This document shows positions 1-64,000 of a stretch of DNA of 64,000 bases, in pieces. The notes under the pieces are model-generated. The model had not been told where the DNA came from and ran no database searches. It was given only the letters and a program-made list of their open reading frames with translations. A program made the translations under genes and the position numbers. Positions within the stretch are counted from its first letter, which is position 1; each line of letters begins with the position of its first letter. The stretch is from Octopus sinensis (lineage: Eukaryota): assembly GCF_006345805.1 (NCBI RefSeq), contig NC_043015.1, positions 23,560,001 through 23,624,000 on the forward strand, in the 5' to 3' direction.

Positions 1-719
1 CAACCCACCCGTTTATACAACATGTTAACGAGTTTTTCATTTTCGCTGAATCGTCGGGTTTAATATATATCTTAGTGTATTTATATATGTTCATCTCAGA
101 ACTGCCTCTATCTCGCTGTTTTGGTGTAAAATCAGTACATTTAGCTATGCTATATAAACGGATTTTCCATTAAACCTCACTCACCTGAATATCAGAGACA
201 CGAGGCTCTTCTACAACATGTTCAGAACTTGCTTTGAACTGTAATGCAATGCATTTTTCATTCTTTTGCCGAATTGCTGACAAATATGTGCTACAATGTA
301 TGAAGAGGTTATAGAAAATTATTCATAAATTATTCAATCATATCAGAAACAATATGTGCGGCATGAAGATTAGTGTATATATTAAACTTAAACTCTTGAT
401 TTAAATAGTGCTTCGTTATGATCTGTTTCTGGACTAAAATAGGGACGTTAGTTTTCTTATGATTATTCATTAATGCCTGCGAAACATATCAGTTGCTTAA
501 TTTTTTCTGAAGCAACTAAACGTAGTATTTACAGCTGTGAAAACTCCACATTAAAGCCTTTCAAATATTCTATAGTTGAACTGCTATAATTTTTTCTCAG
601 GTTTCTAACGCACGCTGTGTTCTGCATAAATGTTTATTAACTCCGTCAATTCTACTCACGGAGCCAATACTTCAGCTGCATTCACATATAAACATTGCGT
701 TCGCCCGTACGTGTGAATG

Positions 720-942
720 TTTCCATACATACACACACATATATATATAAGCATATATCTACACGTATATATAGACATACATAAGTACATTCATACATAA
801 ATTCATACACATAGGTAAGGTACATGCACACACACACACAAATATATATATCAATCAATTGTGTCTCTATGTATTTATATATATATGTATACGTATAGAT
901 AGATAGACACACCGAGAGATAGACAAATATACATACATATGC

Positions 943-981
<39 letters not shown>

Positions 982-1002
982 GACACACCGAGAGATAGAC
1001 AA

Positions 1003-1073
<71 letters not shown>

Positions 1074-1143
1074 TATGCATGAATATACATGCATGTATAT
1101 ATGTATAGAGAGTGACATGAAGGAGAGACAGACAGACAAAGAT

Positions 1144-1179
<36 letters not shown>

Positions 1180-1215
1180 GTACGTGTATGTGTATATTCG
1201 TGTTTGTATGCATAT
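720..1215. repeat. (TA)n/(CA)n compound microsatellite region
   Basis: Long pure TA runs at about 945-980, 1009-1063 and 1147-1176 with CA/GATA interruptions. These are the source of the YI-repeat ORFs. Confidence 0.95.
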
Positions 1216-2219
1216 GTACAGATACTTAGTTCTACGTATCTATATGTGTGAAAATGAATTCTTTTCAGGTATTTTATTGATCTATTTATGTATGCTGTTA
1301 TTAACCGCTCTTTTAAGCTTTAATGGTATCCTTAAAAGTTTTCACAATGGAAACAAAAAATACAAACCGGTAATAAATAAACCCCACAAAAATACAATAC
1401 CACCTACCGAACTGACAGAAATAGAAGCCTCTAAGTCAGGACGATTAGTGTAATTTTCGATGTACTTGTTTATTTTTTTATTTTTTTCTCCAGCATAAAG
1501 TCACATTTTGAAAATACTTTTTTTTTTATCCTCTCTCTTATTTACTATGGTCTTTCGTTCCTTCCTAATGGTGTTTTATTTTATTTCCATTATTTACTGG
1601 TCGTGCCTCCTCCTTTTAGTGTTTCTAAATTAAAATATAGTACACAGCAACATCTACTTAACAAAGAAAATTGATTTAAATGTTTTATTTTCTTGTTCAT
1701 ATATTTTTTGAAAGTTTCGTGTGTTTTGTATGTGCATCTGATTCCCTCTTTTTCTCTCATTCTTTTTTACTCTCTCTATTTCTGTTTCTCTTACCATTTT
1801 TTTCTTCTATATCTGAATCTTTTGATTGTCTTTATCAGTACACACACGTACTCACACACGCACACACATATGCATATATGTATATACCTAAAAGTGAGAG
1901 TATTTATGCGTATTTAGGGACACATATGCATACATACTTATATATACATATATACATGTGTGTTTCTGTGTTTGTGTTTATAAGTGTTACTATTGTTGTA
2001 TATTTATACCTATTACTAAGATACCTGCTGTTATCTTTTCTTCAGTCTAATTGCTTTCATAAAACGAGAAATGTAGCTAAACTTGGCAGCATTGTCTATT
2101 TTGGAAAACAAACATCATTTCAGAATTTGTGAAAATTGCAGCATATAACTTACCTGTGAATAAGTATATATACAAAATGTATTTTATTATCAATTTTGGT
2201 GAATGGCGTTGTTTCTTCA

Positions 2220-2249
2220 CTAATAATAATGATGATGATAATAATAATA

Positions 2250-2331
<82 letters not shown>

Positions 2332-2352
2332 ATAATAATAATAATAATAATA

Positions 2353-2423
<71 letters not shown>
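2220..2423. repeat. (TAA)n/(TAG)n microsatellite
   Basis: Directly visible triplet repeat. Confidence 0.95.
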
Positions 2424-2425
<2 letters not shown>

Positions 2426-2499
2426 CGGAAAGAAAGAACAAAATAGCACCACAGGTATGGCCCACCATCCAGGTCAAGATGTCACGGACATCCAGGAGT

Positions 2500-2850
2500 G
2501 TACCAGCAACTAGAAAACTCCAGGTATAGACAAGGTCCCCAACTTCTGGCTGAAAGACCTCTCCAGTACCCATAATCACATGGCGGTAACATTTAATTTA
2601 TTAACAAGCAAGCCAGAATTAACACCACACTGGATTCTAGAAGGACAAACCACCCTGATTCCCCAAAATAGGCCAATAAAATGCCTATCAACTTCCTACA
2701 GATCTTCACATAATGCACCAGGAAAGTAACATAGATATACCAGAAGAACAACAGGGGTGGCTGAGAGAGATGAATAGTTCTGATAAACCGAGCCGCCATC
2801 GTAGAGGACTGCAAGAGGAGAAAAACGATACTTGAACATGGCTTGGATTG
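2500..2850 (+). pseudogene. R4/Dong-clade non-LTR retrotransposon reverse transcriptase fragment
   Basis: Manual translation gives KTPGIDKVPNFWLKDLSSTH...PHWILEGQTTLIPQNRPIKCL, then IPEEQQG, then AIVEDCKRRK/YLNMAWI across frameshifts. This matches the KAPGxD..FWLK, RPITCL, EEQKG and LxMAWID motifs of R4/Dong RTs. It lies just downstream of a (TAA)n tract. Confidence 0.8.
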
Positions 2851-4399
2851 TAAATAGTGTATCAAGTACGTCCATCAAAATAACAGTTATTTCTCACAAT
2901 GAATCAGTCAGATCTTTTCCGTTCTCTTTCTTGGATGGAACCAGGATATCCTCTCATATAGTTTTTCCCTTTATAAACCATTCATTTATTTTCTCTTTAC
3001 GTGACATGACTACAGCTCTTGACAATATATAGAACATCTGACACCAACATCCGAAGATTCAAGATTTTTCTTGGGATCGATACAGCAGTGCATTCCCCTT
3101 ACCTTCTACCGTTTTTTTTATTATCTCCTTAATTGTTCTCTTGCTCTCCCACACTTATGGAGAATCACAAGGTTTAATCAACTTTGAGACAGTAAAACAG
3201 GTCCACATGCCACGAACGCATGTCTACACAGCGGATGGTTATCTGCAGCACATGTCTAGAAGCAATTCTCCTGTAATGTAGTCATTTGGTACTCTTTCAC
3301 CATTCTTTTTCCCACTCTTCCTTCTGTTGGCCTGCTCGCTTAGCCAGCGGGGTGGCGTCATTCGAAGGCTATAACGATGCGAACGCATTGTGACCAGCGA
3401 TGTGTAACAACATCTGATGGTCTGGTCGGTCACGTGATCACGTGATAATATATATATACACACATATACATATATATAAGTATGTATGTATATATGCACG
3501 TATGTATGTGTATTCGTGTGTATGCACTAGTGTTTGAGGGTAAAAGACACGCCACTCAGTGCGTAGCCACTGCATTGATTGCTGGGTAAACCATCAGTTT
3601 GTGGTGCTGGTCTTCATTTTCGCTTTATCAACAGAATTAGCCACAGGACAGCACAGATTGGACACCCTAGCTCCCGGATTGCACCGTTGGCCTGGTAAAG
3701 AATTGGAAATAAGAAAGTTTAAGTTCGGGGACCTTAATTTGCGTCTGAGTGAGGAGTGAGAAAAAGAGAAAGCTAGACAGAGACAGAGAGGGAAAAAGTT
3801 TTATGTATGTATGTATTTGTTTATGCATATGTACGTATGCAAATTTCTCACGTTTTATGTGATAGACATCGGCCTGTATGTAAGAATTATATTTGGGTAG
3901 CATAATTACTGCAAGTGGCTCACTATGTCACAAGATCGATGTTATCACATCAACGTTATCCAAAACAACTACATGCTTTCTTTGGTAAATTGTTGTGTCT
4001 CGAACGAAGCTGGTGTTACTCTGGGATAAAAAGGAATTGCTTATCGAATTGTTGTGCTTTCTAACTCTTTCCCTATCTAAGACCTGGATTCGTTAAAGCG
4101 CCCATATATTAAATTTTTCTACCTTCCAAAACTGTTGCTTACACAGAGTCTGTGGGCAAATGTGGGGCAACATAGTTCGAAACGCTCATCTTTTAAAGGC
4201 ATAGTTCATCTCTCATACTGATGCTAACTTTTCTCATTTCAGATCAGCTACGTTGGTCATGTGATTCAGACAAATGAATCAGGCCTTATCAATATTACTT
4301 TGCACGGAATAATATGTTGATCGAAAGTTTGGATGACGAAAGGCAATACGTTAAGAGCGAATTTATTTCAACTATACCCATGATGTTATTAAACATTAT

Positions 4400-4690
4400 G
4401 ATGCGCGTGGCCCAGCGGCTAAGAATGTTGTACTCACGATCTAGAGTTTGTGACTTCGATTCTCAAACACACTGGGCATTGTGTTCGTGAGTAACACAAC
4501 ATTTCACGTTACTTCACTCAACTCTACTCTAACCGGGTCACCCTGCCACAGAATACGTTTCCTACATGTGGCGATGTTGGCCTCTTCGATTAGTCAGCGG
4601 ATAGGCATCATTCAAAAGCTAAAACGATGCAAAGGGCATCGTGATAAGTGATGAAGTTCATCCGATAGTCTATTTCATCACGTGATCATA
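4400..4690 (+). mobile_element. Decayed tRNA-derived SINE (family D)
   Basis: A box-like TGGCCCAGCGG and B box-like GACTTCGATTC. The 3' part resembles 3330-3448 (ending tcacgtgat). The head resembles the minus-strand head at 13100-13217. Confidence 0.6.
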
Positions 4691-4967
4691 AAACTTTGGA
4701 ATCCGTATGCTACAAAAATTGTGTTTCTGAATGTAATTTGTTAAACTTGTTAGAATTATACCTTTCGCTTTGCCAAACATTTAACATTTTTTGTGTGTGT
4801 CAGATTCAACAATCCAGATATGCTTCCAGCGATTCGCGAGATTTTTCAAGCAGTTCATTTAATTAAAGATGACAAATTGGGAAAATTTAAAATTAAAATC
4901 TTAAAAACAATTTTGTGAATGAAGATAATTTTATGTCAAACTAAATCTAATATTTTTGCATTATATG

Positions 4968-5165
4968 CACTAGGCCTGAAATTTTAGGGGAAGGGTTAGT
5001 CGATTACATCATTCCTATTGCTCAATTGGCAATTATTTCATCCACTCCGAATGAATAAATAGCAAATTCAACCTCAGTGGAATTTGAACTGAAAGTGTGG
5101 TATCAGATATATGCTGCTAAGTAGCTCGACCTGCGTTCTAATGATTCTAGCATTCCGCTGTCTTT
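4968..5165 (-). mobile_element. Decayed SINE (family C)
   Basis: Similar to the copies at 52783-52986 and 51485-51870 (ggcctgaaattt..gtcgattacatc..cctcagtggaatttgaact). Confidence 0.65.
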
Positions 5166-8001
5166 CTCTTCTAATACATCATTAATTTTGTTTACATTTT
5201 CAAAGCCATTCTTTTGTAATTATTTGAAAAATATTTTGATGTACTAAGTCTTGTTCTGAAACCGAATTGCAGGGCTTGGTGAATATTTGTGAAGTTTTAT
5301 AACACCGCCATTGTACGTTTAGCATTTATCGTTTTAACATACATACACATAATTATTATTAAGAACTATAAACCCGAGTCTATGTAGTTGGAATATGCGT
5401 GCAATGAATTTAAGCAACGCTTCATATACTTGAAATATTTTCAAGAGCAAAAACTTTTGATCACGTCTTATACATCGGTACAACTTTATATATCATTACA
5501 GCATCGACCAATTCAAACCTCATTTTTCGTATAAAACACAAATACGTCAGCATTTGATGCAATTTCGGCCGTGGAATACTGGATTAAATGTATTATTCTT
5601 GACGTTTCCTGACCACGCAATGTCATTGTTGAAGTTGTGTAGCCGTCAAATTCTCGTTTTATACATGATGTAAATTCTAACTTATACAGCTGTAAAATAG
5701 TGTTAAAAAGTTGTTCTTGATACATATTCTTTAAGAAACATTCAAACTATGCTGTGAAATAACACACATGATTCAAATAAAGTTATCCCTTATGCATGTT
5801 CCTTTACAAGCATTCGAACTACGATGTGTGAAACTACACGTTGTCTTATCTAATTTATCCTTTCTGAGGAATACAATACATTCTTTCTTGCCTTGGCCTA
5901 TTTTACAAACGGTGTGCCAAACTGACAAATATGCATCTAATTCACTGCGCTGTTAATATGCAAATATGTAGTTCAGAATGCATTTTAAATTTGAATTGTT
6001 AATTTGATGAAGGTGTACATAAATGTGAATCGCATGTTTTCAAATTGGTAAATATTTCCTCATATGATAGACGTTACATGAGTATATAGAAGTTAGACAA
6101 ATCACATAAATATATATTTATTTAAATTACATGAAGAGAGGTATCAACAACTGATTGCATCTGAAAAATCAAATTTTGCCTTTCGGAAGAATATTTTCAT
6201 AATATAATTCTATACGTTTTGCATCGTTTGCAGTTTACATCATATTTAAGGTTGTACAGCAATGATTTTCTCTGTCATAGCGTCGAATAGATATACTGTT
6301 AATATGTGAATATTATTGCCCATGGTTATTTTATATTTAAAAATAGGTAGATGGGCAATTTTTTCGATGGAAAATGTAACCGTCGTCAAGAATATTGACA
6401 TTTGTATAGCATAGGGGAATATTTTATCTATTCCTCTGGGATAAACTTTAAAAAAAAAAACAATCTTTTACTCAAGTAGGGTCTAAATGTAAAATATAAA
6501 TCGACGGAGCTAAATACTTTAATATACATACACATCACAGCCATATTGAAGTTTCTGTCAGTACACCCAGCAAGACATAAATGAATTATAGTAGGAAATA
6601 TGATTTGATGATGGCAATAGGCAGTGTAGTCAAAATGTCATACGCGTAGAGATAAAATAATGTTTTGTTTCTATGGCAGATTCAGTCTTAAATTGAATTT
6701 TGTATTGCAAATTGTTGCTATAAGGCCTCAGACATTGGAATATAATTCCAAATAAACAGTTGCAACATGATTCAGTTGTGTATAGACTATTTGAATTATG
6801 TTCCAGCTTTGTTTTCGATATGTGTATAAACAAAACTAGATTCTACATAATAGTTTCCTCATATGAATTAAAAACAAAACAATAGCTAACACATTTTCGA
6901 TATACATTTTCCAATCAACATTGGTTTTGTAGAAACATAAAAATAAAAAGATACGATTTATCATATCGTACATTCCATTTAATATATCCTAGTATGCGAA
7001 AGATATGTGAGAGCATTTATGTTCTTGTTTTACCTGCTATTCTTATCAGCCAACCTTGCTAAAATTACACAATAAACAAATGAAGCAAATACCTGGGATA
7101 ATATAAATCCCGAAAATCTGGATCTGCAAACAAAACAACCAATACAATGTCTGGAAGATCTCTGATTATAAACATGTGTCTCCATAGCTGACCTATTGCT
7201 AAGTACTAAAATCAACAGCAAAGGACTCTGAAATAGAAAAGTTGCATATAATACGTATGCAGCTATCATTTTTCATTGAGCTAACGCAATCAGATAGCAG
7301 AGTTCTAACTAAAAGACACCATGTATTGTAGATTGATAATATTGTTTTTAAAGATCTAAGAGAGACAATGTTAAATGGAGGATTCGAGATCAATATCTAG
7401 ATATTTCCTCCCATACCATATGGATGAAAAATGAAATCTGATCCCTTTTTTTATTTGTATTTATAGAGTAAATTAGAGAAACTAAGTATTCCAATACCTG
7501 TTACTGGTATTTGAGTTTTCGGCAAGCCAACTTCCGTGTTTTGTTTTAATAAGGATGAAGAGAATTTTGTATCGAGGATTATGATGTATAGCAGGGCTGA
7601 ATGAATGTATATACGCATATTCAGATATTTCTTATTTTGTAGCCCTTACTAGGGAGAATTTACAAAGGATGGTTGAGGGAGATGCAGCGATAGAATGAAA
7701 TAACGTGTATGAAAGTGAGGATTAGCTCAACAGACAACATCTTTGTTTATGCCACACAAATTATAGACGGTGTCCCTCGGTCGCTGGCACAGTTTAGTTT
7801 TCATTTGTAGAATCAGGTGTAAAACTTATTGGATTCGACTGTGAGTTACTTAGTATCAGGTCAGTTGTACTCATCGCATAAACCTGAAGCTACGTGACAC
7901 ATTGTATCGTTCTTGGATTTTTGAATTAGAAATATAATTCACATGATCAGATTCTGCGCTTTATTCTTTGACCTTAGATTTCTTACAATACGTGTGTGTG
8001 T

Positions 8002-8839
8002 TTAGGGATTTCACAGAATCCCGCCAAAAGTAACAACATACAGATATATGACCATTAATATTTAACCTCTTTATACACACTTGGGCTATCAATGAGGAAT
8101 GTATTAAAGTTCCTTCCCAGTTCCACAATACACACACGCAGTCACACAAACAGACACCAGGTGAATAACCGACGCTATGGTAAATGACATATAGGTTTAC
8201 TCTCAAGCAGTTGGATCGAACCAAGAACCTCATTCTTACAAAAACGATCGGCCGTCAGTCATCAATAGAGATTATTCCACCTCTTACACATAGATCCATA
8301 TAGATAACCAGATACAAATGTATATACACACACATAAACATGCAGATAGATATTTATATATATACATATGCTCATAAACGCAGCCACATACACATATGCA
8401 TGTATAATCACCCAGGCATAAGTATGACTAATCCACCCCCACCCCCAACAGATATGACCATCAATGCATTCTCATGCAAATATATTCGCATTGTTATAAG
8501 CAACGTGTGAATACGTATGAATTCGTGCCGCTTGCCTTAATCCTCTATCTTGCTTCCCTTATTTCGTTTGTGTAGTGATACATCTCCACTATATCGCTCG
8601 ATGGCGAAAGTTCATATAAGAATAGTTTAGAAATAATATTTTGCCGCAAAATCCAAATATAAATCTGCATTGTTGTTTTTTTTTTTTAATCTTATAACAT
8701 CATTTGGGTTGATGTTTCTTCCATTTATGCATGTACAATTATAAGCACACATATATATGTGTGTGCGTGCGTGAAAGTGTGCGTGGAAGTGTGCGAGGAA
8801 AGAGAGGGAGGTAGATAGATATAGATGTATACATGTACA

Positions 8840-8901
<62 letters not shown>

Positions 8902-9155
8902 TTTACGGTGTAGCACAATGTTAGTATGCATTCTCGTATATATGTGTGTGTGTGCTTATATATGTTTGCATACACACATATGTATGTATTAGATTATATA
9001 TATATGTGAGTGTATGTGTGATGTGGGACTGGGAAGGAACTTTAATCCTTTCCTCATTGATGGCCCAAGTGTGTCTGATTCAATATAGAGGTTAAAGGTT
9101 AATGGCCATATATCTGTATGTTGTTACTTTTGGCGGGATTCTGTGAAATCCCTAA
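8002..9155. repeat. Dispersed inverted repeat, arms of about 130 bp (8002-8127 / 9022-9155) around a spacer of about 890 bp
   Basis: ttagggatttcacagaatcccgccaaaagtaacaacatacagatatatg at 8002 is the reverse complement of the sequence ending at 9155. Similarity continues to ttccttcccagt/actgggaaggaa. Confidence 0.9.
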
Positions 9156-9878
9156 CGAGATAACACAAACCGTAATCAGATTCCGTACACTTAATATCTC
9201 TATACCTCTCACATATTACATGCTTTTCTTTCTGTTTATTTGTTAGTTTTATAGAGGAGTGGTGGTGGTGAGGAGCTCAAAAATCGAAAACGATATATGC
9301 CTTTTACTTTGATTATCATGGTATATGTATTATAATTAATATCGGAACACACACACAGAGAAACGCACTATCAAGCACACAAACACACACGCTCATAAAG
9401 ATACATACGTTTCTGTGAGTGCCTGTTTGGTTACATGGCCGTTTCTATATAACTTTGTAGACGTTCATGTGAGCACGTGATGTAAGTGTATACACACACA
9501 CATATTTGTATGTAACCACATAAGCACACAAATGTATATACATGTTTTCATATGTATATATATGTGTGCGTGCGTGTGTGTGTATGTGTGTATTTTATGC
9601 ACACATACATACACACACACGCACACACACACACATATATACATATTCATTTATTTATCTGTATGTATGTTTGTATCTTAGTTTACAACATGTTTGTTTA
9701 TTTTTTCTGCGCTTCTCCTAATAAATCGAATTGTTCCGGACATAAAACATTAATCCTTTGAGTAACTTATCTCCCTCTTTTAAATTACCTTGGGGATATA
9801 TTTTCGAATGTTAGTGATAGCCAATCAAATCTCTTATTTTTTTGTACGTAATTATTTATACATACATACATACATACA

Positions 9879-9922
<44 letters not shown>

Positions 9923-10322
9923 ATATATATGCGTTATTTTCTAATTTATTTTTTGTTACTTTATTAGTTATGTTTGTTATCTTTACGTTTTTCTACGTAA
10001 ACTGATTTCCAAAATATGCTATGATGGCCCCGATAGGAGTGTGTGGCAACAAAACAGGGAGGCCGAATGCTGCGATGGTGGGAGAGGATCACGTGCAATG
10101 CTGTTGAGGGTTAGAGTTCTGTTCTATGTGAATTTTCTTTTATTTCTTATTTGTATCGATAGATGGCGTTGGCGTTTCGTGCTGTCGGTGTTGGTAATAT
10201 TTATTACAACTTGTGGGATTGCATTTGTGTTTTATATTAATTTTCCTCTCTATTATTTTCATGTTATCCCAAAATACTACAAGCTTCAAAACTAATACAC
10301 ATCCAAGATGATCGCTGACAGC

Positions 10323-10345
10323 TTTATTATTGTATTATTATTATA

Positions 10346-10382
<37 letters not shown>

Positions 10383-11470
10383 TATTATTATTATTATTAT
10401 TATTAATTTTTAGCAGTAGCAGCAACATTCGGCTTCGTTAGCTCTGCCATCCCCATCATCATCGTCACAATCACCATCCTCCTCCTATTCCTACTCTTCA
10501 TCATCATCATCATCATCATCATCAATATCATCATCACCACCATCGTCACCACCATCATCACCACCATCATCACCACCATCATTACCACCATCCTCACCAC
10601 CATCATCGTCACTACCACTACCATCCTCATGACCATCATCATCATCATCATCAACAAGAGCAACAATATCAACAACAACAACAACATCTGCGTCGTCATC
10701 ATCTGCTCATCACCAACCTTATCACCTCTGTTAATCTGTTTACCAGTTTGTCGATCGGTTTCTTCAACGTGATCATCAATATCCTCCTCCTTCTCCTCTT
10801 CCAAATTTTCCTCGCCTTCATCATCATTATCGTCATCATTGAATACATCATCATCGCCGTAATCATTATCAGGATCAATGGCATCATCAACGCATCCATA
10901 ATCATCACCAGCATCATGTGAAATCTGTGAGCAGTATGATCGATATGAGGCAAATGAAAATATAAATGTAACAATGACGGTTATTTTAATAGTGATATAT
11001 TTGGTACTGATAATAATGATGGTGATGGTGATTGTGGTGATGATGATGATGATGATGATGAGGAGGAGGAGGAGGAGGATGGTGATGATGATGATGATGA
11101 TGATAAGAAAGAGAGGATAAGAAGAAGAGGAAGTAGAAGAAAGAAGAAGAAGAAGAAGAAGAAGAAGAAGAAGAAGAAGAAGAAGAAGAAGAAGAAGAAG
11201 AAGAAGAAGAAGAAGAAGAAGAAGAAGAAGAAGAAGAAGAAGAAAGAAAAGGGGAGGATGAAAAGAAGAAGGAAAAAGAAAGGGGAAGGAGAAGGAAAAG
11301 AAGAAGAAAGAGGGTTGGGGAGAGCGGAAGAAGAAAAAGAACAACAAAACGAAGCAGAGGGTGAGGCGGTGGAGGAGGAGAAGTGGAAGAAGAAGGGAAA
11401 GCAGAAGCAGGAGTAGGTGGAGGGGAAGAGGAAGATAAGAAGAAAGAATAGAAGAAAAGGGAAATGAAAA
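10323..11470. repeat. Compound low-complexity tract: (TTA)n, (CAT/CAC)n, (GAT)n, (GAA)n
   Basis: Directly visible. It accounts for the 422-aa and 220-aa low-complexity ORFs. Confidence 0.95.
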
Positions 11471-13099
11471 GTATGGGAGGAAATTGTATTGATAAGTGAA
11501 GCCGGAGTCGAAACTGGTTATTGAAATAGCGATATAAGAAACCAGAATTAAATTGGCTACGAAGAGAGCCAAGGAATTTTGGGCGTCGCCAAGACTTAAA
11601 GTCTTTAGGTGCTGAGGTCTGTAGAATGGCATACACGCTAGCAAACACACATTCACATATAATACTTTCACTGAAGGAGATTTACCTAACGGATCCAGTT
11701 CCTATCACTTATTACGCAAGCCTGAAATGTATAAAATGGTATAAAATGATTTCAAAATATTATTTCGTTGGACTTCATTACGGCCATTAGTACGACTCAA
11801 TGTCCTGACAACGATTTAGCGTAGCTTCTAACATTTGACTCGAGTCGAAAATTATGGTCACTGGCACCGCTTCTAATCATAACACGAAATATATGAGTAT
11901 GTGTGCGCGTGCATGCTTATCGAAAGTAGTATTGTTTAAAGAACTATGAGGTAAACTTATATTAAGTTATTTAAATCGTACTGGAATGCAGTCTATTGGT
12001 ACGGATTTATTATTTAGATATTCATTCGCCATCTAACTCTTCAGTTTAGGACAATTTACTCCCATTTATTAATATGTGTGCGTACGTTTGATTTTGCGTG
12101 TTTCTTTGTACTTTCATCTTCATGCGTGTAAGTGTTTGCGTGCGTGTATGTGCATGTGTGTGTGTGTGTGTGTGCGTTGGATTTTCTTTTCGTACAGGCG
12201 TGCACGAAGCAATGTTGGTTAATAAAGAGAGGTCAAATTCGAGACAATACAGCATTGTGAAATCACGTCCATTTGACGAAAGTTAAGGGTTCATAGGTCA
12301 ATCAACTTTTGCGAGGTTATGTGAGCAAAATTGGGGGTCAAACAAGATTTAAAAATGAATATAAAAGCACGGAAGATAAAAACCCCCTGAGTATTGTTAT
12401 ATTTGATATTTATTAATTTGTATGAATCTGATTAGACTGCAGACCAATATGGAGTGTGCAGAAATTTGTAGAATGTGAGATTGTACAAAGAGAACATTTA
12501 CATTGATTTAATTTGTTATAAATGTCGAAATTCTACAGAAAGAAGAACACAACGGAAAATTGGAGACTGAGATTTTGCTCCAGTTAAATTCCAGGTAAAG
12601 AAGGGGAGATCCATAAACACACAGTTACAGATATCAGGCAGTGTTTAGCAATTATCAGAAGTTATCCATTTGTTTTTATTTTGCTAGTAACTAATGGGAA
12701 AAAAAATCAGTGGGTAACATTTATTACACAAAAGATGAATAATTTTATTATACTGATATAGAGGAATCGAAATCGCACAGTTGCTTTAAGATGTTGAAAT
12801 CACGTTGATATCACTCGATCGACGCCTTCCACAACATTCTTAAACATGGGCTCGTTTCCCGTTGATATCCCTGTTTATAGTTTTCCTCCTGTTCGCTTTC
12901 TTTTATTTTTATTAAGAGAGTGCAGGCTCTTAGCTCATTTAGTCTCTGGACAGAGTATAACTCATTCCATAGTCATATAAAGTTTTGTGACTTGTTATAA
13001 CGTAACAAGGTCGGAAGTTGCAATACAGTGTATGTGTATATGAGTGTGCACAAGTGTGAAAGTGTGTGTACGTGTGCGTGTGTATGTGTGTGTGTATGA

Positions 13100-13217
13100 A
13101 CTAAAGTAACGTGAAATAAAGTGTCTTGCTCACGGATACAATGAACCACCGGGAATCGAACTCACAACCTTACGATTGTGAGTCGAATACCCGAACCACT
13201 AAGCCACGTGCTTTCAC
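13100..13217 (-). mobile_element. tRNA-derived SINE head (family D)
   Basis: Minus strand reads gtggcttagtggttcgggtattcgactcacaatcgtaaggttgtgagttcgattcccgg, containing A and B boxes. Confidence 0.75.
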
Positions 13218-13417
13218 GCGCACACACAAATATATACATATATGTGGTGATAGTATGTTGTCAAGTCCCATGAAAGGGAAGATTGCTACTGTTATTTAGC
13301 CCTTGGAAACACCGTTTCTTGTTGGACTTGACACATTTCCAGTGTCCTTTCATTGGACTGTCACATTAAGTTGACGACATATTATCACTTTAACGTGCTG
13401 CTACTGCATAAATATAT

Positions 13418-13482
<65 letters not shown>

Positions 13483-14068
13483 TATATATAAGAAACAAAA
13501 AACTGGAACAACAACGTAATATGTGAAAACAAAACATCCGGACAGTTGGACGATACAATAAAAAAGACAGGAAAAAAACAAGGACGGGTCATTCGGAGCT
13601 TCCTATTCTCAGTCAAGTACCAGATTATCTTAGCTGTTTCGACCGGTTACACTCGAGACTGCACCAATCTGCTCCAAACTTCCTTGGAAGAAAGCAAGCG
13701 ACTGTATACGAAAACAAGGACGAAAAAATGGAGAAATGGTACACAAATAAAAATACAAACAACAGGACATTAACAACAGGTGTCTTGCGACTAAGGACGA
13801 ATTAAATTAAGCTGGCATGGGTGGAAGTGAAGCCTTACGGCAGAGGCATAAGGGATGAAAGTCATGGGAAGGAATATAGATGTTGCACGGATAGTAGTCG
13901 AACCAAGAAAGGTCAGGCTTGGCGGAATACCACTCAGGTGGAAGAAGAGAGGAGAGGTAGGGGCAGAGGGATGCAAGAATTAGGAAAGTACGAGAAAGAG
14001 AGAAAAAGAAAAAGAAAGGAAGGAACAGAGTGACGTAAAAGAGGAGGGAAATTGAAAATGAAGGGAAA

Positions 14069-14106
<38 letters not shown>

Positions 14107-14135
14107 TGTATATATACAAACATATATATACATAC

Positions 14136-14222
<87 letters not shown>

Positions 14223-14234
14223 GGGGATTTTTCT

Positions 14235-15678
14235 TTTACACACGGCCTTCAAACTGTAAAGTCACACCTTTGTGTTCCCATGCGCTTCTAGAATCTCCTC
14301 CGCCTCAGTCAGAAAAAAGGTCTTCTCGTTTGTTTTCTTGTTTGTTTTCTTGTTTATTTTTATTTCTCTTATTGTATTTTCTTGTACATGTATTTTTATC
14401 GTGTATTTTATTTTGTAGTTTTATTTGTATCGTTTTTACGTCCTGTTTTGTTACATTTTTTTCTTGCTTGTTTTTACCCCTCTGCGAGGTAATCTTATTT
14501 AAATTCTCTCGCAGGAAGGCTTAGTTTGGCGAGTCGTGTTCTGTCTTGCCTTCCAAACAGCTGGAGTCGAACTAGTGACAGCTGATGAAGGGGATTCTTC
14601 CTTGTGTAGTATGTCCTGTACTCTGTTTATCTGTTGTAAAAAAATGATTTTTCAGTTTTCGTTTCTCGTTGAGTTCTACGTCTAGTTGTGGTGTCCTGTA
14701 CTCACGTATATATATTTATCTTTGCATGTATATATACATGTAGATTTAGGTACGTACATATATGTTTGTATGTATGCATATATTTTATTTATTACACTAT
14801 TGTTTGACAGCGCCCTCGCGTCGGGTTCGATTCGATTCGTTCGCTTCGTTCCTTTCTTATTCTCCCAGTACTGTTTTATATATAATTATGACGCGAAATT
14901 CTTTATCTCTTTGCTTTACCTTTCCTTCTCTCCCTCTCTCTCAATCTTCCTCATCTCTCTCTCAGCCGCTTGTCTTCCTCTATCTCTCTCTCTCTCTCAC
15001 CCCTCCTCATCTTTGTCACTGCTAGCAAAAACTACTTCCTTTTATACACGGCCTTCAAACTGTAAAGTCACACCTTTGTGTTCCCATGCGCTTCTAGAAT
15101 CTCCTCCGCCTCAGTCAGAAAAAAGGCCTTCTCGTTTGTTTTTTTGTTTGTTTTCTTGTTTATTTTTATTTCTCGTATTGTATTTTCTTGTACATGTATT
15201 TTTATCTTGTATTTTATTTTGTAGTTTTATTTGTATCGTTTTTACGTCCTGTTTTTGTTACATTTTTTCTTGCTTGTTTTTACCCCTCTGCGAGGTAATT
15301 TTATTTAAATTCTCTCGCAGGAAGGCTTAGTTTGGCGAGTCGTGTTCTGTCTTGCCTTCCAAACACGCTGGAGTCGAACTAGTGACAGCTGATGAAGGGG
15401 ATTCTTCCTTGTGTAGTATGTCCTGTACTCTGTTTATCTGTTGTAAAAAAATGATTTTTCAGTTTTCGTTTCTCGTTGAGTTCTACGTCTAGTTGTGGTG
15501 TCCTGTACTCACGTATATATATTTATCTTTGCATGTATATATACATGTAGATTTAGGTACGTACATATATGTTTGTATGTATGCATATATTTTATTTATT
15601 ACACTATTGTTTGACAGCGCCCTCGCGTCAGGTTCGATTCGATTCGTTCGCTTCGTTCCTTTCTTATTCTCCCAGTAC

Positions 15679-15690
<12 letters not shown>
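14235..15690 (+). mobile_element. Partial tandem (about 1.8 units, period about 806 bp) of a non-coding element in (TA)n, probably PLE-derived
   Basis: 14235-14883 and 15041-15690 are near-identical. They are flanked by (TA)n on both sides, and each contains CTGATGA and a ggaaggc...gccttcc stem. A diverged third fragment lies at 55080-55278. Confidence 0.8.
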
Positions 15691-15731
<41 letters not shown>

Positions 15732-16074
15732 TGCATGAGATTAAGGTTCTATTTGCTTAGCATTGACTAATACATTGTATTAGCGAGACAGTTACAACGT
15801 TGAAATTTCGGAGTTACTGCAACCTTATTCTCGCAAAATTCGTATGTACTCCACAAAATATATAGAGTGATCCTTCATTTTAATATAAAAATGTCAAATA
15901 TCAACATACACACACACACACTGATAGACAAACACACACACACACAAACACACACACTCATCTCTTCCTCTTTGTCTGTCTATGTGTCTCTGTTTCTGTC
16001 TGTCTGTCTCTGTCTGTCTCTCTCTGTCTCTACACCCCTCTCTCTGTTCTGTCTCTATATATGAGTGTGTTTGG

Positions 16075-16440
16075 AGGAGCAATGACCCGGTGGTTAGGGC
16101 AGCGGACCTGTGGTCGTAGGATCGCGATTTCTATTCCCAGACCGAGCGTTGTGTTTATTGAGCAAAGCTCCACGAGGCTCCGGCAGGGGTTGGTGGTTGC
16201 GAACCCTGCTGCACTCTTTCACTACAACTTCCTCTCACTCTTTCTTCATGTTTCTGTTGTACCTGAATTTCAAAGGGCCAGCCTTGTCACACTCTGTGTC
16301 ACGCTGAATCTCCCCTGAGAACTACGTTATGGGTATACGTGTCTGTGGAGTGCTCAGCCACGAGCTAATTGCACGAGCAGACTGTTCCGTCGATCGGATT
16401 AACTGGAACCATCGTCGTCGCGACCAACGGAGTGCCACGA
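16075..16440 (+). mobile_element. tRNA-derived SINE (family B)
   Basis: gcaatgacccggtggttagggcagcggac...gatttctattccc head. Same family as 54763-54922. Confidence 0.8.
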
Positions 16441-16849
16441 TGAGTGTGTGTAAGCGTATCTTTCACGAAGCATGAGGAAGTGTTATGCAATTATATAAGC
16501 GATGACGTGGCCGCTTTTCTTGGTAATTTTATTGATACAAATTTCATCACTGATACCGAGTCTTGTGTTGTAAGACGTTCTAGTCAAGATTAATTAGTCT
16601 TTTCACATATCATTGAATACACACACAAATGCCTCTTTCCATTTATAAAACCGTATTTTATGATTACAGTAAATTACTACTATTTCTAGGAAATTGTGCA
16701 ACCGCATAGACGCTCATTCGTTGGTTAGTCGAGGAGGCATTGATTTATAATGATTACAAAATTAATGATGCCGTGTTTGCTGATTGTATTAATGCTGGTT
16801 CTAACGAAAGACAAGGAAAGACGCTCTTCGCTAATTGTGTCGTTTTTGT

Positions 16850-17340
16850 TAGTGACGACGGAGGCGGCGACGACGACGACGACGATGGTGATGGTGCTAA
16901 TGCTAATGGTGATGATGATGGTCGTGGTGGTAGTGGTGGTGGTCCTTCTTGTTGTGGTGGTGGGGATGTTGTCGGTGGTCTTCTGGTGGCAGCCGTGTAG
17001 TTGTTGCTGGTGGAGGTGTTCATAATGCTACATCTGGTGTTTATTACGATAATCACGATGATGATAAGGGGGAGGGGAAGAGTAGAGAGTAGGAGTAGGA
17101 GTATAGTGATAATGGTTATGATGAGGGTGACGACAATGATGTTGAATGTATTGGTAGTAATGGTCATGGCCGTGACGGTCTTGCTGCTGCAGCAGCAGCT
17201 GATGATGATGATGACAACGATGATGACGAGGAACGACGATGACAATGATGTTAATAATAGCGAAGCTAATCATGATAGTGTTATTGATGCAGAAGGCGGT
17301 GATGGCGATGATGCTGAGAGTGACGACGATATGGGCGGAA
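16850..17340. repeat. Degenerate (GAT/GGT/GAC)n low-complexity tract
   Basis: Directly visible. Confidence 0.85.
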
Positions 17341-18750
17341 TGTTGTACTGATTAGCTCACATCTTGTCGTCATTAAAGATTAATGATGCTCCAACACCTC
17401 ACTATTTAAATTAGTTCGGAGCGCAGGCGTCCATTAAATCTAGATTTATTAAACTGACATTTGATATTCACACCCTAATTAACTGACTGAAATTTCTTTA
17501 AAAATAAACTAAAGGCACGTTTTACAATTTTCGGTTTCTATTACGTGTTCCATGTTCTTTATATATTTTCATTTGTCTTGACATTTTATTTATTGTTTAT
17601 TTCCGTATTTTGTTCTTTCATGTTTTCATGTTATTTCCCTTTATTTTATATTAGGTATTTGAAAACTGATTTTTGGAATCCTTTGGAATCCTATAAACGC
17701 ATCTATATATCAGTGGTGTATTTTATACTTTGTTTAGTGGTCCTGGAGGTCGGGGCTGTCTTTAATTATTTGCTGGTTGATACACTAAGTACAAATCAAA
17801 GGTTTCTGAATATGCAATTTCATTAGTATATCAATGTACTAAAACAAAAAAGAAAAAAAAACCCGAAAGACACCCAGTCAACAGTTGTCTAATTCCACAA
17901 AACATGAGGCTATGAATGAAATTTTACAGTCTAACGTATTCGAGTAAGAGATAGAGAGAAAGAAAGAGAAATAGAGACAGTCAGATACAGAGAGAAAAGG
18001 GAGTGACAGACAAAGCCAGCGGATACAGAAGCACAGAAAGAATTATAGATCATAGTAAGCAATCGATTCTTATAGTCACCAAAAATGGAAGAAAGTTAAT
18101 ATTGGCATGAGAGAGATTTTCAATTCAGAGATCAGAGAAAACGAAAAGAATATCTGCAAGGGATTTTATTGAACACGCCATATTACCTTGATTAAACTCC
18201 TTGCGTTTCAGATGTCGTTGTATTAGCGAGACATTAATTGACTACACGGAATGATCTGGCGTTTCATTTATGCATGTCAACGGCATTGCTTTCTCATTCC
18301 CCATTTTTTTTAACGTTGACAAAGATGAACCAGCAAAATGGTATGAATATTTGTTGAACATTTTATTCCATGTGTAAATCGATTGCGGAAATAATTTGTG
18401 TATAATCGGGAAATCATGTGCACTGGAATTTACGTTAACTGTAAAGTGAAAATTTTAGCATCACGAAGAGCATCCGTAATTTATGTACTCTTCCAACTAA
18501 TTATGAAGATTAAGACTGAACAGTTTCTTGTCTCTGATCCTACTTTCTCGTCTAACTCTCCTCCCAGTGCGTATTTCTGCGTGTGAATTTGAATACTGAC
18601 ACGTTTAATCATTCTAGGTGTATGTGAATGTTATCTTATACATGTACACACATATAAAAGCACAAACACACTCACTCACACACATACACATACACACATA
18701 TATATATATATATATATGCACATATACATGTACGCATGTATGTATATATA

Positions 18751-18822
<72 letters not shown>

Positions 18823-19650
18823 CGAGGGAATGTTTATATATACATATTTGTATGTACATATATATGTGTTTATTGAGCAAAAACACCCAAACCCGCAATG
18901 TATTTCTCGTTTCGAGTGAATGCCACTTGCTCAATTCACCGTGTAGTGGGATCAAATGTTTCATGAATTAAGCGGGGAACATTTTAACTATTTAGCTACG
19001 ATACTACGCAAAATATATCAATGACTTTAAGACTACGAAATATTATGCGTACTTGTTTATAAAAGAACTTTTCATTACAATGGATGAATGAGGGAGTCTT
19101 CGAAGATTACAAAATGTCGTTAGTTGCAGTGTTGGCTCTGAATTTTTCAGAAAATCTGTACAGATAAAGAGAAATATAAGAATATTGCACTGCTAACGAA
19201 GCGTAACTCACAATATTGACTTGTAAATGCGTATGGTTGCGAAACGAAATTCTGTATCCTTGCTCATATTTAATATCATGATCAATTTTAGTAATTTTCA
19301 TAAGTTCTCTCACATCGTTTCGTACAAGACGAGATAATTCTCAAAATTTTTCAGTCCATTAAGTGATCTTTCACTTATTTCTTGCTATTTCTTCATATTG
19401 TAGTTACATTCATTATTGTTTTGATCGTAAATTGTACGGGGCAACCTTATCTGCCTCTTTTGTTGTGTTCACGGTCAAGAAACTAGAAAAAAAGTAGAAA
19501 GTAGTAAAAGTCGCATCTCTTAATGTTTCAGCAGAACAGCTTGCGTTAAACGCTTCCCAATCAAATATTGTCACCACCACCACCATACTCATCTACATCA
19601 TCATCATCTTGATCCTCCTCCTCCTCATCATCATCAACATTATTATTATT

Positions 19651-19810
19651 GAGGCAGTGAGCAGGCAAAGTTGTTAGCACGCCGGACGAAGTGCTTAGCA
19701 GTAATTCTTCCGTCATTTCGTACAGCGTTTATAGTGCGCCGAGGTCAACACTGACACTTTTCTTTTGGGGTCGATGAATAAGTGTACTAGTAGATCATTG
19801 AATCGATATA
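19651..19810 (+). mobile_element. Decayed SINE (family C)
   Basis: gaggcagtgagcaggcaaagttgttagcacgccggacgaagtgcttagc...gccgaggtcaac, following a (TTA)n run. Confidence 0.7.
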
Positions 19811-21198
19811 ACAAAATGTTATTCTTTTTATTGGTGCTGTTAATTACCACGGAATTTCATTTAACTGCTTATAAATATGTCAGTATTGAGAAGACGTTTT
19901 CTCACGTTACACCTACAAATTTCACTCACAAATTTCAGATGTCAACGTATCAGTACAATACACTTGTACAAATTACCATCCGCTTTCATAGAACATAAGA
20001 AAAGTATTTGTATAGCGAAGATGTTAATGACTCAGATCAAATGCGAGAATGACTTCTCTTTCCCAAAATAATTCGATCTGAAGATTTTCCTTCCTGTCTG
20101 TCAGCTTATCACGTGTTAAGGGCTCATTTGTTTTTTACTGCGTTGCCTACACATCTCATTCGGGTTTCATCTTCTCGGGACTGTTTTTAGCCACGACCTT
20201 CTTCAGGGAATGTTCGAAGTGTGCCATTCGTTTATTCAATCACTCTTTACAACTACAACGGCGGATTGAAGCAGTTGTTTCATTGTTAAAATTGAGTAGT
20301 TGCAAACACCATTTTATCCTTGGAGGAATGAATATTATTAGGTGGCATAGTAATGTCCTGGCATTTAGAGAAAGTTTATGAATAACTTTTCTCCATCAGG
20401 ACTTTTAAGAATGGTGTGGTGTTGGTGTTTTCGTTTCCTGCCTCCTTATATTTATTGGGTATCATTTAGATGTAATTTCTAATATGGTATATCTTCGTTC
20501 TGAATGGCAGGGATGAATTATAATATACAAAGAGGCCTTGTATGCCACTTTTTTGTGGCATAGTTAAACATAACGGTTGCACTCTCTATGATTTCGAACT
20601 GAAAATGAAGCAGAGCTAAGGCATCGTTGTTGTTGAGGTACTCCGGCTCAACTTTTTTGTGTTTATCGATATAGTTGAATACAATCTGTACGCAATTACG
20701 ACTACATACAGCATGATTAGACTGGAGACTGTGCTCAGATATCGCAAGTCTGGAACTGTGTAGAAATATTTTAGTAGACCTTTGAATTGAAACAAGACCT
20801 TTTATCTGTGCAATGAAAAGGAAGGAAAAAAGTCCGTCGAGTGTCTTTGATGAAAAAAAATACAGAAAAAAACGACAGCATAACTAGGATTTAAGTTACA
20901 ACTATTCACAATTCAGAGCCATACAGCTATGTTAACAAGCAGCATTCGTCGAGAAAACTATAACACTAATAATAACAGATGATCAAAACAATAAAAATCA
21001 GACCAGACGAGTGAATTGTTCTCCGGAGAACACCGTCAACAACACGGAGCGCCAACGATTCAATGACAATAAATCAAAGCAAAATGTTACCATTAAAGCA
21101 AAGAGCGATAACTGATTCTGAACAATTAGTAGAAGTGAATGAAGAATATAAACAACACAAAATCGCACTTCCACCAAACTTGCTCATGTATGTATGTA

Positions 21199-21239
<41 letters not shown>

Positions 21240-21262
21240 AAACACACGCAGGCACGCACACG

Positions 21263-21293
<31 letters not shown>

Positions 21294-21350
21294 ACACGCG
21301 CACACATACACACACTTTACTTATATAATATAATACATGCATATATAAAG

Positions 21351-21563
21351 TTGCTATTACCTAAAAGTGTCGTAAGTCCAAAATGTTACTTTCAGAAAGC
21401 GAAAAAATAATTTCACCGTTCTGTAGCGAAACCGTAGTACTACAATTTGACAATTTTCGATTTCTCGGCTTCTGAAGCAGATAGAGATACGATACTTTGA
21501 CCAAAAGAAGCAAAAAACGCATTTGGCAAAATTTGGACATACGACAGTTTAACGTAAGAGCGA
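21351..21563. mobile_element. MITE of about 210 bp with imperfect TIRs of about 32 bp
   Basis: Left end ttgctattacctaaaagtgtcgtaagtccaaa; reverse complement of the right end is tcgctcttacgttaaactgtcgtatgtccaaa. Confidence 0.7.
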
Positions 21564-21611
<48 letters not shown>

Positions 21612-21711
21612 ACGTTATATAATTAGGGTTCAGTAAAAAAATTAATTTACCACACACCGAACTTTTAAAATAGCAGCCAAAAAATTTTAGCTATTTCCTC
21701 TACTATAAGAA

Positions 21712-21759
<48 letters not shown>

Positions 21760-21907
21760 TTTTATTTGTTTATTTGTCTCAGTCATTTGAATCCGGAACC
21801 ATGATGTTGGGAAGCAAGCGTCTTACCACACAGCCACTCCAGTATATGTATACATATATGTGTATATATACTCACACGCAGACACATACGCAAACACACA
21901 CACACAT

Positions 21908-22299
21908 GCAGGTGTGGTTGTGTGGTAAGGAGTATGGCTCGCAGCTACATGATGCTGGGTTCAGTGTCACTGTGTGCACCTTAGGTGAGTGACTTCAGCT
22001 ATAGATCCAGAATAAAGAATACCTAGCGAATAGATTTGGTAGACAGAAATCGAAAGAAACTCGTCGTATAGCTGTGTTTGTGTATCCATATGTGTTCGTG
22101 TGTGGATTTGTCAACCTCAACCACCGCCCGTGAACCGGCGTTTTTATACGCCCCAGTATTCTAGCAGTTCGACAAAAGACATCGATAGAATAAGTGCCAG
22201 ACTTAGCAAGATAAATACTAGAGTTGATTTGTTCGACTGAAGTCTTTGAGACGGTACCCTAGCATAGCCGCAGTCCAGTGACTGCAAAAAGTAAAAGAC
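21908..22299 (+). mobile_element. tRNA-derived SINE (family A), diverged
   Basis: Collinear with the copies at 38576 and 54304. Confidence 0.8.
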
Positions 22300-22368
22300 A
22301 AATGATATAGACGCCAAAGACGCATGACGCACGTGTATACAGGCGCACTGACATGTACACACACACGT

Positions 22369-22750
22369 GCGCGTGGCCGTGTGGTAGTAGCTTGTTTACC
22401 AGTCACATGGGTCCGGGTTCAGTCCCACTGCGTTCCACCTTGGGCAAGTGTATTCTACTATAGCCTCAGGACAACCAAAGCCTTGTGAGTGGATTTAGTA
22501 GACGGAAACTGAAAAAAGCCCATCGTATGTGTATATATATGTATACATGTGTGTGTGTTTGTGTGTACCCCCACCATCACCTGACAACCGATGCTGGTGT
22601 GCTTACGTCCCCGTAACTTAGCGGTTCGGCAAAAAGAGACCGATAGAATAAGTTCTAGGCTTGCAAAGAATAAGTTCTGGAGTCGAATTGCTTGTTTAAA
22701 GGTGATGCTCCAGCATATCCGCAGTCAAATGACTGAAACAAATAAAAGAA
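22369..22750 (+). mobile_element. tRNA-derived SINE (family A)
   Basis: gtggccgtgtggta...gggttcagtccc head, ccttgggcaagtg core, internal (TG)n, and gcagtcaaatgactgaaacaaataaaag tail. Confidence 0.9.
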
Positions 22751-22815
22751 TATATATATATATGCATATACAGAGGGAGAGAGAGAGAGATAAAGAGAGG
22801 GGGATTCACAGATAA

Positions 22816-22874
<59 letters not shown>

Positions 22875-24494
22875 CACACGCACTCACACACGCACACACA
22901 CACACACTCACACACACACAGGAGCAGTCACAACTTAAATGATATTCATGTGGTACATGTACCCATGTGCACGTATGTTATTTTTATGTCGCGTAACTTG
23001 GCATTTTTTCACCCCGAAATGAAATCAATAAAATACCCATCAGCGTCAAAAATGTACTGAGGATGATACAAATGACTGTTATCTTATCTTTCAAGTCTGT
23101 GCTCCAGCATGACCGCATTGAAATTATATCCAAGAAAAGAGTAAATGAGTAACGATAACTAAAATAAATAAAACGAAAATAACATAGGATCGAACGCTCA
23201 CTAATTAGAGAACACCACTGTCGATATAAAATGAAGAACTAAAATTCCGTCGCTCTGTTCCCGTGATATTTGCGGTTCGTTAAACTAGTTAGTCATTTGA
23301 GAAAACTTCTCATTAATACAAATTAACGTTTTATCATGCTCGTTTGTTTCCAATTCTCACCATTTATTTATTTATTACTCATTTGTTTTATATATGTTTC
23401 ATTTTGCTTTTACTTCTTTGATATTTTTTTATCGTATATTTGACTCTTTCTATCTCTTTCACTTTATTCACTGCGGTTTTTAGTCTGTTAAACTACTCTG
23501 CTATCATTTACAAACTCTCTTTCTCTCTCTCTCTTTCTCGCTCTCTTTCTCTCTCCCCATCTTTCTCTCTATCCAATATCTTTCATTAACACTCTCTCCT
23601 ACTAGTTTTCATTAACAGAATCTCGCTCTCTTTTCATATGACTTTCTTCTTTTCTCTCTGAATTATCTTCTCTCTCCATATCTCTCTCCCGCTTCCACTC
23701 TTTACTTTTGTTTCGAATCAAGCTACGTTCTTGAGAGCGAATTAGAGCACTCAGTTGTTTTGGGTGGTGATGGTGTTGTTCTTGTTGGTGGTGGTGGTTT
23801 GGACGCAGCTATGGTGGTGGCGTAAGCGATAGTGATGCTACCGATGGCAGTGGTGTCTTTGTTGTTCTTGTTATTGGTATTTAGTTCCATATTTTACGCG
23901 ATCGAACGAACTTATGTTGAAAGTGTTTTCATCCATCCAGGAGAAGAAGTTTTGCCGTGAGGTACTCCATTCTTACTCATCTGAAAGCGCTATGATAATG
24001 GACAGACGTCTGAGAGTATATTAAATATTTCTCTCGGTGCCAACATGGCGATTTCAATCCCAAGGCATATCACACAGTGTAAATGATAGCTCCAGGTAAC
24101 CCAAAGCTTTGTAATGGACATTAAGGAGACACAACTCATAGAGATTCTAACCGGAATCACCGAACGCACGATTCGTGGCTTTCTTCCACGCAGTGTCATG
24201 ATGCTGCTGCTTGAGAATTACATTTACTGACCGCAAAATATTTTTGGAATACTGAAGATGAAGGTGTAGTTGCGATCGAGCATTTGAAAGCATCTTTGGG
24301 AAATCTGTCACAAGATTCTCTAGAACTTTGCTATCCAGCATGTTTGACTGTTAATAAGAGGATATTTTACGAATATTTGATTATTTCTAATTACAGAAGG
24401 TAATGACGTAGACAGCCAGCATCATTATCTGTTTACCGCCAGATTAGTTTTCATCAAGTGTTGTCAGGATCAATGAACTAGGTATAAGGACATA

Positions 24495-24599
<105 letters not shown>

Positions 24600-24600
24600 T

Positions 24601-25045
24601 AAAGGCGGCTAGCTAATAAAATCGTTACCACGCCGGGCGAAATAGCACTAAGCATTTCGCCCGTTCTACGCTCTTAGTTCAAATTCCGCCGAGGTCGACT
24701 TTGCCTTACATCGTTTCGGGGTCGATAAATTAAGTACCAACGAAACAGTGTGTGGCAAAAATTTTAAATCATCATTTATTATTATTATTATTATTATTAT
24801 ATTATTATTATTATTATTAATTATTATTATTATTATTATTATCACTAAGGCAGCGAGCTGATAGAATCGTTAGCAAGCCAAGCGAAAAGCTTAGCGGCAT
24901 TTCGCCTGTCCGTACGTTCCGACTTTACCTTTCATCTTTTCGGTGCCGATCAATTAAGAACCAGCTGGACACTAGAGTCCATGTAATCAACTCCTTCTCT
25001 TCCCCCACCCGAAAGTGCTCCCCTTCTGGAAAGAGTTGAAAGCAT
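24601..25045 (+). mobile_element. Two family C SINE copies (24601-24750, 24847-25045) separated by (TTA)n
   Basis: aaggcgg/cagcgagctg...atcgtta...gcatttcgcc...gttcaaattccgccgaggtcgactttgcc in the first copy; the second copy is internally deleted. Confidence 0.8.
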
Positions 25046-27559
25046 TATTATTATTATAGTAGTATAACTTCGGGTAAATTTCTCTTGCAACACTTGCTTA
25101 CACCTCCATCTTACTGAGGTATGTGTATCGGGAGGTACGTACTGAATTCTGTGGGTTTCAATGTCTTGATCATACCAATTTTTAGAGCATTGTAATCATG
25201 GTTTCCACTTTTGTTGTTTCCAGGTTTTACGTTTGTTCCTCGTTCCTTCCCGTTTATATTCTTGTCTCTGTTGCTCTTGTTTGATACATTTTCGTCATCA
25301 TTATGCATTCCTAGGGTTTGAGTGTATTGTGTTTCGTTACTTACTTCGTTTTTGTTGCACATATTATGTCCATGGGTTTTACAATACCTGTACTTATGTT
25401 ACGAGTATCAGATATGGTTCTATGGACACTATTTGTGTTATCCTGATGAACTTTTCCTTTTAAAGACCTCTATTTCAATATCTGATATCTTTTTCGTTTG
25501 GAGAATGTACCTCATGATGTTGGCAGCAGCATGGTCGAACACACAATGAGTGTATATCTCTCTCTCTATACAAGAATGGTACAAATAGTTGGGTTCAAGA
25601 AGAGCAGCAGCAGCAATGGGGTAGGGGACGGGGCTGAGGGGAGGATCATAGTGCTCTTAAAAACAATGACACACACACATGTACACACACACGCTCACAC
25701 ACACAGACACATATAAGAATAAACATCATAGAAAAGCATGTAGCAAGCAGTGCAAGAACACACACAAACTCTTCGTTGGTATCATTATTATTAAGATATA
25801 TATATATATATATGTCCATGTATATGTGTGTGTGTGAGTGTGTGCGCGAACTTGTGTGCGTTAACTTTTTCATGTGGATGTTTCTGCATGATCACAGATG
25901 TAGTTGAAATATATCTTCTAAGGGTCATCTTCCATATCTCCCTGTATATATCTCTCTCTATACTATCGTTCATTTCAGATCTTCTCTTCCTCTTCGTAAA
26001 CCGCTCTTACAATGCCAGCAATTATGCGCCTCTTAATGTATTTAGATACATATGAGGACAATTCGCTACTTATAATTCTGTTTCCGTTTGTTTATCACTT
26101 CTTTCACAACAATAATCAAAACTATTTTGCACACTTCGTATTAATATTAATATGACATTCATACTTATCTCCCTTATTTTCATCGTCATTTTATTCATTT
26201 GTTATTTTTACTATTACACGATGTCCTCCTATAATACGAGATACTTAGCAACCTTGTAGCTCTTAATCAGAATAGGAAGCAAGATGATTCACTTAATTCC
26301 AATGGCGTTTAGTTTTATTCTTCTTCTTGAGATATCTTACTAATTTCTCACACTACACACTTCGCAGTTTCATCTAATTCATCAACTATCTATCACTTTT
26401 TATTATCCTCAGTTTATGTTGCTGTATCTATTTTATTTATCCCAACCGGCTTTAAGCGTCAACAATACTGCTACGCAAAGATAGAGTAGGCTTTGCAGAG
26501 TTTTATCTTGTAAGTGAGACCAATTCTGTTTGCTTCGCAGTTTAGCTAAAAGGCTAAATCCACTTCTATCTGCAATTTCAGTTATTATTCAAAATTCTGT
26601 TTTCTGAATTTTGTTTTATATTTCCACCAAAACTCGGGGATATCTCTATCTATTAATTGCATGGAAAATCTCAATTAATCAATAATATTTCGAAAGGTTA
26701 TCTTACATTTCTAAGACGCCTAATGAATTTGTTGTAGATGTGTATTCGCTTGTAGCTACAAAATATAATTCGATTTCTGGTTTCTACGTGTTTTCTTTTC
26801 TTGTGTTCTTCCGTCTCGGTTTATCCCTTACCATGGTTTCATATTACCAGACAAATGGATCATGTAACATATTCGATTCAAATTTGGATTCCATGCCCTC
26901 AATTTTGCTTCTAGTTATTTTTCTTCTATATACACGATATGGATATTCTAGTTTGGAACAATACGTTTCACTTCAATTTCCCTCAAAGAAATAGCTGGGT
27001 TTTAAACATATGAATGCAATATGCATTTATTGTCTCTGTTGTATTCTCTGCAACACTCCTTGGTCTTGACGTAATACGTGTTTCTAGACAGATAAGGCAT
27101 TGAGTATTATGCCTTGCTTTTTCTGAACATCATTGCCGTCGGTGCAATTATGTTCATCATCAAGGTTACAGCTTGTTTCTTTATGTAATCATCTATCTGT
27201 GAAAAGCATGGAGCTAATAAAATTTGTGTATAAAGAATTCAAGAAGAGATTCCATTTATCTTTTGCTGCATTTGTCTCTTTGCAATTCACAACCTTCTTA
27301 CGAGGGAAGCAAGTATAGCTGTGTGGTAAGGAAGTTCGTTTTCCATCCTGTTGACTAAATGGATCTGGGTTCGACTGGACAGGAGTTGAAGCAAATATCT
27401 TCTAACATGAATCAGAATTAATCGATATCAAAATCAATACTTACTGATTGTAGCTCTATAGAGTATATATATATATATATCTACGTATGTATTACGTACG
27501 TACGTATGTATGTGCATGTGTGTACAAATGTATATATCAATATATATTTATCTATATAT

Positions 27560-28224
27560 ATTGAGCACAAATCAAAGGGTGACTCCAGGCCCCAGAGTTT
27601 CGTGCGTTAGCATTTATCAAACTCATATTTTGAGTTCCATGTTTCCGTCTGCATCAACATACATGCATATATGGTGGCTGCCCCCTCGTTATCGAGTATG
27701 GCCATTGCACGAAGCTTAATCAATGTTGCTTTCGTGCAATGCCTGTGCAAGAAGATTTTTTTTTAAGCGAGGAAAGGCTGTGCACTGAGTCAATCCCACT
27801 CACTAAGCAACAGCAGCCATAATCCGAAAAGAAGAACAAGTCAACATCATCGGTAAGTACTGAGCCGTAGGTTTTATGTCGGAGTTATCCCAGTTACCTG
27901 AGTTACCTTCTCCTAGAAGGATGCCATAACAAAGGCTAGGAGTCCTTCACTCCCAATGGTTTAATCACGCGATCGGGTATTCAGTCCGATTATTTCTCTG
28001 TCTCCGCGCATAATAAAGCCTTAAGACATTTATTAGATGGCCGTTGACTCTCAATAGTTCCTCCGCCCTTTGACGGGTTTTGTTTTTCATCCTGTAGGGT
28101 GTCCAATAAAGACTCCCCTCACCAAGTAAGCTTGGTGGGGTTGCCTGTTTAGTCACCGACGACCCGACCATGCAACAGGTTGTACTGGGTTACATGTTAC
28201 CAGTAGCACTCGAAAGTGACCTGA
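27560..28224 (-). mobile_element. Non-coding element resembling an RTE-clade LINE 5' UTR
   Basis: GC-richer block between microsatellites. The minus strand contains gcatccttctaggagaaggtaactc, reminiscent of RTE 5' UTR motifs (recalled, not searched). Confidence 0.45.
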
Positions 28225-28230
28225 CATACA

Positions 28231-28264
<34 letters not shown>

Positions 28265-28284
28265 CAAGCATACATACATATATC

Positions 28285-29036
<752 letters not shown>

Positions 29037-29051
29037 ATATATATATATATA

Positions 29052-29706
29052 AATTTAACAATTAAGGATAACTTCTTAATAAGGAATCTTAACAAGAAAT
29101 TATCTGCTTTGCTTTGAAGAACTGCATTAGTTATGATTAGTGTAATTTTGGTAGTAATGACTTATGTCCCTCTTAGTGTGAGGCATTTATGTGTAATAAT
29201 GCCCTCTATACAATATAACTATAATTAATATGTTCAATGGGAAAAGAATTATTTTCGAATTCTTTTCTCTTATGAGGTTTTTCACGCTAACTACCTGATA
29301 ATTTCTTGTTAAGATTCCTTATTAAGAAGTTATCCTTAATTGTTAAATTCTTTCCGAAATACTTTTCCTATCCGACATGCAGTTCGAAAAAGCCCGCCAT
29401 TTACCGAATATATGATTTATAAACATTTCCATGTGCTTCGCCGGAGTGAATAGATATCTGTTCGTCTTCGCCAGGTAAAGTTGGTCGTTTATCTATGATG
29501 TGTTCAGAATCAGTTCTGCTGATGATCATAGACATAATTTTATACGTTAAATGTAAAATCACGGGTGATACAGAACTAAATTCATTTTTTAAATGTCTTG
29601 CTTTGAAGAACTGCATTAGGTATGATTAGAGTAATTTTGGTAGTAATGACTTATGTCCCTCTTAGTGTGAGGCATTTATGTGTAATACTGCCCTCTATAC
29701 AATATA
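29052..29706 (+). mobile_element. Second retrozyme/PLE-like element (period 489 bp) with a 53-bp inverted 5' segment
   Basis: Direct repeats of about 108 bp at 29109-29217 / 29598-29706. Segment 29052-29104 is the exact reverse complement of 29297-29349. Flanked by (TA)n. Confidence 0.85.
29512..29577 (+). ncRNA. Degenerate type I hammerhead motif
   Basis: AGUUCUG-CUGAUGA-...-AAAA-UCACGGGUGA-UA-CAGAACU. Stem I is a perfect 7 bp and stem III is near-palindromic, but GAAA reads AAAA and stem II is weak. Confidence 0.6.
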
Positions 29707-29709
29707 TAT

Positions 29710-29782
<73 letters not shown>

Positions 29783-29783
<1 letters not shown>

Positions 29784-30170
29784 TTTTATTCTTTTACTTT
29801 TTTCAGGCATTTGACAGCGGGTATGCTGGAGCACTGTCCTTACTCTAACAAATCAACCACATAACTTATTCTCTGTAAGCCTAGTGCTTATTTTATCGTT
29901 TGCTTTTGCCGAGCCGCTAAGTACCGGGGAGGTAGACACACCCACATCGATTTTCAATTGATGGTAGGGGAAAACATACACACAAATACATACATACATG
30001 CATATATACGACAGGCTTCTTTCAGTTTCTATCAACCAAATCCACACACAAAGCTTTGGTCGAACCGAGGATATAGTAAAAATATTTGCTCACGGTGCCA
30101 TGCAGTAAGACCGAACCCTGGAACCATGTGCTTGGGAAGCAAGCTTCTTACCACACTGCCACTGCTACAC
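29783..30170 (-). mobile_element. tRNA-derived SINE (family A), diverged
   Basis: Reverse complement of the family A head, body and tail. Confidence 0.8.
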
Positions 30171-30173
30171 CTA

Positions 30174-31934
30174 TCTCTCTATATATAAAACTGAGAATGT
30201 GTGTCTGTATGTCTGTCTGTCTGTGTGTTTCCCTAAAACTTGAGAACTACGCAACCAATTTCATTTAAATTTTACACATGCCTTACTTAGGGTCCGGAGA
30301 GTGTCATCGGCAAAACTCTTTTTTAACTTTTTGCCTAGGGCGAGCCCACGGCAATATAATATCTTCTCCACTACGATTCCCTAAAACTTGAGAACTACAC
30401 AACCAATTCTATTCAAAGTTTACACATGCCTTACTTAGGGTCCATGTAGTTTCATGGGCAAAGAAAATTTTCAACTTCTTGCCTAGGGCGAGCCCATAGC
30501 AATATCATATCTTCTCCACTATTTCAGAACAATGTGTTAAAAGTGAAACAAAAACATTTCTCTATTTTATGTCAGATACTTTCACTTTAACAATAAAAAT
30601 TAGAGATAATAATAACAATTGAATTATATGTAGTAAGTAATAATTAAAATCAAACTAAAGTATAATATAATCGTAACATAACAAAAGTAAAATTAGCAAT
30701 TGGTATAAAATTGCATCAATGACTTGAACTTGAATAAGTGGTTTCACATGAATGGGAATAAATTAAAAATAAAATTAGTGTGCAGAAATGGAATAGTCCA
30801 GAGGGAGCTGTGCACATACCGTTTACCACGGCTTTTACATTAGATTATCTGCCAATTGGCTAGCATTAAGTATCTATATGAAGTTTAGCTGTATGTAATG
30901 TCTGTTTTCTCGAACAGCTGCTTCTACTGAGTACTGTTGTTGGTTTATTTCTTATACATAAAGGACTATAGCTTCAACAGAGTACTGCTTTTTGATTCAC
31001 CGTTAGGTTTGTTGTTATGATTATTACTGTTTAACTATTGTTATCATGTTTGTTGGTTCCTCGTAAGGGAAACGTTGTTGTGTTGCATTTGTTAAATAAT
31101 TGTAAACTGTAACCCTCCCTCTTTGGGAGAAGGAGCTTTGGTTATTGTTTAAAAATTGAATTGTGTCCCTGTTTGGGGAAATTGACAATATTTTCGCCGC
31201 TTATACGGAAGCATTTTTGTTAGAATACCTTCGATAGAAGAAAGTCCAAAAATGAATTTTGCTGCAGCCGTCGGCGGGCGCGAAATCATTAAAATTAAAA
31301 TGGAAGAAATACAAACCTATTTCGGATTGATCACCGACAAAGCCGGTGAATCTAGGATAATACCACCAAACGAAATAAAAAATTAAATTAAAGAAAAGAC
31401 TATTGTCTATAACGTATACAAAGTAGAGAAAAAGAAAAGATTTGAACACCTGGAGGAAAGCACCATCGAAGAGTGACTTGGTGCGACTATGAAAGATATC
31501 TAACCAGAGGCGGTAAATTCGCCACAATAGAAGCAAGGTCCGAGTCAACAGAGTGTGCAAGGGAGTACTTGACTCGAACCTTGCAAAGTGGAAATATTTT
31601 ACTTTTACCTTTGTATCTGGAATGTAGGGCGTCTCGGATAAAAATTTAAACTGTCCCCCCAGAAGTAGAGTTAGGCTGGATTGTAGCCACACTTCTATAC
31701 AAAAGGGAGGACAAGATACCATTGAATGAAATTGCAAGAGACGGGCCTACAATTCCAGTCTGTTATATATTATGAGTATTGTTATCACTAGCGATATCAA
31801 GATATAACTTTGTATTTTGTATTTTATGTGTAGATGTATATATATAGATGTACATATAATATGTACACATATATATATACACATATATACATGCACTAGT
31901 ACTATGACCCGGCAACGACGGGTCATAATGCTAG
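30174..31934 (+). mobile_element. Non-autonomous Helitron
   Basis: 5' end A|TCTCTCTATATATAAA. 3' hairpin tatgacccg-gcaacga-cgggtcata (31903-31927) followed by CTAG|T at 31931-31935. Internal 148-bp tandem duplication at 30231/30379. Confidence 0.8.
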
Positions 31935-32041
31935 TACATTATATTTGTCTTTATATTTAGTCATAGAAATCATTTTGCATTCACCTGATGAGGATGGCTG
32001 AACTGGCTGGAACTTAAAGTGACTGTCAACAACATTCTTGT

Positions 32042-32118
<77 letters not shown>

Positions 32119-32169
32119 GTGTGTATGCGCACAAACATTTATATATAAGAGACACGCCCAGGACGAATA

Positions 32170-32975
32170 CCGACATACGTTGTCTCTTAGATGGAACATA
32201 CTACAATGTGTGACAATTATTTCCAGGAATTCAATGAAGTTAACTCTAAGACGTTCTGGAAAGAAGTAAGGTGGCATCACATCTCCTTCATTCCTTACAT
32301 TCCCAAAAACCACGACAGTTGCAGGAAATTTTTGTATCCATAACACTTGGAACTTTAGAAGTGTCTGCACATAACCATCTCTCATTCCTTCTGTTAACCT
32401 TTTGATCTTGGTCGAAGTGTTTCTCGTTTGAGAAAAACTAAGTCAAAAATTCTTTCGCTGGATTTTTCAGTTTGTTTAAGAGCTTTTTAGTTCTGATATA
32501 GTGATATTCTTTTGGTTGTTCTAACAAATTAACCATTCCGCATCATATAAGACCAATATCTGATGTTTTCGTGGACAACATTTCTGACTGTTCGTTCTGA
32601 CACATGCAAATCTATTGCAATTGACCTCATAGATTTTCTGGGATTGTATTCAATGGTCTGGAAAATTTCAGGTGCTCTGATGACTTCAGAGCGTTGTTAT
32701 GCTTGTTATGCTTTGATATTGGCGATGTGTTTCCATTTTCAGTCTCTAGCTCCTTAAAACTTTGTAAACGAAGGATCTTGCAATTTTCAAATATCGAAAT
32801 ATTTCTAAATCGCTATGCTCAGCCTTGCTAACCACAATAACAGCATGCTTCTTCATTTCTTGAGTAAGCTGAGTGTCTGCCATTATCATTTTCTGAAACA
32901 AAGATTATACATACTTAGAAAAGCATGAAGCAATGACCTGAAAAAGGTACGTCCTCAAATACCTTATACACCCTG
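32170..32975 (-). pseudogene. Decayed Tc1/mariner (maT/DD37D-like) transposase
   Basis: Manual translation gives MADTQLTQEMKKHAVIV..FVYKV, FFSNEKHFDQDQKVNRRNERWLCAD and KFPATVVVFGNVRNEGDVMPPYFFP. A TA-CAGGGTG terminus lies at 32975; the other end is missing. Confidence 0.8.
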
Positions 32976-33096
32976 TATAGATAGAGACATGCATACATAC
33001 ATGCTGATACATATATGAAGAGAGATATCTACCTACAAATAATACATAGGCATCTAGGCAGACATTCATGCGTAGAGAAATATACATACGAAGATA

Positions 33097-33141
<45 letters not shown>

Positions 33142-33217
33142 TATATTATATATAAAACATTATTGGTGAATTGAAGAAATGGAGCTGAACGCAGATTGAA
33201 CAAAATCGTTTTATTTC

Positions 33218-33299
33218 ATTCTACACGTGTTTCGAAAGGCACAAATTACCAAAATCCGATTGAATAATGGGACCATATTGTGTCTTTCTCTTCAGGAAA
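33218..33299 (-). ncRNA. Minimal type I hammerhead ribozyme (left arm)
   Basis: UUC-CUGAAGA-GAAAGaCACAA...UUGUGcCUUUC-GAAAC-ACGU-GUA-GAA. The core is intact, the loop III is palindromic and stem I is only 3 bp. Confidence 0.75.
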
Positions 33300-34558
33300 A
33301 AAAGGAAATCCGCTGGAAAAACAAAAACAGAACAGAGGCTGAGCAAAAACAAATCGAACTATGCTCCTAAGAGCCCATGGCGAAACTGTTTATCAGTGTA
33401 TGTTGAGAACCGGTGGCTGAAGAATTCAACGGGTCAGGCATCGGTCAATCATGTGGGTGAGGGTGTATAGATGTTCTTTGTGACCGAGCATAAAGTTCTG
33501 ACTATTTAAGGAATATTGGATGTTTTATAAGGGGCGAGAAAAAATCTACTTAGAGACGTGTGTGTGTATACTGTTCTATATATGTGTGTGTTGGCGTAGG
33601 GGTAGAAAACATTTTTTGTACGTGTGTGCGTTTGATCGTTCGGCTGTCAGTGGCTACTGCCGTGATAACCGTTGGGTGGCAGAAAGAAAAAAAATATATA
33701 TATATTATGTTTTATGTGTGTGTGTTCATCTAAGCCTGCCTTGTCAAGGAACACCCCCCGCTGTGAAAAACCAGCCCCGTTTGTCTTACAGGAGTAATTC
33801 CCCTTGCAGTGGTTAATCGTAGATATCTTAAAGGCTATTTCAGAATTTGTTACCAAGGGCTATGGGTGCCGGTATTATTTATAAACGGTTGGTAAACGGG
33901 CTCTTACAGTCGGCTTTTCGATGCCCCCATTGGCGGCGTTACACTTATCTGGCTTTTAAATAGCGTTTATAAATAATACCGGCACCCATAGCCCTTGGTA
34001 ACAAATTCTGAAATAGCCTTTAAGATATCTACGATTAACCACTGCAAGGGGATTACTCCTGTAAGACAAACGGGGCTTGGTTTTTTCACAGCGGGGGGTT
34101 TCCTTGACAAGGCGGCGCTTAGATGAACCACACACACATAAAACATAATATATATATATATATTTTCTTTCTGCCACCCAACGGTTATCACGGCAGTAGC
34201 CACTGACAGCCGAACGATCAAACGCACACACGTACACAAAAAGTGTTTTCTACCCCTACGCCAACACACACATATATAGAACAGTAACACACACACACGT
34301 CTCTAAGTAGATTTTTTCTCGCCCCTTATAAAACATCCAATATTCCTTAAATAGTCAGAACTTTATGCTCGGTCACAAAGAACATCTATACACCCTCACC
34401 CACATGATTGACCGATGCCTGACCCGTTGAATTCTTCAGCCACCGGTTCTCAACATACACTGATAAACAGTTTCGCCATGGGCTCTTAGGAGCATAGTTC
34501 GATTTGTTTTTGCTCAGCCTCTGTTCTGTTTTTGTTTTTCCAGCGGATTTCCTTTTTT

Positions 34559-34639
34559 CTTCCCGAAGAGAAAGACACAATATGGTCCCATTATTCAATC
34601 GGATTTTGGTAATTTGTGCCTTTCGAAACACGTGTAGAA
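34559..34639 (+). ncRNA. Hammerhead motif (right arm), core variant CCGAAGA
   Basis: Same as the left-arm copy except U4->C. Confidence 0.6.
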
Positions 34640-34872
34640 TGAAATAAAACGATTTCTGTTCAATCTGCGTTCAGCTCCATTTCTTCAATTCACCAATAAT
34701 GTTTTAATTTCAATTATCCGCACCAACGCACGGTTGCAACGCCAGATGGTTGTACCTCCAACCGTGCTGTTTACTGCTGTGATTTTTGCTACAAAGGTAT
34801 CGGTTAAACTTTTGATTAATCTACTACAAGATTATTCATCTTTCTATTTCACATTATATATATATATATATG

Positions 34873-34962
<90 letters not shown>
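34873..34962. repeat. (GATA)n microsatellite
   Basis: Directly visible. Another lies at 22810-22873. Confidence 0.95.
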
Positions 34963-36489
34963 TAGTATTCAAGGCAGAACATGTATCAAAACGGTGTTTT
35001 ATGGATGTCATTCCGACACATTTGTGTTTCAATGAATTATAGACATCCTCGTGTCAAGCTCACCACAGGAAATGAAGTGAACGACATATTCTCTTGTTGG
35101 CAGTCTATAATCAATGACTCTCTTATTCACAATCTTCTACATAACATACGTATATATAAACAACATTTCGTTCTTAGTTTTATTGCCTTCTTATATAAAG
35201 TGCCGATTCAGAAGAGGCTATTTTCTCATATATTTATTACAATCATGTCCTTCCCTTCAATACTTCTCTCTGTGCAAATATTTCTCCTCAAAATCTTATT
35301 AACAACCTCCAGCAAATAAGCCGGTTTCTTTTCGTTGTAGGAATACATTTTGAAACTAAGAACGAACATTAAAATGGCCAATTCCTTTGTTACGTTTCGA
35401 TAGAATAATTTACACGTTTTCTAATGTATAATACGTTTGGACAAAAGCAATAACAAATAGAAACGTAGATAAAGAATCTACTTAGAAAATATCTATATAT
35501 ACTCAATTCGAATAGCTTTCTTTGTTAACATGTTAACTCGACAAGCCAAGACGCCATTTAGCACGAATAGAATTGCTGTATTTCATGAATGTAGCTAAAT
35601 ATTTTCAGGCAGTAAAGAATTCAGAAATGAAGATCTTTGAATACTCTTTATAGTAGGTTGTTGATCAAACCAATTATTAGTTTGTGTTTCTTTGTTTCAC
35701 CGCCTTAGCAATAATCTTCTCAATAATGTAAAGATCACTTGTTGCTCGTCATCTCCCTCAGTATCTTGTCATTTATTGAGTACGTTTTCAACTTCTATGA
35801 AGAAATGAATCGCATCAACCAGCAAATCTATTCGAGCAAAGCAATGACCATATGTATCCCAGTCGTGACCATCTCGTCTATACGTTTCATTTTCTTTAAG
35901 ACATTCTACAGATATATGTGTTATCTCATGGATAAACATATTTTTGAAAAACTAACCTTATTCAAGACCATGAAATACAATACCAACCATGACGATGCGA
36001 TAGGACTGACTGCAGCCTGTCTAGAATGCCACACGCTACACGATCTGTTTGTAGGTATCAGCGTGATCGAGACCATGTTGAATAAAGACTGTAAATGGAA
36101 ACAGTTTTACGGATGACTATGTCTAGTCTTTCAGCCAACCTCCGCTTTATTATAATTCCGTGACATTATCTCAGACCTAGGGCAATAAAACGAGATTACC
36201 AACATATGATACGTTTATATAATATATTTTGTCATTTTCCTTTTAATATTTCATTTCATTTCCATAGACATAATATGTTTCCAATATATTTGATATCTTC
36301 CCAAATTAAAAACCTTGATCAGTGCTGAGGCAGTGCATTTCGAATTTGATATTTTTCCGTTTAGAATCATTAGGAATGGAATGTCCGATTTTGAACTGAA
36401 AGTTTATTTTAGTTTATCTCAAAAAAATCAATGCAGTTAATCAAAATAATCAAAGAAAGGATGACTGAGCTTCAGTGCAAGTTCAGTCA

Positions 36490-37157
36490 TCATTTCATCC
36501 TGTTGGTTGATGTATGCATCCTTTGTAATTGACGTACCAAGTCTCATGAAGCTGTAGGGGATGACACCAGGGCTGGACCTCCAAACAGACACTATTACCA
36601 TTTTCGGTGAATATTCCTTTTTGGATTGTGCTTTGGCGCGTCCTTCCTATCCAGCCATCATGCAGAACGCTTGCTATTGTTGAAAAGAATCTATTTTTCC
36701 TCTCACGTCAAAATACGATGTAAAAACTGTTCGTGTTTATGCCGTGACAGCAAAGAACAGCAAGTTTCAAGATGACGTGTAATTTGATGCTCTTTCAGTT
36801 CGTGTGGTACCCATTTATCTAGCTTATTTACCTTGCCAATATTTATTTCAGGTGGTCCAATACATTTGGAGTCGAATCATGAAACCTTGCAGCTAACTCA
36901 CCCGTAGTTTTAGATGTATCCGCTTCTAATACAGCTTCCAGCTCATTATTATCCATCTTTGATTCAGGTCTACAACGGAGCTGATTTTCAAGAGGAAAGT
37001 CACCAGACCAGAACTTCTCAAACCATCGTCGTACAGTGCGCTCACTCGCCACATCTTCACCACCAAACACCTCGTTGATGTTTCGAGCTGTCTGGGATGC
37101 ATTGCTTCCACGACGGAGTACATGTTCATAAACATCACGAATTTTTTATCTATCCAT
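36490..37157 (-). pseudogene. Decayed mariner transposase
   Basis: SERTVRRWFEKFWSGDF HTH segment and KWVPHEL motif, with multiple stops. The C-terminal half and TIRs are not evident. Confidence 0.85.
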
Positions 37158-38575
37158 GGGTTCACAAAAACTCACAATACAAGCAGACACCCTGAATTGC
37201 ATTTCGGAAAGTGATGATGTAACTTTCTTCAATGTCCTAAGACAAAGAATATCCCGGATAAAACAGTAGAGTTAACGACTGTCAAACTTGTTGCGTATAT
37301 ATGTCTATATGTATGCATGCATGCATTTATGCCTACCCTAGAATGTTGCTTGAGATACTTACACAGTAATAAGTTTATTCTCCAGAGCTTGGATGTCCTT
37401 TATGTTCTCAAACTTATATCATAGTTTTCGTCTGTTAACATAAATTCCTTTTATTTTTCATTATACAACTTACTTTGTTTTCACTTCTTTATTCTCATAT
37501 AGATATCACAGATGGGTTTGGAAGCTCCATCTAAAAATCAAAGGATTAACAACAAGATAACATCTGTGTAAACATGACACATCATAATCATGCTTATCGT
37601 CTCGGGGTTTCTATTTAATATTCTTACATTGGTTTGTTATATTGGATCTGGCATAACAGCCTGCAGAAATGTCGTTTAGAAAATATTCCAATTAGCTTGA
37701 GTATCTGCGCGTAAATTTTATTTCATTTGACACTGTTTAGTCAGAGATAGAATTAAAATAATTTTTGAAACTGGCATTGTTTTAGAATAGCAAGAACAGG
37801 AAAAATAAAACGAATATGAAAACAAATTAAAAATTGTCATTACTAACTTCGTATAATTTGCATTCGGAGTTAGTTTTCAAGAAACAAAAATAATAAATCA
37901 TTAACAGCTAATTGCAAAAGCGCAGATGTTTGTTACGTGATAGCATATCGCGTTCAAACATGTCTAATTCTGATTAGACATGTTTAGAGAAAACAAAACA
38001 TAAAGGTGGCCAACACTATACAACAAAGACACACATAAACGCACACACGCACACAAAAACACAGGGTACAGAGTCTGTCAAAATGTCGAAACCTAACGTA
38101 AGACAAATTTATTAGAACTCGACCAAATAGTTTTCACTTAAAGGATTTGGTGAGTTGACAAGTAAACGAAATAACGAAGACTCGGTTTGGTAGATATTCA
38201 GTTCAGATCATCTTTTATTTTGTCAACTACAACTCGTATAGACAAAAGATTATACAGGAGATGAAAACGATGAGGATATCTTTCAATGTTCCGAGACTTC
38301 TTCGAAAGACTGAAAAAAAGTGATAAGGTTTATTTTACGTATTAGTCCAATCTTTGCATTGGCATTGACTGCCATGGAACGGATTTCGGTTTTCTTATTC
38401 TTCTTCCCTTTATTTCATAACCAGTCTTTATCACGACGTAACTGTATGCATCGAAAGGTAATTGGCAATGAGGATTAACTTATTGCGATACCAACTGGGC
38501 GTCTTCGAACATAAGCCTTCATGAACTTTTGTAGACAAAGACTATGGAAATAGCTATTGTATGCATAGTGTATGT

Positions 38576-38965
38576 GCAGGAGTGGCTGTGTGGAAAGTAG
38601 CTTGCTTACCAGCTACATGGTTCCGGGTTCAGTCCCACTGCGTGGCATTTTGAGCAAGTGTCTTCTACTATAGCCTCGGGCTGACCAAAACCTTGTGAGT
38701 GGATTTGGTAGACGAAAACTGAAAGAAGCCCGTCGTATATATGTATTTCTATATATATGTATATGTGTTTGTCTGTCTATGTTTGTCTCCCCAACATCGC
38801 TTGACAACCGATGCTGGTGTGTTTACGTCCCCGTAACTTAGCGGTTCAGCAAAAAGACTGATAGATAAATACTAAGCTTACAATGAATAAGTCCTCGGGT
38901 CGATTTGCTCGACTAAAAGCGGTGCTCCAGCATGGCCGCAGTCAAATGACTGAAACAAATAAAGG
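38576..38965 (+). mobile_element. tRNA-derived SINE (family A)
   Basis: Near-complete copy, highly similar to 54304-54740. Confidence 0.9.
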
Positions 38966-39055
38966 TGTAAATGAATATATGTATATATATAAATATATAC
39001 GTTTAAATATTTGTTGTGCAAGATTTTTTATGTGAAGCCGTGTGTTGAAACAGAT

Positions 39056-39229
39056 ATTGTTATATTTCGGAATGGTCATATTGCCAGTTTAGCCAATAAC
39101 TCTGGCCGAAATAAGATTAAGATTAATGTAAAAAATAAATATCAATGAAGCAAAATAACACCAAATATATAGTGCGTGTGTTTTTATTGGCTAAACTGGC
39201 AATATGACCATTCCGAAATGTAACAATAT
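39056..39229. repeat. Inverted repeat, arms of about 45 bp, in a (TA)n-flanked element
   Basis: tattgttatatttcggaatggtcatattgccagtttagccaataa / ttattggctaaactggcaatatgaccattccgaaatgtaacaata. Confidence 0.85.
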
Positions 39230-39231
39230 AA

Positions 39232-39319
<88 letters not shown>

Positions 39320-40160
39320 AATAAATAAGATTCAGTTGAATTAGATATTTAAGCTGAAGCACCTGTTCAGTCCGGTATTATCAGCACAGCTCGAAGTAAG
39401 TTGAATAAAATCAAATAAAGCCGCAGGATATCAAGTAGTAATGTAGTACTCCCGTTTCAAGCGGATCCATTCAATTGAACAATGCAATCACTACATCAAT
39501 TTGAATGCAGTGCCTGTTTTAGTTATTTTATTATATTTTAAAATTTTATTTTCATGTTATTTCTTTTAATTTTAGTTTACTTTCGCTTTCATTCATTCTT
39601 TCCCACATCTATTCTGTTCCTTTCTTTTCTCTCTTTCTCCCCTCTCCTCTATTCACTCATGGCCCATATCTGTCTATCATGATGTCTGTCTTTTTCCCTC
39701 TACATACCCACGTGGACCATTTACATACGAGCTAACCACTCAACACATTACTTCAACATGAATGCAACATTCAAATTACTGCCTGGGTTTATCTACGATT
39801 ATACCTAAGGGCTTACAATTTTACAGAGATACGAACCAAGTTAGATGCTCTCTGGAAAAAGATGAACAGTGGACTTTATTCTCCTGTCACTAATTTATTC
39901 TGTCTACGTTTAATCTTTATTGTCCCATTTTATTCTTTATAATCTGTGAGTTTCCTTGTCTAAAACTTTAATACATTCTCATCTAGTCTCTAATGACGGA
40001 ATGCCGAGTGTACAGACATGGTAGCCTATCACTTGGGATATCCCAGACACAGCTCTAACATTTTACTCGCACCTTATCCTAATTAAATCATTGTAAATGA
40101 CTTGAAATACACATTCTGACTTAGTTTTTGCTGTCCTCTTTCCTTTGAGATATATATATA

Positions 40161-40206
<46 letters not shown>

Positions 40207-40281
40207 GTGTGGTGTGTGTGTGTGTGTGTATGTATATAGATTATGTTCAAGATGAAATGCATTCATATAGGTATAATACAC

Positions 40282-40399
<118 letters not shown>

Positions 40400-40430
40400 T
40401 TTATATATAATATATATATATATATATTAC

Positions 40431-40503
40431 AATAAGAGGAAGGACCACTAAAGTGGATTCCTATATGCTATAGGAATCCTCATTAGTGTTCATTCCTCTT
40501 ATT
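40431..40503. repeat. Near-perfect 73-nt hairpin
   Basis: aataagaggaa..ggattcctata-tgc-tataggaatcc..ttcctcttatt. Confidence 0.85.
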
Positions 40504-40515
40504 AATTGCAATATA

Positions 40516-41784
40516 CGAGGGGCGTTCAATAAGTAATGCCTCTGACCCACTTCCCATAGCAGTAGAGCAACAAAACTTGGCACAGGTATTAGTCTTTTTC
40601 TACATAGGAACAACCCAGAGGTACGCATTTCTCCCATCGTTTGATGCAGTTCTGGAGACCGTTTTCGTAGAAGACCCCAACTTGGTCCTCCAACCACGAC
40701 GTGACTTCAGAAATCAAGGCTGCATCATCTGGGAAACGCTTTCCTTTCAAAAACAACTTCATGGCTGGGAAGAGGTGAAAATCACAGGGTGCAAGGTCAG
40801 GAGAGTAGGGGGATGGGGGAAGAGTTCATAGCCGCACGCCTGTGCTTCTGATCTGGCGACACGCGAGTTGTGGACCGGAGCGTTGTCCTGCAGGAGGAGG
40901 ATGCCTTTGCTGATCTTGCCCCGCCTCTTGGTTTCGATAGCTTCTCTTAATTTCCTCAAAAGTGAAACATGATAGGCTACTGTAATTGTGGTACCCTTTG
41001 CCAGGAAATCTGTCATCACTACTCCGTCCTGGTCCCAGAAGAATGTGAGCATGACCTTGCCAGCGGAGGGCTGCACCCTTGCCTTCTTTGGAGGAGGTGA
41101 GTCATGGTGCTTCCACTGCATTGACTGGGCTTTGGTCTCTGGATCATAGTGATGGACCTAGGTCTCATCCTGTGTAATCAGTCTTTTGAAAAATTTTGAC
41201 TCATCTTCTTGGCACATCCCTAAATTCTTGCGTTCTTGCTTCTGGAAGAAATATGTGAGCAACCTGGAAATCCATCTGGCAGACACCTTTTGCATATGCA
41301 AATGGTCATGAATGATAGTTTCCACAGACCCGGTACTAATCTTGACTTCATGGGCTTTATGGCGAATAGTTATGCGTCGATCTTCCAAAATGGCAGCCTC
41401 AACTTGACGGACAGATGCCTCATCAATGGCAGAAGGGGTGCGACCAGATCTGGGAGCTGTTTCCACAGAGTTCCGACCATGTTTGAATTCACGATGCCAG
41501 CGTTTTACAAGGTCATATGATGGGGCATCATCACCATAAGTTACTTTCATTTCATTAAAAGTCTCCTGTGGTGTGCGTCATTTCAAATACAAAAACCGGA
41601 TCACTGCTCGACACTCAACATGCTCCATTTCCCACTTGACTCATTTCAAACACCTGTAAATCAGAAACCACAACTGTAATTTGCCACCTAATCTATAGAG
41701 ATATCAATAATTTCACATGCAAATTTTCAGCTAGATCACACAAAGGCAAGTGGGTCAGAGGCATTACTTATTGAACGCCCCTCG
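40516..41784 (-). mobile_element. Full-length mariner transposon (DD34D), 1269 bp
   Basis: Perfect 37-bp TIRs cgaggggcgttcaataagtaatgcctctgacccactt (40516-40552 / 41748-41784), with TA on both sides. Confidence 0.97.
40589..41628 (-). pseudogene. Mariner transposase, disrupted
   Basis: MEHVECRAVIRFLYLK*..., ITQDET, LLQDNAPVH, and PYSPDLAPCDF after a frameshift, ending RWEKCV..YVEKD*. At least two stops plus indels. Confidence 0.95.
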
Positions 41785-41887
41785 TAAATTCGGATTTTTT
41801 TAATATGCTAGACCAATGGCTTAAATTGATGTTAATTGATATCAATTTCTACCCTCATTAATTAATACATACATACATACATACACA

Positions 41888-41923
<36 letters not shown>

Positions 41924-42704
41924 TGTATGTATGTATGTATGTATGTGAGTTTGTGCATGTGTGGGTTTTGCGTGTTCATTTCAATGATGTTAATAGGCGA
42001 CGAAATCCAAAATGTCGTAGTTCATGGATGGAAACTCTTTCCTGAGATATGACTCTACAAAGTTATATACATTAATTTGTCACTATAAGCATCGGCACTT
42101 CAGTATGCATCATTTGAAACCTGTATTCAAAGATGCGATTGTTCCAGAGATTTAAATAACTGAATGTTAATATGGCTTCCAAATATAAACGAGCATTGGT
42201 AGCGGTAATCTTGCTCTCAGGATATCATTAACTTTTTGTTATCAAGAATAAGCTGTTCTTTTCTGCTCTCCTTATTACTGGTAATTTTTCGCGCTAAGGC
42301 TTCTCTTTTCCTTAAGGTTTCTTAATCTTCATATATTCTTGATCGAATATCTCGAAAGTTTCTGCTACATGTAATCTATATTCATTAGCAACGATCAGTG
42401 ATTTTCTTTTCCTCTGCCATCCATTTTACCTCCTTAGTCTTAGGTTTCCTTTCTTATTTTTTTTATCCTTTTTCATTTCAGTTATTATTTGCAGTATTAG
42501 GTGAGGTGGCAGAACGGTTAGTGTCGGACCAAATATTTTGCAGTCTGAATCTTGATTTCTCCTGCTCTAAGTTCAAAACCTGTGAAAATCAACTTTGTCA
42601 TTCGTCCCACCGAAGCCGACATAGTAATGTACGAGAAAGTACTAAAACCAATGTGATCGACATACTTCCTACCCTGATTCATCAAAATTTGAAACAATCA
42701 TTAT

Positions 42705-43001
42705 TATTTGATGAAAACCCACAGCTTATTTGGCTGGATATGATGGAATGTGTCAGCTGTCCACAGCAAGCAGAGAAAGCTGAAACTTGTTAACTAGTCC
42801 TGCTTCAGGAACTCTGCGAACAATTATTGCAGTTCCAAGCAATGTTAACTTTTGTAGGTGTTCTAACTTTACATTTGTATCAATCTTTTTGAGCCAAGTT
42901 GTTAGATGAGTGATGATAATTCCAAGTGCCCGAATCACTATTGGCACCACATCTACTCACCTCATTGACCACAACCTTTGTATTTTCCACTTCAAGTCGT
43001 C
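42705..43001 (-). mobile_element. 5'-truncated R4/Dong-type LINE 3' end
   Basis: DDLKWKIQRLWSMR*VDVVPIVIRALG...EHLQKLTLLGTAIIVRRV matches the restriction-like endonuclease C-terminus. It begins exactly at (TAA)n and ends in aataataat. Confidence 0.85.
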
Positions 43002-43026
43002 ATTATTATTATTATTATTATTATTA

Positions 43027-43094
<68 letters not shown>

Positions 43095-43095
43095 G

Positions 43096-43630
43096 AATGA
43101 GAGAGCATTGCATGCCATCAAAGGGACATTGGGGTAAAATATACGAAGCCCAGTATACCCATCATGACTACCCGTCTGATAAGGGTACACTAGGCACATG
43201 CATCACAACCATATGTGAGCGACATGGTGATCTCATATCAAGACAAACAGCGCATGACCTTGCGGGTGGGGCCCAGTTAGAATTTTCTTCAGGTCGAGTA
43301 ACCCATCCCACTCGAAAGGTCCCTGAATAAGGGTTGTTTAAGGATGTTGAACGAACCACCCATGTTTCCAGGGGTGAATTATTCAAAACCCAAAGAATTC
43401 CTCTCAACACATGGCTATGATGCTCCCCCACTACTTCTGCTCGTGATCAGAGATGCACATATCGTCAGCCACAAAGGGCCATGCTCAACTTGTTAAAGTC
43501 AAACAACTGACAAGCAAATCTGTGGTATTGAGCAGAATATTTGCTGTAGCCCATCTTTTATACCAAGACAAACAAGGTACATGATAACACTTCCAATCAG
43601 TTAAGATCAGAAGCTATGAGAGCCACTGCC
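43096..43630. mobile_element. Non-coding element of about 535 bp embedded in (TAA)n
   Basis: Sharp-edged GC-richer block with (TTA)n on both sides, no credible ORF and no TIR. Confidence 0.65.
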
Positions 43631-43686
43631 TGGTACTGCATCAGGGCATTTATTATTATTATTGTTATTAATATTATTATTATTAA

Positions 43687-43749
<63 letters not shown>

Positions 43750-43948
43750 CATCATTATTATTATTATTATCACCATATGTTTGACTTTTGTTTGTATTTG
43801 TAAAAGTTGGTTGCAAGCCTCAACCATAGACCTAAAGAGACAAGTTAGAATTGCATGTTGGCGTTACGCCTAGGGTGTCATATAGTTGTCTTTGTACATA
43901 GCATTGTTCTAGAGAATGTTTAAGACAACATAAGAAAATTATGAGTTT

Positions 43949-44279
43949 CAGTTCTATATTTAAGTGATTAAGTATTATTTAAATTATTTACATTATTTGC
44001 ATTTGACGGATATTTGTCCCCATATGGCGTAGTGGTTAAGAGCACGGGCTACTAACCCCAAAATTCTGAGTTCGATTCCAGACAGTGACCTGAATAATAA
44101 TGATAATAATAATAATAATAATAATAATAATATCGAAAAATACCTTAGGAATAACAGAATTAAAGCCCAGGTTCGAAATTTCACCAAGACACCTGATGAA
44201 GGCTGGAGGGTATATCAGCCCGAACGTTGTGTTAACAACAAACAAGAAGAGGACAAATATCCTTCAAATGTAAATAATT
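43949..44279 (+). mobile_element. tRNA-headed SINE with a hammerhead tail and an inverted 5' copy of its 3' end
   Basis: A box TGGCGTAGTGG (44025), B box GAGTTCGATTCC (44068), (TAA)n, then CTGATGA at 44193. atttgacggatatttgtcc (44001-44019) is inverted relative to ggacaaatatccttcaaat (44251-44269). Confidence 0.8.
44188..44233 (+). ncRNA. Minimal hammerhead motif in the SINE tail (variant CGAAC for GAAAC)
   Basis: GACAC-CUGAUGA-A-GGCUG...CAGCC-CGAAC-GUU-GUGUU. Confidence 0.6.
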
Positions 44280-44638
44280 ACGAGTATATTTTAAAATTTG
44301 AGATTACATAGACAGTATTTTCAGTAGGATATGAGCAGTTCCTATGAGCACTATCTTTTGAATTTTGGGGGTCTCCTGGTATCTGGGCTAGGTAGCATTC
44401 AGGCCCTTTCGCTATCATTCGTAGGATACCTATAACAAATGGTATTATTTTAGTCTTGATGTTCCAGGTTTTGCCAATTTCTATTTCAAGATCTTTATAC
44501 TTGCTCAGTTTTTGGTAGGTCTTGACAGATACATGTCGATTGAGACAGTCATATCAATGAGGAAGCATGATTTTTGTCTGAAGTCTTTCGGTATATCTAT
44601 TAGGCATGCTTTTGTCTAAAGCCTTTCAATATAATGCC

Positions 44639-44692
<54 letters not shown>

Positions 44693-44700
44693 GTTATTGT

Positions 44701-44734
<34 letters not shown>

Positions 44735-44735
44735 A

Positions 44736-44766
<31 letters not shown>

Positions 44767-47464
44767 CATTATTATTGTTGTTGTTGTTATTATTATCATT
44801 ATTATTAAGGTGGCGAGCTGGAAGAAACATTAGCACGCCGGTCAAAATAGATGTAGTGTTGGTGGTGATGATGATTTTGATCATTGTGGTGATGATAGCG
44901 ATGGGGTTGATGGCGACAGTTTTAGTACAGCCGTGAAATTTGTTAGTAGTGGTGGTGGGTTTTCTTGTGCCAACATTTATAACCATTATTACTACTATTC
45001 CTATTCTGTGATGAATTTTAAACATCTGCGATGGCATGGTTCGGGTAGAATAGCGGACAGTTTGAGAAAGACTGTGACAAAATAGAAAATAACAAATGGA
45101 AAACAGTGGAAGCTAAATGAAAAATTCAAATATGAAATAATTAGAAGTGAACAAAATGCAAGAAAATATTGTGAATAGATCCGTCTGAAAATTTCGAAAC
45201 TCTGATTTTACTGATGTAATGTAAGCAGCAACTCTTGTGTAATGATTCCATTTAGAATTGTGTATGGGGGGGATAAGAAAAGGAAGATGTTTTATTATGT
45301 ACGATGATGTTAATGGTGGATGTGAAAGAAAAGTTGACAACCAGGAATTAAATGTAGGTCAATGATATTTATCTATATTTTAGTGCATAGGCAACGGAAT
45401 TTCTTGAAGAAAAGCATGAAAGTGAAAAAAGAAAGACATAAGAATGTAATCCATAATGCAAAGTTAAGTGGATAAAAGAAGGAAAGGTAGCAGCAGGATG
45501 GAAATGAAATCTGAATAGGATGAAATTATGTAAGAAAGACGAATGGCACAACAAAAGAAGGAAATAGATTTGCGAGAACGAAAGCAAGCCGAAGAATATA
45601 ATCAAGAAAATAAACAAAAATAGGGTAAATAAGAAAAAAAAGAAGATTAACAAAAAATATGAAAATAAGGGGAAAAGGGAATAATGAAACGGAGGAGGCA
45701 AAACGAAATCCTAAAGGAGTGAAATTAAGCGTTATATTGAGGGACCGTTTCCCTCAAATCAAGAGGAATATTTCGTTCAAGTATCGTAAACTGGAAAAAA
45801 AAGATATTCCAGTTCGTTAGTAAGTAATTTAACGACTCCGAAATGATATAAAGGGAATTCTCGTACAATAAGAGCAGATCTTCGAAGATAGATCTGTTAT
45901 TTTTACATTTAACTGCATTATACAATTTTCTTACATTGGGATAAAATTTCAAAATTTCCTACAAACCGACACGAGTATTTTGGTTTATTTCTTAATTTGC
46001 TCTCATTTTACTACGATGGAGTGTGAGTAGCCATTACTATGTTACATGATTTTCGATTCTGATGGTAGAAAAATGAGAAACGGAATCCAACTATTTGAAA
46101 TGAATGAGATTGTAATTAAGGTGTCAGGTATTGATGTTAAATCGGATCGTGGGTTAAGCTAATTAATTACAAATAAAAAATCCTGTGCCCCCCACTAATG
46201 AAACGCTACCTTACTGTTTCTATCTCCTTCACTTTTATTCCGAGACTTGGATAAAAAATGAATTACGGACGTCGTAGTGTTGTGGGATGGAAAGCCGAAC
46301 CACATTATTGATGAGCCGAAGAAACAAATATGACTTTTTGCATTACAGTGTAGAAAAATAAACACAATTATTGTTAGATAGGTAATCAGTTCCCGTATAT
46401 TATGCAAAATCTAACTACGTCATCGATCACTCATAGTTGTCTAATTGAAATCGTTCTATGTCCTGGAATCAGTAGCCAAATATATCTCAAAATACATCCT
46501 GATTATCATTCAAAATGTCAGAGCATATGAGATAACAAAGCAGTCCCCATTAAGCCTAAGAAGATCGGACAGTAACGCGTGAAATTATTTCATTATGTAT
46601 TCTGTCCTTCCAAGTTAGGCCTACGGTTAATCAACAACAATAAAAATCGCCTCTTTTTTTATAGTAAGTAATATATGATCAATGACGTGCATCATTGAGT
46701 GGTCATGCGTCCTGTTATAAACTGCAGCCGATCTGCAGTTTATCATACAATACAGCCTTGAATATACGCATGCATACACATATACACACAAATGTCTATG
46801 TATGTTATGTGTTTATGTGTATAGATATATAATAACAACAGACAAAAGTATTTTCTGGTACAGTCACAATTGTTTCGTTAGGACACTTTAATTGTGACAT
46901 AAACATGGTACAGTGAGGTAAGCATTATGCACAACATCCATAAAATTACGTAATATGTTATTCAGCTCACAGCTCATCGGGATACTCAAACAAATAAACG
47001 CGCAATGATGACTTGAACTGAGAGTAACGTAACATAACACGTTAGCTTATAGACGTTGTTCAAATAGCATTCCACACTTTAATATGCTTACCTCACAATA
47101 AAGACAGTAAACGAAGCAATTGTAGTAATACTAGGTTACACATTCGCCTGTTTTTATTATGTCTGTAAGCCACGCTTAAGTTTACATTCATCGTTGGACA
47201 CCTTTCGATACTACTGAATCTGTGGCTTATCTAGCAAATTGAACTTCTCTTTATCGATGAATTCTCAGCTATTATAATACATTACGTAATTACACGCTTC
47301 TCATCATTCTGTCTAGCCAATTTATAGTATGTTTCAGCTTGCTATACTTCGTACCCTCATGGAACTTTTATAAATAAAGCTATATATATATACGCGTATA
47401 TATATATGTACATAAATGCATTGCTTACATGCATATATACATACACGCACACACACTCACCTAT

Positions 47465-47558
<94 letters not shown>

Positions 47559-47577
47559 TATGTATATATGCATACAA

Positions 47578-47632
<55 letters not shown>

Positions 47633-48469
47633 TATATTTGCATGTATGTATGTACTTATATATTACTAGGTGAGATAGTCGTAAATGAAATATGCAGTAC
47701 TCTTGATTGTAATTGGTTTTCACTCGGGTTTATATGATGTTTAACAGCATCAAATAAAAATAAAACATTAAAAATGTCGCAAAAGATAAATATTAGCCAT
47801 TTAAAAAAAATCAACTTCATCGTTAGTGGACTCTGCATTCATAATAACTTGTAATTTTAAAATGGTAGGGTCACAAAAATGTAATATGTTGAGTTAAATA
47901 AGACGCAATGTTTATTCATTCATTCAGTGTATCCAAGCGACTAGTAGATAAAATTTCCCTTTGCTGATGTTTAAATTTCGAAATCAACGCCAAAAGAAGA
48001 TAATTTTAATACGATCAACTGATTAAAATTTGTGGACATTGAAGAGATGACAGACATTCAGCCATATTTTTGAACTTCTAATGTTAACTTTCTCAAGTAA
48101 CAGCTGTGAAAGCTGAAAGATAAAATACTCATATTTGCTGGTGATATTGTTTAATGTAGCGTTGTGAAGATTGAGCTATAAATTCAGCATTATATACTTT
48201 TTATTCTCTTTTTTCACTCTCTGTTGGCAGCAAGGTCTTTTTGCGTCTGTAGTGTCACACATTTTCTTTCTATTCCTACAGAAATTTATTTATTCGGCCA
48301 ATATCTCAGAAAGAAGCCATAAAATAATTAAATTTCTTCAGGTAAACACCATTCTCAGCAAGCTTCGAAAGATGGCATTCATTTCTACAGAAGAAACATA
48401 GACTTACATTTTGCCATTTTGCTTTGTAGCCCATGGATTTTCTTTCTTATTTTCTCTTTCTTTCTTTCA

Positions 48470-48524
48470 TTCATTTTTCTTCCTCCCTCTCTTTCTCCCT
48501 CCTATCTCACTCTATTTCTCTCTC

Positions 48525-48587
<63 letters not shown>

Positions 48588-48720
48588 TCTCTGTCATTCG
48601 CTCTTTTACCTTTCTTTACCTCACCTTTCTATACCTCACTCCACATTCTATATACACCCTGCAATCTTTCTGTCACTTCCCATCTCCCTTTCTCTCTCTC
48701 ATTCTCTCGCCCTCTCCCTG
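48470..48720. repeat. (CT)n polypyrimidine tract
   Basis: Directly visible. Confidence 0.9.
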
Positions 48721-49551
48721 TCCTTAAAACGTTTTCACTATATTTGCTTATCGGATTTGTTTCTTTTTTTCTTCTTCTTTTTTTATTTACTTCTGCAATT
48801 CTTAACTATTTATTATTTGCAGTCATAAAGTAAATCTAGCTGTCAAATAAACTGCAATTTTCTTTTATAGAAATGTTCGTAGGATGAACTGTAATGAAAA
48901 TAACTTATGAGGTCTTCCTCTATGCTTCTTCATCTTTTTCTCTTCTCTTTGCTCCATTGTATTTTGTTCGATTCTATATATATTTTCTACTTCTTTATCC
49001 GCTAAGCTGTTGTTGCTCTTACATCTTTGTTCTTGGAGTTGCTAGTAACTCAATGTCTGCTGTAAAAGTAATAAGACCCCATTGCTTCAGATCTTTGGTA
49101 ATTTTTGTCAAAATATTGATTTCTGTGACACTAAAGAATGTGAATGCTGCCCTTTTTCTAATCTTTGTTACCGACTTACAGACAGACTCTGTTTCTGATG
49201 AGTTATTGTATGCTGCGTGCTTTGACATTTACTCGGCTTTATTACTTTTGCATATATAGATTTCATTTCAACTGGACAGCAAACACACTCACTCACAAAA
49301 CCCCATAATTTACTGCTACATATTTATCAGTCGCTCCCACACTGTTTCACAGACTTACTCTGTGTTATTTTACCTTAACTTTCACGCACGGACATATTTA
49401 ATATCAAAAGAAAACCACTATATAATCATATAATGTTTGCATATAACTATTGTTTGACACCCTCTATCGCCAGAGAAATGGTCATTCACTTTATAAATAA
49501 TGTGCATGTATGTGTGTGTATACACACATGTACACGCGTATATAAATATGA

Positions 49552-49627
<76 letters not shown>

Positions 49628-49815
49628 ATATATATATATATACATATAGACAGACACACACACACACACACATATATATATGTATACATATGTACACACA
49701 CACATATATATATACATATACATGCATATATATATGTTATATATGTATTGATATCTGTATGTACATCTCTGTCTGTCTGTCTCTCTCTGTCTCTCTCTCT
49801 GTCTCTCTCTTTCTG

Positions 49816-49847
<32 letters not shown>

Positions 49848-51484
49848 CGTGTACATACAGACATACACACACATATATATACTTGTAAATATATATATAT
49901 AGACTCACAAAAACATCTACATGTGTATGCGCAAACATCTACACCGTACTCTAATTTTACTGTCTTATAAGTAGAGTCGGCGACCTACACTGCTTTATCT
50001 GTCGTTAAATATTTTATTATTTCACAAATTACAAGCAAAATGACTATATTTTAGGATACTTATTCATAAACACGACTTGGAAATCGTGGATACATTTGCT
50101 TGCAGCTATATTACACATAGTAATATTCCTGATATCTGGCCCTCTATTCGCTTTTACATTTTCGCTTTCTTATTCTTATTGATTTACTAGGTATTACCAA
50201 CCTTCCCTTCCCCACCATGCTATCTCCCACCAGCATTGCTGCCAGTTCTGGCAATATTCCAATGCCTTGGCCACCACAGAAGAAGCGAAATATTTCCAAG
50301 TATTTAAACTATAATTCCGACCTCGCTTACTTGTCTTTAATGCCTCCAGGTTTTATGGAGAAGATAAGGATGTTTAGTTGGAAAACTCTATAAATTTGTC
50401 AGGCTACATTTTCCTGGCATCAGGTTTGTTAGGTCAACCGCATCATATGGTTGTGTTACAAGCAATGATTGTTTGCCCAAACTCTCTGCTATGTTCCTCA
50501 GAGTGAAAAGAATAAAATATAAAACAACGCAGATTATTATGAAAGTCTCAAGTTAAGGTAAATACACTCTCAAGTGTATTAGGTTTACATGCCATAGCTG
50601 TAACACACTTGACTGATCATTATAATTTCCTAAAAATCGAAACCTTTTTTCGTTTATATTTTTTGGATATATTCGACGTGTCACTAAACGAGCCAGCCGT
50701 AGAAGCTTCTATGGCATCCAGTTACCTGCTGAAAATAGCAACCTAAAACTTTATCGTGATTTAAAAACTGAGAATGATCCATTGGATTAAGTACTTTTCA
50801 GTTCGTAAGATAGAAACATTAGTGCCGGGTCAAATACTAGCCAGCAATAACAACCAAAAACAAAGAAAAAGGAATAATATGATATTGTGAATTTAGAAGT
50901 CCTTTCATTAAGATAGTATTGTATTTTAATCTACCATATTTCGAATGTAATTTAATCATCTGCATCTCGTAAAGATCTTTTTTTCACCATTTTGCAGCCA
51001 ATTGTAAAGACAGGACCGATAACTCGTCAAGGGGTTCTGAGACTGATAGAAGTGAGGAAGGTATACCCAAACAGACTGATAGAAGTGAGGAAGGTATACC
51101 CACTAGAACTAGATTGTAGGATTAAACCCGGCGACATTTATGTCTTCCAGTCAGTACACTAGTTGAATTTGAATTCTGCACAAAGAAAAGATAAATAAAA
51201 ATAAAATAAAATAAAATAAAAGGAATAGCTGATGAAATGTGGGGCGACATTCTTTCACTACTGCCAATCCACGATAGCGAATAGCGCGTTGTTGCCAAGG
51301 TTAAGAGTATGAAAAATGAGGTTGTTCTCAAGAGAATTTGAATAGAGAGAACCAGAAAGATATAAATGAAGCATTCGTTCCGTTGTTCTAAGGACACTGG
51401 AAATTCGCTAACCAGAAACAAAAACTGTAAGATATCAAACCACTTTAAATGGAAAATCCTATTTTTTATCATATTCAATTCTAC

Positions 51485-51870
51485 TCTAGGCACAAAGCCC
51501 AAAATTTTGGAGATGGGTGGGGGGCAGTCAATTAGATCGACTCCAATATGCCACTGGTACTTAATTTATCGATCCCGAAAGGACAAAATGCAAAGTCGAC
51601 TTTGGCGGAATTTGAACTCAGAACATAAAAACAGACGAAATACCCATTTCTTTACTACCCACAAAGGGTTAAACACAGAGAGGACAAACAAGGACAGACA
51701 AACGGATTAAGTCGATTACATTGAGCCCAATGCGTAACTGGTACTTAATTTATCGACCCCGAAAGGATGAAGGGCAAAGTCGACCTCGGCGGAATTTGAA
51801 CTCAGAACGTAACGGCAGACGAATTACTGCTAAGCATTTCACCCAACATGCTAACGTTTCTGCTAGCTCG
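51485..51870 (-). mobile_element. Dimeric family C SINE
   Basis: The block actggtacttaatttatcga..aaagtcgac..ggcggaatttgaactcagaac occurs twice (about 51553 and 51737). Confidence 0.85.
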
Positions 51871-52314
51871 TTGTTTCTTGTTATTTTTGCTATCATCTTA
51901 AAGCACTGAAAAACAGCGAGGGTGCATAATCAAAATTACGTCGGATCAAATGCTGGGCGGTATTTCTTTCAGCTTTCTACGTTCGGAGTTCAAATACTTC
52001 TACGATTACATTTGCATTTCATATTTCCAAGATCAATAAAATATAATGCAAGTGAAGTATTGCAGCAGGTGTAATAGATTTTCCCCCTTCCCCCACCCTA
52101 CAAGTGCTCGCCTTGTGCTGAAATTTGAAACCCTCATACTAAAGCATGAAAAATCGGCGAACTAGCAAAGATTTTAGAGATTCACAAAACATTTTTTGCG
52201 GTATTTTCAGGCGCTTACCGATCTGAGTTCTAATCTGTCACGAATAACTTTGTCACTATGCTTTAGATCACATAATAATACTCCTCAAGAACCAGTGTTG
52301 ATGGAATAGATTTA

Positions 52315-52651
52315 TACATAAAGCGCAACGGGCCACGATCGTGGCCGTCAGGCACAGGTCGACAGACCACGATCGTGGCCCAGATAGATGCATTTAATTT
52401 ATGGGCGTCTGTTGGGGTCTAATGACACTCAAACACTCCGATACCCCCCAGAATGCAAGAGGACTAATAGTTCTACTAATGCCTTTTCAGATGAGGTAAA
52501 ATTTGCCGCCATTATATACCAAGAAGATATTTTAACTATTTTTGTGTTTTTTTTAATGTGTGCATGGTAATCTCATTTTCATAAAAGTTATCAGCATAAA
52601 AGTTATCTATCATAAAAGTTATCAGCAGTGCAAATTACAGCGCTTTATGGG
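52315..52651. mobile_element. piggyBac-like MITE
   Basis: Right end gcgctttatGGG-TTAA; left end ttta-tacataaagcgc (decayed). Two copies of the palindrome ccacgatcgtgg lie near the left end. Confidence 0.6.
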
Positions 52652-52782
52652 TTAATACACCCCAACTCACAATTACGGGTACTATACCTAAACAAAGAAA
52701 CCAGTGTATTAAACAATGAAAGAAAATCTTGCTACGCTGAAATATATTAGTATTTTACGAAGCATATAATAACTTTTTCTTA

Positions 52783-52986
52783 AAGGCACAAGGCCGGAAA
52801 TTTGAGGGAAGGGGACTAGTTGATTTCATCGACCCCAGTGTTTCACTGGCACTTAATTCATCGACCCCGAAGGGATGAACGACAAAGTCGACCTCGGCGG
52901 ATTTTGAACTCATAACTTAAAGACATATGAAAACCTGCTAAGTATTTTGCCTGGCACGCTAACGATTCTGCCCGCTCACCGCCTTT
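52783..52986 (-). mobile_element. Family C SINE
   Basis: ggcacaaggccggaaattt...aaagtcgacctcggcggattttgaactc...gctaacgattctgcccgctcaccgcctt. Confidence 0.85.
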
Positions 52987-53135
52987 ACGAAGCTTTTCAT
53001 AATGAAAATGAAAACCAAGCTATTTTGAATCTTGGATGAAACATATAATGCCGCTAAATTATACTGAATTCTAAATGGTGACAGTCATTGGCTTGTGTCC
53101 ATGATGGAGCGTCACTTTCAAGTAAACAAATATAT

Positions 53136-53525
53136 ATTCAGATGGCTAGTACACTTTACGTTGTCGAGCGGTTACTGTTTACATCTCGTTCGGAGATTTA
53201 TTAATGCTTTCAGACAGTTTTTCTAAATCAGTGACAGTGGTTGCTGGGAAAAACATTAAATAGATATTCGCAAACAGGTCTCTCCAATCGAAAATCGGTG
53301 ATTACCGTACGTTGACGAGAGGCAAATACCTCGAAACTATAGTCCGTATGTATCACTTAGGTTTTCGAATATCCCTTTGCGAATATCAGAAGGGCACCGA
53401 AAGTGTGTCTAAAGCCAGCTGGAGATGATGATCTCCTGGGGCTATAAGCTTCAGTAACACCCACTCCCAGTGGCTAACCACATTCAGATGGCTAGTACAC
53501 TTTACGTTATTCTCGTTCGGAGATT
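53136..53525 (+). mobile_element. Non-LTR retrozyme-like unit, period 346 bp
   Basis: attcagatggctagtacactttacgtt at 53136 and 53482, each followed by tctcgttcggagatt. One hammerhead motif lies between the repeats. Confidence 0.75.
53306..53350 (+). ncRNA. Minimal type I hammerhead ribozyme (C3U variant)
   Basis: CGUACG-UUGACGA-GAGG-caaaua-CCUC-GAAAC-UAUA-GUC-CGUAUG. Confidence 0.8.
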
Positions 53526-54062
53526 AATTATATACTGTTTGTTCTTATATTTATGATGGTAGAAAAATTATCAATCAGTATTGATGGAAATGTCAGACAA
53601 GGAGGAGTTTCCATTTTCAAGAGGAATTCCCAAAGAGAGTTGCTAAGTTGAATATCAGGAAGATGTTCTGTAAATTGCACATCAAAGCACCTGCCGCATT
53701 ATTCGATAGATCGGGCACTACACATACAAAAGTTTAAAGTTCCTACACGCATTAACAATAATGTTTGCTTGAAGCTCTTTATCGGGCGTGGGCGCTCCAT
53801 GTACTTTTAGATTTTCAATTACGACAGATTACTAAGGAGAGTGTTATAGCACTAAGACACACACACACACACGCACGCACACACACACAAACACACACAA
53901 ACACACACACACACAAACTTACATACACACACATGCATATATATACACGTATGCAGAGATAAAGACATTAGGTAGATTCATACATATTTAGATAGACAGA
54001 TAGATAGATAAATAGATAGATAGCTGGATAGATAGACAGAGAGCGAGAGTGATAATATATAT

Positions 54063-54125
<63 letters not shown>

Positions 54126-54303
54126 ATATAATATATATATATACATATATATATATACATATATACATATAAATATTTATAAAACTGCCATATTAGTATG
54201 GCGATAACTATTAATTTCCAGTAACGCTGCCGTAATCTCCTTTAGAGAGACTTAGTAATTTTAATATTTCTATTATATATATATAGATATATATATATAT
54301 AGG

Positions 54304-54450
54304 TGCAGGAGTGGCTGTGTGGTAAGTAGCTTGGTTCCGGGTTCAGTCCCACTGCGTGACATCTTGGGCAAGTGTCTTCTGCTATAGCCTCGGGGCGACC
54401 AATGCCTTTTGAGTGGATTTGGTAAACGGAACTGAAAGAAGCCTGTCGTA

Positions 54451-54508
<58 letters not shown>

Positions 54509-54740
54509 ATATATATATATGTGTATGTTTGTGTGTCTGTGCTTGTCCCCCTAGCATTGCTTGACAACCGATGCTGGTGTGTTTACGTCCCCGTCACTTA
54601 GCGGTTCGGCAAAGAGACCGATAGAATAAGTACTGGGCTTACAAAGAATAAGTCCCGGGGTCGAGTTGCTCGATTAAAGGCGGTGCTCCAGCATGGCCGC
54701 AGTCAAATGACTGAAACAAGTAAAAGAGTAAAGAGTAAGA
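54304..54740 (+). mobile_element. tRNA-derived SINE (family A) with an expanded internal (TA)n
   Basis: Collinear with 38576-38965; tail (GAGTAAA)n. Confidence 0.9.
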
Positions 54741-54762
54741 GTATATATATATATATAGAGAG

Positions 54763-54975
54763 AGGCGCAATGGCCTAGTGGTTAGGGCAGCGGACTCGCG
54801 GTCGCAGGATCGCGGTTTCGATTCTCAGACTGGGCGTTGTGTGTGTTTATTGAGCGAAAACACCTAAAAGCTCTACGAGGCTCCGGCAGGGGGTGGTGAT
54901 CCCTGCTGTACTCATTCACCACAATGGCGGTGCCCCAGCATGGCCACAGCTCAAGAGCTGAAACTGGAAAAACAA
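54763..54975 (+). mobile_element. Family B SINE head (tRNA-Arg-like, TCG loop) joined to a family A-like tail
   Basis: ggcgcaatggcctagtggttagggcagcggactcgcggtcgcaggatcgcggtttcgattctc, then ggcggtgccccagcatggccacag from about 54927. Confidence 0.75.
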
Positions 54976-54986
54976 ACAAACAAACA

Positions 54987-55065
<79 letters not shown>

Positions 55066-55276
55066 CGTACATATATATGTGTAGTTTGTCGTGTACTCTG
55101 TTTTTTTCGTTTAGGTCCGTTTCCACGTTTGTTTTTACGTTTTCGTGTCTCGTTGAGTTCTACGTCTATTTGTGGTGTCCTGTATTTACGTATATATATT
55201 ATATATGCATGTATATATACATGTAGATGTAGGTACGTACATATATGTATGTATGCATATATTTTAGTTATTACAC

Positions 55277-55308
<32 letters not shown>

Positions 55309-55333
55309 TATATACATATATATATACATATAT

Positions 55334-55414
<81 letters not shown>

Positions 55415-58400
55415 CAATTAGATAGACGAGCAAAGGCAAAAAATAGACGTCGATTTTCTTGGCATGTCTATTTCTTGACAATATAAAATAGAATGAAGGA
55501 AGAAATGGAAAATATCTTTAACCTGCAAGCACAAAATTACAAAAAGTGAGAGAATGCATATATTCGATAGAAAAATCAATCTAAAATTATTTTTTGAAAC
55601 ATGAAGCGAAGCGTCTAAGAAATTGCGGAACGAATCCAAACTATTTAAAGCAAATTATGTGATACCCTGAAGCTTTTTTCTAACACCAAAACCTTCACTC
55701 CTTAATAACACTGATTAATTATTTAACAAACCACTTACTTGATTATATTGCAATAACACGTATTTTGCAAGATGATGGAAAGCAATTTCATTTTTCTTGA
55801 AGATCGCAAGTTAGCGCTTCAAGAAAAGGATAAATAACAATTTGAGTTAACCACTACTGAATTCTAAAGCAGATGTGTGGCTTAGCGGTTGATTATTAGA
55901 CTTGTGATCTTATGGTCATAGTTCCAATTTGTAAATAAAATGGCAAGTTTTATCCTTGAGCAGTGTACTTTAGAGTAACTCTGCCCCAATGAACACAACT
56001 AAATAAAGTGATAGTTGGATCACCTCACGATCTGTTGCTTTCAAATAAGGAACTTGCTGCTAGTTGAAGTGTTAAGGTGTCGAGAAGATGAATATATTGA
56101 GTCACGGCTGCACAAACAGCTAAAAGAAGCAGCAAAATCTTGGTACATCTCACCAAGGCATACCCTCTCCAGCGCCAAGTAATTGCTACCTTCTGTGCCT
56201 CACAGTTCTAATATTCGTTTTGTTGTCCTTCTTGTAGAAGAAATTTTAAGTATCACATTGTAAGCATTTTATGATTATATGCGGTACACTGGAAATAAAA
56301 ACCCTTTACCCACAAGTCAACAACAGTCTCAGGTCGGTCTCTAGAAATAGTAACAGATTTTTTTTCGTTTCCTATCAGTTATATGCGCTCTCTCACCTCA
56401 CTAGAAATATACTTAATCTTCCCTTGTTCTGCGCCAAGTAGAAGACACATAGTGAATGATTTTGTTGTAGCGGATATAGAATGATTTTGTTTAATATGAT
56501 AAATGTTTTGACTCTAAAACATAACAGATTTTACAAATCAAAGATCACACGTTTTACTTTATTATTATTTTCTAACACAGCGAACATTACTTTTTTTTGT
56601 AAAAAAAATTCTGTTTTCTACTAGTGGCAACATCAACTCGATTGGAAGCAGTATAAACAGAATTTTAATATATGGTAGTAAATCACATTTTATTATAATC
56701 TATGGCAAGACATTAAAGGTTTTATGGCTTAACTTCATTTTCTCGCCATTTTATAGTGTGTTACGTTCAACACTTGTTAACATAACGCCCGCTGTAATTG
56801 TTGTGATTCTCACAGAAGATTATTATAGCATTCAAAGCTAATTTATAAAGAAACAGTGGGCCAGATAAAATGGTGTTAGCCTTGTTGAAATTATAGAATA
56901 TTAATTGTATGAATATAATTATTTTGTAATGTTATGAATAGACAAAGGATGCACAGCGTCAGATAAAATATCATGCCGAGTATATTTCCCAGTCAGATGT
57001 GCTTCAAGTTCAAATCCCATCAAATTAAAGTTGATCGGTTCAGTGACTACAAATGGAGTTCTAACTAAATTTTTGTATTTGTCTCAAAATTGGTTACGGT
57101 GTGCTGTGAGAAGAGACATTTCTCGAAGTTAATTATATAGATACAAAAGAGAGATTAGAATTTTCGGTAGACTAATCTTTCAGATAATGTGTCTGGGAGC
57201 AAACACCACACAGCACTCTTATTTTCAGAAACTGAGAAATGGCTATCAAACTCACCCTGTAGAAAATAATATCTACTACATCCCTTAAGTTTAAAGAATT
57301 TAAGGACTGAATAACTCATTTTATTACGCCACTTGTCATAGTCTAACTAATAACCTGGTGTTAGAACTCAATACACATATGCTTCAGAATAAAGTGTCAA
57401 TTGCATGAAAGGCGTAATTTCAAATTACGTAAATGACACGAAAAAGAGATTCCGTAATCAAATTCCTTCCCTGACAGCCGTTTCTGCTATAGGGTGCAGC
57501 GCTCTCAGTGCTGAGTATTACCTCATAGATTCAACGGGAATACTAAGATAAATATGTATAAATGTGTGTGTGCGTGTGTGCGTGCGTGTGCGAGTTTTAT
57601 GCGTATCTCTGCTTATTTACTTGGTTAAATGGTTTGCAGTTTGTACTCTTTGAGGTAAAACAGGCACCAGGATATTCGATAAATATAAATTGATAAAATA
57701 TTTGTTAAAAGGAAATACATACTAGGATCAAAATGTTTGATTCCAATTCCTCTCTGGTAATATTTTATATATGGTTGCAGTCAAACAACCGAATCGTAAG
57801 CCAGCAATATGCATGCTATACTTTGTATGGATTGCATCGGTAATGAATTTCACTGAAAAGAAAACTGGAATTGCCACGGAATGATCTCATAACTATAAAC
57901 GTCGATTTGCATACGTTATCTTCGTACATCACTTTGTATCTCTGATTTTTAAAGTACAGCAGCATCACTTGCTATGCTGTCACAACGGAACCACCAAGGT
58001 TCTGTAGTTGTGATGATTTAAGTAATCATAAATCATTCTTGGTGACTTAAAGCTTGGACATAAACCAAATACATTTTGGTGCAACACTGGATACTACTAC
58101 AAATCGTAGTTGCGTTATAACAGTCGGATACTGGAGTGAATCTATCTGTCCAGCGGGAAGTAAATAACCATAATCCATTGGAAAACTAAATAAATCATCT
58201 TAATCCGGTGTGTCTGAAAGGATTCATTTTTGTAGATACTGACTTTATTTACGATATACATACAAGCTTAAACTAAAGTGAGCATTGCAAGCATTAGGGG
58301 ACACAAAATAATTTCAAATTCCCAGATTTGCACTATTGCATTTGAGTCGGTTTTTTAGGTTTCATAAAATTTAGAGGGTATTTGAATATACTCATGTGTT

Positions 58401-58682
58401 TGCTGTACTACTTTCCGTTAGAAGGGCAGGACTCTTGCTGTGCTCAGGAGGTTTTGACGATGGCGTGAATTGTCATTTTGTTATCATTTTGAATTTCTTC
58501 CCATTCTCAGTGATAAAATAAGTAACTTTTGTGTTGTAGCTGCTTCGGTCATTTCTGTTGGTCATGCTTCTATGTGCAACAGTAATGTCTTGATTCGTCT
58601 GTTTTTCTGTAGACATAGACATATACACGCGCGCATTCACACATTCACACACACATACACACACACACGTATATATATATGA

Positions 58683-58737
<55 letters not shown>

Positions 58738-58930
58738 TATATATGAATATGTATATATAAACGTATATTAATATGTGTATATATGTATATACATACATAT
58801 ATATATAGATGTATATGTATATGTACACACATTGATATATGTGTATATATGTATATACATACATATATATATAAATGTATATGTATATGTACACACATTG
58901 ATATATGTGTATATATACATATACATATAT

Positions 58931-58979
<49 letters not shown>

Positions 58980-60678
58980 TATATATATACATATACATAT
59001 ACGTGTATGCATATATGTATGTTTGTATGAATGTATGCACAGCTTTTCAGTTTCATGTTCTTTGTATTCCATTTCTAAATTGCATATATAAGCAATATAT
59101 TTGTAATTGTGAAATAAATTTTACGTGAGAACAATTTGCATGTGTTTTATTATTAATTTGCCATATATGCTGATGTTATTGTAATTAATATTATCATTTT
59201 ATGAAATTGTAAGCGAATACCAATTAAATGTAACAACGTATTGTGACGTCATTCCAATGTGTAAAATATATTTAAACATGGTGGTAAATAGCCAGAATCA
59301 TGAAACCTTAGGATGACTGTGCTCTGAGCTCGCGCCCCTTCGTGGGGAAATTAGTCTCTCATTCTTTTGGAATTGGAATCGTTAAAAGTTTTTGCTTTCG
59401 GATTTCAAATCGCGTTATGTTCTACATTGTCGGTGGGACTTATCATCTGCTAGCAGCATCCACTTTGTCGTAAACATTCATACTACGACGCGAGTAGCAC
59501 TCGAGGTACGTTTCTATTACAATCCCACCTTCACAACATTCTCCGAAGCGTTGTACAGCCAGAGGGCAGTTACTCTCCACTGACTAAGATGAAAAGAAAT
59601 GTGTAATATATTTCTTTCCGTAATAAGTTCCATTTAATGATAGAGTCGTCTACAAAAAGAATATTCATTTTCGCAAACATAAGCACTTAGTGATGTACTC
59701 TATATGTTTTTTTTAATGTCAGAACGACTCTCTGTCACCCCAAAATAAATAAATCTGAAATAGCAATTGAATAATCTGAAATAGCGTTAGAATTCAACAA
59801 GCCAAAGTTGTCTTTTTGTTAAATGTCAGAGAAGTAAAACGAAAAGCATTTCATGCCTGGAAATAAATACCTACACACACAGACACACGCACGCACGCAC
59901 GCACATACACACGCATACAAACAGAATACAAGAAGAAAACAATAAAATAATACAAATAAATATTTTTCTGCAAAGAAATGACAATGTCAGTAGTATTCTT
60001 TTTAATTTTTATAGGTTTTACCTTTTTTTTTATTTTTCTAATATTTTTTCTCTCAGGGGAATTGTTTTATTGCTGTGTTCGTTTTGTTTTTGTGCATTTT
60101 TTATTCACTGATTCCAGAACAGCTTTTTAGCAGCTGATTTGGATGCAATTCTAATTTTCCATATTTTGAAAACATAATCCATGTGTATGAATGCGTGTCT
60201 ATCTGTGTGTTTTGTGTATCAGCATAATTGTGTGTTTCTCTGTCCCTGTGTTTGTATGTGTGAATGAGTGTGCACGCGAGCGTTTGCAGTGTACCTCTGT
60301 GTCTGTGTAGATAGATTTTAATTTAGCTGAAAGCAAATTTGCTTACGATGGATCTATCTATCGATTTATCTCACCATCTGGGAATCATCGGAAGAACAAG
60401 AAAGTCTTGTGGAAGCATCGCATGTTTAGAAGTTCAGAAGAATGAGTGGGTTAGTTAACGAGTGGAATTGCAGCAAAATCTGGAGACAGGCATAAATCAT
60501 GGGAAATGTTCGAATTGAGACGAAAATTTTCTTTCGAATATCAAGAGATACCACTCTGATCTATAATAAGGATATATGATAATAATATTAACAACATTCA
60601 AATTATTCGATCACATATTTATGCTTTTGTGTAAATAAAAGCATATAGACATTCTTCTACACAACTGACTTACCTATA

Positions 60679-60751
<73 letters not shown>

Positions 60752-60832
60752 ACTATATATGTATGTATATATACATACATATGCATATGTATATGTGTGT
60801 GTATATATATATCTTTATATATACATACATAT

Positions 60833-60876
<44 letters not shown>

Positions 60877-61353
60877 AATACTTCCATATATATGTAAATG
60901 TGTGAGTGCGTATGTGCATGTAACCCAAACCTGTTGAATGATTGCTGAAGAAATGGACAACTGCACCAATTTTGTTCGGTAAGGAATATTTTGAAGAGGA
61001 AGCGGAATAAAAATTAAGACCTGTCAAAATGGGAAGAACTGTTTGCATAAAGTTTCTAATGATACGCTGTAAAATTATATGTTTTAATGAATTATTAATT
61101 GTATACATGGTATACTTAGCTCAATGTCGAAGTGATGTCATTATTTCATAAATATCTTCTCAAATGAAATCAAAGACAGTGTGCAAACGCAGGGCGTCGT
61201 CCCCATATAGACACCCACCAGAGACATCAAGGTATTTTTCTTGTAGACCATGAAGCAGGAAATAACCTACGAAGCCGGTTACCTGGACTGACCAAGCCAA
61301 CACTATATAACCACAACCCTGTAAGTTGATCACCTGCACTTTCTAGAATCTTA

Positions 61354-61724
61354 TGCCATTGTAGGGGTTCTACCTCTTGTCCCTTAGATAATCGATGCCT
61401 GACAAAAAATACATTGTATAGAAACGCATGGCATCAGCTGACAATTCCATTTATGTATACAGCGGTTTGTACAGCATCACTTTGAAAGCAAGAGTGGGCA
61501 ATCATTATTCTAGCTTCAAATCCAAAGCTAGAACTAACAGCACTGCTTTATCACAGCTGATTCACAACCTTAAAGAAAATTTAATATAATTTGAAATGGT
61601 CCATAATCACCCATTCTATAACAATATATGCGATCTATACGTCGCCGAAGTCTTCTCTATTATGCAATCCACCAATTGTTTAAACGAACGAAATAATCTA
61701 ATAATTTGTTGCCGACACAAATAA
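61354..61724 (+). pseudogene. Penelope-like element GIY-YIG endonuclease C-terminal remnant
   Basis: Manual translation gives CHCRGSTSCPLDNRCLTKN, YVYSGLYSITLKARVGNHYSSFKSKARTNSTALSQLIHNLKEN, LKWSII and ICDLYVAEVFSIMQSTNCLNERNNLIICCRHK. These match the PLE CxCR..CPL..CL / YIG..R..NH..SF / CxLC..E / CRH pattern. Confidence 0.85.
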
Positions 61725-63307
61725 TGCAACATTTTCTCAAAGTACAAATAACAGCGCTTACCCCGTCTCGTGTCATTCCCTAACTATTCCTCTGCCGTTA
61801 TGTTGCAGCTCTTCTATGCATTTATAACTAACAATTTTTTGACTACTTTTATACTTTCTACATTCTTTTATTTTATATTTTCTTATTTTTCATATTTCTT
61901 ATTTTTCATTCTTCCAGGTGTTTATATTTTATATTTTTCCTAACATATAGTTTAAAACTAAGCCATAAACAAACAACAAGCATCCTAGAAGTACTATGAC
62001 CCAGAAACATTACCTTCCACCACCCTCTCCATAACAATTTTTCAATTGACACCACTCCTACACCTTTCTCTTTGACTCTTTTTAAATGTATTTTCAGGTT
62101 GCCAAAATATATCTATTAATTCATTCTATGGGCGACCCGTAAATGACCTCAACCGAAATTCACAAAGACATTCCTCTAGCTGGCTTCAACAATACAAACT
62201 ACCACCTTCTCATCCTTCTCTCCTTTTCCTTCTCATATTCTTATTCGTTTCCTTCACAAGTTTAAACCTTTACCCACTCCCATGTATTACCCTTTCCTTC
62301 TTAATTTCTATGCTTTCCATGCATTTTCGAGCAAATCTTCAGCGAGTCAACATGGGGTCCCTTGACGACAGTGTGAACTTCTTTTCATTGAGGTATCTTT
62401 TGCTCGACGTGTAGCTAGCGGATTATCCCCTGCCTGGATAATTACTACTTCCGATGTTCTGCTAGCTATGAAACATATGCAGTCTGAATTATCTACTTCA
62501 TGCCCTAATATTGGATTTTTGTTTGCACACACAGCAAAGCTAGCTGGTAACCGAAATCTATAAAACAATTTTTCAGTCTATCGATCTTCAATACGAGAAG
62601 AATTTACAACCATCTACGTCATTAAACCACTTGTGTTCCTGGAAGTTGTTTTCTATACCTTCTACGGACTGTTCGAAGCTTACTACCTTCCTACACCTTG
62701 ATCCTTGGATCTTACGTTTGGATGGACATACAGAAGCATACACACACGCGCACGCGCACGCACACACATATTGTTTACGATCTAGTGTTTTGATGAAGAC
62801 TTTGCACAAAAGCCTCGAAAAATATATCTATTTTTCTACACACTGACGTATTTCAAGAGTATTTACATTTTCTTTTTGAAGCGCCATTTTCTTTCTTAAA
62901 GTCACATCTATGTGTATATCGCTAAACGCATTGCCTTTCTAGCCGATATATATTGCTATAACCCTCTGCTCTTATCGATTCTTCTACACATTCCGGGTAC
63001 CAGAGAAATACAGCTTACCCACTTACTCATGTGAAACTATTGCCACCTTCCTACTATACCCAGTATTGTTTTTTTTACCTATTCTTATTAAGTAAATTTA
63101 TTTACTAAATTCAGTTGTTGCATTAGTACTGAGCTGCAAACCTATGTTCCTGTCAGATTGTCACTGCTGGTATTTGTATCTCTATATCATCATTGAGTTT
63201 ATTTGCCTTCCTTGAATATTCAACCATTCCCAGCCTCTTGATTCAAGAGAGAATTGTCCTTGTTCTCCACGAGATGCCTTGCAACAAAGCTTAACACTTT
63301 TCTATTC

Positions 63308-63458
63308 TTACATTATTTACGTTATTTACATTTGACGGATATTTGTCCTCGTCTTGTTTGTTGTCAACACAACGTTTCGGCTGATAAACCCTCTCGCCTT
63401 CATCAAGTGTTGTGGGGAAATATTGAACCTGGGTTCTCATTCCTAAGGTATCATTCGA

Positions 63459-63528
<70 letters not shown>
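63308..63528 (-). mobile_element. Second copy (3' half) of the hammerhead-tailed SINE
   Basis: Reverse complement of 44125-44279. HHR motif at 63366-63411: AACAC-UUGAUGA-A-GGC..GCC-GAAAC-GUU-GUGUU. Confidence 0.8.
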
Positions 63529-63529
<1 letters not shown>

Positions 63530-64000
63530 TATGTTTGACTTTTGCTTTATGTCTGTACAAGCTGGCTCCAAGTCTCACCCAGAGAGCTCAAGAGACAACA
63601 GGTTGGAAGTTCACGTTGTTGTTATGCTTAAAGTGCCATATATTTGGGTTTCTTTTTTGGTGTTGTACTAGTGAATGTCTAATACATAAATTTTAAAAAA
63701 AGTTTGTTTTAAACTTTGGGATTACATAGAGAGAATTTTGCGTAGGATATGAGCAGTTCCCATGAGCACTATCTTTTGAATTTCTGCCATTTTGGGGTTT
63801 CCTGGTATCTGAGTTAGGTAGCAATCAGCCCCTTTCGCTATCATTCTCAGGGCACCTATGGTATTGTTTTAGTCTTCAGGTTCCACATTTTGCTGATTTC
63901 TGTTTCAAGATCTTTATATTTGCTCAGTTTTTGGTAGGTCTTGACAGATACGTTCATATCGATTGGGACAGTCATATCAATGAGGAGGCATGTTCTTTGT
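63529..64000 (-). mobile_element. R4/Dong-type LINE 3' end (runs off the window)
   Basis: TCLLIDMTVPIDMNVSVKTYQKLSKYKDLETEISKMWNLKTK..IQKIVLMGTAHILRKILSM*. The 3' UTR ends at (TAA)n. Confidence 0.9.

What the first reader, a model, noticed from the sequence alone, without database searches (positions are those of the whole stretch)
53136..53525. Compact 346-nt retrozyme-like monomer
Seen: a 45-nt minimal HHR (6-bp stem I, 4-bp stem II, ACUAUAGU palindrome, GUC) lies between terminal direct repeats spaced 346 bp apart, with no ORF. Known: this size and organisation fit metazoan non-LTR retrozymes. The C3U change probably lowers the activity of this copy (inference).
Basis: partly seen in the sequence, partly recalled or inferred. 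Interest (0 to 1): 0.75.

Follow-up and report, generated by a model that had tools for sequence, protein, structure and literature searches.

The report
Solo animal retrozyme copy, probably inactive
A roughly 390-base stretch of animal DNA carries a self-cutting hammerhead ribozyme inside a slightly more-than-one-unit repeat, most likely a single, stranded copy of a known kind of small mobile element (a retrozyme), so it is real but largely ordinary.

Summary
Observation confirmed. A type I hammerhead (53306-53350, +; Rfam 28.3 bits, E 2e-4, below the cut-off of 34) sits in a non-coding 346-nt unit whose start recurs at its end: 27/27 nt at spacing 346, then 19/20 nt at spacing 327, because the second copy has 2 nt in place of 21. 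The ribozyme has the canonical animal form (6/4-bp helices, loop 2 equal to the Rfam consensus), not the Penelope 'minimal' form. The unit folds as a branched rod (z -3.7 to -4.6), and the repeat pairs with the unit's interior (p about 0.01), so it probably belongs to the element. Best reading: a solo 1.1-mer of a metazoan non-LTR retrozyme (non-autonomous Penelope-like derivative), written in by reverse transcription past one unit, perhaps at a TATATA target. With one ribozyme and a U3-G8 core this copy is probably a dead end. Tandem relatives, the defining feature, are absent from the window and could not be tested genome-wide (no animal genomes on hand). A second, unrelated Penelope-type ribozyme family lies in the same window. 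New member of a known kind; low to moderate interest.

The parts
53136..53481 (+). 346-nt monomer unit, 43% GC, non-coding, highly self-paired
   Evidence: repeat spacing; linear MFE -106.2 kcal/mol, z -4.12, 0 of 100 shuffles as low; circular -100.6, z -3.65
53136..53162 (+). repeat block A, 5' copy (27 nt); pairs with the unit's interior
   Evidence: duplex with interior -23.3 kcal/mol, p 0.011 against 2000 shuffles, 4 of 603 window 27-mers as low
53163..53183 (+). segment B, 21 nt, a side hairpin in the predicted fold; absent from the 3' copy
53184..53203 (+). repeat block C, 5' copy (first 15 nt exact, 19/20 overall)
53263..53387 (+). long rod extending helix I, with a perfect 12-bp inverted repeat (53263-53274 / 53376-53387); ribozyme at its tip
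   Evidence: fold of 53256-53395: -41.9 kcal/mol, z -4.33, 0 of 200 shuffles
53306..53350 (+). canonical-type type I hammerhead ribozyme; U at core position 3 (53312); helix II 53319-53332; palindromic helix III 53336-53343; predicted cut between 53344 and 53345
   Evidence: Rfam RF00163 28.3 bits; descriptor and shuffles; positions
53397..53425 (+). interior stretch complementary to block A
   Evidence: also the weak reverse-strand self-hit 53507-53398, E 0.098
53482..53508 (+). repeat block A, 3' copy (27/27 identical): start of the partial second unit ('tail')
53509..53510 (+). 2-nt filler standing where the 5' copy has segment B (net loss 19 nt)
53511..53530 (+). repeat block C, 3' copy; the element ends at about 53525-53530
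   Evidence: sequence beyond shows no similarity to the unit, p 0.40
53131..53136 (+). candidate target-site duplication TATATA, left copy (overlaps the first base of block A)
   Evidence: weak, chosen after seeing the data
53529..53534 (+). candidate target-site duplication TATATA, right copy
   Evidence: any shared 6-mer between two 14-nt windows 400 nt apart occurs in 2.5% of 20,000 random pairs

Best explanation
A dispersed solo insertion (one unit plus a 44-49-nt tail) of a metazoan non-LTR retrozyme, that is a small non-coding retroelement probably derived from and moved by Penelope-like elements (PLEs). Inferred life cycle, from the published model: tandem parent copies elsewhere are transcribed by read-through, the hammerheads cut once per unit (helped by pairing two palindromic helices III), a host ligase closes the ~346-nt circle, and a PLE reverse transcriptase/endonuclease nicks AT-rich DNA, starts inside the RNA and copies slightly more than one unit. 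That leaves the unit's start repeated at its end. The 19-nt net loss near the 3' end is either a jump over a hairpin just after initiation, a length variant of the family, or a later deletion. This copy is probably a dead end: one ribozyme only, so no monomer can be released, and a U3-G8 core. Shown: the ribozyme motif, the two-block terminal repeat, no coding capacity, the predicted fold, single copy in 64 kb. Inferred: tandem parents, circular RNA, PLE as helper, target duplication, reduced activity.
For: Ribozyme architecture is the canonical metazoan type I found in retrozymes, with loop 2 identical to the Rfam consensus and no extra nucleotide after A9, which PLE minimal ribozymes carry. 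Size and GC match. In both possible circles helices I and II form with probability 0.78-1.0, as reported for most metazoan retrozymes. The minimum-energy fold of two copies of 53296-53360 is exactly the double hammerhead, -38.6 versus -34.8 kcal/mol for two monomers. Block A pairs with the interior (p 0.011), so the repeat is probably element sequence, as expected of a more-than-unit-length copy (model in PMC7761336). PLE insertions carry 30-40-bp tails and RT starts inside the RNA after nicking AT-rich DNA (PMC8557442, PMC11167929). Solo monomers are common in retrozyme families (bioRxiv 10.64898/2026.07.22.740005). Coral retrozymes show a typical 20-nt indel, like the 19-nt difference here. 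The same window holds a separate family with PLE-type minimal ribozymes, so PLE-type sequences are present in this genome. The repeat blocks are 42/42 identical over their exact parts, against 66-83% between copies of neighbouring repeats, so the insertion is comparatively young.
Against: No tandem, permuted or dispersed relative in the window (blastn word 7 and nhmmer --max); by the criterion of the 2026 preprint (two consecutive units with ribozymes) this locus is not an active retrozyme. Rfam score is under the gathering cut-off. The fold is strong but not unique: 7 of 106 microsatellite-free 346-nt windows reach z <= -3.5 and 4 of 106 reach -100 kcal/mol (10 shuffles each); the minus strand also folds (z -2.76). 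The tail (44-49 nt, spanning 63-68 nt of template) is longer than the 30-40 bp quoted for PLEs. The A-interior pairing (p 0.011) and the TATATA duplication (p about 0.025) are modest and were tested after inspection. No RT/GIY-YIG frame of 100 aa or more was evident in the window's ORF list (by inspection, 3 of the 76 scanned in Pfam). That the ribozyme needs a dimer is not certain: invertebrate retrozyme ribozymes with 2-bp helix III cleave well as monomers, and the energy model ignores loop-loop contacts.
Confidence: 0.65

Rival explanations
1. A solo pseudo-LTR left by a 5'-truncated autonomous Penelope-like element; the terminal repeat is the PLE tail or a partial tandem.
For: PLE pLTRs hold type I ribozymes with palindromic helix III, most genomic copies are truncated singles, and tails are typical. 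Retrozymes and pLTRs are related, so the line is thin. Some animal PLEs have a small palindromic helix III.
Against: The ribozyme lacks the PLE marks (extra nucleotide after A9, long helix II, short helix I), which the window's second family does show. A tail that repeats the 5' end implies a unit of 346 nt, too short for an ORF. No PLE protein similarity in unit frames or in the downstream 118-codon frame (short queries, weak tests).
Confidence: 0.15
2. An orphan piece of a ribozyme-bearing satellite array moved at the DNA level (extrachromosomal circle or gene-conversion repair), with no RNA step for this insertion; the 19-nt difference reflects two unlike neighbours in the parent array.
For: Type I ribozymes occur in satellite arrays of newts, schistosomes and crickets; monomer length variants of about 20 nt exist within one genome. 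A 1.1-mer can be cut from any array.
Against: Does not explain the possible TATATA duplication; dispersed monomers of such families are read by the 2026 preprint as possible offspring of active retrozymes.
Confidence: 0.1
3. The repeat is a long target-site duplication of host DNA around a shorter (~300-nt) SINE-like insert with a ribozyme.
For: Retrozyme target duplications are said to be longer than 4 bp; block A begins with ATT, the motif most cut by an Anolis PLE protein in vitro.
Against: The duplicated span would be 63-68 nt with an internal 21-for-2 exchange; block A pairs with the element's interior; no exact Pol III A or B box in the unit, and no B box even with one mismatch.
Confidence: 0.07
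4. Chance: a ribozyme-like motif and a local duplication that have nothing to do with each other.
For: Score below Rfam's cut-off and a non-consensus core base.
Against: 0 of 200 shuffled windows give the motif; loop 2 equals the family consensus though not asked for; the motif caps a rod with z -4.3; 27-nt repeat versus at most 15 in 1000 shuffles.
Confidence: 0.02

Closest known systems
Metazoan non-LTR retrozymes (coral, mussel, axolotl; PMC7229834, parts 1-4 of 6 read)
   Same: Size 346 nt (mussel 350-390, axolotl 330/350), GC 43%, no ORF, one canonical type I hammerhead per unit with 2-bp helix III and tetraloop, self-paired fold leaving helices I and II formed, ~20-nt length variant.
   Different: Here one unit plus a tail, not a tandem array; core U3-G8 instead of C3-G8; expression, circles and cleavage untested; no sequence comparison with their units was possible (supplement unreadable).
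Solo retrozyme monomers as non-autonomous PLE derivatives (bioRxiv 10.64898/2026.07.22.740005, parts 1-3 of 5 read; supplements closed)
   Same: Dispersed monomers are common and spread evenly along chromosomes; proposed PLE origin and helper.
   Different: That study covers 31 vertebrates, 3 insects and 1 coral, no mollusc; it would not score this locus as active.
Penelope-like element pseudo-LTRs with minimal hammerheads (PMC4209133 parts 1-2 of 4 and supplement passages; PMC11167929 parts 1-2 of 4)
   Same: Type I ribozyme with palindrome for dimer cleavage; terminal tail; AT-rich target.
   Different: Ribozyme here is canonical, not minimal; no ORF start or PLE body found; tail somewhat longer.
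Ribozyme-bearing satellites: Schistosoma Sm-alpha, newt satellite 2, cricket pDo500 (Rfam RF00163; passages of PMC6155905, PMC2837043)
   Same: Same ribozyme class; loop 2 identical to the RF00163 consensus; C3 mutated in a few natural copies (4 of 198 pDo500 sequences).
   Different: Those are arrays; the sequence outside the ribozyme was not compared.

Membership tests
Metazoan non-LTR retrozyme | Canonical type I hammerhead in the unit | tested here: met
   one core deviation (U3), score below Rfam cut-off
Metazoan non-LTR retrozyme | Unit of about 150-450 nt, GC below 45-50% | tested here: met
   346 nt, 42.8% GC against PMC7229834
Metazoan non-LTR retrozyme | No protein-coding region | tested here: met
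   longest internal frame 54 aa, no Pfam hit, no protein homologue for the 2 frames searched
Metazoan non-LTR retrozyme | Highly self-paired predicted circular RNA | tested here: met
   z -3.65 and -4.57 for the two circles; top ~7% of local windows, not unique
Metazoan non-LTR retrozyme | Tandem array of two or more ribozyme-bearing units at this locus (needed to be an active copy) | tested here: not met
   one unit plus 44-49 nt; single ribozyme. Hence filed as a probable solo descendant, not as an active retrozyme locus
Metazoan non-LTR retrozyme | Tandem or multiple relatives elsewhere in the genome | not testable with these tools
   no animal genome collection; none in the 64-kb window; 0 exact matches of the ribozyme motif in prokaryotic genomes
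Metazoan non-LTR retrozyme | Expressed as linear and circular monomer RNA; self-cleaves | not testable with these tools
   needs RNA data or bench work
PLE pseudo-LTR with minimal hammerhead | [quoted passage not shown] | tested here: not met
   positions against the consensus in PMC4209133
PLE pseudo-LTR with minimal hammerhead | Joined to an RT plus GIY-YIG reading frame | tested here: inconclusive
   none found next to the unit, but truncated copies lack it and queries were short
PLE pseudo-LTR with minimal hammerhead | 30-40-bp tail and AT-rich or (TA)n target | tested here: inconclusive
   44-49-nt terminal repeat and TATATA at both junctions; one locus only
tRNA-derived SINE with ribozyme | Internal Pol III A and B boxes | tested here: not met
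   no exact A or B box; 4 one-mismatch A-box hits, no B box
Plant LTR retrozyme | Type III hammerhead in each of two ~350-bp LTRs, PBS and PPT | tested here: not met
   type I, single, 27-nt repeats (definition)

The most novel reading that the evidence does not exclude
A retrozyme family in a lineage where none is reported (the window looks octopod to me, from recalled repeat types, not from any call), whose solo insertions record the mechanism in DNA: a PLE enzyme nicks (TA)n, starts on a circular RNA, jumps a hairpin with 2 untemplated bases and runs more than once round the circle. U3-G8 might be a family-wide, deliberately slow core rather than decay; a 13/15-nt look-alike of the ribozyme's 5' half at 53157-53171 shares that U (p about 0.02, post hoc). 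That would make the still-unproven claim that PLEs move retrozymes through RNA circles testable by counting insertion ends.
Probability: 0.15. Interest if true: 0.5.

Novelty: new member of a known kind. Interest (0 to 1): 0.27.

Why it matters
Modestly. Animal genomes with retrozymes hold tens to more than 100,000 such ribozymes, and solo monomers are described, so one more copy would not surprise a specialist. It adds a probable new family, perhaps in cephalopods, for which my searches found no report (subscription papers and most supplements not covered). Its use is as a probe: the one-unit-plus-tail anatomy is what rolling-circle reverse transcription predicts, and the helper for animal retrozymes is still only inferred, so the ends of many such copies could test PLE-driven mobilisation.

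Tried and rejected
Diverged second monomer downstream or upstream: rejected (53199-53481 vs 53526-53860 p 0.40; monomer vs upstream 346 nt p 0.10). Other copies in the window: none. Relation to the window's second ribozyme family: none (p 0.45). Coding role: 12 frames in or beside the unit without Pfam hit; the 54-aa frame over the ribozyme found nothing among proteins of 96-2000 aa and a 45-aa minus frame nothing among 24-79 aa, both weak tests; the downstream 118-codon frame, read through its stops as X, gave 1 hit among 1.84 billion proteins, E 4e-4 over 35 residues to a repetitive unnamed 406-aa protein (P0002), taken as noise. Conformational switch in which block C blocks the ribozyme core once segment B is lost: rejected, about 20 kcal/mol above the minimum in both circles, probability 0. 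Ancient internal duplication of 151 nt: only the 15-nt look-alike aligns, sequence behind it does not (p 0.33). Pol III promoter: not found. Defining the insertion by an interrupted host repeat: the upstream SINE-like remnant (53082-53129) does not resume after the element. Prokaryotic origin: 0 exact motif matches in 185,579 genomes. Host lineage by protein search with a mariner remnant: 45 hits, the best unnamed, the few with an organism a crab and a fish; it shows only a metazoan-type transposon. Literature rate for U3-G8: not found; the paper on PLE ribozyme dimers by Lunse et al. is not held (title seen only in a reference list). Metagenome and viral contig collections stayed unchecked.

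Full report
Setting. The window is 30-41% GC, full of microsatellites (91 tandem-repeat rows) and interspersed repeats, with mariner transposase remnants: animal non-coding DNA. It looks octopod to me from recalled SINE types; no call established this (one search gave only metazoan-type mariner hits), so the lineage is a lead only.

The observation. A type I hammerhead lies at 53306-53350 on the + strand: helix I 6 bp with one G-U, core UUGACGA, helix II 4 bp closed by CAAAUA, GAA, the palindrome ACUAUAGU, then C17 at 53344. Rfam's Hammerhead_1 model aligns end to end at 28.3 bits (E 1.9e-4), below its cut-off of 34; nothing in the window reaches a gathering score. It is the only locus my canonical descriptor finds on either strand; in 200 shuffled windows the same stem lengths arose 0.01 times per window and never with a palindrome. 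The terminal repeat is exact over 27 nt at spacing 346 (shuffle maximum 15). A second block (19/20) follows at spacing 327, because the 3' copy has 2 nt where the 5' copy has 21. So the element runs about 53136-53530: one 346-nt unit plus a 44-49-nt tail. No coding capacity was found.

What kind of ribozyme. PMC4209133 (parts 1-2 of 4 read; supplement passages) separates canonical metazoan type I ribozymes (helix I 6 bp, helix II 4 bp, short palindromic helix III) from the minimal ones of Penelope-like elements (PLEs; extra nucleotide after A9, longer helix II, little helix III). This one is canonical, and its loop 2 equals the Rfam consensus. Canonical type I ribozymes in animals sit mostly in non-LTR retrozymes (PMC7229834, parts 1-4 of 6 read). 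The window offers its own contrast: a relaxed descriptor found one more motif, at 63365-63412 on the - strand, which has the PLE minimal form and belongs to a ~150-nt family with a second copy at 44131-44277 (83% identical) and an inverted fragment at 43979-44019 (0 such hits with stem I >=6 in 300 shuffles). It is unrelated in sequence to the finding (p 0.45). One of its copies has C3 and the other U3, which shows that C3U arises between copies in this genome.

Fold. The monomer folds at -106.2 kcal/mol (z -4.12, 0 of 100 shuffles); the two possible circles give z -3.65 (346 nt) and -4.57 (327 nt). The ribozyme caps a 125-nt rod (z -4.33), and helices I and II form with probability 0.78-1.0 in both circles. 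Against this, 7 of 106 microsatellite-free windows of the same length reach z <= -3.5 (10 shuffles each), so the fold supports but does not prove. Block A pairs with 53397-53425 at -23.3 kcal/mol (p 0.011; 4 of 603 comparable 27-mers as low), which suggests that the repeat is part of the element. In a single molecule helix III has probability 0 and the cleavage triplet mispairs with the core (0.97); two molecules fold exactly into the double hammerhead, 3.8 kcal/mol below two monomers. The model ignores loop-loop contacts, and coral and mussel ribozymes cleave as monomers (0.8 and 0.1 per min), so dimer dependence is likely, not shown.

Mechanism, best reading (0.65). A solo insertion of a non-LTR retrozyme. 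In the published model read-through transcripts of tandem copies self-cleave, are circularised by a host ligase, and are reverse-transcribed to more than unit length by a helper element, probably a PLE (passages of PMC7761336). A 2026 preprint (10.64898/2026.07.22.740005, parts 1-3 of 5; supplements closed) ties retrozymes to PLE pseudo-LTRs and finds dispersed monomers common. PLE insertions carry a 30-40-bp tail (PMC8557442 passages), explained by RT starting inside the RNA after a nick in AT-rich DNA (PMC11167929 parts 1-2 of 4). Here the tail repeats the unit's start, and TATATA stands at both junctions (53131-53136, 53529-53534; a shared 6-mer arises in 2.5% of random pairs). Since RT writes the 3' end first, the 21-for-2 exchange 15-20 nt from that end may be an early jump over the hairpin of segment B; a family length variant (coral retrozymes have a typical 20-nt indel) or a later deletion fit too. 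All of this is inference from one locus. The exact parts of the repeats are 42/42 identical, so the insertion is younger than its neighbours (66-83% between copies). The copy is probably inert: one ribozyme cannot cut out a monomer, and U3-G8 replaces a conserved Watson-Crick pair whose natural variants covary to U3-A8 (PMC3088659 passages) and whose single changes C3G or G8C abolish cleavage. I found no measured rate for U3-G8.

Rivals. Solo PLE pseudo-LTR (0.15): disfavoured by the ribozyme type and the short closed unit, but the two classes grade into each other. Satellite orphan moved as DNA (0.10). Long target duplication around a shorter insert (0.07): disfavoured by the A-interior pairing, the two-block structure and the lack of Pol III boxes. 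Chance (0.02).

Membership. It works like a retrozyme and meets the sequence criteria (ribozyme type, size, GC, no ORF, fold). It fails the tandem criterion at this locus, so I file it as a probable solo descendant of a retrozyme family, not as an active retrozyme. Genome-wide copy number and circular RNA could not be tested: no animal DNA or RNA collection was on hand, metagenome and viral contigs stayed unchecked, and a scan of prokaryotic genomes gave 0 matches.

Novelty. Searches for hammerhead with Octopus or cephalopod returned one PLE paper and one twister paper (listing only for the latter); motifs of the unit were in 0 papers and not in the PMC8557442 supplement; the supplement of an O. 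vulgaris repeat annotation (PMC13282606, part 1 of 3 read) does not mention ribozymes though the paper reports PLEs at 6.83% of that genome. The PMC7229834 supplement could not be read and may list related elements. At most this is a new family of a known kind. Interest 0.27.

Noticed in passing
window 44131-44277 (+), 63322-63460 (-), inverted fragment 43979-44019: A second, unrelated ~150-nt dispersed family with a Penelope-type minimal hammerhead (extra A after the core, 6-nt palindrome, no helix III). Both long copies start right after a (TAA)n run; 83% identical; the 44k copy has C3 but a damaged GAAA box, the 63k copy has U3 and an intact box. Probably PLE pseudo-LTR remnants.
   Followed up: partly
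window 53157-53171 vs 53308-53322: 13/15-nt look-alike of the ribozyme's 5' half (end of helix I, core, start of helix II), 151 nt upstream, overlapping the segment missing from the tail; shares U3; p about 0.02 post hoc; flanks do not align. Unexplained.
   Followed up: partly
window 33298-34558: 1.26-kb element with perfect 270-bp terminal inverted repeats and 721 nt between them; likely a young non-autonomous DNA transposon.
   Followed up: no
window 40759-41577 (-) and 36843-37145 (-): Broken mariner transposase remnants (Pfam Transposase_1 E 1e-22, HTH_48); closest proteins 83-92% identical, unnamed.
   Followed up: partly
window 63461-64000 (-) and about 44290-44680: 3' ends of what looks like a non-LTR retrotransposon with a (TAA)n tail (type recalled, no Pfam hit for the two short frames at 63k), next to the PLE-type fragments.
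   Followed up: no
window 53496-53849 (+): Flank just downstream: a 118-codon frame with two internal stops, unique in the window; no credible protein match.
   Followed up: yes
window 29057-29350, 31487-31832, 52247-52592: Other strongly folding windows (z -8.9, -6.2, -5.8); the first is a ~290-nt stretch with long terminal inverted repeats, MITE-like; the third includes an imperfect palindrome at 52330-52381.
   Followed up: no
window 53082-53129 and 52784-52987: Old SINE-like remnants just upstream of the element (70-79% identical to other copies in the window).
   Followed up: partly
window 30229-30521: Two tandem copies of a 148-nt unit, 85% matches; no hammerhead motif there by descriptor.
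   Followed up: no
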